Source: Nitrosopumilus sp.
Lineage (GTDB): Archaea; Thermoproteota; Nitrososphaeria; Nitrososphaerales; Nitrosopumilaceae
Reading direction: 5' to 3'
Assembly: GCA_965205425.1 (NCBI GenBank)
Contig: CBDBGZ010000007.1
Coordinates: forward strand, 32,001-96,000
Length of the DNA: 64,000 bases
Part shown: in pieces, positions 1-64,000 of the stretch
Layout: each line of letters begins with the position of its first letter
Numbering within the stretch: position 1 is the stretch's first letter
Program-made: the position numbers and the translations under genes
The notes under the pieces: model-generated
What the model saw: only the letters and a program-made list of their open reading frames with translations
Told to the model about the DNA's origin: nothing
Databases searched by the model: none

Positions 1-1
1 T

Positions 2-553
2 ATATTTGAAAAAGAATGGTCTGAAGAAGGAAAGTTGTTAATTATTTTAGCTCCATCTGATATTTTATCATCTATACAACTTGAAAATGATTCAAGTGCA
101 AAATCAAATAGATTATGTCTTATTTCTGAGAAACAAAATATTTTAAAAAATTCATCTGACGCACTTGAATCTCTAAAAAAAGCTATTCAGATAGATGAAA
201 ATAATTCAACTGCTCTAAATCTACTTGGTACAATGTTAAATGCACAAAATTCTATTGATTGCATAAAATATTATGAAAAGTGCCTTGAAATTAATCAAAA
301 TTCATATCTGACTTACAACGGTCTAGGAAATTTCTATCTTAAAACAAACCAATTTAAAAAGGCAGAGGACTATTACACAAAAGCAATTAAAATAGATTCG
401 AAAAGATCTGCTAAAATTTACAAAAACCGTGCTTATCTGAGAGAAAAACAAAACAAAAATTCTGATGCTAAAGATGATCTGAAAAATTATTTAAAATATT
501 TTCCAAAAGCTCCTGATAGAGGCGTAATAGAACAAGCAATTAGAGAATTATAA
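2..553 (+). CDS. TPR-repeat protein, 5'-truncated by the window edge
   Basis: Frame is open from base 2; TPR-like helices (ALNLLG, YNGLGNFY, YKNRAYL). Confidence 0.8.
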   Translation: MFEKEWSEEGKLLIILAPSDILSSIQLENDSSAKSNRLCLISEKQNILKNSSDALESLKKAIQIDENNSTALNLLGTMLNAQNSIDCIKYYEKCLEINQNSYLTYNGLGNFYLKTNQFKKAEDYYTKAIKIDSKRSAKIYKNRAYLREKQNKNSDAKDDLKNYLKYFPKAPDRGVIEQAIREL

Positions 554-627
554 TGCGGAGTGCGGGATTTGAACCCGCGGCCTTCAGCTTGGGAAGCTGA
601 CGTCATACCAGACTAAACTAACTCCGC
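554..627 (-). tRNA. tRNA-Gly(CCC)
   Basis: Reverse complement folds as a cloverleaf; anticodon arm TCAGC-TTCCCAA-GCTGA; T-loop GGTTCAAATCC. Confidence 0.95.
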
Positions 628-664
628 CTAGAGGAAATTCATTAACTATGATTAAATATCTTAA

Positions 665-853
665 TTGGTAAACTACAATATGGATGCAAGATGTCCTGAA
701 TGTGAAAAAGTTGCAATCTTAGATGATGATGTTACGAATGTAAAATGCCCTCATTGTAATTTTGAAGCAGATTATGATACCTATCTTGAAATAATGAAAG
801 ACCAAGCAATCAATATGTCATCTGAATATATTCCTGATAGACCGGGAATTTAA
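665..853 (+). CDS. Small Zn-ribbon protein
   Basis: CPEC...CPHC motif pair. Confidence 0.75.
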   Translation: MVNYNMDARCPECEKVAILDDDVTNVKCPHCNFEADYDTYLEIMKDQAINMSSEYIPDRPGI

Positions 854-976
854 TTACCAATAATTTCCTTTATCTGAGCAATCTAAATGAGCTCCACAAT
901 TGGGACAAAACATATGACATGCTTGCATGTCCACCATTTTGTTATCGCATCTTGGACATCTGATCTCTTCTACCAT
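854..976 (-). CDS. 40-aa CPxCG-type zinc-finger microprotein (not in ORF track)
   Basis: Manual translation MVEEIRCPRCDNKMVDMQACHMFCPNCGAHLDCSDKGNYW*. Confidence 0.7.
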   Translation of the reverse strand: MVEEIRCPRCDNKMVDMQACHMFCPNCGAHLDCSDKGNYW

Positions 977-1050
977 GCCTATCTTTGACAATCTTGATTT
1001 AAAAATAATGTCCAAAGGTTAATTAGTCGTTCAACTTTTTTTTGGAATAC

Positions 1051-1452
1051 TTGGCCAACTTCAAACTTACCATCTCTGATATTAAAGGAAAGTCAGTTTC
1101 AAAGGAACTCAAAGATAGTGATGCTAATCCATTGTTAGGATTACAGTTGGGTAATGAAACTGATGCATCTGTAGTTGGACTAACTGGAAAATTAAAACTT
1201 ACTGGAGGCAGTGATAAATCTGGTGTTCCAATGAGAAATGATGTTCATGGTGCAGCAAGAAAAAAAGTTTTACTTTCTAAAGGAGTTGGATTACAAGATG
1301 CAGAATATGGACAAAGAAAAAGAAAACTAATGCGTGGAAATACAGTATCTGAAGAAATCTATCAAGTAAATTGTAAGTTTGATGGAGAATTACCAGTTGA
1401 AGCTCCTACAGAAGATGCTGCAGCAGAAAAAACTGAAGATAAAAAAGAATAA
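1051..1452 (+). CDS. rps6e: 30S ribosomal protein S6e
   Basis: LKLTGGSDKSGVPM and RKRKLMRGN motifs; lies upstream of aIF2-gamma as in other archaea. Confidence 0.95.
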   Translation: MANFKLTISDIKGKSVSKELKDSDANPLLGLQLGNETDASVVGLTGKLKLTGGSDKSGVPMRNDVHGAARKKVLLSKGVGLQDAEYGQRKRKLMRGNTVSEEIYQVNCKFDGELPVEAPTEDAAAEKTEDKKE

Positions 1453-1483
1453 CTTAACATATACCGATTCTACTTTTTGACTC

Positions 1484-2746
1484 ATGCATTGGAGAGAAAC
1501 TCTTCCTGATTGGTATATCAAAAAATATGGTTATCAACCATGTGTAAACATTGGTACTGCAGGTCATGTAGATCATGGAAAAACTACTCTCATTCAAGCT
1601 TTAACGGATTCATGGACTAGTGTACATAGTCAAGAACTAAAACGTGGAATTACAATACGTGTTGGTTATTCTGATGCTGCTTTTTATAAGTGTAAAAAAT
1701 GTGAAGAACCATTAGGATATTCAACAACTCCAAAATGTAACAATTGTGGGAAAGAAAGTGAATTATCTAGAGTTGTAAGTTTTGTTGATAGTCCTGGTCA
1801 CGAAAGTTTGATGGCAAACATGCTTTCAGGTTCAGCATTAATGGATGGAGCATTACTCTTAGTTGCTGCAAATGAAAAAGTCCCTAAACCTCAAACAAAA
1901 GAACATCTTTTAGCACTTCAAACTCTAGGAATTCAACAAATCGTTGTAGTTCAAAATAAAGTTGATCTACTTTCTTACAAAGAAGCAGTTGCAAATTATC
2001 AAGAAATTACTAAATTTGTTAAAGGGAGCCATGCTGCAAAAGCACCAGTAATTCCAATTTCTGCACAATCTGGATTGAATATTGATGCACTTATTGGTGC
2101 TATTGAATCAACAATAAAAACACCTGAAAGAGATGAAAAAGCTGATACTATAATGCATGTTTTACGTTCTTTTGATGTAAACAAACCTGGAATAAAATTA
2201 AAAGATATCAAAGGAGGTGTTATTGGTGGAAGTCTTACTCAAGGAATTTTCAATGTAGGTGATGAAATTGAAATCAAACCTGGAATTATGAATGAAAAGA
2301 AAAAGACGTATGAACCATTAATGACTGAAATTACTTCATTAGGAACTGCTGCAGGAATTGTTGAATCTGTAAAACCAGGAGGTTTAGTTGCTATTGGAAC
2401 AAAATTAGATCCTGCTATGACTAGAAGTGATTCATTTATTGGTTCAGTAATTGGTAAACCCGGTACACTTCCTGAAAATTCTACTTTGCTAAAATTAGAA
2501 GTAAACCTGTTTGATTCAGCTGTAGGTGCAACTGAGGATATCAAAGTACAACCAATTTCATCTGGAGAATTACTCAGGTTGAACATAGGAACTGCTCCAG
2601 TATTAGGTAAGGTTACCAAAATAAAATCAAAGAATATAGAGATTGAATTGCGAAGACCTGCATGCATCTTTGAAGGTGGTAATGTGGCAATTAGTAGAAG
2701 AATTGCTGAACGATGGAGACTAATTGGTGCAGGAATAGTTGGTTGA
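1484..2746 (+). CDS. eif2g: Translation initiation factor 2 gamma subunit
   Basis: NIGTAGHVDHGKTT, RGITI, DSPGHE, NKVD and a Zn knuckle. Confidence 0.97.
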   Translation: MHWRETLPDWYIKKYGYQPCVNIGTAGHVDHGKTTLIQALTDSWTSVHSQELKRGITIRVGYSDAAFYKCKKCEEPLGYSTTPKCNNCGKESELSRVVSFVDSPGHESLMANMLSGSALMDGALLLVAANEKVPKPQTKEHLLALQTLGIQQIVVVQNKVDLLSYKEAVANYQEITKFVKGSHAAKAPVIPISAQSGLNIDALIGAIESTIKTPERDEKADTIMHVLRSFDVNKPGIKLKDIKGGVIGGSLTQGIFNVGDEIEIKPGIMNEKKKTYEPLMTEITSLGTAAGIVESVKPGGLVAIGTKLDPAMTRSDSFIGSVIGKPGTLPENSTLLKLEVNLFDSAVGATEDIKVQPISSGELLRLNIGTAPVLGKVTKIKSKNIEIELRRPACIFEGGNVAISRRIAERWRLIGAGIVG

Positions 2747-3107
2747 AGTAATCTGTGACACAAATTTTCTAATTCATTTAGCCACAAATAGAATCAAAAA
2801 TTTAGATTATCTGGATGTTGAAATAGGTCAAATCACATTTGTTGTACCTCAAGTTGTAAAAAATGAACTATTTGACTTAGAAAAAAAACCGGAAAAAAAA
2901 CAAGAAATTCAATCAACTTTGAATTATATCAAGAATTTTAAAATAATTCCAATTTTAGGTTCATTTGCTGATAAAGAACTAATTGACTATGTATCAAAAA
3001 ATAGAGTTATTGTAGCTACAATGGATAAAGAACTAAAAAAACAGATCAAAAATAATGGAAGTTCAATAATGTCTTTTTCAAATAATAAAATAGTTTTAGA
3101 ATCTTAG
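2739..3107 (+). CDS. PIN-domain protein (Fcf1/Utp24-like)
   Basis: ICDTNF...VATMDKEL; usual position after aIF2-gamma. Confidence 0.85.
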   Translation: MVEVICDTNFLIHLATNRIKNLDYLDVEIGQITFVVPQVVKNELFDLEKKPEKKQEIQSTLNYIKNFKIIPILGSFADKELIDYVSKNRVIVATMDKELKKQIKNNGSSIMSFSNNKIVLES

Positions 3108-3141
3108 AAATATTTAACTTCAAGATATTACAAATGACTGT

Positions 3142-3594
3142 ATGGTTTTAACTCTAGAAAGTAAAGCATTTAAAAATGGAGGATCTATTCCAAAAAAATT
3201 TGGTTATAAACATGGAAATGTTAGTCCTTCTCTAACAATAACTGGAATTCCTGAAAGTACTGTTTCACTATCTATGATAATGGATGATCCTGATGCTATG
3301 GGTGCTGTTGGAAAAATCTGGGTGCATTGGGTTGTATGGAATATTGATCCTAAAAATTCTGAATTTATTGAAAATAATATTCCTTCAAATTGTGTTGAAG
3401 GAGAAACCGATTTTGGTGAAATTGGTTATGGTGGACCTGCACCTCCAGATAAAGAACACACGTATATCTTCAGATTGTATGCATTAAACCAAAAGTTAGA
3501 GGCAATCAAAGGTTCAACTAAAAAAGAAATACAATTAGCAATGAAAAATCATATAATTGAAGAAACCATACTTCAAGGAAAATTTGCTCCTTAA
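3142..3594 (+). CDS. YbhB/YbcL family (PEBP) protein
   Basis: DDPDA, HWVVWNI, YGGPAPP, HTYIFRLYAL. Confidence 0.92.
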   Translation: MVLTLESKAFKNGGSIPKKFGYKHGNVSPSLTITGIPESTVSLSMIMDDPDAMGAVGKIWVHWVVWNIDPKNSEFIENNIPSNCVEGETDFGEIGYGGPAPPDKEHTYIFRLYALNQKLEAIKGSTKKEIQLAMKNHIIEETILQGKFAP

Positions 3595-3658
3595 TGTAAA
3601 AAGATTTTAAGATTTTTTATACAAAGAGTAATAAACAAAGTTTTTTAAAAAATATTTA

Positions 3659-5794
3659 TTGCAAGCAAATGCTAAACTTATTTCTCTAGGTAATTTTGAT
3701 TTTAAATTAAATCATTTATTAATTATTGGAATTCTGATTTTATCCTTTTCTATATCATTTTTACTTAGATCTCAACCAGCTCAATTTGGTTTTGAATTAA
3801 ATGAATTTGATCCTTTTTTTAATTATAGAGCAACTCAATATGTTGTAGATAATGGAATTAACGCATATTTTGAATGGAATGATAGTTTAAGTTGGTATCC
3901 GCAAGGTAGAGATATTTCTAGCAATTCTCAAATTATACTTCATTTAACAGCTGCCACAACATATGGGATTTTTGGAGGAGGTATGGATCTTTATGATTTT
4001 ACAATTTTATTTCCCGTTGTGTTTGGATCTTTATCTGCAATAGTAATTTTTGCTTTAGTTAGAGTTATTGGTGGTACCACTGCTGGATTATTTTCTGCAC
4101 TATTATTTTCTATTTCTTTACCCATTTTAATTCGAAGTCCAATAGGTTGGTTCAAATCAGAACCTTTGGGATTATTTTTAGGATTATTGGCAGTATATCT
4201 ACTGTTAAGTGGAATAAATTCTAATAATAAAAAAATTGCATTTGTTAAACTTGTAGGATCTGGAATTTTTACTGCATTTGCAATATCAGCATGGGGCGGA
4301 AATCAATTTTTTGTTATTCCGATAGGCATTTTCATTCTTACTTTGCCATTCTTAAGATCTGATCATAAATTTATTTTATGGGCAATTCCTCTTTATACAA
4401 TTTCTGCTCTTTCTATTTCTTTTGTCTTTGAAAGATTAGGATACAATTTTGTTTTTGGAGTAGGTGGAATGTTATTATTAATTCCAACATTATTTTTAAT
4501 TTCTTGCATTTTTATTCAAAACAAAAGCTCAAAACACAAATTGAGAAATGGATTATTATTTTTGCTGGCACTTTTAATAATTTCGCCTATCATTCTTGTT
4601 ATTAATTTTGATGCTAACTTTTTACCACTTCCTAGTCATAGATATCTAAATGCTTTGAATCCATTTTTAACTACAACTGATCCACTAGTAGATTCTGTAT
4701 CTGAACACGCCACTACAACTTTAGCACAATCATTCTTGTTTCATTCGGTCTTAATGATTTTTTCAGGTATGGGAATTTGGCTTATCATAAAAAATATTCA
4801 AAATAAAAATTCTAATTTTATGAAAAATGATATGATATCATTTGCATTAATTTTAGGAATAATTGGAGTTTATGTTAGTTCAACATTTGTTAGATTGGAA
4901 GTTTTTGCATCTATATCAATTATTATTTTAGCATCTTTAGGATTATCTATACTAACAAAAGATTTATTCAATAATTCTAGAACAAGGAAACCAATTAGTA
5001 AATTAATGCAAGTACCGTATGTTGCAGGAATTATAATTCTCTTAATGATCCCTCTAGTTTATCCAATAGGTTCAGAGGTTTCTTCTTTAACAAATGCACC
5101 TCCAACTATTTTGAATGGTGGGGCTGCTTATACCGTATCAACAAATGATTGGCTAGATACACTAGATTGGTTAAAAAATAATACTCCTAAAGATGCTGTA
5201 GTTGCCTCTTGGTGGGATTATGGATATTGGATTTCTACAATGGGTGAAAGAGCAACTTTAGCAGATAATTCTACTATTAATACAAAAACTATTCAAAATA
5301 TAGCAAAAATGCTACTTGGTGAACCTGATTTGGCTTGGAATCAGCTTAATCAAATGCAAGCAGATTATGTTATTATTTTTGTGACTGGTGAAAAATTAGC
5401 TCTAGAATCTTCAGAATCATTTTATAGATTAGGTGGTGGTGGTGATGAATCAAAAAAACAATGGTTTATGAGAATTGCTGGATTAGATGAAAGGAAATTT
5501 TTGCATTCAGATGGTGCAAGTGGAACTGATTATTTCTGGAATGAAACTTTACTTGGACAAATGTTCCCCTTTTCTTTATTGGGATATGTTAATCCTAATA
5601 ATTTGAATGATCAATCTATATCATATGTACCTGGAATGATTGGAATCTATGAAAAAGATGTCAAATATCCTTTAGATGGAAATGGACCACTAAGATTAGT
5701 TTATGCATCTTCTGGTTATACTGAAGAAAAAACTGGTCCAATGCTTGGAGTTTTTGTTTATGAAGTAAACAAAGATTACAAACCTTTGTTATAA
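3659..5794 (+). CDS. aglB: Oligosaccharyltransferase (STT3/AglB)
   Basis: EFDPFFNYR, multiple TM helices, SVSEH, WWDYG. Confidence 0.93.
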   Translation: MQANAKLISLGNFDFKLNHLLIIGILILSFSISFLLRSQPAQFGFELNEFDPFFNYRATQYVVDNGINAYFEWNDSLSWYPQGRDISSNSQIILHLTAATTYGIFGGGMDLYDFTILFPVVFGSLSAIVIFALVRVIGGTTAGLFSALLFSISLPILIRSPIGWFKSEPLGLFLGLLAVYLLLSGINSNNKKIAFVKLVGSGIFTAFAISAWGGNQFFVIPIGIFILTLPFLRSDHKFILWAIPLYTISALSISFVFERLGYNFVFGVGGMLLLIPTLFLISCIFIQNKSSKHKLRNGLLFLLALLIISPIILVINFDANFLPLPSHRYLNALNPFLTTTDPLVDSVSEHATTTLAQSFLFHSVLMIFSGMGIWLIIKNIQNKNSNFMKNDMISFALILGIIGVYVSSTFVRLEVFASISIIILASLGLSILTKDLFNNSRTRKPISKLMQVPYVAGIIILLMIPLVYPIGSEVSSLTNAPPTILNGGAAYTVSTNDWLDTLDWLKNNTPKDAVVASWWDYGYWISTMGERATLADNSTINTKTIQNIAKMLLGEPDLAWNQLNQMQADYVIIFVTGEKLALESSESFYRLGGGGDESKKQWFMRIAGLDERKFLHSDGASGTDYFWNETLLGQMFPFSLLGYVNPNNLNDQSISYVPGMIGIYEKDVKYPLDGNGPLRLVYASSGYTEEKTGPMLGVFVYEVNKDYKPLL

Positions 5795-5798
5795 ATTT

Positions 5799-5954
5799 CT
5801 AAGAATATCTTTCAGCTAATCTATATCTCATGTATTTGTCATCTGGTGAAAATTTAGCAGGATGCACTGAAATTGTTTCTTCACCACATTTAGGACATTT
5901 TTCTTTTAATGTATAGTGACTACATTTTGAACATTTTCGTAACAAAAATCGCAT
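5799..5954 (-). CDS. nop10: H/ACA RNP protein Nop10 (not in ORF track)
   Basis: MRFLLRKCSKCSHYTLKEKCPKCG...HPAKFSPDDKYMRYR; directly downstream of aIF2-alpha. Confidence 0.93.
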   Translation of the reverse strand: MRFLLRKCSKCSHYTLKEKCPKCGEETISVHPAKFSPDDKYMRYRLAERYS

Positions 5955-5955
5955 T

Positions 5956-6753
5956 TTAATTTTCTCGAGTTTTCTTTGAATCTTCTCTAGTAAATTTGAA
6001 TGAGCCTTTTTTCTTTTCTATTTTATTTTCAATTTCTTCAATAATTGGTTTTAATAGTTTTTCAGCAGATTTGAAATCTTCTGAAGTAATTGATAATCTG
6101 TATTTGGGTGCTCCTAAATATGTAATATCTATTGTAGAATCTTTTTTTATTACATCTAACAATGTTTTTTTAATTATTTCAACACCATCTGATTTATTAC
6201 TTGTAATTTCCATAATTCCTCTAATTTCAACTGAAGGGAGTTTAATTTTAGAGCAAATATCTTCAATTATTGTTGCAGTTTTCTTTGCAATTTTTAGTTC
6301 TTTGACAGATTCAATTCCATTTCTTCCAATGGATATGAATGCATCATAGACTGAATCAAATTTCGAATAAATACTATCTTCTAACTTTTCAATTTCCTCA
6401 TCTGTTAATTTAGCTTTTTCTTGAACATTTTGTAATAGTGTTTTTCCTTTTTCAAACTTTTTTACTTCTTTAAGTTTTTGTTTTTTCTGATCTTTTGAAA
6501 CTTGTTTTAATGAAAGATCAATATCTCCACGTTGAGCATTAACTTTCTTTACCAGAAGAACTTTTTTCTCCCCGTCTTTAACAAATCTGTTTACAGATCT
6601 AATCCAACCAGGAGCGATTTCTGAAATATGTAAAAATCCTTGAATATCATCATATTCATCTAGTGTAACATATGCTCCATGATCCATTACTTTAGTAACA
6701 GTAGCGAGAACGATTTCCCCCTGTTCAGGCATTTCTTGAATTTCAGTAGACAT
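5956..6753 (-). CDS. eif2a: Translation initiation factor 2 alpha subunit
   Basis: N-terminal S1 domain (GAYVTLDEY, LHISEI, IDLSLK); GAPKYR. Confidence 0.95.
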   Translation of the reverse strand: MSTEIQEMPEQGEIVLATVTKVMDHGAYVTLDEYDDIQGFLHISEIAPGWIRSVNRFVKDGEKKVLLVKKVNAQRGDIDLSLKQVSKDQKKQKLKEVKKFEKGKTLLQNVQEKAKLTDEEIEKLEDSIYSKFDSVYDAFISIGRNGIESVKELKIAKKTATIIEDICSKIKLPSVEIRGIMEITSNKSDGVEIIKKTLLDVIKKDSTIDITYLGAPKYRLSITSEDFKSAEKLLKPIIEEIENKIEKKKGSFKFTREDSKKTREN

Positions 6754-6793
6754 TTCTTCTAAAATTTCCCCATGCGTAAATTAATGTTCCTAG

Positions 6794-7327
6794 TTAGAAA
6801 TCAATACCTTTCTTTGCTTTAATTCCTTGTTGAAATGGATGTTTTATTTCTCTCATTTCTGTTACTAGATCAGCAATTTCAATGACTTCATCTTTGGCAT
6901 AATTACCCGTTAATATCAAATCTACATCTTTTGGTTTTGACTTGATAATATTGAGAACATCATCTACTGAGATCAAATTGAGATTTACTGCATAGTTTAT
7001 CTCATCTAAAATTACAATATCATAATTTCCTGACTGAATTTTCTCATTACTGATCCTTATGGCTTCTTTTGCAACTTGTTTATGATCTTCTTTTGAACTT
7101 TTATCATCAATTATGCCTACAAACCCTTTTCCAACTGCAACCATTTCAAATTCAGGTTCGAGTCTTTTTGATGAATCCATTTCACCATAATGCCATGATC
7201 CTTTAATGAATTGAATCATGCAAGTTTTCTTTTCATAACCACTTGCTCGTAATGCAATTCCTAATGCTGCAGTTGTCTTACCTTTTCCTTTTCCAGTATA
7301 AACAATGGTTAAACCATCTTTCTCCAT
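6794..7327 (-). CDS. cobO: Cob(I)yrinic acid a,c-diamide adenosyltransferase
   Basis: YTGKGKGKTTAALG, QFIKG, ILDEI, KHPF...GIDF. Confidence 0.93.
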   Translation of the reverse strand: MEKDGLTIVYTGKGKGKTTAALGIALRASGYEKKTCMIQFIKGSWHYGEMDSSKRLEPEFEMVAVGKGFVGIIDDKSSKEDHKQVAKEAIRISNEKIQSGNYDIVILDEINYAVNLNLISVDDVLNIIKSKPKDVDLILTGNYAKDEVIEIADLVTEMREIKHPFQQGIKAKKGIDF

Positions 7328-7395
7328 AAGTTACATTCAATTATTCTCACTAAAAACATTGAGGATTTTCAAAAATCTATCAATTTAAATAAAAA

Positions 7396-8769
7396 ATGGT
7401 TCTAGTCATGCAATTGAGAATTCCTAGAATCATAATTGCAGGTGCTACTAGCGGAGTGGGTAAAACATCAATTACTTGCTCAATTATCTATGGTTTGCAA
7501 AAAAAAGGTTTGAGTGTTCAACCCTTTAAGGTAGGACCTGATTATATCGATCCAAGTTATCTATCAAGTATTTCCAAACATGAAACATACAATTTAGATG
7601 CTTGGTTGATGGGTGAAAGTCAACTTTTGAATAGCTTTCTTTCAAACTCAAAATCTAATATTTCTGTTATAGAAGGTGTTATGGGATATTATGATGGATT
7701 TGGAGGTGATTCAAACTATGCAAGTACTCATCATGTGGCAGCTTTAACAAAGTCTCCTGTAATATTGATTCTAGATGCAAGCAAAACTTCTCGTTCTATT
7801 GCTGCAACTGCTCTTGGATTTTTGAAATTTCATAGAAACTCCCGCATTGTTGGAATTATTCTTAACAAAATAGGCAGTAAAAAACATGAACTTTTGTGTA
7901 AAAGTGCTCTAGAAAAAACTAAAATTCCAATTATTGGTGTAATTCCAAAAAACCCTTTATTGAATATGTCGTCTAGGCATCTTGGATTAGTTTCAACATT
8001 AGAAAATAAAATTCTCAAAAAACAAATTGAAAAAATATCTAAAATTATTTCAGAAAATATTGATATTAACCAAATTATAAAAATTGTAAAAAATTCATCT
8101 GATCTTTCTAAAAAATCTAAACCTACATCCAAAAAAATAAAAACTACCATTGCTGTTGCACTTGATACTTCTTTTAATTTCTATTATCAAGATAATTTAG
8201 AAGCTCTACGTCGTGAAGGTGCAAAATTAAAATTTTTTAGTCCTGTAAAAGATAAAAAAATTCCAAAGTGTGATGGTCTTTACATTGGTGGTGGATTCCC
8301 TGAAGTTTTAGGCAATTACCTTGAAAAAAACCAAATCATGAAAAAATCAATAAAAAAACTATCTGAAGACAATCTTCCTATTTATGCTGAATGTGGTGGA
8401 TTGATGTATTTGACAAGATCTATTTTTTCTAAAAATAAAAAATATAAAATGATTGGTATATTTGATGCAGAAACTAAAATGACAAAGAAAATGAGATTAA
8501 ATTATACAAAAGGTAAGATAATTTCAAAAAATCCAATATCTGAAAAACTACATAATTTTAAAGGACATGAATTTCACTATTCACATTTAGATTCGGTTTC
8601 ATCTGATTCAAAATTTGCTTACTCTTTAGAAATTGGTGAAGGAATTAAGAAACATCAAGATGGATTAATTCAAGATAATACTTTAGCGTCATATGGTCAT
8701 CTCTATTTTGATAGCTCAAATTATGCAGAAATTTTTGTTAAAAATTGTATGAAATATTCAAAGAGATGA
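7396..8769 (+). CDS. cbiA: Cobyrinate a,c-diamide synthase
   Basis: SGVGKT, FKVGPDYIDP, AECGGLMYL, GHEFHYS. Confidence 0.93.
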   Translation: MVLVMQLRIPRIIIAGATSGVGKTSITCSIIYGLQKKGLSVQPFKVGPDYIDPSYLSSISKHETYNLDAWLMGESQLLNSFLSNSKSNISVIEGVMGYYDGFGGDSNYASTHHVAALTKSPVILILDASKTSRSIAATALGFLKFHRNSRIVGIILNKIGSKKHELLCKSALEKTKIPIIGVIPKNPLLNMSSRHLGLVSTLENKILKKQIEKISKIISENIDINQIIKIVKNSSDLSKKSKPTSKKIKTTIAVALDTSFNFYYQDNLEALRREGAKLKFFSPVKDKKIPKCDGLYIGGGFPEVLGNYLEKNQIMKKSIKKLSEDNLPIYAECGGLMYLTRSIFSKNKKYKMIGIFDAETKMTKKMRLNYTKGKIISKNPISEKLHNFKGHEFHYSHLDSVSSDSKFAYSLEIGEGIKKHQDGLIQDNTLASYGHLYFDSSNYAEIFVKNCMKYSKR

Positions 8770-9399
8770 TTCTGCTCTAATTAGTTTGAAAATTGCGTTA
8801 ATTGTTGCAGATACTGACGAGCTTCCTCCTTTTCTTCCAATATTTGTGATAAATGGGGCTCCTTCCAATTTAGATAATTCTTCTTTTGACTCTGCAGCAC
8901 AGATGAATCCTACAGGAATTCCAATAATTAGGGCCGGTTTTACTATGCCTTCTTTGACCATTTGAATTACTTCTTGAAGAGCCGTAGGTGCATTTCCTAT
9001 TGCTATAACTCCTCCGTCAATATCTGAAATTGCTGCCCTCATTGATACTTGGGAACGAGTTTTACCTTCTTTCTTTGCTAATTCCATAATTTCTGGTTTT
9101 GAAATATTACAAATTACATCATTTCTAAAATCTTTAGGATTTTGTTTATTCATTCCTCCAATTACTCCATTAACATCTACCACTATACTACAACCATTTT
9201 TCAATGCCTTCATCCCACTTTCAATTGCATCTTTGTGAAAAATTAATTTGTTTTTATCTGCAAAATCAAAATCTGCTGTAGAATGAATAATTCTTCTAAC
9301 AATAGGCCATTCTTTTTCACTAAAATTATGTGAACCTATTTCATCTTCAATCATTTGCATACTTGCATCTTCAATTGATTGACCTTTTTTAGTTTGCAT
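8758..9399 (-). CDS. cbiC: Cobalt-precorrin-8 methylmutase
   Basis: RRIIHSTADF, IGNAPTAL, PVGFI, GRKGGS. Confidence 0.93.
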   Translation of the reverse strand: MQTKKGQSIEDASMQMIEDEIGSHNFSEKEWPIVRRIIHSTADFDFADKNKLIFHKDAIESGMKALKNGCSIVVDVNGVIGGMNKQNPKDFRNDVICNISKPEIMELAKKEGKTRSQVSMRAAISDIDGGVIAIGNAPTALQEVIQMVKEGIVKPALIIGIPVGFICAAESKEELSKLEGAPFITNIGRKGGSSSVSATINAIFKLIRAESSL

Positions 9400-10141
9400 T
9401 TTCTACCTCTTTTGCTCTCTCTAATATCAGATCTACCATTTTTTGATCTGTTCCAATATGTTTTGTAATGTATGCTTTTTCAATACTAGATTTTTCAAGT
9501 GCTGGTATCAAATCATTATTAATATCAGTTTTAACATGTGCACCTTCATGAAGAAAATAAAAAACGATTACCAATACTTTGGGATTATCTTTTTCACATT
9601 TCTTAATCCCCTCAAAAATATCTGGTTGTTCTATTTCTAACCAACATCTACTAACATTTCTGTATGAATTTGTTAATTCATTTACAATGTAATCTAATGA
9701 CATTTGTGCATTAGGATCTTTACTACCATGCCCAATAATCATTACATCTACTTCGTTATTTGAAAGTGTAATTTTATTTTCTTCTAGTGTTGTAGATATT
9801 CTATTTTCAACAACATCTACCAAAGTTTTATGCATGCTCATTTGTTTTGTAACTACAAATTTTACATTGGTGTCTTTTTGATATTTCATTACCTCTGTAA
9901 CTGCAATTTTCACTTTTTTACCAGGATACAAAAAGTAAGGAACTATAGTTAAGGAATCAATATCTTGATTTAGACACTTGGGAATTCCATCTTCAATATA
10001 TGGTGGTTCTACCTCTAGAAAACAAAAATCTGTGAAAACATAGTCGCCTTTTGTCTTAATTCCTTGACAAATTACATCTAACTCTTCAGATGCTTCTCTT
10101 TCTCTACTCCCTCTATCAATTAGTAGTAATCCTCTTTTCAT
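9389..10141 (-). CDS. cbiX: Sirohydrochlorin cobaltochelatase (two-domain CbiX)
   Basis: Two CbiX-like halves (DRGSR / GHGS; PYFLYPG / YFLHEGAH); cobalamin cluster context. Confidence 0.85.
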   Translation of the reverse strand: MKRGLLLIDRGSREREASEELDVICQGIKTKGDYVFTDFCFLEVEPPYIEDGIPKCLNQDIDSLTIVPYFLYPGKKVKIAVTEVMKYQKDTNVKFVVTKQMSMHKTLVDVVENRISTTLEENKITLSNNEVDVMIIGHGSKDPNAQMSLDYIVNELTNSYRNVSRCWLEIEQPDIFEGIKKCEKDNPKVLVIVFYFLHEGAHVKTDINNDLIPALEKSSIEKAYITKHIGTDQKMVDLILERAKEVENAN

Positions 10142-11190
10142 TTCATAATCCTCGCTATAGCTATAGTCAAATTTGGTGGGAATTTCTGCTTTTCTACTAT
10201 TAATTGACCTTCAGATACTTTGATAGCAGCAGCTTCTGAAACACTTGCAGTTCCTTCAAAGGCTTTTACAGTTTCAGAAGGATTTGGAGCGGTAATTTCA
10301 GCTAAATCTTCCCTATTTACATACTCTACTGGAATTCCCATCTCTTTCCCAAGATCAATTAGTCCTTGTACGTCTTCAGGTTTTTTTATTGATACTAGTT
10401 TTGTAATTGATTTTGAACTTAGTTTGAATTTTTCTAAACAAAATTCAATTCCTTCTCTAATAGTTTCTTTTGTAGTATCCCAATGTAATCCAATACCAAT
10501 CACTAAACTAGGAGGACGATAAATTACGGATTCCTTAATTATTTCATCGTCAATTAATTTATCAGAAATTATAAGATGAGCTTTAGAATTTGAATTTTTT
10601 AAATCTTCTATACTTTCATAACTTACAACATTTTTTGGTAATTTTTTATACCAATTTTTATCCCCTGCTTCTTGAAATACACCTATTGGTTCTTCATTTA
10701 CCATATGTGCACTAATTTTTGTTACAGTAGAATCATCATCTATTTTCCAATTAAATTCTCTTCCTACTAAGTCGACTGCAATTGTTTTGTTTACATCAGC
10801 TGCAGTGGTAATTACAGATATAGCTCCTAATTTTTCTGCAATCTCTTCAGTAAGCTCATTAGCTCCTCCTATATGTCCTGATAAAACACTGATTACAAAA
10901 TTTGTTTTGTCATCTATCACAATTACTGCAGGATCTGTTTTTTTATCTTTCAAATATGGTGCAATTAATCTAATTACTGCCCCTAATGAAAAAATACAGA
11001 TTAATGCATTATTATTTTTAAAAAGTTCAACAATCTTCTCTGTTGTAGGCTCAGAATACCAAATAATTCCTGTTGCTTCAGTTGTTAGTTTTGATGGAGC
11101 AAATACACTCCAATTTGGAAATAATTTTTTTAGGTTTTCTCCAATTTTTACACCATTTTTAGTAATAACAAGAACTGATGTTTTTTCCAT
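10138..11190 (-). CDS. cbiG: Cobalt-precorrin-5A hydrolase
   Basis: KKTDPAV, SGHIGGAN, VITTA, SVSEAAA. Confidence 0.9.
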   Translation of the reverse strand: MEKTSVLVITKNGVKIGENLKKLFPNWSVFAPSKLTTEATGIIWYSEPTTEKIVELFKNNNALICIFSLGAVIRLIAPYLKDKKTDPAVIVIDDKTNFVISVLSGHIGGANELTEEIAEKLGAISVITTAADVNKTIAVDLVGREFNWKIDDDSTVTKISAHMVNEEPIGVFQEAGDKNWYKKLPKNVVSYESIEDLKNSNSKAHLIISDKLIDDEIIKESVIYRPPSLVIGIGLHWDTTKETIREGIEFCLEKFKLSSKSITKLVSIKKPEDVQGLIDLGKEMGIPVEYVNREDLAEITAPNPSETVKAFEGTASVSEAAAIKVSEGQLIVEKQKFPPNLTIAIARIMK

Positions 11191-11221
11191 AATCAAAATC
11201 TTCCAACTTTAATAAAATACC

Positions 11222-12325
11222 TTACTCTTCAGATTCCCTAGCCAAAATATTCCCTTCAAAATCAAATAATATCACATCAATTGGAACTTTTTCTTCAGAA
11301 TGTTTCCTCATATGTTTATACGTCTCACTAGAAATCAAGTCAAAAAATCCTGCAATTTTATTTTTTTGAATAATTTCTGAAACATGTCTAGCTGTATTTG
11401 CTTTTTTAATTTCTTGAACTACACTTCCATTAGCATTACATTTTTGAGCTAATTCTGCTAAAAAACCCATGTCTACTTTAGACCCTTTAACATGAGTTTG
11501 TTTAACCCCTGCTGCCATTTTTGCTAGCTTTCCAATAAAACCCACAACGTATGCTTTTTTGATATTTTTTCTACCGCATTGCTGAATTGCATATCCTGAA
11601 AAATCACCTATTTGTACAAAACAATGTTCAGGTAAATTTACTATTTTTTTTGCAAAATTTTCACTTCTTCCACCTGTTGTGAGTACTACTGTATCATTAC
11701 CAGCTGCAATTGACACATCCAAATTTTGTCTAATTGATGCTGCGTATGCTGCAGTAGAAAATGGAATAACAATTCCACTAGTTCCTAAAATTGAAATTCC
11801 ATTAATAATTCCTAATCTTGGATTATCTGTTTTAGGTCCTAGATCTTTTCCCTTAGGAACTGAAATCACTATTCTGATTCCTTTTTCTAAAAGAATTTCT
11901 TTTCCTACTTCCCTTAGATTTTCAATAATCATTTTTTTAGGAACTGGATTGATTGCAGGTTTGTTAATTTCCAAACCTAATCCAGGTTTGGTTACTATGC
12001 CTACTCCCTCACCCCCGTCAATCTCAATTTCATTTATTTTTTCAATAAATGATAATTCTACAATAATTTCTGCACCATGAGTAACATCAGGATCATCTCC
12101 TCCATTTTTGATAACTGAGCATTTTGCTCCATCAGATCTAAATTCACATGAATAGATTGGAATTTCGACATAGGATTTTTTTGGTAATAGAATATCTACC
12201 TTTTCAATTTTTTTCTGATTAATAATTGATAATAGAGCAGCTTTTGATGCAGCAGTTGCAGAACTTCCTGTAGTATAACCTGTCTTTAATTTTGTTTCTT
12301 CTTCTCCCACATTAGTTGTATTCAT
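11222..12325 (-). CDS. cbiD: Cobalt-precorrin-5B C1-methyltransferase
   Basis: GYTTGS, GGDDPDVTHG, NPRLGIINGISILGTSG. Confidence 0.95.
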   Translation of the reverse strand: MNTTNVGEEETKLKTGYTTGSSATAASKAALLSIINQKKIEKVDILLPKKSYVEIPIYSCEFRSDGAKCSVIKNGGDDPDVTHGAEIIVELSFIEKINEIEIDGGEGVGIVTKPGLGLEINKPAINPVPKKMIIENLREVGKEILLEKGIRIVISVPKGKDLGPKTDNPRLGIINGISILGTSGIVIPFSTAAYAASIRQNLDVSIAAGNDTVVLTTGGRSENFAKKIVNLPEHCFVQIGDFSGYAIQQCGRKNIKKAYVVGFIGKLAKMAAGVKQTHVKGSKVDMGFLAELAQKCNANGSVVQEIKKANTARHVSEIIQKNKIAGFFDLISSETYKHMRKHSEEKVPIDVILFDFEGNILARESEE

Positions 12326-12404
12326 TTTGTAGTATTAACTCTTATTTCATATTTTTTGAAAATTATTCAAATAGATTTAAAATTAAAACAAACTTGGTTC
12401 TATC

Positions 12405-13274
12405 ATGGTAAAATCTACAAAGATTGTCGTTACTGGAGCTAGTGGTTTTATTGCAAAAAATCTTCGAAAATATTTATCTGAGCAAAATATTGAATTAATC
12501 TCAATTTCTAGAAATGACTTTAAGAATTTTAAATGTGAAACTAAAATTATCTCAAAAAATTACGAAGAAAAAAATATACTTAAAAAAATTCAAAATTCAA
12601 ATGGATTAATTCATCTTGTTGGAATAGGAAAACAATCTATAAGCACTGATTATGATGTAATAAATACTGATTTAACAAAACATGTTGTAAATTTATGTAA
12701 AAAATCCAGAATAAAAAAAATTGTTTTTTTAAGTGGCTTGGGAGTATCTCCAACTACTTCATTAGGTTATTTTATTTCAAAATATAATGCTGAAAAACAA
12801 ATTATTGAATCTGGCTTGGATTTCACTATTTTTAGACCTTCATACATTGTTGGAAAAGATGATTTGTTATCAAAAAACCTAAAAAAACAAATTAAATCTG
12901 GAGAAATTATAATTCCAGGCTCTGGAACTTATTCAATCCAACCAATCCATGTGTTTGATGTTGTGAATATTCTTTTCAAATCTATATCTCAACTGGAATT
13001 TAATAATAAAATTATTGATCTTGTTGGTCCTGATTATGTTACTTTTGAAAAATATGTTAAACTCTTTTCCAAAGGAACTCAGACTAAAATTAAAAAAATT
13101 AATCTTGAGAAAGCATATCGTAATGCAATAGTGAATTCAAAATCTGATTTTGGAATTGATGATCTTAATATTCTAATTGGTAATTTTAAAGGCAATCACA
13201 AAAAATTATCTAAAATATCTAAAATTAAATTTCAATCTGTAATAGAATTACTACAATCCGGCAGATTGCTTTAA
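12405..13274 (+). CDS. NAD-dependent epimerase/dehydratase (atypical SDR)
   Basis: VTGASGFI, YxxSK, RPSYIVG. Confidence 0.85.
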
Positions 13275-14417
13275 TGCTTCAGATTTGTCCGTTTTTTCCC
13301 AAGTAAATTCTGGTTCATTTCTTCCAAAATGACCATAGGCTGCAGTTTTTTTGTAAATGGGTCTCTTCAAATCTAGTTGTGAAATGATTCCTGATGGTTT
13401 CATGTCAAAATTCTTTCTAACTAAATCTTCAATTTGATTTTCAGGAATTTTGTTTGTTCCAAATGTATTGACGTACAATGATACTGGCTCTGCAACACCT
13501 ATTGCGTATGCAAGTTGGACTTCACATCTGTCTGCTAATCCTGCTGCAACTAGATTCTTTGCAATGTATCTACACATGTAACATGCAGATCTATCAACTT
13601 TTGATGGGTCTTTTCCTGAAAAAGCTCCACCACCATGTCTTCCAAATCCACCATAACTATCAACAATAATCTTTCTTCCAGTTAATCCTGCATCTCCATG
13701 TGGACCACCAATAACAAATTTACCTGTTGGGTTGATGTGAGTTTTGATATCCTCATTCCAAAGATTTCCTAAAACTGGTTTGATTACTTTATCAATGATC
13801 TCTCTAGAAATTTCTTCTTGGGAAATGTCTGGTGCATGCTGTGTTGATATAACTACCGTTTCGATTTTAGTAGGTTTGTTATCTTCATATCGTACAGATA
13901 CTTGTGATTTACCATCTGGTCTTACCCATGGTAAAGATTGATCTCTTCTTACTTGTGATAATTTTTGAATAAGTTTATGTGCTAACAAAATTGGCATAGG
14001 CATTAATTCTTCAGTTTCGTTTGATGCATAACCAAACATCAAACCTTGGTCACCTGCACCTTGTTCTTTTTCTTCTGTGGCAGTTACTCCTTGACTAATA
14101 TCTGGACTTTGTGAATGAAGTTTTAAATCAACTTTACATGTATCTCCATCAAACATCAAATCTTTGTTATCATATCCTATTTCCCTTATTGTTTTTCTAA
14201 CTAATTCTTCTTGAGCCTTTTGATCAAAAACAGCTTTTGACGTAACTTCTCCTGATACTACAACATAATCTGTAGTTACCATTGTTTCAACTGCAACTCT
14301 GGAATTTGGATCCTGTTTTAGGTATTCATCTAAAAATGCATCAGAAATATTATCACATACTTTGTCTGGGTGACCCTCTGTCACTGATTCGGAAGTAAAG
14401 AGAAAATTATTGGTCAT
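13251..14417 (-). CDS. metK: S-adenosylmethionine synthetase (bacterial/eukaryotic type)
   Basis: [28 protein letters not shown]. Confidence 0.97.
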
Positions 14418-14437
14418 AAAACCACATCATGTTAACA

Positions 14438-14683
14438 CTAGAGCTCGTTTTCTAGTTTGATAAATAATACATTATTGCCTCTTACGATAACTCTACCATA
14501 ATTTGCAATTGTTTTGCCATCATGAAGTTCTTCAGCATCAGTCATAATCAAATTCATATAAGAATCGACATTATCCATCTTTCCTTTGTATTCGACTTCA
14601 TTTTTCAGTCTAACAGTAACTTTCTTCTTTGTACTTTTTTGAAGAGTTGTTAGAGGTCTTTTTGCACTATTTGATTGGGACAC
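14438..14683 (-). CDS. Sm-like (Lsm/SmAP) RNA-binding protein
   Basis: Sm1 (DSYMNL) and Sm2 (IVRGNNV) motifs. Confidence 0.92.
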   Translation of the reverse strand: MSQSNSAKRPLTTLQKSTKKKVTVRLKNEVEYKGKMDNVDSYMNLIMTDAEELHDGKTIANYGRVIVRGNNVLFIKLENEL

Positions 14684-14791
14684 TAATTGTTCACTTATTT
14701 TGCAACTTTAGTCTCTAGCATAAAAGCCTTGCCTCCTTTGTGTATATTCAAATTCCTTAAATTTTTTCTTAGTTTTCTAATAATTACACAA

Positions 14792-15451
14792 ATGATCTCT
14801 ACGGGTTTACAAAAATTAGACCAATTCTTGTCTGGGGGAATTCCAGATAGTGTTATTGTAGATATTTTTGGTGAAAACGGAACGGGTAAAACATTGCTAT
14901 TATTACAATTATTAATAAATTCAATAAAAAATGGTGGAAATGTTTTGTATTTAGATACAACAGGAGGGTTCAGACCAGAACGAATTCTAGAGATTCAAAA
15001 AGAATATGAAATAGAAATTAATTTACTTGAAAAAATAACTGTATCTAGAGTTACAAATACTTCAGAACAAATCAAATCAATTAACAATATTGAAACAAAT
15101 GATTTTTCTCTTATAGTAATTGATAATATTACAGATTTATTTTCATATGAATATCAAAAAGATGAATCAACTTTTGAAAAAAATTCTCTATTCATGAAAT
15201 ATATGTACACTTTATCAAACTTTGCTATTACAAAAAAAATCCCAATTATTATCACAAATATGATTAGAACGAGTGATGGTAAAGAAATTGAAAATATGCA
15301 AAATTCAATTGATCCTTTTACACATATCAAAATCCATCTTTTTAAAAATTCATCAAAATTTCATGGTCAAATCTATTGGGCATTAAAAAAAGAAAATTTT
15401 TCATACACAATTAACAAAATTGGTCTTTTAGATACTACTGAAGATTTTTAA
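14792..15451 (+). CDS. RecA/RadA-paralog ATPase (RadB-like)
   Basis: ISTGLQKLD, Walker A GENGTGKT, YLDT..F.PER, Walker B IVID; start moved to ATG 14792. Confidence 0.8.
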   Translation: MISTGLQKLDQFLSGGIPDSVIVDIFGENGTGKTLLLLQLLINSIKNGGNVLYLDTTGGFRPERILEIQKEYEIEINLLEKITVSRVTNTSEQIKSINNIETNDFSLIVIDNITDLFSYEYQKDESTFEKNSLFMKYMYTLSNFAITKKIPIIITNMIRTSDGKEIENMQNSIDPFTHIKIHLFKNSSKFHGQIYWALKKENFSYTINKIGLLDTTEDF

Positions 15452-15473
15452 TAGTCTACTCTTAGATAAAACC

Positions 15474-15593
15474 ATGGCAGAAATTTTTGATTCAATACCA
15501 ATTATCACTGTAGTTTTATTTGCATTAGGATTAGTTGGTGTAATTGTTTATGAAAGATCACGATCAAATAACCCAGTTGAATCCACTTCTTGA
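15474..15593 (+). CDS. 39-aa single-TM microprotein overlapping the helicase start (not in ORF track)
   Basis: MAEIFDSIPIITVVLFALGLVGVIVYERSRSNNPVESTS*. Confidence 0.5.
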   Translation: MAEIFDSIPIITVVLFALGLVGVIVYERSRSNNPVESTS

Positions 15594-18291
15594 TTCATTA
15601 TTTGGAAAATTTGGATTTTCTAAACTAACTGAGATTCAAAAAAAAGCATCACCAATAATTTTACAAAAAAAAGACTGCCTTGTAATTGCTCCAACAGGTT
15701 CAGGAAAAACAGAATGTTCAGTAATTCCAATTTTTTCATTGTTAAAAAATTCTAAACAATCTAGAAAAATTAAAATGCTTTACATCACTCCTTTACGAGC
15801 CTTAAATCGTGATGTATTTAGAAGAATCACAAATTATGCACATGAAAATCAATTAACAATTGAAATTAGACATGGTGATACTAGTCAAAAAGATAGAAAA
15901 AAAATAACTGAAAATCCCCCTGATATTTTAATCACAACTCCTGAAACTTTGGTTATTCTTTTAACACAGGTTAAAATGCTTAATGCATTATATGATTTAG
16001 AATGGATTGTTATAGATGAAGTACATGAATTATTATCTAGCGAACGAGGTTCTCAATTATCATTAAGTATTGAAAGACTAGAATTAAACTCAAAATATCC
16101 ACTTACAAAAATTGGATTATCTGCAACTGTGGGAAATTTTGATGAAGCCGGAAAATTTGTTGTAGGCACTAAACGAAAATGTCAGATAATTAGAGATACA
16201 TCTGTTAGAAAATATGATGTTGAAATCAAATATGTCAAAGGAACAATTTCAGATGTTGCAGAGAAAATAGTTGAATATGTATTGGAATTGAAGTTAGATT
16301 CCCCCATACTTCTATTTACAAACACTCGAGGAGAAGCAGAGTTTTTAGCATCAGTATTAAAACAAAAATCTTCTATTCCAATAGAATTACACCATGGTTC
16401 TCTATCAAAAGAAGTTAGAGAAGAAACAGAACAAACTTTGCGTGAAGGAAAATATGGTATTGTAGTATGTACATCATCATTAGAATTAGGATTAGATATT
16501 GGTTCAGTTGAATTAGTAATTCATTATGGTTCTCCAAGACAAGTGTCAAAGTTTGTTCAAAGAATAGGTAGAAGTAAACATAATCGTGATGCATCAGCTC
16601 AAGGATTAATCATTACAAATAATCCTGATGATGAATTTGAAGCACAAGCAATCCTTGATCGTATTCAAGAAGGTTCTATTGAAGAACAAAAAATTCATGA
16701 TGGCTCTTTAGATGTTTTAGCTCATCATTTAGTTGGATTATCTATGCAAATTGGTGAAATTACAGTTGAACAAGCTTTTGAATTAGTTACAAAGGCATAT
16801 TCGTTTAGAAATTTAAAAATTCAGGATCTAATAGATGTCTTAGATTTACTTGATTCAAACTATTTGATATTTTTTGATAGACTAAAAATGACTTATTGGA
16901 AAAAAGGAGGTTCTTTCAAATATTATTTCGAAAATCTTTCAACAATACCTGATATTCTTAAATTCAAAGTTTTTGATAGTGTTGGGAAAAAAATTATTGG
17001 ATCTTTAGATCAAAGATTTGTAGGAGATCATGGAGATTCAGGAAATATTTTTGTATTGAAAGGTTCGCAATGGAGAATTCTAAATGTTGATGAAAAATCA
17101 TTTAGTGTAAATGTTGAACCTTTCAGAGGCGGAGGAATTACAGTGCCATATTGGGAAGGAGAAAGTATACCCATTGACTATAAAACTGCGCGTAAAGTAG
17201 GAAATTTTCGTAGTAAAGTTAAGAATGGAAGTTTAACTTTAACAAATAATGTAATTGAAAAATTAAATTTTGATAAAATTCCTGATGAAAATAACCTTGT
17301 AATTGAATCTAATAGATCTCAGGGTTCAATTGTAATTCATTCTTGTCTTGGTACTAAGATCAATTCTACTCTATCCACATTACTATCTTCTGTGCTTTCA
17401 TCCATGTTAGGTTCAATCGTTGATTTTCGTTCTGATGGTTATAGAATTGTTTTATCTTCTAATTCTAGAATTTCAGAAAAACTTTTCATGGAAACTATAA
17501 AAGATGATTATGATTTACAGTCTGTTGTTAGTGCTTCTTTAACTGGAACTCATAATGTAAATTGGAAAACATGGTGTGTTGCAAAAAAATTTGGAGTTGT
17601 AGGTCGTGGGGCAATATATGAAAGAAAATCTGCTCGATTTTTGTACGAACGATATTCCAAAACAGCACTTGTACATGAAGCACTACGAGAATTATTTCAT
17701 GATAAATATGATCTTAAAAATTCTGAAAAAATTCTAAAAAAAATCCAAGGAGATGAAATTCATATAACTTGGATAGATGTTGATCAATATTCTAAATTAG
17801 CTCTGCCAATTTTAGATCATACTGCTAAATATTATTCCTCTCCTGCAAATCTTGACAAAGGAATTCTTGATCTCGTAAAAGCTAGATTAGAAAAAACAAA
17901 ACATCGTTTGATTTGTGCTCGATGTGGAAAGTGGGAACGAGTATTTCAAACATCTGAGGTAAAAAATTTACTAATATGTCCATATTGTAAAGCAAGACAA
18001 ATTACTACAACGTATTATTCTGATTATGATCTACCTAAAATTATTAGAAAAAAACATGATGGAAAAAGATTAACTGCAGATGAAAAACACAAGTTTGATC
18101 GTGCCTGGAAAGTTGCATCATTAGTGGAAAATTTTGGGAAAATCGCTATTACTGTAATTTCTGGATATGGTGTTGGTGCTGATACTGCGGCAAGGATTTT
18201 GAGAAATATGGTGGATGAAGAACATTTGTTTAAACAAATCTATGAAGCAGAAAGACAATACGTTGTAACCAGGGGTTTTTGGGATTCTTAG
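15550..18291 (+). CDS. lhr: Lhr-like SF2 DEAD/H helicase
   Basis: APTGSGKT, DEVHE, HHGSL, SLELGLDIG, QRIGR, C-terminal Zn motif. Confidence 0.9.
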   Translation: MKDHDQITQLNPLLDSLFGKFGFSKLTEIQKKASPIILQKKDCLVIAPTGSGKTECSVIPIFSLLKNSKQSRKIKMLYITPLRALNRDVFRRITNYAHENQLTIEIRHGDTSQKDRKKITENPPDILITTPETLVILLTQVKMLNALYDLEWIVIDEVHELLSSERGSQLSLSIERLELNSKYPLTKIGLSATVGNFDEAGKFVVGTKRKCQIIRDTSVRKYDVEIKYVKGTISDVAEKIVEYVLELKLDSPILLFTNTRGEAEFLASVLKQKSSIPIELHHGSLSKEVREETEQTLREGKYGIVVCTSSLELGLDIGSVELVIHYGSPRQVSKFVQRIGRSKHNRDASAQGLIITNNPDDEFEAQAILDRIQEGSIEEQKIHDGSLDVLAHHLVGLSMQIGEITVEQAFELVTKAYSFRNLKIQDLIDVLDLLDSNYLIFFDRLKMTYWKKGGSFKYYFENLSTIPDILKFKVFDSVGKKIIGSLDQRFVGDHGDSGNIFVLKGSQWRILNVDEKSFSVNVEPFRGGGITVPYWEGESIPIDYKTARKVGNFRSKVKNGSLTLTNNVIEKLNFDKIPDENNLVIESNRSQGSIVIHSCLGTKINSTLSTLLSSVLSSMLGSIVDFRSDGYRIVLSSNSRISEKLFMETIKDDYDLQSVVSASLTGTHNVNWKTWCVAKKFGVVGRGAIYERKSARFLYERYSKTALVHEALRELFHDKYDLKNSEKILKKIQGDEIHITWIDVDQYSKLALPILDHTAKYYSSPANLDKGILDLVKARLEKTKHRLICARCGKWERVFQTSEVKNLLICPYCKARQITTTYYSDYDLPKIIRKKHDGKRLTADEKHKFDRAWKVASLVENFGKIAITVISGYGVGADTAARILRNMVDEEHLFKQIYEAERQYVVTRGFWDS

Positions 18292-19685
18292 TTCTTCTTT
18301 GTGATTTTAGAGAATGAAGTTACAAATAGTTCTATTCTGCCTTCTAGTCCAGCTTTTGCATTAAGTCCTGTAATGGAAATAATTTCTCCTAATTCACATT
18401 TATCAATAATTCTTGCTTGATTCCTCCAACCTTTTACCCAAATTTGTCCTGTATCATCTTCAACAAACATTTCTGAAAGTGCTATTGATTCTCCAGATTT
18501 TGTTTGAACTTCACGTCTTTCAGGAACTTTCAACACAATTGCTTCAATACAATAACTAGAATCTACTTTGACGTCATTAATTTTTGTTCTAAGTTGAGAT
18601 AATGATGGAATTGATTCATCATTTTCTAATTTTCTTACAAAAGAATTTTCATCTAACGTAATTGAATTTCCATAAATTTTTGATGGCATGCATTCTATTA
18701 CGTCTCCTTCTGCACAAATATTGGTTGAATTTGAAAAATCACTAATATTGAACAAATTCTTTTTATTATCTACTGCTAAAATCATGTTTTTACCATTTTC
18801 TGTTGGTGATATAGAAAGAACTCTAGTGATTATTGGTTCTGCTTCTTTTCCTCCTTCAATTTCAACAATTGTTGCATCATTTCCATGAATTTCTAATCCC
18901 TGATTTCCTGATTTTACTCTAACGCCAAGTAATCGTACTTTGGCTGATTTTGAAATCATGTTAGGAATGGTGGATTCATCTTTACCCCATAATACTACTC
19001 TCATTCCACTTCCATCTTTTCCCTTTAGTCTCATTCTTAGTGCTTTTCCAGGCATTCCCCGAGAATTTGTAAATTCCATCCCGCTAATTACACCATCAAT
19101 AGTTCCTGAAATTACCAGATCTTTTTGTCCTTCTTGAGATTCACTGACATCTTTTGTGATAGTATCTATTGTTGGAATTTCACTTGTTGTATCAGTAGTT
19201 TCTATATTTGATCCAGAACCAATGTTTATTGTTGGAGACCCATCAAGATCTGATTTAACATAAGCTTTAATGATTTTAATTAAATCTCCAGGTTTTAGAT
19301 TTTCAACTCCTGGAAGATTAGCTTTTTCATCCCATAATTTTACACTAGCCGTAGAATTTGTATCATATACAGTCATTGTTCGAAGATAAAATGGAGATCC
19401 ATCTTTTCTAGAAAATTGTTTTGCAGCTGACAAATTTAGCACTCTTGTTTCTAATGAAATTTCTTTTGCTCCTGCATATAGATCCTTTAAACTGATTTCT
19501 AATTTTTGTGGTTCTGATAATGTAATTCCATAATCAGATGCAATTAAAAATAATGCACCTTGATCAGTTAAATATCCAGCACCAATTTTTTCTTTTTTCT
19601 GTTTTATTTGTTCTTCAAGATCTGCTTTAGATAATTCTGATTTTTGTTCTAGAAATTTATTGATAAGATTTTCAAATTCTGACAA
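18288..19685 (-). CDS. rpa: Multi-OB-fold single-stranded DNA-binding protein (RPA)
   Basis: Repeated OB folds (FSRKDGS...VKLWD; VEDDTGQIWVKGW). Confidence 0.8.
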   Translation of the reverse strand: MSEFENLINKFLEQKSELSKADLEEQIKQKKEKIGAGYLTDQGALFLIASDYGITLSEPQKLEISLKDLYAGAKEISLETRVLNLSAAKQFSRKDGSPFYLRTMTVYDTNSTASVKLWDEKANLPGVENLKPGDLIKIIKAYVKSDLDGSPTINIGSGSNIETTDTTSEIPTIDTITKDVSESQEGQKDLVISGTIDGVISGMEFTNSRGMPGKALRMRLKGKDGSGMRVVLWGKDESTIPNMISKSAKVRLLGVRVKSGNQGLEIHGNDATIVEIEGGKEAEPIITRVLSISPTENGKNMILAVDNKKNLFNISDFSNSTNICAEGDVIECMPSKIYGNSITLDENSFVRKLENDESIPSLSQLRTKINDVKVDSSYCIEAIVLKVPERREVQTKSGESIALSEMFVEDDTGQIWVKGWRNQARIIDKCELGEIISITGLNAKAGLEGRIELFVTSFSKITKKN

Positions 19686-19874
19686 TTCATTTTTGATAAA
19701 CTTGTTCTATTAATAAAAATTTCATTCTATTGATGATATTATTTTTTTACAAAATGATCGCTTTATCAGATTTTTGTCATATTTTCAAAAAATGATATTA
19801 TAGTTATACCCAATTCATCCATTTTTTTGTATTTATCTCACTAACTAAATTAATAGGAAGATCGCAGATTTGTT

Positions 19875-20813
19875 ATGTCATGTATTGAAGTGTATCATCT
19901 TTCAAAATTGTATGGTTCGGTTCATGCAGTAGATGATCTAGTATTATCCATAAAATCAGGTCAAGTTTTTGGATTTTTGGGACCTAATGGTGCAGGTAAA
20001 TCCACCACCATCAAACTTCTTACTACTCTAATTCCACCATCAAGTGGTTCATTATCTATTCTGGGTGTTGATGCAGTTTCAAACCCACTTCAAATTCGTC
20101 ATAAAATTGGTGTGGTCTTACAGCAACCTAGCTATGAGCCTACATTATCTGTTGAAAAATCTCTTGAGAAATATGGAATGATGTGGAATGTACCAAAAAC
20201 TGAATGTAAAAAAAGAATGGAGCAACTATTGAAAGACTTTGGTCTAGTTGAAATTCGTAAACAAAGAAATGAAGATCTGTCTATTGGCCAAAGAAGACGA
20301 GTTCAGGTAGCACGAGAATTTATGCATGATATGGAATTATTGTTTTTAGATGAACCTACTGTAGGATTAGATCCTAGTGCTAGAAGAAAATTACTAGATT
20401 ATTTAAAAAATAAAGTTAAAACGGGGTTAACAATTTTTTATACTACACATATTCTATCTGAGGCAGAGTATCTTTGTGATCAGATTGCTATTATTGATAA
20501 AGGTAAAATTGTAACAGTTGATTCCCCTGATGCTTTAAAAAATAGATTTGGAAAAGAAAAAACTATTAAAATTCATTTATTAGAAAAGCAATCTGATGTT
20601 CCTTCACTTTTATCTGGAATATCAGATTGTAAAATTGATTTTAAAACTGGAACTAATATTATAATTCATTCAGAACAATCTAAATTGGTTTTGTTACAAG
20701 TTTTGAAAATACTTAATGATAATAAAATTGAGATAGAAGATTTATCTGCAGTACCGACAAATCTTGAAGAAATATTCTTAAACATGGTAAGAGAAAATGC
20801 ATCCAATAATTAG
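19875..20813 (+). CDS. ABC-2 type transporter ATP-binding protein
   Basis: GPNGAGKST, LSIGQ, LDEPT. Confidence 0.93.
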   Translation: MSCIEVYHLSKLYGSVHAVDDLVLSIKSGQVFGFLGPNGAGKSTTIKLLTTLIPPSSGSLSILGVDAVSNPLQIRHKIGVVLQQPSYEPTLSVEKSLEKYGMMWNVPKTECKKRMEQLLKDFGLVEIRKQRNEDLSIGQRRRVQVAREFMHDMELLFLDEPTVGLDPSARRKLLDYLKNKVKTGLTIFYTTHILSEAEYLCDQIAIIDKGKIVTVDSPDALKNRFGKEKTIKIHLLEKQSDVPSLLSGISDCKIDFKTGTNIIIHSEQSKLVLLQVLKILNDNKIEIEDLSAVPTNLEEIFLNMVRENASNN

Positions 20814-21558
20814 ATTAGTAAATAGAAATCTTACGATTTCTCTTAATCCTGGCTTTTTAATTTGGCAAATAATCTTTCCTTTGATCTATATTTTTGTTGC
20901 AGGATTTGCTTATGCACCATTAATCAATGCAGTTCCATTTGGAAATAAAGAACTTGATTATCCTGCATTTTTAGCTTCAGGTATGATTGGATTTAATATC
21001 ATGAACAGTACGCTAATTTCTGGAATTATAATTTGGAATGATAGAAAACACGGAATGTTTGAACAAATTATGTCTGGGCCATTCACTAGAAGTCATTATA
21101 TTCTTAGTAATATTTGCACAATAGGAATTATTGGTTTAGTTAGTGCAACGTTAATAGCAGTAGTAGGATACCCTGTATTTTTTGAATCTGTAGAATTTTC
21201 TCTAGTAACAATACCTATAATCATTTTTGGAGCTATCACTGGCTCTGTGCTTTTTGGTTCGCTAGCCTCAATTATCTCCACTAGATTACGCTCAAGTGAA
21301 GGATTTAATGTAATTATTAACACCGTTTTTCTTTTCTTCGCTTTTGTTAGTACTGCATTTTATCCAGCTGGTGGTGCGCCTGAACCATTAAGAACCGCAT
21401 TTTATCTAAATCCATTAACATATCTTGTTGATGTAATTAGGGCTGGAATTTTTGGAACTATTACTGAATTTGTGATACTAGAAATGATAATCCTTGTTGC
21501 TATGGCATCTGTATTATTTGTAATTGCATCTAGACTTTTAACTAAATTAGATTTTTAG
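20797..21558 (+). CDS. ABC-2 type transporter permease
   Basis: About 6 TM helices; NPLTY; overlaps the ATPase gene. Confidence 0.9.
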   Translation: MHPIIRLVNRNLTISLNPGFLIWQIIFPLIYIFVAGFAYAPLINAVPFGNKELDYPAFLASGMIGFNIMNSTLISGIIIWNDRKHGMFEQIMSGPFTRSHYILSNICTIGIIGLVSATLIAVVGYPVFFESVEFSLVTIPIIIFGAITGSVLFGSLASIISTRLRSSEGFNVIINTVFLFFAFVSTAFYPAGGAPEPLRTAFYLNPLTYLVDVIRAGIFGTITEFVILEMIILVAMASVLFVIASRLLTKLDF

Positions 21559-21567
21559 AATTTGAAA

Positions 21568-22305
21568 TTATTTTTTAAATTTTTCATACATTTCATTGAT
21601 TTTTTTAATCATGTTTAGATTTTCGTAGTCTATCAAATTTAAATTGGGAATTACACAATGTCCTCCAATAATTCCTGGATACATTTTAGGCCTATTACCC
21701 AAATTCTCATGAATTTCATCTGCAAATTTCCACATCTCATCAAAATCAATATCTTCTTTCTCACAAATCATTTTTGTTATTTGTGCATAATTGATCAACC
21801 ATCCATAATAGGTGGTATCTACCAATATTTTTGCTAATTCTGCAGTTTTTGTTGTTGACATCCAATCTATTTTTTCAAATCTATTTTCCAAATCAATTTT
21901 TATTTTTGGTTCTATGTTTTTTTCATCTGAAGAAATAAATTTTGTATATTTTTTAATGTCATCTAAAAATCTTTTATGTACTCCACGAACTGGTGAATAC
22001 AAAACTGAAACTTTAGATTTTTCTTGAATAATTTTTGTAGTTCCAGGTTTTACCGTTGAATGTACTAACACAACTTTCAATCCTTCAATTTTATTGATCC
22101 AATCTACTGTAATGTCTACAAATTCTGATAATTCCCCTGGCAAACAAACATGGAGATATTCTGGATTTTCAATCTTTGCATTTTCTGAATAATTTTTGCA
22201 TTTAGAAGAATCTACATCAATTCCTATACTATCAAAATTCTTTTCTTCAAGTAGATGAAATAATGTTTCTCCTACTTCCCCCATACCTAAAATAATATCA
22301 GTCAT
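21568..22305 (-). CDS. UDP-glucose/GDP-mannose dehydrogenase family protein (short)
   Basis: GMGEVG, STVKPGTT, AELAK, GGHCV. Confidence 0.82.
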   Translation of the reverse strand: MTDIILGMGEVGETLFHLLEEKNFDSIGIDVDSSKCKNYSENAKIENPEYLHVCLPGELSEFVDITVDWINKIEGLKVVLVHSTVKPGTTKIIQEKSKVSVLYSPVRGVHKRFLDDIKKYTKFISSDEKNIEPKIKIDLENRFEKIDWMSTTKTAELAKILVDTTYYGWLINYAQITKMICEKEDIDFDEMWKFADEIHENLGNRPKMYPGIIGGHCVIPNLNLIDYENLNMIKKINEMYEKFKK

Positions 22306-22372
22306 TATGCCTAATTTCAGAAAAACTATCTGTGATATATTCGTGTTACAAAATCATGTTTTATTAAAAAAG

Positions 22373-22445
22373 TAGCCCGGCCCAGACTCGAACTGGGGTC
22401 AAAGGCTTCAAAGGCCTCTATGCTTGACCGCTACACTACCGGGCT
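22373..22445 (-). tRNA. tRNA-Gln(TTG)
   Basis: Reverse complement AGCCCGG...GAGGC-CTTTGAA-GCCTT...GTTCGAGTC...CCGGGCTA. Confidence 0.93.
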
Positions 22446-22514
22446 GCTAAATCGAGCACTCTCATTCCCTTAATGAACTTTTTATTTGAATTTGGCTCAT
22501 AAAACAAAAATCTT

Positions 22515-23543
22515 CTACTCTTTAATTATTTTAATTAATTTTTGAATAGGGTCTTCCATCTGCTTTCTAATCGTTTCTGCTCTTTTATGACTCTGATTAT
22601 TGTTTGCTTCAAATTTTTTCTTTATGTATCTTGAAATTTTATTTGGATTTGTTTCTCTTTTTACTAGATATTTTTTCACTAAGAAATTTTCAATTATATT
22701 TGGAACCGCATTATAAGAAATTGTTGGAATCCCCATTAATGCAGATTCTGCAGTCATTGTTCCGCCAGATCCAATAAAAATATCTGTATTGTTTAACAAA
22801 TGTTTTCCATCATATGACATTTTAACAATTTTTATACTCTTTCCAATTATTTTTTGTAAATTTTCAATTTGTTTTGTATATCTTCCTAAAACTACAATAT
22901 TTTCATTTTTAAAATCCTTTCCTACTTTTTTGATTATAGGGATTATTTTACTAGATTTTGATGTATATGATGCCTCTTCTTCTTCTATCCTGATCAGAAT
23001 ATTCTTTTTACTGTTACTTTTAAATGGTAATTTTGCGTCCTGATTTACTTTTCTCTGTATAGTAACAACAGCATCAATTGCTTTGTATTGAATAATGTTT
23101 TTCTCATCAATTCCATACTTTGAAAATTCCTTCTTTGATATTGCAAATGGAATTAACAATTTTTGAATTAATGGTAATGTCAATCGCATAACTGCATTTG
23201 CATGTGGTGAATCACAAAATGCTACATGTTTTATTCTTAACCCAAAAGATATTCTTGCTGCCTCTGGAGAACAAAAACTAATAACAATATCAGGTGAAAA
23301 TGCTTTAATTTTCTTAGACAGTTTTTCCATTCTGTCAATACTGGCTTTGAGTTTACTTTTTTTATCTCCTCCTCCATGCTTCCCTACAAAAACAAGGTCA
23401 AAACCACGTATTTTGGCTAATTTTGAAACTTCTTCATAATCTCGTGAAGTACACAAAAGATCGTGTTTTTTACCTAATTTTGCAATTATTGGTTCAGAAA
23501 ACAATAATTGTTTTGGTGTTAGAATATCTATCCAGATTTTCAA
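22515..23543 (-). CDS. DUF354 family glycosyltransferase-like protein
   Basis: MKIWIDI.TPKQ, VGKHGG, GGTMTAESALMGIP. Confidence 0.8.
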   Translation of the reverse strand: MKIWIDILTPKQLLFSEPIIAKLGKKHDLLCTSRDYEEVSKLAKIRGFDLVFVGKHGGGDKKSKLKASIDRMEKLSKKIKAFSPDIVISFCSPEAARISFGLRIKHVAFCDSPHANAVMRLTLPLIQKLLIPFAISKKEFSKYGIDEKNIIQYKAIDAVVTIQRKVNQDAKLPFKSNSKKNILIRIEEEEASYTSKSSKIIPIIKKVGKDFKNENIVVLGRYTKQIENLQKIIGKSIKIVKMSYDGKHLLNNTDIFIGSGGTMTAESALMGIPTISYNAVPNIIENFLVKKYLVKRETNPNKISRYIKKKFEANNNQSHKRAETIRKQMEDPIQKLIKIIKE

Positions 23544-23606
23544 GTAATTTCCTAATTATGGTAACTTCAATAAGTTTTTCTTAGTCTAATACTAGCTGTA
23601 AATGTA

Positions 23607-24758
23607 ATGGAGGGAGCAAAAGTAGTTGTTTATGGACTTAGTACAGAAGGATATGCTATTGCATCTCAGATGGCAATCAAAGGTGCAGATGTATACATTA
23701 TAGATGAATCAACACCATCAGCAATTTCTCTCAAAGCTGAAATTGCTAAAACATATCCAAATGTTTCTTCTCTAAAAGAAGATGAACCCTTGTTAGCAAT
23801 GGAACCAATAGATGTAGCAATTTCTAAAGCACAATATCTTTTCTTTACTCCAAGAATTAGAAAAACTGGACAAGACATCAAAACTGAAATTCACTCAAAG
23901 TTCAAGGATGCAGTTTCTTCAATGAAAAAGAACAGCTCTGTGATTTTTACTCTTCCTACTGGGTTTGGAGGAAATAATGAAAATATTTCATTACTTGAAC
24001 ATGTTACTGGTCTTCAAACTGGAAAACATATTTCATATTTTTATTATCCATTAGAAGATCTTAATGAACAACCAAAAATCATAGGATCGTTTAATGGAAA
24101 AAAAGATTCAACATTATCTGATCTTCTTACAGTAGGTAAAAAAGAGAAAAAATTTGTTGCTATTTCATCATCTGAGCATTTTCATGCTATTGATGTTCTA
24201 TCTAGATTCTCTAGTTTATGTAGTGTTTTAGAAGTGTGTAAATACGCTCAAGATGAGGTTACAAAAAATGATCTTTCATCTGATGATTTCCAAGAAATAT
24301 TTTTAGACGATATGGTTAGTGGATTATTTGATTTAAAATCCTTAGGCTCTTCATTTGAAGGAGCAAATACACTGATGTATCTAATTAATGGAAGTGTTAA
24401 AGGAATTGATGGATACATCAAACGATTAATTGATGAAATTCGTTCAACATTAAAGAAAAATGATCTTAAAGCAAGTAGAACAAAGATTGCATTATCTTGG
24501 ACACTTGATCAACATGCAATGCGTGGAGATAAAATTGAAATGTTACAAAATTTGACATCAAGACTACGTGATTACATTGGTGATGTAGAAGCTTATGAAG
24601 ATCCTAACTTTGATCTATTTCATAGTGATAAAACTACCATAGTAGTTGCATGCTCACAATCTGATTTTGAAAATATAGAAAAAACTAAACAAGATTCTGA
24701 TCTAATTATTGTCAAAGCTAATCCTTTATGTGAAACAATCAATAATAGTATAAATTAG
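23607..24758 (+). CDS. Divergent nucleotide-sugar dehydrogenase-like protein
   Basis: Degenerate Rossmann start VVVYGLSTEG; glycosylation neighbourhood. Confidence 0.5.
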   Translation: MEGAKVVVYGLSTEGYAIASQMAIKGADVYIIDESTPSAISLKAEIAKTYPNVSSLKEDEPLLAMEPIDVAISKAQYLFFTPRIRKTGQDIKTEIHSKFKDAVSSMKKNSSVIFTLPTGFGGNNENISLLEHVTGLQTGKHISYFYYPLEDLNEQPKIIGSFNGKKDSTLSDLLTVGKKEKKFVAISSSEHFHAIDVLSRFSSLCSVLEVCKYAQDEVTKNDLSSDDFQEIFLDDMVSGLFDLKSLGSSFEGANTLMYLINGSVKGIDGYIKRLIDEIRSTLKKNDLKASRTKIALSWTLDQHAMRGDKIEMLQNLTSRLRDYIGDVEAYEDPNFDLFHSDKTTIVVACSQSDFENIEKTKQDSDLIIVKANPLCETINNSIN

Positions 24759-24780
24759 CTAAATTATTATTTTTGTTGGA

Positions 24781-25329
24781 TTGTCGAGCGAATCTAATTC
24801 TGATGAAATTCCAGTTGATGTAATCTCTGAACAAGAAACTAAAAGTAATTCTCCTAAAATAGAATCTGATGTTGAAGACATATCTAAATTATTAGATTTA
24901 GAAAAACAAAAATCATCTGAATATGAAGAAAAATTAAAACTTGTATTAGCAGATTTCCAAAATCTTAGTAGGAAGACTCAAACTGATATTGAAAATGGAG
25001 TAAATACAAAAATCAATGAATTCATATTAGATTTTTTAAAAATTTATGACGATTTTGTTAGAGCAAAAGAAGTTCTTTCTGATAGCGAAATTAATTCAGA
25101 AGGCTTGGATTCTATTTTAAAAAACATGGACTCTTTATTGAAAAAATATCATATTGAACCTATAGATGCATTAGGGGAAATTTTTAATCCAAACTTCCAT
25201 GAGGCTATATCAATAATTAATGAACCTGATTTGGATGATGATACAATTACAAAAGAGATCAGGAAGGGATATATTTCTCATGAGAGAGTTATAAGACCGA
25301 CACTAGTAGAAATTTCAAAAAAAGGATGA
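24781..25329 (+). CDS. grpE: Nucleotide exchange factor GrpE
   Basis: ADFQN, FNPNFHEA, KGY...VIRP; upstream of dnaK. Confidence 0.92.
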   Translation: MSSESNSDEIPVDVISEQETKSNSPKIESDVEDISKLLDLEKQKSSEYEEKLKLVLADFQNLSRKTQTDIENGVNTKINEFILDFLKIYDDFVRAKEVLSDSEINSEGLDSILKNMDSLLKKYHIEPIDALGEIFNPNFHEAISIINEPDLDDDTITKEIRKGYISHERVIRPTLVEISKKG

Positions 25330-25338
25330 TGATAAAAT

Positions 25339-27246
25339 ATGGCTAAAATTATTGGGATTGATTTAGGAACAAGTAACTCTGCTGCAGCAGTTGTAATGGG
25401 TGGAAAACCTACAATTATTCCAGCAGCTGAAGGTGCCACTGTTGGTGGTAAAGCATTTCCGTCAGTCGTAGCTTTTTCTAAAGAAGGTGATCTTTTGGTT
25501 GGTGAGCCTGCGCGAAGACAAGCAGTAACTAATCCAGATAATACTATTGTTGCAGCTAAACGAAAAATGGGTTCAGATCATACCTTTAAAATTTTAGATA
25601 AAGAATACAAACCTCAACAAATTTCAGCATTCATTCTTCAAAAAATCAAAAAAGATGCTGAAGCATTTGTTGGAGAACAAGTTCAAAAAGCAGTAATCAC
25701 TGTTCCGGCATATTTTGATGATAATCAACGTCAAGCAACTAAAGATGCTGGAACAATTGCAGGATTAGATGTTGTAAGAATAATTAATGAACCTACTGCA
25801 GCATCTTTGGCATTTGGATTAGATAAAGCAAAAGAAGACATGAAAATTCTTGTCTTTGATTTTGGTGGTGGTACATTAGATGTAACAATTATGGAAATGG
25901 GTGGAGGTGTTTTTGAAGTTCTAAGTACCTCAGGTGATACTCAGCTTGGTGGTACAGATATGGATAAAGTATTAATTGATTACGTTGTTGACGAATTCAA
26001 GAAAAAAGAAGGTGTTGATCTTTCTCAAGATTCAACTGCAATGACTAGAATTAGAGAAGCTGCCGAAAAAGCAAAAATTGAATTATCTACTGTCATGGAA
26101 ACTGATGTTAATTTACCATTTATCTCTCATGATCCTTCATCTGGTGCAAAAAATTTAGAATTAAGAATTACAAGAGCAAAACTAGATGAATTAATTGGAC
26201 CTATTGTAGAACGATGTAAGCCTTCAGTACTCAAAGCATTAGAAGATGCAAAACTTTCAAATTCTGATATCAATAAAATTGTCATGGTTGGTGGACCAAC
26301 AAGAATTCCATTAGTCAAAAAATTTGTTAGTGATCTAGTTGGTCAAGAATCTGAATCCGGCGTAGATCCTATGGAGGCTGTAGCAATGGGAGCAGCCATT
26401 CAGGCTGGAATTATTGCTGGAGATGTAAGCAGTGATATTGTCTTACTAGATGTTACTCCTCTTACATTAGGAATTGAAACTTTAGGTGGTGTTAGAGAAC
26501 CATTAATTGAAAGAAATACCACAATCCCAACCTCAAAGGGTAAAGTTTTCACAACTGCAGCTGATAATCAAACCGCAGTTACTATTCATGTTGTACAAGG
26601 TGAAAGACCTATGGCAACTGATAATGTGTCACTAGGAAGTTTTAACCTTACAGATTTACCACCTGCTCCAAGAGGTATTCCTCAAATCGAAGTAAAATTT
26701 GACATTGATGCAAATGGAATTATCAATGTCACAGCAAAGGATCTTGGAACACAAAAAGAAGCAAAAATTACTATCGAATCTAACTCTAAACTATCTCCAG
26801 AAGAAATTGAAAAATTGAAAGAAGATGCAGAAAAATTCTCTGATGAAGATAAAATGAAGAAAGAAAAAATTGATTTAAAGAATGAAGCAGAAAGTTACAT
26901 TTACACTACAGAAAAATTAGTTAATCATGATCTTAAAGATAAAATTTCTCAAGAACAAGGTATCAAAATTACTGATGCTGTAAAAGAAGTCAAAGAAGTT
27001 TTGGATAAAGAAGCTGAAGAATTAAAACCTAAACTTGAAGCATTACAAACATTAGTAAATGAAGTTACAACCGAACTTTACAAAAATGCTTCACCCCCAC
27101 CTGGTGCAGAAGGACAACAAGGTGCAGAAGGACAACAAGGTGCAGAAGGACAACAAGGTGCAGAAGGACAACAAGGTGCAGAAGGACAACAAGGTGCAGA
27201 AGAAACTTCTGAATCATCCCAAACTGATGAAACAAAAACTAACTGA
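25339..27246 (+). CDS. dnaK: Chaperone DnaK
   Basis: [32 protein letters not shown]. Confidence 0.98.
27103..27202 (+). repeat. 18-bp perfect tandem repeat, about 5.5 copies (GAEGQQ), in the DnaK tail
   Basis: ggtgcagaaggacaacaa repeated exactly. Confidence 0.95.
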
Positions 27247-27294
27247 GATTACAATTCAATCATTTATACTGTAATTATGATAAAGGAATGATTC

Positions 27295-28356
27295 ATGGCT
27301 GCAAAACGTGACTATTATGAGGTTTTAGGTGTCTCAAAAACATCTTCACCAGATGAAGTTAAACAACAGTATAGAAAATTAGCATTAAAATTTCACCCTG
27401 ATCGAAATCAATCTGCAGAAGCAGGAGAACATTTTAAAGAAATTTCTGAAGCATATGCAGTTATTTCAGATCCTGAGAAAAAACAAATCTACGATCAGCA
27501 TGGTCATGCTGGTGTAGATGGAAGATATTCTAGTGAAGATATTTTTCAAGGTGCACAGGGTGGTGGTTTTGATTCTATTTTTGAATCCATCTTTGGTCGC
27601 GGAGGTGGGGGATTTGGTTTTAATCAACAACAGCAACAAGGTTCTGATCTTCTATATGAAACTCATGTAACATTAGAAGATGTCCTTCACGGTAAAAAAG
27701 TGGAAATTAATTTACAAAAACAAATTCAATGTGATATTTGTCATGGTTCTGGTGCTAAACCTGGTACTAACAAAAAAACCTGTGGAACATGTAATGGTCA
27801 AGGGCAAGTTAGACAAACTCGAAATATGGGATTTGCATCATTTGTTACTGCTGCACCATGTTCTGCATGTAGAGGACAAGGTTCCATAATTGAAACCCCT
27901 TGTAATGAATGTAAAGGACAAGGAAAGAAAAAAGGATCGAAAACAGTAACATTTGATATTCCTCCTGGAATTGATTCAGGTGACTATACAGTTCCTAATG
28001 AAGGAAATGAGATTCCTGATGGTGTAAATGGTGATTTAATAGTTAGAGTAAGAGTTCAACCTCATTCAAAATTCAATAGAGATGGAAAAGATATTTTCTA
28101 TGATCATGATGTGTCTATGATTGATGCTGCATTAGGATGTGAAATCATTGTTCCAACTTTAGAGGGAACAGAAAAAATTAAAGTTGATTCTGGTAGTCAA
28201 CCAAATACAATTATCAAACTAAAAGGAAAGGGCGTTACGCACATTAACTATAGGGGAAAAGGAGACCAATTTGTCAGAATTGTGGTTAACGTACCAAAAA
28301 AACTCAACAAACACCAAAAAAATCTTTTAGATGAATTTAGAAAAACAAGTGACTAA
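27295..28356 (+). CDS. dnaJ: Chaperone DnaJ
   Basis: J domain HPD; four CxxCxGxG repeats. Confidence 0.97.
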
Positions 28357-28357
28357 A

Positions 28358-28897
28358 ATGAAAATTGCATTGGATGTTGATGGTGTGCTTGCAGATGTAA
28401 TAATATCGTGGCTAAATTTCAGTAATTTAGTTAGACCAAAAATTGCCAAACACCAAATTACAAATTGGGAATTTTGGAAAGAATTTCAAATAGACCCTTT
28501 TGATTTTTATGCTGAGCTTAGCACATGTTGGAAAAATTGGGTGTCAATACCTACAACAGAACCAAATCTTTCATCAATAACAAAATCTCTTTCTAGTATT
28601 GGTCAAGTTGATATTGTAACTGCTAGGGAACGTTCTACCGATTCTTTTGTCAAATCTTGGTTAGATCACCATAACATATCTTATGATAATTATGTCTCAG
28701 TAATTGACGGTCCAATGAAAGCTGATCTAGATTATGATATATTTATTGATGATTCTCCTCTTAATGCAGAAAAATTCCTCAAAAATAATAAAAAAGTAAT
28801 ATTGTATTCACAACCTTGGAATCAACATATTTCTGAAAATCAAATTCATCGAGTTTCTAATCTCTTTGAAGCAGTTAACAAAATAAAAATTATTTAA
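28358..28897 (+). CDS. HAD-family 5'(3')-deoxyribonucleotidase-like protein
   Basis: LDVDGVLAD, VTAR, FIDDSP, PWN. Confidence 0.82.
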   Translation: MKIALDVDGVLADVIISWLNFSNLVRPKIAKHQITNWEFWKEFQIDPFDFYAELSTCWKNWVSIPTTEPNLSSITKSLSSIGQVDIVTARERSTDSFVKSWLDHHNISYDNYVSVIDGPMKADLDYDIFIDDSPLNAEKFLKNNKKVILYSQPWNQHISENQIHRVSNLFEAVNKIKII

Positions 28898-29058
28898 TCT
28901 TTTTCAAATTTCCTAATGTTAACTTGATGACCATTTCTAGTATGTGAAGAATGAGTTGTGTTTATCAATTCGCCAATTTTTTCCTCACTGTAAAATTTAG
29001 TATTGTATCGTCCTAGTACTTGTTTGCAGTTTGAACAATATACTTCTCTAAATTCCAT
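28894..29058 (-). CDS. 54-aa putative Zn-binding protein (not in ORF track)
   Basis: MEFREVYCSNCKQVLGRYN...HSSHTRNGHQV. Confidence 0.6.
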   Translation of the reverse strand: MEFREVYCSNCKQVLGRYNTKFYSEEKIGELINTTHSSHTRNGHQVNIRKFEKD

Positions 29059-29136
29059 TTTATCACTTGATTAATTTTCTATAGTTGTTTTCAAGTATAA
29101 TAAAGAAACTTATTCCAGATTTCAATTTTTTCCAAT

Positions 29137-29221
29137 GCGGGAGTCACCCAGCCTGGTCAACGGTGTAAGGTTCAGATCCTTATCTTCTAGGAGTTCGTGG
29201 GTTCAAATCCCACCTCCCGCA
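29137..29221 (+). tRNA. tRNA-Leu(CAG)
   Basis: GCGGGAG acceptor, TAAGG-TTCAGAT-CCTTA anticodon arm, long variable arm. Confidence 0.95.
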
Positions 29222-29261
29222 CTACAATCCATGTTGTTGTATCCCAAAATCAGTTCGTCCC

Positions 29262-30179
29262 TTATTTGACATCGTATTCTTCTCCTGTCTGCTCATCAAT
29301 AACTCTTGTTCCTTTCTCTGGCATCTTTCTTGCATATGCCTTTGCAGGAGTCTCAAGATTATCCCAGTCAAGTGACATGTGTGGCTTTATGTGATTGTAC
29401 CAGTGGACCAGCTCATCAATGGTGCCAAACCATTTCTGCTTTCTCTGAATCTCGCCGTGAAATCTTTCGAGCTTGCCATTGGTTTGAGGATGGTTCACTC
29501 TTGCCATGATATGCTTTATCTCTAATTTTACCAGTTCCTGCTCAAACTGGGATGCTCCTTTTCTCTTGTATTCTGATTGGTTTGCATAAAACTGGGAGCC
29601 ATGATCAGTTAGAATTGATGCAGGCCTACCGTGCTTTGCAATTGCCTCATGTAATACCACAAGTGCGTTATCTGTTGTTGCCTCTGCAAACACTCCATGA
29701 GAAACGATAAACCTTGATGCGTCATCCTGGTAGCATAAGAACCATCTGCCATCATCTAGCTTCTTCCAGTCAGTATGCCACATGGAGTTTGAATATGTCC
29801 TTTCATATCGAACCCACTTTCGTCTTCTCCTCTTCTTTGGCTGAGCTTCTGCCAACCCTTCATCTCTCATAATTTTATGTATGGTATTGTGAGGTATGTG
29901 TGTTCCAGTAGTATCAATTATTTTCTCCAAGAATACTGCAGAACACCTGAACTTTTCAAATGTAGACTGGACAGTCTGCACCATCTGCTCTGTGATTATT
30001 CCCTTTGGCCTTCCAGACTTGCCTAGGATTGGAACTGCACCAGTACGGCGATACCGTGAGTAGAGTTTCTGCATCCACCCAACAGATATCTTCATGGATG
30101 AGGCAACGTCTGCGTTCTTGGCACCGTCCTCTTTTGACTTGATTATCCAGGATATCTGGATTGGATCTAACTTTTGCAT
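29262..30179 (-). CDS. IS481-family transposase (HTH plus rve integrase core)
   Basis: WHTD...DDASR...TDHGSQF...PQTNGKLERF; true start MQKLDP from comparison with copy 2. Confidence 0.88.
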   Translation of the reverse strand: MQKLDPIQISWIIKSKEDGAKNADVASSMKISVGWMQKLYSRYRRTGAVPILGKSGRPKGIITEQMVQTVQSTFEKFRCSAVFLEKIIDTTGTHIPHNTIHKIMRDEGLAEAQPKKRRRRKWVRYERTYSNSMWHTDWKKLDDGRWFLCYQDDASRFIVSHGVFAEATTDNALVVLHEAIAKHGRPASILTDHGSQFYANQSEYKRKGASQFEQELVKLEIKHIMARVNHPQTNGKLERFHGEIQRKQKWFGTIDELVHWYNHIKPHMSLDWDNLETPAKAYARKMPEKGTRVIDEQTGEEYDVK

Positions 30180-30181
30180 AA

Positions 30182-31192
30182 TGCTGTGTTTCCCAACATG
30201 ACTAGTTGATCCAATTAATTTCATCACCCAAGCTTTAGATCAGAATATTCTGTATTATTCCATGAACAGAAACTGGAAAAATTACAACAAAACACTAGTT
30301 AGACGTGGAGAAATCATGTTGTCCTTTGACGCAATGGAATCATGGAGTATGGAACTAAAAGAGATGAATCACAAAAAGGAAGGTCATCGATTTGTCTATC
30401 CTGAATCCTTCATGGAGGCACTAGGATACTGTCATCTCTATTTGCATCTTCCATTCAGACAAACAGAAGGTCTGATAAAATCACACCTCCAATCCAAAAC
30501 AAAGACTCCCACATATTCTGCCATTTGGAAACGTGTCAACAAACTTGACATCAAGATGAATCCAAAACTAGGAAAAGACATTGTCATTGCAATAGACTCA
30601 ACTGGAATCAAGGTTGCAAACAGAGGTGAGTGGATGAGACAGAAATGGCAGAAGAGAAGAGGATTTCTTAAAATTCATGTGGCAGTAGATGTGAAATCTA
30701 AACAGATCACAGGGATTGATATTACAGATGACAAGTCACATGATTCAAAACATTTCATATCGCTAGTTGAGCAATCAAAACAGTTTGGCAATGTCACTAA
30801 AACTTTGGCTGATGGTGCATATGATACAAAGGATAATTTTTCATATCTGTATTATGATAATGATATTCTACCTGCAATTAAAACAAGAAAAAACTCATCA
30901 GTTGTAACTGATTGTTATCCTCGGAGAAAGTCCGTTTTGGCACAATTGTATAACTTGGATCTATGGAAGCTCAGCGTAAGCTATGGGGATAGATGGATTG
31001 TAGAGGGAGTATTCTCTGTATTCAAAAGAATATTTGGAGAGCATGTGACATCGCACAAGAGAGAAAACATGATTCATGAATTGAAAATGAAAGTTTGTCT
31101 GTACAATAAAATGATTGCAATGCAATAGAATCAGAAATGATTTCAAAGCATCAAAGAGTGTTGATGGTTATTTGGGGTTGGGAAACAAAGTA
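30182..31192 (+). mobile_element. IS5-family (IS903-like) element
   Basis: 16-bp IRs tgctgtgtttcccaac / gttgggaaacaaagta (14/16); 8-bp TSD ttgcataa at 30174-30181 and 31193-31200. Confidence 0.9.
30262..31128 (+). CDS. IS5-family DDE transposase
   Basis: NWKNYN..LVRRG, IDSTG, ADGAYD, Y..RW.VE. Confidence 0.92.
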   Translation: MNRNWKNYNKTLVRRGEIMLSFDAMESWSMELKEMNHKKEGHRFVYPESFMEALGYCHLYLHLPFRQTEGLIKSHLQSKTKTPTYSAIWKRVNKLDIKMNPKLGKDIVIAIDSTGIKVANRGEWMRQKWQKRRGFLKIHVAVDVKSKQITGIDITDDKSHDSKHFISLVEQSKQFGNVTKTLADGAYDTKDNFSYLYYDNDILPAIKTRKNSSVVTDCYPRRKSVLAQLYNLDLWKLSVSYGDRWIVEGVFSVFKRIFGEHVTSHKRENMIHELKMKVCLYNKMIAMQ

Positions 31193-32635
31193 TTGCATAA
31201 TCTTGTGATTCTTTCCTCTTTTCCAAACGTATCTTGACTTTAGTCTGGAAATAATGGGGTGAACTAATTTGAGGATAATAGACACTTTTTTTCCTTTTTC
31301 ACATGTTTTCTCTAATTATTGCACCCGGAATCTCTGTACTAGCTAACATATGGACTAAAAACACAAACAAGGCATTTCTCAGAAGTTCTCTTGCGATATT
31401 CGTATCTGCCGTGTTCGTTTCTGGCAGTATGCTTGGTCCTATTGGATTAACCTTTTCTCCCCAACATGCTTTTGCAGATGATATATTTGCAGAGATGAAT
31501 CCTTATGAAAATATTTTACCAAATAATGTATTACCTGATCATGAATTTTTGAAAAAGAAGCTGCATAGTTCTGGGGCAAACTCAGATGCTACTGATTCAA
31601 TGTATAATGATGAGAATCCCCTCAGCGAATCTGAGAAAAAGACAGTACATGAATTTCTTTTGGCGTTGTATGGGGACATCGATGTATTAAATGAACAGTC
31701 ATATCCTACTGTAGGGGGATACTGGACTGTAGAGTTTGTTACAAAGGGAACTCATGACTTGACAGTCTCTGCAATTAATGCAACAAGCTTTGGAGCTGGA
31801 TTGCCTGATGATGTAGAGTTTATCTCACTTTATGATTCTGATGGAAGTGAAATTGCACCTGAATTTATTTATGATGACTCTGGTTCTAATGCCTCTGTTG
31901 TATTTCCGGATTATTCAAGCGATGATGTTGGTTCATTTAAGATGCTTGTACACACTCCTGGCAAACACCATCTAAAATTTGAGTTTGGTAATGATGTTGT
32001 ATATGCAAACAACAATGCGTATCCAAGTTCTATCTTGGAAATTAACGACACTACTACAGACGGCCCAAACCTATCTGATGATGATCGCTTTGGCACCTCC
32101 ATTGCAAACATTGGTGACCTTAACGGTGACGGAGTATCCGATATCGCAGTGGTGCGTCTAGTGATGACAATAGAGGAGGTGATAGAGGCGCTGTACACAT
32201 TCTGTTTATGAACACTGATGGCTCTGTAGACCAAACCATAGAAATAAACAGCTCTACTCCAAATGGCCCAGATCTATCTAATGGCGATGAATTTGGCACC
32301 TCCATTGCAAACATTGGTGACCTTAACGGTGACGGAGTATCCGATATCGCAGTAGGTGCGTCTAGTGATGACAATAGAGGAGGTGATAGAGGCGCTGTAC
32401 ACATTCTGTTTATGAACACTGATGGCTCTATAGACCAAACTAGAGAAATCAACGACTCTACTGAACCTGGACCCCGCCTATCTGATAATGTTCTCTTTGG
32501 CTTCTCCATTGCAAACATTGGTGACCTTAACGGTGACGGAGTATCTGATATTGCAGTAGGTGCATTTGCTGATGGCCCTCTAAAAGGTACAGTACATATC
32601 ATTTATTTAGATAAAGATGTGATTGTAAATGCTGT

Positions 32636-33606
32636 GGCCTTGTAGAAACCATCTGATTTTAACCCAATTGTGATACATTTTAGCTAATTTAGATCCATTA
32701 GGATTGTATTTGCAGATTACAGTATGGTCTCATCATACGTCAAAATGTGCAAAACACTACTCAATATAATCACCAGATGCAGAATTCCCAGGTTCTTACA
32801 TCCAAAATCAAATCATATCTATTCTGTTTGGACACATCTCATACTCTTGGCAATACGACAGTACGAATCAAAGAGTTATAGAAGATTTACAGAATTTTTA
32901 GAAGAATGTGTAGGAATTCAGGAATATCTTGGTTTGTCTACCATTCCACATTACACCACACTACAAAAGGCAGCTGCAAGACTGGAAGGAAATCTGTTAC
33001 ATAAAATGTTGCAGGAATTCATTTTGTACAAAAAAGTCAGACTGGTTCTAGCTGGAATTGATGGTAGCGGATTCAGTTACAGTACAGCATCATACTATTA
33101 TACAAAAAGAGTACAGTTACGCAGGAATTTCCTAAAAGTTGTTGTTTGTGCTGACATGAATACACAGCTTGTTTGCTGTGTCATGACACACCACAACATG
33201 CAACATGATAATCCTGATTTTCTGCCATTGTTGTACAAAACCAACAATATTGTTCCAGTTGATATTGTGTTAGGTGACATGGGTTTTGATGATGAGAATA
33301 ACCATGTTGGTGCAGAACAGATCAACACAGCTGCAATAATTCCAACTCGATATGGAACAGTTCCAATTTACAGAACCAGTGGAATTCATAGAAAGGAGAT
33401 GAAGAGGAACTTTCCTGTACAATTGTACCATCAGAGAAACAAATCTGAAACAATCTTTTTTGTGATCAAACAGATAATGTCAGGAGATGTCACATCAAGA
33501 AATGTTACAACTCAGGACAATGAGATGTTGTACAGGTTAATTGCATACAATGCTTACAGGATTAGAAAATTAGATTTTGTTATTTTATCATGGTTTCTAC
33601 AAGGCC
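32636..33606 (+). mobile_element. IS5-family-like element inserted in the FG-GAP gene
   Basis: Perfect 17-bp IRs GGCCTTGTAGAAACCAT; 9-bp TSD aaatgctgt at 32627-32635 and 33607-33615. Confidence 0.93.
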
Positions 33607-33659
33607 AAATGCTGTATCATCTACTACTGCTAATGGTATATATGATACTGGTGATGTAG
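32724..33659 (+). CDS. DDE transposase (IS5/IS4-like); frame runs past the right IR
   Basis: GIDGSGF, GDMGFD, YHQRNKSE. Confidence 0.88.
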   Translation: MVSSYVKMCKTLLNIITRCRIPRFLHPKSNHIYSVWTHLILLAIRQYESKSYRRFTEFLEECVGIQEYLGLSTIPHYTTLQKAAARLEGNLLHKMLQEFILYKKVRLVLAGIDGSGFSYSTASYYYTKRVQLRRNFLKVVVCADMNTQLVCCVMTHHNMQHDNPDFLPLLYKTNNIVPVDIVLGDMGFDDENNHVGAEQINTAAIIPTRYGTVPIYRTSGIHRKEMKRNFPVQLYHQRNKSETIFFVIKQIMSGDVTSRNVTTQDNEMLYRLIAYNAYRIRKLDFVILSWFLQGQMLYHLLLLMVYMILVM

Positions 33660-34265
33660 TCGATGTCACTGTATTATTTTCCGAACCTGTTACTGTTACT
33701 GGAACTCCGCAAATCACACTAGAAACTGGCAGTATTGATCGAACAGTTAGCTATACATCTGGCAGTGGTACTGATACCTTAACATTTCAATATGTTGTAC
33801 AACCCGGTGACACATCATTAGATCTTAATTACGTTAATGTAAATTCTCTAATGTTAAATGGAGGTAGCATTAACGCCTTAAAATCTCCAAATAATGGTGC
33901 AATTTTAACATTGCCTTCTCTAGATTTTGTTTTGAAAGTTAGACCTGTAAATGCATTTGGTTCTTTAGGATTGACCAAAGATCTTATCATTGTAGACGCT
34001 CCGCCAATCTTTGACTCTGGTATAATACAAGAGGGAACAGGAGTACTCTCTGTAACATTCTCAGAGACAATAAATCCTGACAATGTTACAGTGGGCAGCT
34101 TTACAATATCTGATACTGCAGGTAACCACATGTCTGTATCACTTGTTGATACAACACACGCCATTGATCCTGACTCTGATGACACCCTTACAATAACTCT
34201 AACTGAGGCGCAGCGACAACAAATAATCTCTTACACCGGCAGTGATAACAATGATATCTTGCATT

Positions 34266-34710
34266 TAGACATTGCAGAAGATGCAGTAAGTGATGTTGCA
34301 GGAAACGGCATTGCAGCATCAGAGGACAATGCGATAACTACAACTGGAGATACTGCCGGCCCTGAATTTGGTTCTGCTACATTTGATGCCAACACCGGAG
34401 TCCTGGATATTACATTTAATGAGACCATAAGCAACACTGACTCTTCTTCTGTGGATCTCTCAAAGCTGTTCCTTAGTGCACCAGACACTGAGAATCAGGT
34501 GCCCCTTGCAGGTGCAACAGTTGGTACTATAGGCGACTCTGTCACACTATCTATCACCCTAACTGAAGAACAGAGAATCTCAACACTTGGCAACTCTCTT
34601 ACACCGCAGCTAGACATTGCAGAAGATGCAGTAAGTGATGTTGCAGGAAACGGCATTGCAGCATCAGAGGACAATGCGATAACTACAACTGGAGATACTG
34701 CCGGCCCTGA
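34266..34710 (+). repeat. Exact 100-bp direct repeat (34266-34365 and 34611-34710)
   Basis: Both copies encode LDIAEDAVSDVAGNGIAASEDNAITTTGDTAGP. Confidence 0.92.
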
Positions 34711-35610
34711 TGGCGATGCTCTCTCACCGACATCTACACAGACTGAAACATCTTCATCTAGTGGCAGCGGCAGAATTAACTTGGATGTATCTGAAGAGTC
34801 CCACGCTGAATTCTTACACAAAGATATCGACAAATCAAATTGTGACTCTAAGGGATTTGGAATGGGTATCTCGCTTCGAATATTCAGTATAGGATATGAC
34901 AGGGAAACTAGTACTGTCAATGTGGAACTACTCTCTACATGCGGACCTGCATCTGTCTCTGTCAACACTGATGCAGGTGTGCACCTTGCAGCATTATCTC
35001 TAACATCTGAGCAGTTGCCTCAGTCCTCTGCAAATTCAACAGAGAAACAGCACCTCATATACTCTGCCATAATTAATTCTGATGCAGACTCTTTTACAGT
35101 TATAGCAAAAGACAAACGAGACACATTTACTCAGACCATAACGCTAAGTGATGACTTTGTTGAAAAGAAATACCATCATCGTACAGGGTATACTAGCGAA
35201 CAGCTAAGTTCACTTGAGAATCTAAATGCAATAGAGGATGATCCAAGACCTATAGCAGATAAGACCGTTCTAAAAAACACTGATCCTATACCTTTGTGGA
35301 TAAAGTCTGATCTGGAATTGTGGAATGGAAGTCCTGCCCGTGATATATTCTTCTTTAATTCCATTGACTATCTAATTGATAACCGCTATATCGTCTATGA
35401 AGACTGGGAAAAATCAAAAAGCCTGCGAAATCTGGATACATATCCCAAATGGCTGCTTAATGATGTAGGTAATTACCTTGATGGTAATCTCACTGATGCT
35501 GAATTCACTGAACTCATTGAGACCCTCATAGAAGAGCGTGTTGTTAGAATTGCAGATGATGACAATGATGATGGATAGATAATCTGAGATTTGGATATAA
35601 TGAATTACAA

Positions 35611-35721
35611 ATGACTCTTGATCCTGAATTTTCAAAACAAACTACAGATTTAATTCAACAAACACTAGAATTATACAAATCTGCAGGAGCTTCACCTAGA
35701 ATTGGAGAAACATGGGATTGA
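35611..35721 (+). pseudogene. 5' remnant of a host gene fused to the IS630 remnant
   Basis: MTLDPEFSKQTTDLIQQTLELYKSAGASPRIGETWD* merges directly into transposase sequence. Confidence 0.55.
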
Positions 35722-36556
35722 TGGCCTCTACGACCCCCCAAGAAGTGGTAGGCCAAGAACAATCTCCCAGACTCGAATGGATGCTATCATGTCCAAAAGC
35801 AATGCTAACTTTGTTTACCCCCATAATGTTGCAACAAAGTATCTTTTATTCCACTGGAGTAAAATTTCACATAACCCACATCAGAAAGATAATGCACCAA
35901 TACGGCATGTCTGCAAAAACTGCACAAAAATATCACATCAACCATGCAAGTATATCTGCTGTGAGAAGCTGGCAGCAACGCATCAAAAAGAGAATTTCAC
36001 GCCTAAAAAAGAAAGGATTTGTAATTGCAATGGCTGATGAAGCATTCTTTGTAAGGGATACAAAAACAGGAAAAAAGTACTGGTCACCAGTTGCCAAGAG
36101 AATATTTCTTCCATATACAGGACGACATGAGAGTCTGGCAGTGTATGGTACAATTACAGAAAATGGTAATCAACTATTCAGAGTTTATGACAAATTCAAT
36201 GCTGTAACATTTGTAGAGTACCTAAAGGAATTGCATCAGAAATGTGGCAAGATTGCAATCATTTTAGATAGAGCATCAGTTCACAAATCAAAGAAGGTAA
36301 AGGAATACCTTGCAAACAATAGAGATGTCAAACTAATCTGGTTGCCAAAGGGATCACCATACTTGAAGAACATGATAGAGCAGTGCTGGAAGATAAGCAA
36401 GTATGCATTGTTGGTTTCAGAGTATTATGCAATGTTTACAATAATGAACAAGGCAGTGTCAAAATATTTCAGAGTGACAAAATTCAAGCTTGATGTTGCA
36501 AATTATATCTTTAGAAATCCTGCAAAGATGTTTGCGAACTTTTGATCGTCGCTATA
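35705..36556 (+). mobile_element. IS630-family element, 5'-truncated, transposase in two frames
   Basis: GLYD.PRSGRP HTH; DEA...ILDRASVH...LPKGSPYL..MIE DDE; right end ...cgctaTA. Confidence 0.85.
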
Positions 36557-36674
36557 TGTAGGTCGTAAAGGCTACTGTTCAAATGATTGTTATTTCAAAG
36601 TATTAGATTCTAGATTGGATGTTTGTTTTAGTAATGATTCTAGCCATACTGAACTTTTAGCAACTCTGGTCTGA
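36555..36674 (+). pseudogene. 3' remnant of a small Cys-containing gene at the IS630 TA target
   Basis: YVGRKGYCSNDCYFKVLDSRLDVCFSNDSSHTELLATLV* begins exactly at the TA. Confidence 0.45.
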
Positions 36675-36678
36675 TCTT

Positions 36679-36870
36679 TTATTTCATTGTCTTTGCAATG
36701 TAATCTAGTAGATTCTTTTTCTCACTGTCATATTTATCGTGATTTTTTACAAAATCTTTGATTGCTATTACAATCGAATTAGTATCCAAATTTTCCTTAG
36801 TCTTTAGAATTGTCTGTAATAGAATCTCTTTTGATGTTTCTATCTCTAATTTTCTTTGAGATACATTCAC
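36679..36870 (-). CDS. Hypothetical protein
   Basis: 63-aa ORF with host-like codon usage. Confidence 0.5.
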   Translation of the reverse strand: MNVSQRKLEIETSKEILLQTILKTKENLDTNSIVIAIKDFVKNHDKYDSEKKNLLDYIAKTMK

Positions 36871-37021
36871 AGACTATGTTTGTTTTTTAGATTTTAATAT
36901 TTACTACTGTTTATGACTTGATTTTGAATTATTATTTTAGACATTTTTGTTCCTAAATTCTCTATTTTATCATCTTGTCTTCAGTTAGTATTTAATGACA
37001 GTTTGTTATTGTAGAAAACGT

Positions 37022-37717
37022 ATGGATTCCACTGATGTTATAGACGAAGTCAACGCATTATTGAAGTTAGGTGTTGGTGATTCGTATAGACTGGAGCATA
37101 TCAAACAAGCATTTATTCAAAATAAAACAATCTGGGTAACTGACGAAAACTATCTTAAAAGAATGAGAGAAAAATATCTTGTTAAACATACTTCTGAGAT
37201 TGAACCTGATGCAGAAATTGTCTTTGAAAATGAACCTGAAAACAAAGAAACTATTCATTGTTGGAAATGTGGAAAAAAATGTCCGTTAGGTGCTAATTTT
37301 TGTATGGGTTGTGGAACTTCTATATTTGAAATAGGTGAAACTTCTCAATCTGACACTGATTCAAAATCTACACGTTCTAAAAATTTTACAAAATCCATTC
37401 CCTTAAAAATTCCAATACTAGTTGGAATTCCTGTTTTAATTTTGATTATTCTTGGTGCCGGATACTCTCAAGGATATTTTGATAATGCATTGGAACGTTC
37501 ATCTCCCAAATCTATCCCTGTTCCTGTAATTGAGAATGAAATAATCACTTCAGGCGAAACTGATTCTAAATGTGGTTCTGGAACTGTCTTTGATTCTGAA
37601 TCCAACTCTTGCGTTTTAGGAAGTGTATCTGACACTGTAACTTCAGAAGAAACTGATTCTAAATGTGGTTCTGGAACTGTCTTTGATTCTGAATCAAACT
37701 CTTGTATTCTTGAATAA
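37022..37717 (+). CDS. Zn-ribbon membrane protein with a duplicated C-terminal CGSGTVFDSESNSC motif
   Basis: CWKCG...CMGCG, one TM helix; 47-bp exact repeat at 37556 and 37649. Confidence 0.78.
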   Translation: MDSTDVIDEVNALLKLGVGDSYRLEHIKQAFIQNKTIWVTDENYLKRMREKYLVKHTSEIEPDAEIVFENEPENKETIHCWKCGKKCPLGANFCMGCGTSIFEIGETSQSDTDSKSTRSKNFTKSIPLKIPILVGIPVLILIILGAGYSQGYFDNALERSSPKSIPVPVIENEIITSGETDSKCGSGTVFDSESNSCVLGSVSDTVTSEETDSKCGSGTVFDSESNSCILE

Positions 37718-37783
37718 ATGAAATCATATTTTTTGTTAAAATCTACCAATAATTTTTTCTATGTCTTCTTGCAGTAAGATATA

Positions 37784-37996
37784 GTGCATTGTGATAATTC
37801 CTGTAAAAAACTCAAGGCCATTAGTAATAGTCATGAGGGTGGTAGATATGAACAAGGTCAAAAACGATGCCCAAATTGTGAAGTATTCATTGTATGGGAT
37901 GGATTGTGGTGTCCTTGCTGTGGACGTTTATTGAGAACAAAACCTAGAGCTAGAAAATTAAAGCAGAGATTGGCTCTGATAAAATCTAAGAAATGA
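37784..37996 (+). CDS. Small Cys-rich Zn-finger protein
   Basis: RY..GQKRCPNCEVF...CPCCG..LRTKPR. Confidence 0.72.
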   Translation: MHCDNSCKKLKAISNSHEGGRYEQGQKRCPNCEVFIVWDGLWCPCCGRLLRTKPRARKLKQRLALIKSKK

Positions 37997-38018
37997 TTTT
38001 GTAGATTTTATATTTCTA

Positions 38019-38267
38019 TTAATTACTGCTATTTACAATTTCAGACAATTTACGGATATGTGTTGAATTGTTTTTTACTGCTCGGCTTATCGCTTTTTGC
38101 ATCTCATCTTTGTATTCTTGATGCTCTTTTTTATTTTCCTTAATCACATCACATTTTTCAATAATATCTAAATCCTTAAAATTTTTGTATTGATCATGTG
38201 TAACATAACATGTGTAGAGTTTTTCTTCCTCTTTGAATTTGTAAATGATTTTGAATGGTATTCTTAA
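38019..38267 (-). pseudogene. 82-codon frame lacking a canonical start (TTA after an AGGTGA SD-like motif)
   Basis: LRIPFKIIYKFKEEEKLYTCYVTHDQYKNF...SSN*. Confidence 0.5.
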
Positions 38268-38500
38268 TCACCTATTTTATGAACTTGTGATATTTATTCA
38301 AATGTAATTAAGAATCAATACATGTGATTTTCATTAATTCCCATTATTGGGATAAATTTCTATGGAGTGAATCTAAATTTTAATTCATTCCGATAATGAT
38401 AATATTGTGGTACTAAAATAAAATTCAATAATGAAATCAACGAATATTGTTGCTTTGTTGGTGTTTGCTCAAATTATCATTATTTCTGCAAGTTTTGGAT

Positions 38501-39165
38501 TGGAGTGGACCCCTGTTTTTAGTACCACTTTTTGCATTATTTTACATACAGTCTGATTCATTTATGTTTTCATCTCCCATAACTCCATGAATTCATCAGG
38601 AGTAAGGTACCCTAACGCTGAATGAATCCTGGAACCATTGTAATCGATTCGTGCTTTCTCTAGAGCAACTTCGGCTTCCTGATAGTTTGCAAACTCGTAC
38701 CTCCACAAGTATTCCTTCTTGAGTGTTTTGTGGAATGATTCGACATGTCCGTTTTGTTCTGGCGTGTGGTGTCAGATGAATTCGTGTCTTATTCCAAGTA
38801 GAACAACTGCTTTTCTGAAATCTCGGCTGTTGTATTGCGAACCGTTGTCAGTTCTGAGAATCAGTTTTGTGCAATCAGGCTTTACAGTAGCTACTGCATT
38901 AATGATGCTGTCAATTGCAGTGTTCTTTGGAGCTGCCACATCAAATGAATGCCAAATCCACCTTTTGCTAAATGCATCAATCACGTTAAAGCAGTAGCAC
39001 CATCTGTCAACCCCACACCAGACATAGGTGATGTCTGTCTGCCACAACTGGTTTGGTGCATCAGGCTTGAATAATGTTCTGGCAGATTTGATGATGTCAT
39101 TTTTGGTCTTTTTAGGCTCAATCCAGCCCAATTTGTGAAATATTCTTCTGATTTGTATTCTGTTC
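38501..39165 (-). mobile_element. IS3-family remnant (integrase core with an in-frame stop at 38772-38774)
   Basis: WQTDITY, TDNGSQY, TPEQNGHVESFH, RIHSALGYLTP; end TGGAGTGGACCCC at 38501. Confidence 0.85.
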
Positions 39166-39397
39166 TTCCTCACATGATTCAAAATTCATTTCATGATTGG
39201 GAACGAACTATTGGGGGTTTTGAAGAATCCGACGAAAAATTGATGAACATGTTCACATCACATCCGGCATATCTTGCATTTTATGAAACGTATCCTGATG
39301 CAAAAGAAGAGTTTCAAAATCGTAATAGAGGAAATGGAAATCTCAATGTGGGTGTAATGAATTTTGAGACCGGTGATCAAATTATTTTAGATATGTA

Positions 39398-39528
39398 TAG
39401 CGAGAAGCATATGTTCATGAACTATTTTCAAGGTGTTTCAGATTGTTTATTCGTATTTACCTTAGGTAAAATCATCTAATCTCTAGTTTTTTGATGATTT
39501 TTAGTTCACGAACTTTATCTTTTCGCTA
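39398..39528. mobile_element. 131-bp MITE of IS630 type with TA target duplication
   Basis: IRs including TA: TATAGCGAGAAGCATATGTTCATGAACTA vs TATAGCGAAAAGATAAAGTTCGTGAACTA (23/29); excision restores the host frame. Confidence 0.85.
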
Positions 39529-39771
39529 TATTATGATAAATGGGATGATCGAGTTAACGTAAATGTTAGATGTAATATTATGGGTGAGGATAATAGACGT
39601 AATGATAATTTACGTGCAGACGGACTCTGCCGAAGACTTCATCCGAAATATAGATTGTCTAAATCACATTGAAACTACTCCTCAATTAGAAATACAGCCA
39701 TAATACAAATTTTTAAAATTTATGTTGATGGTGGAGTAATTTTAGTACAAAATTAGTCTGGAAAGGTTGAA

Positions 39772-39865
39772 TGGACCGGATGGGATTTGAACCCACGACC
39801 TTTGCGGGAAATAATTCCTTACGCAGTGTGAGTGCGTCATCCAAACCAAACTAGACGACCGGTCC
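39772..39865 (-). tRNA. tRNA-Val(CAC) with a 19-nt intron (39801-39819) at about position 44/45
   Basis: ACGCA-CTCACAC-TGCGT anticodon arm; bulge-helix-bulge TGCG-TAA-GGAA-TTAT-TTCC-CGCA-AAG. Confidence 0.9.
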
Positions 39866-39958
39866 AACTCAATTAGTTTGTGGGTAGTTTTTTTGTCTTT
39901 GCTATGTGATATGTCACTATTACCTTGACCTTTTGTACTAATTCTAAAAATCTTCATC

Positions 39959-40207
39959 ATGTCATTACAAGAATTTGATGCATTAATTGATCGTATGAAA
40001 TTGGCCTTTGAATATGCTGATAATTTGGGGCAATATGTAGAAGCTGCTAAAGTTTTGTTTCAAATGAATAATCAACTACCAGATGATCTTCAATTAATCT
40101 TTGAAGAATTAGATAATCCTGAAGCTGCAAAATCCTTTGTAAAACAATACAATAATGAATTAAAATCTGCAATTGTAGATTACAGACAAAGATTGATGAC
40201 TGTTTAA
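39959..40207 (+). CDS. Hypothetical protein
   Basis: 82-aa helical ORF, host-like codon usage. Confidence 0.7.
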   Translation: MSLQEFDALIDRMKLAFEYADNLGQYVEAAKVLFQMNNQLPDDLQLIFEELDNPEAAKSFVKQYNNELKSAIVDYRQRLMTV

Positions 40208-40209
40208 TC

Positions 40210-40377
40210 CTATTTCTTAACACCGAGATTTCTGTTCTTTAATCTCAAGTATGGATTTCTGCATTTCCTACATCTTGTTGCGCCAATATCGTTTCTACAT
40301 CCACATTTGAAGCAAATTCTCATTACAAGACGTGCTTGTTGTGCAATTCGTTTCTTTTCTGGGTCTGTAACTGGCAT
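40210..40377 (-). CDS. rpl40e: 50S ribosomal protein L40e (not in ORF track)
   Basis: MPVTDPEKKRIAQ...ICFKCGCRNDIGATRCRKCRNPYLRLK. Confidence 0.92.
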   Translation of the reverse strand: MPVTDPEKKRIAQQARLVMRICFKCGCRNDIGATRCRKCRNPYLRLKNRNLGVKK

Positions 40378-40408
40378 TTAATTTTCTCCTCAATCTCTCT
40401 CTTTTATT

Positions 40409-41326
40409 CTAATCGGATTTTTCCATCTTTCCTGCTAATAATACTGGTACTTCTGCAGGTCTTTTTGCAACTGGAATATTTGCTTTGTTAAACATTGACA
40501 CTTTGGATTCTGCTGAACCATAAGTTCCCATTACAATTGCTCCTGCATGTCCCATTCTCTTCTCTTTTGGTGCTGCCCGTCCTGCAATGTAAGCTACAGT
40601 TGGTTTGTTAAATCCACTGTCAATAATTCTCTGAGCTAAAATTTCTTCAGAATCTCCGCCAATTTCTCCTACTACTACCAACCCCTCTAAATCTGGAATA
40701 TCTTTTACCATTTCAAATGCATCAATTAGTCTTGTACCATTAACTGGATCTCCTCCAATACCAATTGTAATTGATTGCCCGAAACCAGAATTTGTTAGAG
40801 CATCTGAAATTTCATAGAGTAATGTTCCACTTTTTGATAACACTGCAATTTTTCCTGCTTTGAAAGGCATAGGTGGCATAATTCCAATTTTGATTAATTC
40901 TGGAATCATAATTCCTGGTGTGTTTGGTCCAATCACTACTGCTCCTTTTTGATTTGCAAGATCTAATGTTTCCATTGTATCTCTAATTGGAACATGCTCT
41001 GGAATTGCAACAAGCAATTTGATTTCTGCATTCAATGCATCTTTTGCTGCTGAAAGAAAGAATTTTGCTGGGACAAAGATAATTGAAATTTTTGCATTTG
41101 TTGCATCTACTGCTTCTTGCATTGTGTTGTAAACTGGAACTTTATCTTCAAATTTCTGACCTCCTTTCCCTGGAGTAACTCCTGCAACTACATTGGTTCC
41201 ATATGCTATCATTTGTTTTGCATGCAGTGAACCATATGCACCTGTAATTCCTTGAACTATAACTCCTTTATTTTCATAATCAGAATCTTCTGGTTTTCCC
41301 TTTAGTAATCCAAAAATTTCTGTCAT
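40409..41326 (-). CDS. sucD: Succinyl-CoA synthetase alpha subunit
   Basis: VQGITG, GVTPGKGG, GPNTPG, MGHAGA. Confidence 0.95.
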   Translation of the reverse strand: MTEIFGLLKGKPEDSDYENKGVIVQGITGAYGSLHAKQMIAYGTNVVAGVTPGKGGQKFEDKVPVYNTMQEAVDATNAKISIIFVPAKFFLSAAKDALNAEIKLLVAIPEHVPIRDTMETLDLANQKGAVVIGPNTPGIMIPELIKIGIMPPMPFKAGKIAVLSKSGTLLYEISDALTNSGFGQSITIGIGGDPVNGTRLIDAFEMVKDIPDLEGLVVVGEIGGDSEEILAQRIIDSGFNKPTVAYIAGRAAPKEKRMGHAGAIVMGTYGSAESKVSMFNKANIPVAKRPAEVPVLLAGKMEKSD

Positions 41327-42429
41327 TTCTTTACTCCCATTACTGCTGCATTAATTGCCTCTTCTACAGAATCAAATATGTTGGTTCTAGAACCTTGAAG
41401 CATTTCTTTTGCTTTTTCAGATTCTGTACCTTTTAGTCTTGAAAATACCGGTAAATCAATTAGATTATTTTCATATGCTTTGAGAAATGCTTCTGCAACA
41501 ACTGTTGTTTTCACAATTCCTCCATAAAGATTCACGAGAATTCCTTTCACTCTATCTAATTTACTAATCAAAGTTAATGCTTCATACACTGATTCTGTGG
41601 TTGCACCGCCCCCTACATCTAGGAAACATGCGGGTTTTCCACCATTGTCTGATAACATATCTAGTGTTGACATTACTAATCCTGCACCGTTTCCAACAAC
41701 TGCGATATCTCCATCTAACTCTACAAGTGAAAATCCACTTTTCTCAGCTTGCTCTTCAATTGCTGTCTTTTCTTGGTATTTTTGCAATTCTGGATGTCGG
41801 AAATTACTATTGTCATCTGTTACAAATTTACCATCAAGTGCCATAATGGTGTCATCCTGCATAATTGCTAATGGGTTAATTTCTACAAGTTCTGCTTCTT
41901 TTTCAATTGTAAGTTTTGATAATTTTTTTAATGTGTCAACAAATTGGTCTGCTGTGTTTCCTTCTAATTCCATCTCTTTTGCAACTTCTTTTGCAAGCTC
42001 ATCTGAAACTTCACCCAATCCTACTTCTTTGATAATTTGATTTTTTACTGATTCAATTTCAACGCCTCCTTCAGCTGATGCTATGATGGTGTAGCATCTT
42101 TTTGAACGATTCAAAAATAGTGACAGATACAATTCTTTTTTGATATCTGCCATTTTCTCAAGTAAGATTGCTCTTGCTTTTTCACCCTTTATTGTCAAGT
42201 CCATTACTTGAGGATACTTTATCTCAAATTCATCATCATTTTGACATTTTTGAATTCCACCAGCTTTACCTCTGCCCCCAACTGGAACCTGAATTTTAAT
42301 TACAAACGGATATCCTAATTCTTTAACATGTTTTCGACCTTCTTCTATGTTAGTAGATGATATGCTGGGAAGAAGATTGATTCCATATTCTCTAAACAAT
42401 TCCTTAGCCTGAAATTCTAATAATTGCAT
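41323..42429 (-). CDS. sucC: Succinyl-CoA synthetase beta subunit
   Basis: LLEFQAK, GGRGKAGG, EINPL, GNGAGL, FLDVGGGA. Confidence 0.95.
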   Translation of the reverse strand: MQLLEFQAKELFREYGINLLPSISSTNIEEGRKHVKELGYPFVIKIQVPVGGRGKAGGIQKCQNDDEFEIKYPQVMDLTIKGEKARAILLEKMADIKKELYLSLFLNRSKRCYTIIASAEGGVEIESVKNQIIKEVGLGEVSDELAKEVAKEMELEGNTADQFVDTLKKLSKLTIEKEAELVEINPLAIMQDDTIMALDGKFVTDDNSNFRHPELQKYQEKTAIEEQAEKSGFSLVELDGDIAVVGNGAGLVMSTLDMLSDNGGKPACFLDVGGGATTESVYEALTLISKLDRVKGILVNLYGGIVKTTVVAEAFLKAYENNLIDLPVFSRLKGTESEKAKEMLQGSRTNIFDSVEEAINAAVMGVKK

Positions 42430-42469
42430 GCAAAAATCATGAATTTTACGGTCTTTATTAACTATGATA

Positions 42470-42799
42470 CTATTTCAATTGTTCATCAAGAAAATCTATC
42501 ATTTCCAAAAAGCGATCTTTACTTTTTCTCAATAATTCTTGAGGATACTCTTCAATTGTAAATACAAATTGTTGGTGAAAACTAGGAACTAGAATTCCTC
42601 CTGATGTTACCATCTGCTCAATAACATATCCTTTGGTGAGTGTACACACAATCTCTTCATAGGATTCTTCCTCTTCTTCTAGAGTTTGTCTGTACAGAAC
42701 AATTGGTCTGTTTGTTTTTGTAACAATGTTTGAGCCTTTTTCTAACAGATCCGACAAATGCTGAATTTGCCACGCATCAAGACTAATCTGTTTTACCAT
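42470..42799 (-). CDS. Hypothetical protein
   Basis: 109-aa ORF co-oriented with its neighbours. Confidence 0.7.
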   Translation of the reverse strand: MVKQISLDAWQIQHLSDLLEKGSNIVTKTNRPIVLYRQTLEEEEESYEEIVCTLTKGYVIEQMVTSGGILVPSFHQQFVFTIEEYPQELLRKSKDRFLEMIDFLDEQLK

Positions 42800-42913
42800 G
42801 ATATCAATACGTGATTTTTCTATTTAACCGTGATAAAACAACGCATCTTCACAACTTGTCGTCAATAAAGTCACTTTAATTGAGATTGTAAAATAAAGAA
42901 AATGATTTGGCAC

Positions 42914-43498
42914 TTATGCCATATCTAGTACTCTAGAATGTTTTCCAGTGTGTGGTCTTTCACCAGAATATTTTCTTCGCATGTGTCCTGATGGTCTTCC
43001 ATAGATTAACTCTAGGAACCAAGACTCGTGCTCGATCTCTTCAGCTAGGATATCTTTTGCAATATCATATGTTACTGGATCTTTTCCAAATGTCATCTGA
43101 CAAATTTTATTCCAGTTGACAATTGCACCCTGCTCTGCTTTGAGACATTTTTCTAGAATCTCTTTGTGATCTGTTGGATTTGATGGAAGCTGTAGGAATT
43201 CACAACCTGAAATTTTGATAAATTCAGTTGCATCATTTGGGAGAATTCCTCCTAATTGGTAGATTCTCTCAAGGCATGATTCAAAGTGGCTAAGATCCTC
43301 TAATCTTGCATCTTCAATAATTCCTTTGAGTCCTTCTCCTTCCATGCCTGTACAATGTGCTCTGAGGTTGGTAAAGTAATAGTATGCAGTAAATTCCACT
43401 GCTGCATTTTTGATTAATTCTTTTACCAATTCATCGACATCTAGGCCATTTTGTTTTAGAACGTTAATTCCAACAACGTTTGGGTTTGATTCGGACAT
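42914..43498 (-). CDS. dps: DPS-like ferritin-family DNA protection protein
   Basis: EFTAYYY, EDARLEDLSHFE, EEIEHESWF, GRPSGH. Confidence 0.88.
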   Translation of the reverse strand: MSESNPNVVGINVLKQNGLDVDELVKELIKNAAVEFTAYYYFTNLRAHCTGMEGEGLKGIIEDARLEDLSHFESCLERIYQLGGILPNDATEFIKISGCEFLQLPSNPTDHKEILEKCLKAEQGAIVNWNKICQMTFGKDPVTYDIAKDILAEEIEHESWFLELIYGRPSGHMRRKYSGERPHTGKHSRVLDMA

Positions 43499-43550
43499 TT
43501 GCTTATGGACTTTGTGATTCTAATAAAAATATTACATTCATTTTCAAAAT

Positions 43551-46500
43551 CTATTCTACAGAAATCTTGATTTTCTGGCCATCAATGTCGTCTTCTTTGT
43601 ATTCTTTACACGTTTTTTCAAAGTTGACTTGTTTTACTCTGACCAAAAATGCCAACTCTTTTGCCTTTTCTTTCATCATTTCAAGTGATTCTTCATCTAG
43701 TTCCAAAATTGATGCCACCTCTAACACATCAGTTGGTGTGTATCCTCTTTCTTTTCTAAGTGTTTGAAGTCTTCTTGCAATGTCTTTTACCAATCCTTTT
43801 GCCATCATCTCTTTGTTTCTGGCAGTTGAAATCAGTACAATGTAATTGTCTCTTTTTGCAACTGCAAAATCCTCACTTGCATCAAAGTCAATTATGAAAT
43901 CTTCATTATCTAATGAAATTATTTCTCCATCAATAGTAAAATCATATTTTCCATCTTTTTGTAATGCTGAAATTATTTCTTCAGGATTTGTTTCATTAAA
44001 TGTTGAAACTAGTTTTCCCATGTGCTGTTTTGCTTTTGGTCCTATTCTTTTTCTTTCTAATTCTATCACTCCTTTGACTGGTAATCCTAATTGTTTTAAT
44101 TCTAAAACTTGTTCTAATCCTGACTCTGTTTCTGTTTCTGTAATGCTGAACTTTTCTACGTTAAGCTGGGATTGTAATAGTTCTGATAGGGATTCGAGTT
44201 TTACTTTTTGACCTTTCTTCACACAAATCTGCGCTTCATTTAATGGCCATCTCCTCTTTAGCTTCCCCTTCATTCTTGCTGCAGATGATATTGATATAAC
44301 ATCTTTCATTATATCAAATGATTCTTCAATCTCTTCATTGACTAGTGATTCTTGATATGATGGCCATTTGTTTAATAGTATGCTCTGCTTTCCTGAGAAT
44401 ACTGTTTGATACAGATGCTCACTAGTAAATGGACAAAATGGATGAATCAAAATATCTAGTGTTTTGAGGACTTCACTTAACACTGCATAGATTGATAATC
44501 TTCTGTTCTTCTTTGCTTCATCCTCATCCCACAATTCCCCTCGTGTAATTGGAATGTAGATTTGGCTTAGATTGTTAATTATGAAATCATCAATTGCTTT
44601 TGCACCTTCATGGAATTTACATGTCTGATTTTTCTCAGTTAGTGTTTGAATTAATTTTTGAAGCTTTGATAGTAGCCAGATATCTGGATATGTAAGTAAA
44701 TCGTTTTGTTTTGCCCATTCAATGGTGTTTGATTTATCAAAATTATCGTATTGACTATTTTGCTGAAAATACAGATGTAAATTGAATAGTGTATTGATTA
44801 CCTGATATGGTCTTGACATGAGTTCATCAGTACTGAAACTTAGTGGCTCAATTGGACTTGCTTTCCACATAAAGTAGAATCGTATCAAATCTACTGGATA
44901 TTTTTGTAATAGTTCTGCCCCTTCCAAAACATTTCCTTTACTTTTACTCATCTTTCCACCTTTCTCATCTAACACATGTCCCTGGAACAAAAATGCCTTG
45001 TAGGGCGGAGTTGCAGAGTTGTTTAAAATCACATTTTCAATTAGTAATGTATATGCCCATCCTCTAGTCTGGTCAATTCCTTCTGTGAAAAATGGTGCAG
45101 GAATTTCATTAGAATATTCTTCATCAGTTAATGATGCATATGGTGCAGACCCACTGTTGTGCCATGTGTCTAGAACATATTCTTCTCTCTTTGTGTTGAC
45201 TCCGTTACATTTTTTGCATTTTATTGTAATGTTGTCAATCCATGGTCTATGTAGTTCAAAGTCTGGACCGTCTGGTAATTTGTCAGCTGATGCTACAATA
45301 TCTTTTCTTGTAAAGAACCAATTTTTCTCACCACAATCTTCACAATTCCAAACCGGTAGTGGGCATCCCCAAATCCTTTCTCTGGAAATACACCATGGGT
45401 GTCTTTCTTTGATAATTCCCAAAAATCTGTTTTTTGGCTGTTCAAAAAAATACTCTACATTTTCTGCCGCATCAATTGCTTTGTTTTCTAGTCTGTCTAA
45501 TTTGTAAAACCATCCTCTTCTTGCAAGCCACACAATTGGGTGATGTGACCTCCAGCAAAGTGGGTATTTGTGCTTGATTTTACCAATTTTTACTAGGGCA
45601 TTGTGCTCCTTTAGATCCTCTACAATTGGTCTGTCTGCATCTCTGACAAACATCCCTTGGTATTTTCCGGCCTTGTCTGTAAATTTCACCTCATCATTGA
45701 TTGGGCTGAAAATTTTGACCTTTCTTTTATTTGCAATTTTGATATCTTCCTCTCCGTTTGCAGGTGACAGATGTACTAGTCCACTTCCGGTACTTGCATC
45801 AACAAATGTTTCTGATACTGCAACATGATAATTTTCCAATTTTGAAATTTCATTTAACTCTGGAATTAAATCTAATAATGGATGGATGTATTTTTTTCCT
45901 TCAAACTCTGAACCTTTTGACGTTTTCTCAATGGTATATTTTTCAATTTTTAACTCAACCATTAATTCTTCTAATCTTGTTTTTCCAATCACCCATGTCT
46001 CATTTTCCACTTTAACATATGCATATTCTTCTTCTGGTTGTAGTCCTACCATTGCATCAGTAACTAGTGTAAATGGCATTGTAGTCCATACTATCAAAAA
46101 TGCATCTTCGTTGACTAGTTTTACTTTATAGTACAATGATGGATCTTTGACTTCTTCATATCCTTGATTTACTTCGGCATGACTAAGTGATGTTTGACAA
46201 CTAGGACAGTATGCAATTACTGTGAAATCTTCTTCTAGAATTTTATTTTCATATGCTTTTTTAAGTACTTGCCATTCTCTTTCAATAAATTCATCTCTAA
46301 AAGTCCAATATGCTTTTTCATGATTAAATGACATTCCAAGTAAATCATCAACTTCTATCCATGTCTTGTTGAATTTCTCTACAACTTTTTTACATTCAGA
46401 GACAATCCTCTCCACTCCAAATTCCTTGATGGCCTCAGTTTTTCCTCCTGACACTCCAAGCTCTTTTTCTACCTGCAATTCCACTGGGAGTCCTTGTGTG

Positions 46501-46748
46501 TCCCATCCTCCGTTGAATTCGATTTTTTTTCCTTGTAGTGTATTGAATCTATACCACAAATCTTTGATTACTCTACCTCTAAGATGCCCTGCGTGTGGAA
46601 TACCATTCATTGTAGGTGGTCCTTCGATAAATCGAATTTTTTCAGGTTTGTCTGATGCAAAAATCTGTTTTTCTAAATCAATGGATTTTATGTATTCTTT
46701 AACTTGAGATTCTATTGCTTTGGCATCAAATTTGGTGGATAGTTCCAT
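43551..46748 (-). CDS. ileS: Isoleucine--tRNA ligase
   Basis: EGPP..NG.PHAGH, WTTMP, EGIDQTRGW, KMSKS. Confidence 0.96.
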   Translation of the reverse strand: MELSTKFDAKAIESQVKEYIKSIDLEKQIFASDKPEKIRFIEGPPTMNGIPHAGHLRGRVIKDLWYRFNTLQGKKIEFNGGWDTQGLPVELQVEKELGVSGGKTEAIKEFGVERIVSECKKVVEKFNKTWIEVDDLLGMSFNHEKAYWTFRDEFIEREWQVLKKAYENKILEEDFTVIAYCPSCQTSLSHAEVNQGYEEVKDPSLYYKVKLVNEDAFLIVWTTMPFTLVTDAMVGLQPEEEYAYVKVENETWVIGKTRLEELMVELKIEKYTIEKTSKGSEFEGKKYIHPLLDLIPELNEISKLENYHVAVSETFVDASTGSGLVHLSPANGEEDIKIANKRKVKIFSPINDEVKFTDKAGKYQGMFVRDADRPIVEDLKEHNALVKIGKIKHKYPLCWRSHHPIVWLARRGWFYKLDRLENKAIDAAENVEYFFEQPKNRFLGIIKERHPWCISRERIWGCPLPVWNCEDCGEKNWFFTRKDIVASADKLPDGPDFELHRPWIDNITIKCKKCNGVNTKREEYVLDTWHNSGSAPYASLTDEEYSNEIPAPFFTEGIDQTRGWAYTLLIENVILNNSATPPYKAFLFQGHVLDEKGGKMSKSKGNVLEGAELLQKYPVDLIRFYFMWKASPIEPLSFSTDELMSRPYQVINTLFNLHLYFQQNSQYDNFDKSNTIEWAKQNDLLTYPDIWLLSKLQKLIQTLTEKNQTCKFHEGAKAIDDFIINNLSQIYIPITRGELWDEDEAKKNRRLSIYAVLSEVLKTLDILIHPFCPFTSEHLYQTVFSGKQSILLNKWPSYQESLVNEEIEESFDIMKDVISISSAARMKGKLKRRWPLNEAQICVKKGQKVKLESLSELLQSQLNVEKFSITETETESGLEQVLELKQLGLPVKGVIELERKRIGPKAKQHMGKLVSTFNETNPEEIISALQKDGKYDFTIDGEIISLDNEDFIIDFDASEDFAVAKRDNYIVLISTARNKEMMAKGLVKDIARRLQTLRKERGYTPTDVLEVASILELDEESLEMMKEKAKELAFLVRVKQVNFEKTCKEYKEDDIDGQKIKISVE

Positions 46749-46829
46749 CTTGAATTCCGGTATGTTTGTGGCATTATAAAGCTAAATTGATTTTTTGAGA
46801 CTTGGATTATATAATTAGGTAAAAGATAA

Positions 46830-48089
<1,260 letters not shown>

Positions 48090-48099
<10 letters not shown>

Positions 48100-48653
48100 G
48101 TCTGTATCATATTATCTTCAGTAACAATCCAATCTATTGGGATGTCATGTTCTGACTTTGGAATATTTTTAATAATCTGTTTTTCATATGTGAGCGAAAT
48201 TGTAGTCGTTTTATTTTCAGCTAAAAATTTATCGTAAAATCCATGACCGTATCCAAGTCTAATTCCTAATGGGGATATTCCTACAGTTGGAACTAAAATC
48301 ACATCTAGACTGTTATCTGCTGGACAGTCATCTTTAGGCTCCATAATGTCAAAACTTCCTTGTTCTAGGCTCGAAAAATCAACAATTTTTCTAAATTCCA
48401 TTTTCTCTCCGATAACTTTGGGGAGAAAAACATCTTTTCCTTGACTGATTAATTCTTGAATAATATCTTGTGTGAATACCTCGCTTCCAATTGGATAGTA
48501 CACTCCGATTTTTTGAGCATTTTTGAAGGCAAAAACTTTCTTTAATTTTTTTTGTATTTTACTACTTACAATCTTCATTAAATCAAAAGATGTATTGTCT
48601 CTTTGTTCTAAAAGACGATTTCGAAGTGATTCTTTTTCAGGATTATCTTCCAA
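48090..48653 (-). CDS. 5-formyltetrahydrofolate cyclo-ligase
   Basis: RLGYGHGFYD, HDIPIDWIVTE. Confidence 0.92.
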
Positions 48654-49506
48654 TTTGACTACTCAATGATGCTGCTGTGATGGTATTTTTTAATAGCATG
48701 GCAACTGTCATGGGTCCAACTCCCCCTGGAACTGGTGTTGCAAAAGATGCTTTTTGAATGATATCTTCATAATCTGAATCACCTAATAGTTTTTCTTCAA
48801 ATCTTGAAATTGCAACATCGATAACTATTGCTCCTTCTTTGATCATATCTGATGTTAATCTGAATTTGGTTCTATCCCCCACTGCTGTAATTATGATATC
48901 AGCTGCTTGACAAAGTTTTGTCAGGTTCTTTGTTTTGGAATGGCATGTAAGTACAGTTGCATTTTTTTCTAACAGTAAATGGTATAGTGGTTTTCCAACC
49001 AAGTTGCTTCTGTTAATTAGTACGATATTTTTCCCTTCCAAATCAATTCCATGATAATCAAACATCTCCATTACCCCTGATGGCGTACATGCAACTAGTG
49101 CTGCTTTTTTCATTGCCAGCAATCCTGCATTATGTGGGGTTAGGCCATCTACATCTTTGATTGGTGATATTCTTGAGGTAGTGGCAAATTCATCTAATTG
49201 GGTTGGTAATGGTAATTGGACTAGAATTCCATGAACTGTACTGTCTGAGTTTAATTCCTCGATAATTTTTGTTAATTCTGGCTGTGTGATATTTGCATCT
49301 AGTTTGTGGTCTTTGGTTGCAATTCCAACTTCTTCACAGGCCTTGTGTTTGTTTTTGACATATGTGGCAGATGCTGGATTATCTCCAATTAACACTGTGG
49401 CTAGGCATGGATTGATGCCTTGTTTTTTTAGTTCTGCTGCTGCCTGTTTGACTCTATCTTTAACTGATTGAGCAATAATCTTCCCATCAATTCTAACTCC
49501 TGTCAT
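48643..49506 (-). CDS. folD: Methylenetetrahydrofolate dehydrogenase/cyclohydrolase
   Basis: HGILVQLPLP, KDVDG, TPVPGGVGPMT. Confidence 0.96.
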   Translation of the reverse strand: MTGVRIDGKIIAQSVKDRVKQAAAELKKQGINPCLATVLIGDNPASATYVKNKHKACEEVGIATKDHKLDANITQPELTKIIEELNSDSTVHGILVQLPLPTQLDEFATTSRISPIKDVDGLTPHNAGLLAMKKAALVACTPSGVMEMFDYHGIDLEGKNIVLINRSNLVGKPLYHLLLEKNATVLTCHSKTKNLTKLCQAADIIITAVGDRTKFRLTSDMIKEGAIVIDVAISRFEEKLLGDSDYEDIIQKASFATPVPGGVGPMTVAMLLKNTITAASLSSQIGR

Positions 49507-49599
49507 GACTCTGTTTTTGATTTGTAGATATTTAATTCTTGGAATTTTTTGATGAAAATCTGGGAAAAGAAATTAAATGGTTATTTTTCTAGTCATATC

Positions 49600-49884
49600 A
49601 TGTTTGTAATGATTGCCGATATCACTATCAAAGAGGGAGCCGAAGAGGACTTCAAATCTTGGTTTGCAGAATCAAACAAAGTACTATGTAACTTTCCTGG
49701 ATTCATTTCAAGAAAATTCCTAAAATCTTCTGATGGCAGTTATCGAATTCTAGTAGAGCATGAAAGTAAAGAGACCTTTGTCAAAATGCATCAAAGTCCT
49801 GAACATGAAAAAGTTCATCCAACTGGGCATTCTTTTATGAGTTCAGATCCTCAGAGAAAAACATACACTGTAGCTGCTGAGTGA
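49600..49884 (+). CDS. Antibiotic biosynthesis monooxygenase-family protein
   Basis: MFV..A.I.IK.G.EEDF...PGFIS...SPEH pattern. Confidence 0.7.
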   Translation: MFVMIADITIKEGAEEDFKSWFAESNKVLCNFPGFISRKFLKSSDGSYRILVEHESKETFVKMHQSPEHEKVHPTGHSFMSSDPQRKTYTVAAE

Positions 49885-50201
49885 TATTGAAGCTAGATTA
49901 TGATTTAGATGCATATCTTGAGAAAATAAAAAATAGTAATTCATATTTTCATACTTTTATCAACAAATCTAGTTTAGCTACTGGAGTACTGGTTTTAAAA
50001 CCTGGAGAGGAAGATACACAAACTCCTCATGATAGTGATGAGGTATATTATGTGATTTCAGGTAATGGCTTTTTGAAAATCAAAGACAAAGATTACAAGA
50101 TTTCAAAAGGTAAACTGTTCTTTGTAGCAAAAGATGTCGGGCACTATTTTCATGGAAATACAAAAGAATTACAGGTCTTGTATTTTTTTGGGTGGTCCTG
50201 A
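49881..50201 (+). CDS. Cupin-domain protein
   Basis: QTPHDSDEVYYVISG...H.F. Confidence 0.85.
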   Translation: MILKLDYDLDAYLEKIKNSNSYFHTFINKSSLATGVLVLKPGEEDTQTPHDSDEVYYVISGNGFLKIKDKDYKISKGKLFFVAKDVGHYFHGNTKELQVLYFFGWS

Positions 50202-50204
50202 TTC

Positions 50205-50822
50205 TTAACTGATTATTGTCCTTCTTCCTGAAACTTTGATTTTCTTTCTTGCAAAAAGATTGACAGCTTCAGGATAAATTCTATGTTCTTCTTTTAATAT
50301 TCTTTTTGATAGTGATTGTTCTGTATCTTTTTCACTGACTTTGACTGTTGCCTGAATTATTACAGGACCTGTATCCATTCCTGCATCTACAAAGTGTACT
50401 GTACATCCTGAATATTTGGCACCATATTCTATTGCTTGTTTCTGTGAATCCAATCCTGGAAATGCTGGAAGTAATGCTGGATGAATATTGATTATTTTAT
50501 TTTTGTATTTTTTTACAAATTCTGGACTGATAATTCTCATAAATCCTGCCAGACATACTAGGCCATTTTTTGGAGTAACCCCGTACTTTGCTAGTATGGC
50601 AATTATTTTTTTGTCATATTCTGCTCTGGTTCCTTTGAAGCCTTTGCTTTCAATTATTTCTATGTTGACTCCTAGTTTTTGAGCAATTCTTAATCCCTTG
50701 ACATCTGGTTTGTTTGAGATTACTATTGCTGGATTAATTGGGATCTTTTTTTTCTTTATTGTCTTTAGGATTGATTCCATGTTACTTCCCCTGCCTGAGA
50801 TTAAAATTCCTAGATTTAGCAA
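50205..50822 (-). CDS. purN: Phosphoribosylglycinamide formyltransferase
   Basis: ISGRGSNM, LAGFMRI, NIHPALLP, GCTVHFV..GMDTGP. Confidence 0.96.
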   Translation of the reverse strand: MLNLGILISGRGSNMESILKTIKKKKIPINPAIVISNKPDVKGLRIAQKLGVNIEIIESKGFKGTRAEYDKKIIAILAKYGVTPKNGLVCLAGFMRIISPEFVKKYKNKIINIHPALLPAFPGLDSQKQAIEYGAKYSGCTVHFVDAGMDTGPVIIQATVKVSEKDTEQSLSKRILKEEHRIYPEAVNLFARKKIKVSGRRTIIS

Positions 50823-51042
50823 CTAATTGTTGATGAACAAGCCTGCAATTAATTCTAACTGTGATTGAATCGACTGGATTTTGTAGATTAACTCTGTTTT
50901 TTTGACATTTGAGACTTTGTATTGTTTGTGAGAATGAGATTAGATTCAGGTGATTGGGTATATGCTGCCCCTAGATTATTATGGAATAATTTTCAATAAT
51001 TCTAGATGGACTTTGTATCCTTTGCAAAAACAATTCACATGG

Positions 51043-52081
51043 ATAATTCTTGTTCCTTTCTCTGACATCTTTCTTGCATATGCCTTTACAGGGGTCTCAA
51101 GATTATCCCAGTCAAGTGACATGTGTGGCTTTATGTGATTGTACCAGTGGACCAGCTCATCAATGGTGCCAAACCATTTCTGCTTTCTCTGAATCTCGCC
51201 GTGAAATCTTTCTAACTTTCCATTTGTCTGTGGATGATTCACTCTTGCCATGATATGTTTTATTCCAAGTCTAACCAGTTCTTGCTCAAACTGTGATGCT
51301 CCTTTTCTCTTGTATTCTGATTGGTTTGCATAAAACTGGGAGCCATGATCAGTTAGAATTGATGCAGGCCTACCGTGCTTTGCAATTGCCTCATGTAATA
51401 CCACAAGTGCGTTATCTGTTGTTGCCTCTGCAAACACTCCATGAGAAACGATAAACCTTGATGCGTCATCCTGGTAGCATAAGAACCATCTGCCATCATC
51501 TAGCTTCTTCCAGTCAGTATGCCACATGGAGTTTGAATATGTCCTCTCGTATCTAACCCACTTTCGTCTTCTCCTCTTCTTTGGCTGAGCTTCTGCCAAC
51601 CCTTCATCTCTCATAATTTTATGTATGGTATTGTGAGGTATGTGTGAGAACACCTCGTGGATTTATTTTTCAAACAAGAACTCATAATTTTATGTATGGT
51701 ATTGTGAGGTATGTGTGTTCCAGTAGTATCAATTATTTTCTCCAAGAATACTGCAGAACACCTGAACTTTTCAAATGTAGACTGGACAGTCTGCACCATC
51801 TGCTCTGTGATTATTCCCTTTGGCCTTCCAGGCTTGCCTAGAATCGGAACTGCACCAGTACGGCGATACCGTGAGTAGAGTTTCTGCACCCACCGAACAG
51901 ATATCTTCATGGATGAGGCTACGTCTGCGTTCTTGGCACCAATCCTCTTTTGACTTGATTATCCAGGATATCTGGATTGGATCTAACTTTTGCATAATCT
52001 TGTGATTCTTTCCTCTTTTCCAAACGTATCTTGACTTTAGTCTGGAAATAATGGGGTGAACTAATTTGAGGATAATAGACA
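51043..52081 (-). mobile_element. IS481-family element, copy 2, decayed (3' truncation, 71-bp insertion, +1 frameshift near 51941)
   Basis: Near-identical to 29299-30181 plus 31193-31284; transposase split over three ORFs. Confidence 0.9.
51610..51717. repeat. Exact 37-bp direct repeat flanking a 34-bp insert (repeat-spacer-repeat)
   Basis: ctcataattttatgtatggtattgtgaggtatgtgtg at 51610-51646 and 51681-51717; single copy at 29866-29902 in IS copy 1. Confidence 0.95.
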
Positions 52082-52094
52082 GAACCCCCATTTC

Positions 52095-53120
52095 GGGTGT
52101 GTCCTAAAAGTAGACAAATATAACAATTTTATTCAATTCTGTAACATATTGATCGCATGGAATCACAACAACTATGCAAAACAAATCAAAAAGAGACTGG
52201 CAAGTATATGGCACATATCGCAAGGATGAGGAGATTCTATTCTTGGAAAAAGTAAAGAAGACAGTTTGGAGTATGGATACACCATGGGAACCAAAGACAG
52301 GCGGACGTCCTGCATTTCCAACAAAAGCAAAGATAATGTGTGCAATGCTAAAGGTAAAGTTTGGATTGGATTATCGTTCCATGGAGTCCCACTTGAGATC
52401 AAGGCCGGATCTGTTGGAAATAATGGAGCTCAAAAAAGCACCAAGCAAGACTGTCATTAATGACAGTCTAAAAAGAATTCCAATGCCTTATTTGAAAAAG
52501 GTAAACGCAAAACTCACAGAACCAATCAAAAAAAAGACATAGCTCCTGACAGTTCAGGATTTGGTACCAAAAGATGTGAGGCTTGGTTTGACATCAAGAC
52601 AAACACGCACAAATCCAAGAAATTATATCTAAAACTGCACATCCTAATTGCAATACAGTCCATGGCAATAGTATCTTTTGACATTACTAAAGGAACTCGT
52701 GGTGATGCACCAATTCTCAAAAAACTAATCAAAGACATTCCAAAGGGAATTGGTGATTTTTGTGCAGATCCTGCATATTTGTCACGAGACATTTGCAATA
52801 TGGTAGCTACTCTGCAAAAGATACCATACATCAAACCAAAGAAGAACACAGTTAGAAATCCCAAAGGCTCTGCATCATGGAAAAAAATGATAACATTATT
52901 CCAGGACAATCAAGATGAATTTGACAGACATTATCACAAGAGGTCACTTGTTGAATCAGTATTTGCAGTACTCAAAAGAATCTTTGGAAATAGCTTGTCA
53001 TCAAAAAACAAGTTGGTTCAAAGAAAAGAGTTGGCGTTGCGTGTAATTTGTTACAACATACGAGTTGTTAATTTGATGGGGGTTACAAAACATGTTAGAG
53101 GATAGTTTTAGGACACACCC
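52095..53120 (+). mobile_element. IS5-family-like element; transposase 52174-53105 split at an A8G run
   Basis: 18-bp IRs GGGTGTGTCCTAAAAGTA (17/18); 9-bp TSD ccccatttc at 52086-52094 and 53121-53129; DSSGF, ADPAY, YHKRSLVE. Confidence 0.92.
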
Positions 53121-53175
53121 CCCCATTTCAATATATTTAATAATGCCAATTCATTCAGGTTTGTGAATAGAATAT

Positions 53176-53185
53176 GGGGGGGGGG
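53176..53185 (+). promoter_or_regulatory. G10 homopolymer upstream of the giant surface-protein gene (candidate contingency tract)
   Basis: G10 between an AT-rich TATA-like motif (~53133-53143) and the TTG at 53222. Confidence 0.4.
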
Positions 53186-53221
53186 CTTGATTAATCTTGA
53201 TTGTATTGTGTGGGGTAATTA

Positions 53222-56200
53222 TTGTTGAATAGATTCAATCTTTCATTATTGTCTGTAATTTTGGTATTAGGTGTTGCATCTGTAGTTCCAATACAAGATG
53301 CATTTGCAGCTACTCCTGCACGTACTGTAGATACCGTATCTGATCCTTCAGATACTTTTAATATTGTATCTCTAACCGTTAGTGCACTTACCACAAGTGG
53401 TGCAGATGATATATTTGAAGAGATGAATCTTGATGAAAATGACCTTCTTTTCCCAAATGCTGTTTTATCTGATGATGATCATGAATTTTTGAAAAAGAAG
53501 CTACTGCATAGCTCTTGGGCAAACTCCAATACTATTGATTCACTGTACAATAATAATGATAATAATGAGAACCCTCTCAGTGAATCTGAGAAAAAGACAG
53601 TACATGAATTTCTTTTGGCGTTGCATGGGGATATCGATGTATTAAATGAACAGTCATATCCTACTGTAGGGGGATACTGGACTGTAGAGTTTGTTACAAA
53701 GGGAACTCATGACTTGATAGTCTCTGCAATTAATGCAACAAGCTTTGGAGCTGGATTGCCTGATGATGTAGAGTTTATCTCACTTTATGATTCTGATGGA
53801 AGTGAAATTGCACCTGAATTTATTTATGATGACTCTGGTTCTAATGCCTCTGTTGTATTTCCGGATTATTCAAACGATGATGTTGGCTCATTTAAGATGC
53901 TTGTACACACTCCTGGCAAACACCATCTAAAATTTGAGTTTGGTAATGATGTTGCATATGCAAACAACAATGCGTATCCGAATTCTACTATAGAAATAAA
54001 CGATTCTACTTTCAACGGCCCAGAACTCTCTAACTCTGATCAATTCGGTTCCTCCATTGTAAACATTGGTGACCTCAACGGTGACGGTACATCTGATATT
54101 GCAGTAGGTGCGCCAGGTGATGATGATGGAGGTGGTAGTAGTGGCGCCATACACATCTTGTTTATGAATGATGACGGCTCTGTAAGCCAAACCATAGAAA
54201 TAAACAGCTCTACTCAAAATGGCCCAGAACTATCTAATGGTGACTCCTTTGGCGCATCCATTACAAACATCGGTGACCTCAACGGCGATGGAGTACTAGA
54301 TATTGCAGTAGGTGCGCCAGGTGATGATGATGGAGGAACTAACAGAGGCGCTGTACACATCTTGTTTATGAATGATGACGGCTCTGTAACTAATACAATA
54401 GAAATAAACGATTCTACTCAAAATGGCCCAGAACTATCTAATGGTGACTCCTTTGGCGTATCCATTACAAACATCGGTGACCTCAACGGCGATGGAGTAC
54501 TAGATATCGCAGTAGGTGCAACATTCGATGATGATGGAGGAACTAACAGTGGCGCCATACACATCTTGTTTATGAATGATGACGGCTCTGTAACTAATAC
54601 AATAGAAATAAACGATTCTACTCAAAATGGCCCAGAGCTTGAAACTGCCGACCTCTTTGGTTCCTCCATTGCAAACATCGGTGACCTCAACGGCGATGGA
54701 GTACTAGATATTGCAGTAGGTGCGCAAAGTGATGATGATGGAGGAACTAACAGAGGCGCTGTACACATCTTGTTTATGAATGATGACGGCTCTGTAACTA
54801 ATACAATAGAAATAAACGATTCTACTCAAAATGGCCCAGAACTATCTAATGGTGACTTCTTTGGCTCCTCCATTGCAAACATTGGTGACCTCAACAATGA
54901 CGGTACACCTGATATTGCAGTAGATGCGCATGGTAATGATGATGGAGGAACTAACAGAGGCGCCATACACATCTTGTTTATGAATGATGACGGCTCTGTA
55001 AGCCAAACCATAGAAATAAACGACTCTACTGAACCTGGACCCCGCCTATCTGATAATGTTCTCTTTGGCTTCTCCATTGCAAACATTGGTGACCTCAACG
55101 GCGATGGAGTACTAGATATTGCAGTAGGTGCGCCAGATGATAGCACTGGAGGAACTAACAGAGGCGCCGTACACATCATTTATCTAAGTACTGCAGTTTC
55201 TCATAGTGGCACTATAGAACAAACCATAGAAATAAACGATTCTACTCCAAATGGCCCAGATCTATCTCAAAATGACATCTTTGGCGTATCCATTGTAAAC
55301 ATTGGTGACCTCAACGGTGACGGTACATCTGATATTGCAGTAGGTGCGCAAAGTGATGATGATGGAGGAACTAACAGAGGCGCCATACACATCTTGTTTA
55401 TGAATGATGACGGCTCTGTAACTAATACAATAGAAATAAACGATTCTACTCCAAATGGCCCAAGCCTAGATGATGGTGACAATTTTGGTTCCTCCATTAC
55501 AAACATTGGTGACCTCAACGGCGATGGAGTACTAGATATTGCAGTAGGTGCGCCAAATGATGACAACGGCGATACCTCCACTAATCCTGATTTTGGCGCC
55601 ATACACATCATGCTTATGAATGATGACGGCTCTGTAAGCCAAACCATAGAAATAAACGATTCTACTCAAAATGGCCCAGAGCTTGAAACTGCCGACCTCT
55701 TTGGCTCCTCCATTGTAAACATTGGTGACCTCAACGGCGATGGAGTACTAGATATTGCAGTAGGTGCAACAGGTGATGATGATGGAGGTGGTAGTAGTGG
55801 CGCCATACACATCATGCTTATGAATGATGACGGCTCTGTAAGCCAAACCATAGAAATAAACGATTCTACTCCAAATGGCCCAGAGCTTGAAACTGCCGAC
55901 CTCTTTGGCTCCTCCATTGTAAACATTGGTGACCTCAACGGCGATGGAGTACTAGATATTGCAGTAGGTGCAACAGGTGATGATGGTGGAGGAACTGACA
56001 GAGGCGCCATACACATCATGCTTATGAATGATGACGGCTCTGTAACTAATACAATAGAAATAAACGATTCTACTCCAAATGGCCCAAGCCTAGATGATGG
56101 TGACAATTTTGGTATCTCCATTGCAGGCATTGTTAATCTTGACAGTGACCGCGTATCACATATTGCAGTAGGTGCAAAATTTGGAGATGATGCGGGAAGA

Positions 56201-59200
56201 GGCAACATACACATCTTGTTTATGAATGATGACGGCTCTGTAAGCCAAACTAGAGAAATTAACAATTCAAACACTCCTAGCCTAGATATCACTGGCCCTA
56301 CCCTCTTTGGCCGCTCCATTGCACCCATTGGTGACCACAACGGCGATGGTACACCTGATATTGCAGTAGGTGAATCAAACCATTTCTCACCACACAATGG
56401 CGGCGTCATACACATTATTTATTTGGATAAAAGCGTGGTTGTAAATACGGTATCCTCCACTACTGCCGATGGCGAATATGATACTGGAGCTCTAGTCGAT
56501 ATTACCATAGTATTTTCTGAACCTGTCACTGTTACTGGAACTCCGCAAATCACACTAGAAACTGGTGATAATGACCGAACAGCTGACTATACATCTGGTA
56601 GCGGCACTGATACCTTGACATTCCAATATGCCGTACAGTCCGGTGACGTATCACCAGATCTTAATTATGTTGATGTAAATTCTCTAATGCTAAATGGTGG
56701 CACTATTACCTCAGTTGACTCTCAAAGTAACAGGGCAGTTTTAACGTTGCCTCCTCCAGATCTTGTTTTAAAAGTTACTCCTGAAAATGCATTTGGTTCT
56801 TTGGGAAATTTCAAGGATCTTGCCATTATCAGTGGCGCACCTCCAACCTTTGAATCAGCTACACTGCAAGAGGACATAGGTTTACTCTCTGTAACTTTCT
56901 CAAAGGAGCTAGACTCAGACTCCGATACTGTTGCATTGGATGGATTTACAATAACTGATGATTTGCCTGAAGGTATTGAGGTACGCCTGTCTGTATTCCT
57001 TGATGGTGCAACACATGCCATTGACCCTGGCTCTCCTAATACCATTGCAATAACTCTAACTGAGATGCAGCGACAGCAAGTAGTAGCTTATACCAGTACT
57101 AATACTGGTAGTAACTTGCATCTGGACATTGCAGCAGGTGCCATACAGGACACTTTAGAAAATGACATTGCAGCTTCTGAGGATAATCCCATTACAAGTA
57201 TAAGTGACGCTGTGGCACCAACCTTTGTCTCAGGTATGATACAAGAGGGCACAGGCGTCCTCTCTGTAACCTTCTCAGAGGCAATTGACCCTAGTAATAT
57301 CATGGTGGATAGCTTTACAATAACTGATACTATAACCAGCAACGCATTACCGCCAGTATCCCTTGCAGGTCTAGCGCCCGCCATTGATTCTGGCTCTCCT
57401 GACACCATTAAAATAACCCTGACTGAGGCACAGCGACAGCAAGTAATAGGCTACACCGGCACTAATGATGAATTGCATCTTGACATTGCAGCAGGTGCCG
57501 TACGAGACATTGCACAAAATAACATTGCATCCTCTGTGGATAACGAGATTACAATGGTTGATGATACAATTCAGCCAACCTTTGTCTCAGGTATGATACA
57601 AGAGGGCACAGGCGTCCTCTCTGTAACCTTCTCAGAGACAATTGACCCTAGTAATATCATGGTGGATAGCTTTACAATAACTGATACCATATCTAGCAAC
57701 GCATTACCACCAGTATCCCTTGCAGGTCTAGCGCCCGCCATTGATTCTGGCTCTCCTGACACCATTAAAATAACCCTGACTGAGGCACAGCGACAGCAAG
57801 TAATAGGCTACACCGGCACTAATGATGAATTGCATCTTGACATTGCAGCAGGTGCCGTACGAGACACTGCACAAAATGACATTGAAGCTTCTGAGGATAA
57901 TCCCATTACAAGTATAAGTGACGCTGTGGCACCAACCTTTGTCTCAGGTATGATACAAGAGGGCACAGGCGTCCTCTCTGTAACCTTCTCAGAGGCAATT
58001 GACCCTAGTAATATCATGGTGGATAGCTTTACAATAACTGATACCATATCTAGCAACGCATTACCACCAGTATCCCTTGCAGGTCTAGCGCCCGCCATTG
58101 ATTCTGGCTCTCCTGACACCATTAAAATAACCCTGACTGAGGCACAGCGACAGCAAGTAATAGGCTACACCGGCACTAATGATGAATTGCATCTTGACAT
58201 TGCAGCAGGTGCCGTACGAGACATTGCACAAAATAACATTGCATCCTCTGTGGATAACGAGATTACAATGGTTGATGATACAATTCAGCCAACCTTTGTC
58301 TCAGGTATGATACAAGAGGGCACAGGCGTCCTCTCTGTAACCTTCTCAGAGGCAATTGACCCTAGTAATATCATGGTGGATAGCTTTACAATAACTGATA
58401 CCATATCTAGCAACGCATTACCACCAGTATCCCTTGCAGGTCTAGCGCCCGCCATTGATTCTGGCTCTCCTGACACCATTAAAATAACCCTGACTGAGGC
58501 ACAGCGACAGCAAGTAATAGGCTACACCGGCACTAATGATGAATTGCATCTTGACATTGCAGCAGGTGCCGTACGAGACACTGCACAAAATGACATTGCA
58601 TCCTCTGTGGATAACGAGATTACAATGGTTGATGATACAATTCTGCCAACCTTTGACTCTGGTGTGATAGACGTGGGTACAGGCATCCTCTCTGTAACCT
58701 TCTCAGAGACAATTGACCCTAGTCATATCACAGTTGGCGGATTTACAATATCTGATATCATAGATAACAGCCTGTCCGTATCCCTTGCAGGTGCAACGCC
58801 CGCCGTTGACCCTGGTTCCCCTGATACCATTACAATAACTCTGACTGGGCAACAGTATGAAGAAATAATATCTTATATCCGTAATAGTAATAATGATGAA
58901 TTGCATCTTGACATTGCAGCAGGTGCCGTACGAGACACTGCACAAAATGACATTGAAGCTTCTGAAGATAACCCCATTACTCGTACTGGTACTCTTCCCA
59001 GAATACCCTCTGGCGGTGGTAGCAGCGGTGATAATACCCCTCCATCTGTTTATGTTGGATTTGATTCAGATGAATTCCCATTAAAGTATGACGGGGTAAA
59101 CTATCAATCCCACCAATTTGAAACCATTCATACTGCAATGATTGAAACTGGAGAAGAGTTTGAAACAACTTTGACACTTTATGACAATAGTGGTCCAAGA

Positions 59201-60562
59201 AACATACAACATGTTGAAATGTATGTAAATCAGTTTGGCCCACAAATACTAAATGATTTAACTGAAACTATTGTAATTTATGATGAACAGTCAGGATTAG
59301 AAATAATTGATCCATATGATTTGATAACAACTGCTAATGTAATCCCATCCATATCTGGAAACAAGGCCGTATATGAGATTATGATAGTCTTTGAAGATGA
59401 GATTCCTCAATCTGATATAATATTGCGAGTTTGGGATACTCAACGAAATCAAGCGAAATTCCATTTACATGATACACTAATTGTTGAACTATCTAATCGG
59501 CCAAGTGGTATCATTTCATCTGAATCTACATCCGGATCCTCTGAATCTACATCCGGATCCTCTGAATCTGCATCCCAATCATCTGGATCAACTACATCTG
59601 AATCTGCATCTGAATCTGCATCTGAATCTACATCTGAATCTGCATCTGAATCTGCATCCCAAACAACTACCTCTAGCACTGAATCTGTAATTGTAACTGA
59701 TAATTGGACTGATACACAACTATCTGTTCTAAAGAAGTGGGGTGGATTTGATACTGAAACTGCATCTGATGCTGATGTGCTGTCTGAATTTGGAGTAAAG
59801 GGTGTAAAAATCCCAGCATATGTATCTGATGTAACTAAATGGATCTTAAATGACGAAATTACTCCCAAAGAGTTTGTTAATCTGTTACAGTATCTAAAGA
59901 GTATGGGTATGTTATCTGACGTTGATCAGACTGGCTCTTTCCCTGTAAATACTCAAGATGATCTTGAAGAATTTGTTGCAGATTCCTCACTCATGGATGA
60001 ACGACTCAAGTTTGAGTTTGATGAATCTACACTTAACTCCAAAGCTGATCTTGGTGATTTAGAAGACAAACTTAGAATTCTAAGAGCACTTGGAAATAAT
60101 GAAATCATTCAGTCTGAACTTGAAAATTCTAATGCCGAGTTTGATGCATTAGATGATGCTGACTATGTAATTGACCAAAGAAACTCTGCATGGCTACGTA
60201 ACCCTTCTACTGTAACTCCATTTATGGAAAGTTTGATGACTAATGATTCTGCTTTAATTGCAAAGGCCATAATTGAAAATGATGTTGATTCTATCGTACC
60301 CATAACTTCTATTGTAATCACAAACGCATATGGCGTGAATATTGTAATCACTGAAAAAACTCATGATTACAAACAAAGTGATGAACAGTGGTGGGGTGAA
60401 ACAAAATCTGATGGTGCTTACATAATGTCTGGCTCTGGCAGTGAAGAATATGGTGGATTGTACACTTCTGAGGCCTCTACTGTCATTACTGATAGCCAAG
60501 GAGACTTTATTGGAATAATAAAAGCAACTGTTAACTTTGAAAAGGCTCTTCTTTCAAATTAA
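53222..60562 (+). CDS. 2446-aa secreted FG-GAP (integrin-alpha-like) repeat surface protein
   Basis: Signal peptide ending DAFA; 12 repeats with FG..I.NIGDLNGDG..DIAVGA; 119-aa repeats; Ser/Glu linker; Cache-like C-terminus. Confidence 0.9.
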   Translation: MLNRFNLSLLSVILVLGVASVVPIQDAFAATPARTVDTVSDPSDTFNIVSLTVSALTTSGADDIFEEMNLDENDLLFPNAVLSDDDHEFLKKKLLHSSWANSNTIDSLYNNNDNNENPLSESEKKTVHEFLLALHGDIDVLNEQSYPTVGGYWTVEFVTKGTHDLIVSAINATSFGAGLPDDVEFISLYDSDGSEIAPEFIYDDSGSNASVVFPDYSNDDVGSFKMLVHTPGKHHLKFEFGNDVAYANNNAYPNSTIEINDSTFNGPELSNSDQFGSSIVNIGDLNGDGTSDIAVGAPGDDDGGGSSGAIHILFMNDDGSVSQTIEINSSTQNGPELSNGDSFGASITNIGDLNGDGVLDIAVGAPGDDDGGTNRGAVHILFMNDDGSVTNTIEINDSTQNGPELSNGDSFGVSITNIGDLNGDGVLDIAVGATFDDDGGTNSGAIHILFMNDDGSVTNTIEINDSTQNGPELETADLFGSSIANIGDLNGDGVLDIAVGAQSDDDGGTNRGAVHILFMNDDGSVTNTIEINDSTQNGPELSNGDFFGSSIANIGDLNNDGTPDIAVDAHGNDDGGTNRGAIHILFMNDDGSVSQTIEINDSTEPGPRLSDNVLFGFSIANIGDLNGDGVLDIAVGAPDDSTGGTNRGAVHIIYLSTAVSHSGTIEQTIEINDSTPNGPDLSQNDIFGVSIVNIGDLNGDGTSDIAVGAQSDDDGGTNRGAIHILFMNDDGSVTNTIEINDSTPNGPSLDDGDNFGSSITNIGDLNGDGVLDIAVGAPNDDNGDTSTNPDFGAIHIMLMNDDGSVSQTIEINDSTQNGPELETADLFGSSIVNIGDLNGDGVLDIAVGATGDDDGGGSSGAIHIMLMNDDGSVSQTIEINDSTPNGPELETADLFGSSIVNIGDLNGDGVLDIAVGATGDDGGGTDRGAIHIMLMNDDGSVTNTIEINDSTPNGPSLDDGDNFGISIAGIVNLDSDRVSHIAVGAKFGDDAGRGNIHILFMNDDGSVSQTREINNSNTPSLDITGPTLFGRSIAPIGDHNGDGTPDIAVGESNHFSPHNGGVIHIIYLDKSVVVNTVSSTTADGEYDTGALVDITIVFSEPVTVTGTPQITLETGDNDRTADYTSGSGTDTLTFQYAVQSGDVSPDLNYVDVNSLMLNGGTITSVDSQSNRAVLTLPPPDLVLKVTPENAFGSLGNFKDLAIISGAPPTFESATLQEDIGLLSVTFSKELDSDSDTVALDGFTITDDLPEGIEVRLSVFLDGATHAIDPGSPNTIAITLTEMQRQQVVAYTSTNTGSNLHLDIAAGAIQDTLENDIAASEDNPITSISDAVAPTFVSGMIQEGTGVLSVTFSEAIDPSNIMVDSFTITDTITSNALPPVSLAGLAPAIDSGSPDTIKITLTEAQRQQVIGYTGTNDELHLDIAAGAVRDIAQNNIASSVDNEITMVDDTIQPTFVSGMIQEGTGVLSVTFSETIDPSNIMVDSFTITDTISSNALPPVSLAGLAPAIDSGSPDTIKITLTEAQRQQVIGYTGTNDELHLDIAAGAVRDTAQNDIEASEDNPITSISDAVAPTFVSGMIQEGTGVLSVTFSEAIDPSNIMVDSFTITDTISSNALPPVSLAGLAPAIDSGSPDTIKITLTEAQRQQVIGYTGTNDELHLDIAAGAVRDIAQNNIASSVDNEITMVDDTIQPTFVSGMIQEGTGVLSVTFSEAIDPSNIMVDSFTITDTISSNALPPVSLAGLAPAIDSGSPDTIKITLTEAQRQQVIGYTGTNDELHLDIAAGAVRDTAQNDIASSVDNEITMVDDTILPTFDSGVIDVGTGILSVTFSETIDPSHITVGGFTISDIIDNSLSVSLAGATPAVDPGSPDTITITLTGQQYEEIISYIRNSNNDELHLDIAAGAVRDTAQNDIEASEDNPITRTGTLPRIPSGGGSSGDNTPPSVYVGFDSDEFPLKYDGVNYQSHQFETIHTAMIETGEEFETTLTLYDNSGPRNIQHVEMYVNQFGPQILNDLTETIVIYDEQSGLEIIDPYDLITTANVIPSISGNKAVYEIMIVFEDEIPQSDIILRVWDTQRNQAKFHLHDTLIVELSNRPSGIISSESTSGSSESTSGSSESASQSSGSTTSESASESASESTSESASESASQTTTSSTESVIVTDNWTDTQLSVLKKWGGFDTETASDADVLSEFGVKGVKIPAYVSDVTKWILNDEITPKEFVNLLQYLKSMGMLSDVDQTGSFPVNTQDDLEEFVADSSLMDERLKFEFDESTLNSKADLGDLEDKLRILRALGNNEIIQSELENSNAEFDALDDADYVIDQRNSAWLRNPSTVTPFMESLMTNDSALIAKAIIENDVDSIVPITSIVITNAYGVNIVITEKTHDYKQSDEQWWGETKSDGAYIMSGSGSEEYGGLYTSEASTVITDSQGDFIGIIKATVNFEKALLSN
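53987..56425 (+). repeat. 12 FG-GAP repeats, mostly 204 bp (68 aa)
   Basis: atagaaataaac recurs at 53990, 54194, 54398, 54602, 54806, 55010 and onward. Confidence 0.92.
57218..58645 (+). repeat. Four near-identical 357-bp (119-aa) tandem units, plus diverged flanking units
   Basis: ccaacctttgtctcaggtatgata at 57218, 57575, 57932 and 58289. Confidence 0.95.
59519..59658 (+). repeat. 12/21-bp low-complexity repeats encoding an SESA/SESTSGS linker
   Basis: tctgaatct(g/a)ca arrays. Confidence 0.85.
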
Positions 60563-60595
60563 TTTTAATATTATCTTACCTGTCTAAGTAATTAC

Positions 60596-62713
60596 ATGGA
60601 TAATCCATCTTCAAAATTCTGGCTGTTTCTTGTTTTTGGTTTATTTCTTGTTTTAGTTGGTGCTATTTCAGATGATGTTCTTGCTGCAGAAAAAACAATC
60701 ACCTCAAAAAGTATATCCTATGAGACTACAGCAATAATTGAATTTACCAATAATGGTGAAGATGACATACACACAATAGTTATCTCAGTTAGTGATACTG
60801 TATTTACCTCGTTTAAGCCCCAAAATGATTGGACATCTCCTATAGCTTCTGCAAAATCAATAACTTTTGTGACTTTTGATCCACTAAAAAATAATGAAAC
60901 TGTCAAGTTTGGCATAAAAACTGAGACAGTAAATCCATTTCTCCAATGGAAGGCATTTGATAAAGACAAAATTTTGTTAGAGACTGGTATTGCATTGTCT
61001 GAAGACATTCCCTCTTTTCTAAATCCAATCAAACAAAAATCTGCTGATGATCCTGTAATTCTTTCTAATTCTACTTTTAAAATTGTCCCGGCTAATCCTT
61101 ATCCTGGTGCCACTATTCGTGTAACTGGTGATGATTTTGCCCCCAATTCGAGTTTAACTTTATTTTCAGTTGGGGAAAGATCCAAATCTTTTGTAACTGA
61201 CGAAAATGGATTTTTTATGTTTACTATGAAAATCCCTGAAGATCAAAAACCAGAAAAAGTAAATTTCATTTTAAAAGATGATCTAAGAACTCAAAAAACA
61301 CTTGGTGTTTTAATATCTAAAATAGAATCAGAACCTTTGCGTAATTTTGAATTTGTTGTTTCTGATATTGAAAGCAAATTTGATAGGAACGAATCTGTTG
61401 AATTTTCAGGAATTGCAAATCCTGATTCCCCTGTTCTGATAAAAATTATGGATTCTGAAAATAATCCTTTTTCAACTGACGTACAAAATCCTGATTCTAA
61501 TGGTGATTGGTCTGCAGAATTCTCTTTTTTACCTACTACACCTACAGGAATATATTCTGCTGAAATCACTGATGGAGAAAACACTATCACAAAATATTGG
61601 AATCTTGTCACATCTAAACAATTACAGGTTGTTGCAACAAAACCTTTGTTTAAATCTGATGAGTTTATGACATTTCGTGGAACAGCTGTACCAAATGAAC
61701 CAATCTATTTGACTTTAGTTGATCCTCAAGGAAATTCTGTTTTATCTCAAAACTTTATTGTGCACACATCTGGTTTTTTTGAAATTAAATATCCTACAAC
61801 TTCTCTAAATCTGGATGGGACCTATGTTTTTTATGCATTTCAAAATTCTGAAACTGATTTTATTTTTGTAGGTCTAAATGATTATCCACAAAAAATTATC
61901 TCTGCGCAACTAAATAATGTAAATTATGTTAATGATGATGTAGCGATACTTGGAATAACTGGTGATAATTTTCAAGATTTGACTTTGTCAATCATTGATG
62001 CAAATGATCGTGAACAATTTACCGATAAAATAGAACTTGATCCTAATGGTAAAAGAAACTATTCTCTAAATCTATCTTCCTTTTCTCCAGGATTGTACAC
62101 TGCATTAGTTTCTATGGCTAGCTTACAGGCTTCTGATGAATTTACTGTGGACCTGAAATCCAGTCACATTCCCATTAATTTAAGCATGGTAAAAACAATG
62201 TATTATCCTGGAGATTTCATATCTGTTACAGGTACTTCTCAACCTCTTACAAAAATTCATTTATTTTTAGTTGATCCTGATGGTGCAATAATTAATGAAA
62301 AAGATACGTTTATTGATGAAAATGGAAATATGATTACTACTCATTTTTTGATTCCCTATGATGAGTTATTTGGAAAATGGATTATTACAGTTGAAAGCGG
62401 TCTAAATTCTGAGAATTTTGAATTTCAAGTTAATTCTTTAGATGATGAAGGATTTGTTATACGTGTAACTGACATAATTTCTTCAGCTGTTGGAAAATTC
62501 GTTATAATAGAAGGTGTGGTACCTGAAGAACAAACTGTTCGTATTACTATTGATGATCCTGATGGTATTACTGTATATGAAACAACTATTGACACTACAG
62601 ATACTGGGGAATTTGATTTGTTATGGACTGCTCCTTCTGATGCTGTTGGTACTTATTCTGTAACTGTTACAGATATCTATACAAAAGCAATTAGTACTGT
62701 AATCGAGTTTTAA
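60596..62713 (+). CDS. Secreted multi-Ig-like-domain surface protein
   Basis: Signal peptide; repeated beta-rich modules (DP.G...G.F...P....G.Y). Confidence 0.7.
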   Translation: MDNPSSKFWLFLVFGLFLVLVGAISDDVLAAEKTITSKSISYETTAIIEFTNNGEDDIHTIVISVSDTVFTSFKPQNDWTSPIASAKSITFVTFDPLKNNETVKFGIKTETVNPFLQWKAFDKDKILLETGIALSEDIPSFLNPIKQKSADDPVILSNSTFKIVPANPYPGATIRVTGDDFAPNSSLTLFSVGERSKSFVTDENGFFMFTMKIPEDQKPEKVNFILKDDLRTQKTLGVLISKIESEPLRNFEFVVSDIESKFDRNESVEFSGIANPDSPVLIKIMDSENNPFSTDVQNPDSNGDWSAEFSFLPTTPTGIYSAEITDGENTITKYWNLVTSKQLQVVATKPLFKSDEFMTFRGTAVPNEPIYLTLVDPQGNSVLSQNFIVHTSGFFEIKYPTTSLNLDGTYVFYAFQNSETDFIFVGLNDYPQKIISAQLNNVNYVNDDVAILGITGDNFQDLTLSIIDANDREQFTDKIELDPNGKRNYSLNLSSFSPGLYTALVSMASLQASDEFTVDLKSSHIPINLSMVKTMYYPGDFISVTGTSQPLTKIHLFLVDPDGAIINEKDTFIDENGNMITTHFLIPYDELFGKWIITVESGLNSENFEFQVNSLDDEGFVIRVTDIISSAVGKFVIIEGVVPEEQTVRITIDDPDGITVYETTIDTTDTGEFDLLWTAPSDAVGTYSVTVTDIYTKAISTVIEF

Positions 62714-62824
62714 TTTTATATGAAGTAACCTTTGCCAACTATTTGTAAATTTAAATTAGTTTGATTTATGGTTTGTATTGTTCAAACTTTTAATTTATAT
62801 CAAATCCATTTTCTTTCATTCTTA

Positions 62825-63805
62825 TTGTCTAAACAAGTTAGAATGACAAAAAATGGAATTTTATGTGAGATAAATAACAAACGTGTTTGTTTAGATCCTA
62901 AAAATGGAGATACAACTGGAATCAATTTCGTATCTCATGCACACTCTGATCATCTTCCTTCAAAAAATGGTGGTACCATTTTATCTTCCATTGAGACAAA
63001 TGAAATTGCTAATCTACGTGGATTTAAAATGGAAAATCATGTGGATTCTCTTAGTGATTTCTCTTTAATTGACAGTGGTCATATTTTAGGTGCCAAAGGA
63101 TTACTCTTTGATGATATTTTCTATACTGGGGATATCTGTACTCGTAATCGTGGGTTTCTAAAGGGTGCAAATATTCCTAAATGTAAAACCCTAATAACTG
63201 AATGTACATTTGGTTTACCTGAATTTGTATTTCCAAAATTAGATGATATTCTAAAACAAGTAAATGAACTAATTTCTGAACTTTATGGAAAAGGTATTCC
63301 TGTAATTTTGATGGGATATCAGCTAGGTAAGGCTCAAACTATAACTCAATTTTTTGGTCATTGGGGTCCATTATATCTTCATGATTCTGTAAAAGATATG
63401 AATTCATTACATCAAAAATTTGGAGTGCCATTGCAAGATGGAATTGGACATGCTGAAGCTGAACAAAATGGTTTGCTAGAAAAAAAACCTTGGTTAATGG
63501 TTGCACCAATGTTGTCTAGTAAAAATAAATTTATTCAAGACATGAAATCAAAATACGGTGCTGTAACAATTGGGTTTAGTGGATGGGCACAATCAACAAA
63601 ATTTTCTTTTGGTAGACGAACAGATTACTCATTTCCCATGAGTGATCACTGTGATTATGACGAATTAATTAATCTAGTGATGCAATCTGGAGCAGAACAA
63701 GTTTACACTATACATGGATTTGTAGATGAATTTGCCGAAGATTTGAGAAAAAGGGGAATTAATGCACAACCATTGTTGGAAAATTCTTTAGATGATTTTA
63801 CTTAG
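62825..63805 (+). CDS. MBL-fold beta-CASP-like exonuclease
   Basis: SHAHSDH, GHILG, YTGD, ECTFG, SDHCD, HG. Confidence 0.88.
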   Translation: MSKQVRMTKNGILCEINNKRVCLDPKNGDTTGINFVSHAHSDHLPSKNGGTILSSIETNEIANLRGFKMENHVDSLSDFSLIDSGHILGAKGLLFDDIFYTGDICTRNRGFLKGANIPKCKTLITECTFGLPEFVFPKLDDILKQVNELISELYGKGIPVILMGYQLGKAQTITQFFGHWGPLYLHDSVKDMNSLHQKFGVPLQDGIGHAEAEQNGLLEKKPWLMVAPMLSSKNKFIQDMKSKYGAVTIGFSGWAQSTKFSFGRRTDYSFPMSDHCDYDELINLVMQSGAEQVYTIHGFVDEFAEDLRKRGINAQPLLENSLDDFT

Positions 63806-63998
63806 TAAATTCATTACATTGACAATTTTCAACTAGACAAGTTTCTGAATTCCTAATATGATCATGTGAGAAATGTTTACAATTTTCATTTTTACATACT
63901 CTTCGTTGTGCTTCTTTTTGCACTACTGATTGGGCAATCTCGTTTGCTTTGTCCTTTGAATACCCTTTTTTATCAATATAGAAATGAACAACTCTGTT
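63798..63998 (-). CDS. Cys/His-rich small protein, 5'-truncated by the window edge
   Basis: ...CKNENCKHFSHDHIRNSETCLVENCQCNEFTK*. Confidence 0.6.
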   Translation of the reverse strand, partial: NRVVHFYIDKKGYSKDKANEIAQSVVQKEAQRRVCKNENCKHFSHDHIRNSETCLVENCQCNEFTK

Positions 63999-64000
63999 GT

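Follow-up and report, generated by a model that had tools for sequence, protein, structure and literature searches.

How does a 37-bp piece of a transposase gene come to stand twice, without a difference, around 34 bp of unrelated DNA? The question is raised by an IS481-like element in a stretch of 64,000 nucleotides from a Nitrosopumilus genome, which was analysed at its full length and is hereafter called the window. The assembly of this archaeal genome (G000) comprises 2.2 Mb in 9 contigs and is 99.55% complete. An initial annotation, made from the letters of the window, proposed that a CRISPR spacer had been integrated off target. Nivala, Shipman and Church are said to have described, in Nature Microbiology in 2018, non-canonical spacer integration and neo-CRISPR loci in the type I-E system of E. 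coli.

Structure of the scar

The features of the locus, and the sites with which it is compared, are the following (window positions; the caret marks the border of the duplication).

51610..51646, + strand: first copy of the duplicated 37-bp target, in IS481 coding sequence; the border that resembles a leader-repeat junction on the + strand falls at this copy
51647..51680, no strand: insert of 34 bp, unique in the genome (35 bp should the duplication really be 36)
51681..51717, + strand: second 37-bp target copy, identical to the first
51606..51612, + strand: scar border ATCT^CTC, like the junction between leader and repeat (RCT^G or ACT^C) in the congeners' 36/37-nt arrays
29866..29902, + strand: empty target site in IS481 copy 1
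51755..51763, + strand: nine-base match to the start of the insert, the basis of the template-switching explanation
51043..52081, - strand: IS481-like element, copy 2; about 65 bp are absent at the end after the transposase gene
51941..51942, - strand: one additional base, which shifts the frame near the transposase start; present in 4 of the 16 copies that cover the site
51611..51910, - strand: 99-aa frame that enters the scar and meets a stop in the duplicated copy
50979..51653, - strand: orphaned 224-aa frame with the integrase core, severed by the scar, with a foreign C-terminus
29262..30227, - strand: open 321-aa frame of IS481 copy 1, with an rve domain

The initial annotation described this structure correctly. 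The 37-mer pair is exact and encloses the 34-base insert, IS481 copy 1 has the 37-mer once, and the first nine bases of the insert recur at 51755. The insert itself occurs once in the 2.2-Mb genome: no other ungapped match there has fewer than 11 mismatches, and exact pieces of it found elsewhere are at most 14 bases long. The empty site is spanned by 16 other IS481 copies, which makes the scar an exact duplication of a pre-existing target; therefore, the duplication and the insert are the derived state. A hairpin in the scar unit is weak (-1.6 kcal/mol).

The target duplication of an IS481 element, or the integration of a casposon, resembles the scar in that an insertion lies between direct repeats of the target. 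However, the IS481 duplication is of about 15 bp and surrounds a whole element with its ends, whereas this scar and its sisters described below flank 32-34 bp without an IS end. The figure of about 15 bp, taken by eye from three copies, corrects the 2-9 bp that had been given for IS target duplications. Apparent duplications of this size are seen at C4:173861, C9:995494 and C9:109179 of G000.

The host element

IS481 copy 1 (window 29137-31284) directly follows a tRNA-Leu, and an intact IS5-family element at 30262-31128 splits it near its start, with the remaining end at 31188-31284. The best NCBIfam match of its protein is NF033577, the IS481 transposase (E 6.5e-56, 189.9 bits, cut-off 224); the rve domain scores over its cut-off, and the copies of the IS begin with TGT. 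The element (window 29235-30192) is 96% identical in G153 and 90% identical in G009, whose housekeeping DNA is 81% identical to that of G000, and on these identities it is likely shared with both by horizontal transfer. The window also holds a 2446-aa frame with repeat units of 204 bp and 357 bp (53222-60562), of which a broken partial paralogue lies 22 kb upstream (31303-35578).

The IS481-like family has 18 long copies, which make up 0.8% of the genome. When these 18 copies are aligned, the only internal insertions longer than 3 bp are of 71, 70 and 70 bp, and all three have the form of the scar. The scarred copies lie at different loci, carry different scars and are 96-98% identical to one another, which is within the local range of the family.

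In copy 2, the gain of 71 bases moves the reading frame, which ends after 99 aa, so that the transposase is frameshifted as the initial annotation had stated. Its suggestion that the scar may have inactivated this copy is weakened, as the N-terminal frameshift is common to unscarred sisters and one end of the element is lost. Because three copies without this scar have the additional base, and because of the lost end, the scar probably hit a copy that was already damaged. Gene conversion among the IS481 copies could blur the order of scar and damage.

Five scars of the same shape

In the first BLAST search, a second IS481 copy was split with an overlap, and genome-wide scans then gave five scars. 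Four further cases of a 36-38-bp duplication around such an insert thus accompany the one in the window (duplication plus insert, in bp).

Window 51610-51717: 37+34, the present scar, in IS481 copy 2
C9:109909: 37+33
C8:25035: 36+34
C4:117180: 37+32
C8:42829: 38+34, with one mismatch between the duplicated copies

The duplications measure 36-38 bp, the inserts, each unique, 32-34 bp, and the periods are 69, 70, 70, 71 and 72. Scars of this geometry are 5 of the 16 isolated duplication-plus-filler events with periods of 45-140 in the genome. The chance that five would fall in a four-base window of periods is P=0.023, with the narrow range of duplication lengths left out of the calculation. Events of 39+16, 21+17, 24+49, 33+43 and 39+12 were kept out of the five, being at IS ends or in protein repeats; all but 21+17, which is too short for the length limit of the scan, are counted among the 16. 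Duplication-plus-filler of other sizes occurs directly at IS ends at C4:98189 (39+16), C9:828925 (21+17) and C8:131572 (24+49) of G000.

Three of the scars are in the IS481 family, one is in a five-copy element (90-95% identity) and one is at the end of a decayed IS5-like element. Four are in multi-copy DNA and one in single-copy DNA. The three in the IS481 family exceed its share of the repeated DNA (P 0.006-0.05, given one). The five inserts have no IS ends and no shared sequence.

The joint of the sister scar on C9, with 32 inserted letters, is found in contigs of the public run X3, which may be the source sample. Run X6 has the empty allele only. In runs X3-X5, the unique left flank is present without differences, and the insert of the scar in the window is not among the pieces listed. 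This insert, unlike the joint of the C9 sister, rests on the assembly, and no spanning reads were seen.

CRISPR systems of the relatives

Of 151 genomes of the genus, 44 have Cas1 matches at E<=1e-30, a count that includes casposases. The arrays beside CRISPR Cas1 genes form three groups: 30-nt arrays, 36-nt arrays with a Cas4-Cas1 fusion, and 36/37-nt arrays of an I-B-like system, which in the congeners has cas4, cas2, cas1, cas6, a Csh2-like cas7, a Cas5b-like gene and cas3. The scar periods were fitted to 31 arrays of relatives, and the best four fits (log10 L -4.0 to -4.9) were to the short-period 36-nt I-B-like group. Fits were poorer to 37-nt arrays (-6.0 to -8.8), to the Cas4-Cas1-fusion group (-7.7 to -9.3) and to 30-nt arrays (-8.5 to -11.5). 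In four congener arrays, 82-95% of the periods are within 69-72; the system is found in relatives and is absent from this assembly. Duplications of 36-38 bp would be expected from a 36-base ruler with chance extension, or from a 37-base ruler with one changed end. The inserts of 32-34 bp are short for 37-nt arrays.

The congeners' I-B-like systems (L020, L047-L059) resemble the scars in the period of their 36-nt arrays (69-73) and in their leader junction, (G/A)CT^G or ACT^C. Unlike these arrays, the scar duplicates IS coding sequence rather than a repeat, and it has no leader and no cas genes. The I-B-like leader ends in (G/A)CT at 10 of 12 leader-repeat junctions. Scored with a matrix made from these junctions, the five scar borders reach p=0.00015 against nearby positions, and 0.001 when the scar in the window is left out; the test is post hoc, devised after the CT pattern had been seen in the scars, with a matrix from independent DNA. 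The matrix kept the junction of L050, which had been taken at a wrong position, and that of L047, which lacks CT. Two of the five borders score below zero, and that of the scar in the window is, by itself, in the top 6% of nearby positions. With a matrix from the 36-nt Cas4-Cas1-fusion group, the scar borders reach p=0.31. Nine scars of I-B-bearing relatives have border scores above all 20,000 random draws in the I-B-like matrix.

G or C stands at 9 of the 10 borders of the five scars (p=0.0012), compared with only 12 of 24 in the scars of relatives. The target bodies have 16-18 matches of 36-37 to the repeat (p=0.036 when compared with IS sites and 0.23 with genome sites). That they are not clearly repeat-like agrees with the 43% identity at the preferred off-target site of P. 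furiosus, as given in the accessible part of that report (PMC6698737). The border motif is on the + strand of the assembly in all five scars, and CT precedes the duplication on the + strand in 9 of 17 scars and on the other strand in 1 of 17. The strand of the motif could not be related to replication, as local GC skew is too weak for this.

Scars in congeners

Parts of congener genomes, some of them kin and not independent, were scanned for duplications of 33-40 and periods of 68-74. Congeners with 36-nt systems had eight scars in 920 kb (G163, 6 in 600 kb; G165, 2 in 120 kb; G149, 0 in 200 kb), six of the eight being from the single genome G163, where an empty site was established for one scar. 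Four further scars are in 784 kb of loci that neighbour cas genes. No scar of this shape was seen in 280 kb of two genomes with 30-nt systems; these 280 kb also held no 30-bp scar, a sample too small to judge. Seven genomes with no Cas1 match reaching E<=1e-30 gave no scar of this shape in 800 kb, where about 1.8 would be expected at the rate of the present genome. This control is weak; three of the seven genomes had IS-like DNA in the sample. On this small sample, the scans suggest that the scars accompany 36/37-nt systems in congeners.

Another of the G163 scars (36+35, position 311394 within L132) lies beside an IS481 relative. Its insert matches the neighbouring IS at 33 of 35 bases, 650 bases away, with unrelated flanks, no microhomology at the junction and CTC before the source. 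It is a candidate for a self-derived spacer, with the look that a cut-out fragment would have.

Three genomes of the genus (G021, G012 and G023; L029, L030 and L031) carry divergent Cas1 genes of about 340 aa beside a conserved gene of about 600 aa, with no array. These Cas1 genes are probably casposon-like, a label that is inferred. Of the relatives found, G012 is the closest (87%).

Search for Cas genes and arrays in the assembly

Neither cas1 and cas2 nor an array was found in the 9 contigs by profiles, tblastn or array search. The Cas1 and Cas2 profiles, which were positive in 7 and 6 of 14 control genomes, gave no match. With the relatives' Cas and casposase proteins, tblastn returned generic helicases and no casposase. 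The assembly has no CRISPR array, no credible orphan repeat and no match to cas6, cas7 or cas5; a reverse transcriptase and Ku were also not found. With nine contigs and completeness at its present value, loss of Cas1 and Cas2 is indistinguishable from an assembly gap.

A match of 29/37 to an I-B repeat at C9:834002 is inside an intact 391-aa gene and was set aside as chance. Three Cas4-like matches are stand-alone, and the two that were examined are in an island without cas1. This island (L022:3803-12149, C9 at about 798800-807150) encodes a 1249-aa DEAD/DEAH helicase whose best match, DpdJ, is below the cut-off, two Cas4-like nucleases, a CARF-like regulator and a protein of 454 aa that belongs to no family. 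A spacer of the 36-nt array of G014 (L019) matches C9:1057100-1057135 at 36 of 36 bases.

The term one-spacer proto-array, used in the initial annotation, was an overstatement. The scar has no leader, its duplicated body is not clearly repeat-like and effector genes are lacking; there are two copies only, with no further spacers, and the flanks are IS coding sequence. The unit is predicted to be inert, having neither leader nor effector.

Source of the insert

No source of the 34-mer was found in the genome or in viral sequences, hence there was no PAM to test. Viral contigs had no exact match to the full insert or to 24-28-base cores for any of the five inserts. The insert in the window was also without a match in metagenome contigs, in 150 congeners within 3 mismatches and among 2,275 spacers of relatives, and phage and plasmid records gave chance matches only. 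A second IS family, which has 17 of 19 bases across the junction, was considered as a source and rejected, as the match stops before the insert. Words of 9, 8, 7 and 6 bases are common to the insert and the 60 bases downstream of it (p 0.011-0.035 at 60-base flanks). Over twelve settings, the sharing of words with the flanks has p 0.01-0.27, and for the five inserts together p 0.06-0.69.

Origin of the scar

We consider it probable, from the geometry and the border, that the scar is a fossil of full-site off-target integration by the Cas1-Cas2(-Cas4) of an I-B-like system with 36- (or 37-) nt repeats, since lost or unassembled. That Cas1-Cas2 chemistry made it, wherever it acted, is very likely. 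Of the initial proposal, off-target CRISPR integration stands on the four sisters of the same geometry, on the period and leader-junction motif of the I-B-like system and on the scars of congeners; against it are the lack of cas1 and of an array in the assembly, and of reads seen across the insert. In such an event, a processed prespacer of about 34 bp would initially be attached at a border that resembles the leader-repeat junction (..CT^) and then, at the distance of one repeat length, to the opposite strand, and gap filling would copy the 36-37 bases between the two nicks. The lineage likely once carried an I-B-like system, which has since been lost or is outside the assembly. Frameshifts of 70 bp would survive only in dispensable DNA, which would explain why each of the five scars is in an IS copy or in another element that is repeated or decayed.

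The same chemistry may have acted elsewhere, with the scarred IS copies coming from a CRISPR-bearing donor, or with the integrase belonging to a visiting virus or plasmid. The assembly has no cas relic, the IS481 element moves between species, as its identity to the copy in G153 indicates, and a family of such small share holds three of the five scars. We nevertheless regard an outside origin as unlikely, since each scarred IS481 copy has its own locus and its own scar, two scars are in other elements, the system of G153 is a 30-nt one, and the loss of one locus is a simpler account than five imports. Capture of short DNA with a stagger of about 37 bp by another integrase, be it a casposase, the IS481 transposase or another enzyme, would agree with the lack of a CRISPR Cas1 in the assembly, with the clustering in one IS family and with the casposase-like Cas1 genes that are common in the genus. 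It is highly unlikely given that a casposase is missing from the assembly, that the duplication of the IS481 family itself is of about 15 bp, that the inserts have neither IS ends nor common sequence, and that the period and border motif fit one CRISPR group.

Template switching in repair or replication, in which a staggered break is filled with a patchwork of nearby sequence, would account for the words that the insert shares with its downstream flank. We think it very unlikely: the five inserts jointly show no excess of such words, the sizes are stereotyped rather than spread, the borders match a leader motif from outside, and Ku and reverse transcriptase were not found. An artefact of assembly or polishing in collapsed repeats, with an overlap of k-mer length and filler, is suggested by the multi-copy setting of four scars, by the fact that no reads were seen across this insert and by the motif being on the assembly + strand each time. 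It is extremely unlikely, as the exact insert of the C9 sister is in independently built contigs of X3 (possibly the source sample), one scar is in single-copy DNA, in one the duplicated copies differ by a mismatch, which age would explain, and an assembler would neither copy the leader motif of other species nor spare genomes without CRISPR.

Relation to known systems and significance

Off-target integration in E. coli requires artificial up-regulation, and the natural evidence, from two other species, is circumstantial, according to the accessible text of the preprint (bioRxiv 10.1101/148544). As far as that system is described there, its neo-CRISPR loci are like the scar in having a spacer-sized insert and a repeat-length duplication of a non-array target. 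Unlike them, the scar is natural, archaeal and of 36-37 bp, with several fixed events in the genome and no cas genes left. Cas1-Cas2 of P. furiosus performs full-site integration at non-CRISPR sites in vitro and, in the accessible part of the report, shares with the scars nicks paired one repeat length apart, G/C borders, enrichment of leader-proximal bases and low identity to the repeat (PMC6698737). That work used plasmids in vitro and concerns a ruler of 30 bp, whereas here the scars are fixed in the chromosome with a ruler of 36-37 bp. Host factors that suppress off-target integration are also known, as stated in the accessible portions of two papers (PMC13748974, PMC13769266).

No paper on fixed natural scars like these was found in a search that lay outside most subscription journals. 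The mechanism is already known; its occurrence as a natural fossil, linked to a single subtype and in a genome that lacks cas1, is new. A broader reading is that the I-B-like Cas1-Cas2 is a routine chromosomal mutagen in IS-rich archaea, which would prefer IS elements and disable transposases without interference, with scars that name the repeat length and leader motif of lost systems; we hold this to be doubtful. The scars would add a class of 70-bp frameshifts to the decay of IS elements, and they would allow a lost CRISPR system to be detected. Being fixed and countable, with a ruler length and a border motif, they would make the natural error rate and the site preference of archaeal Cas1-Cas2 testable from genomes.
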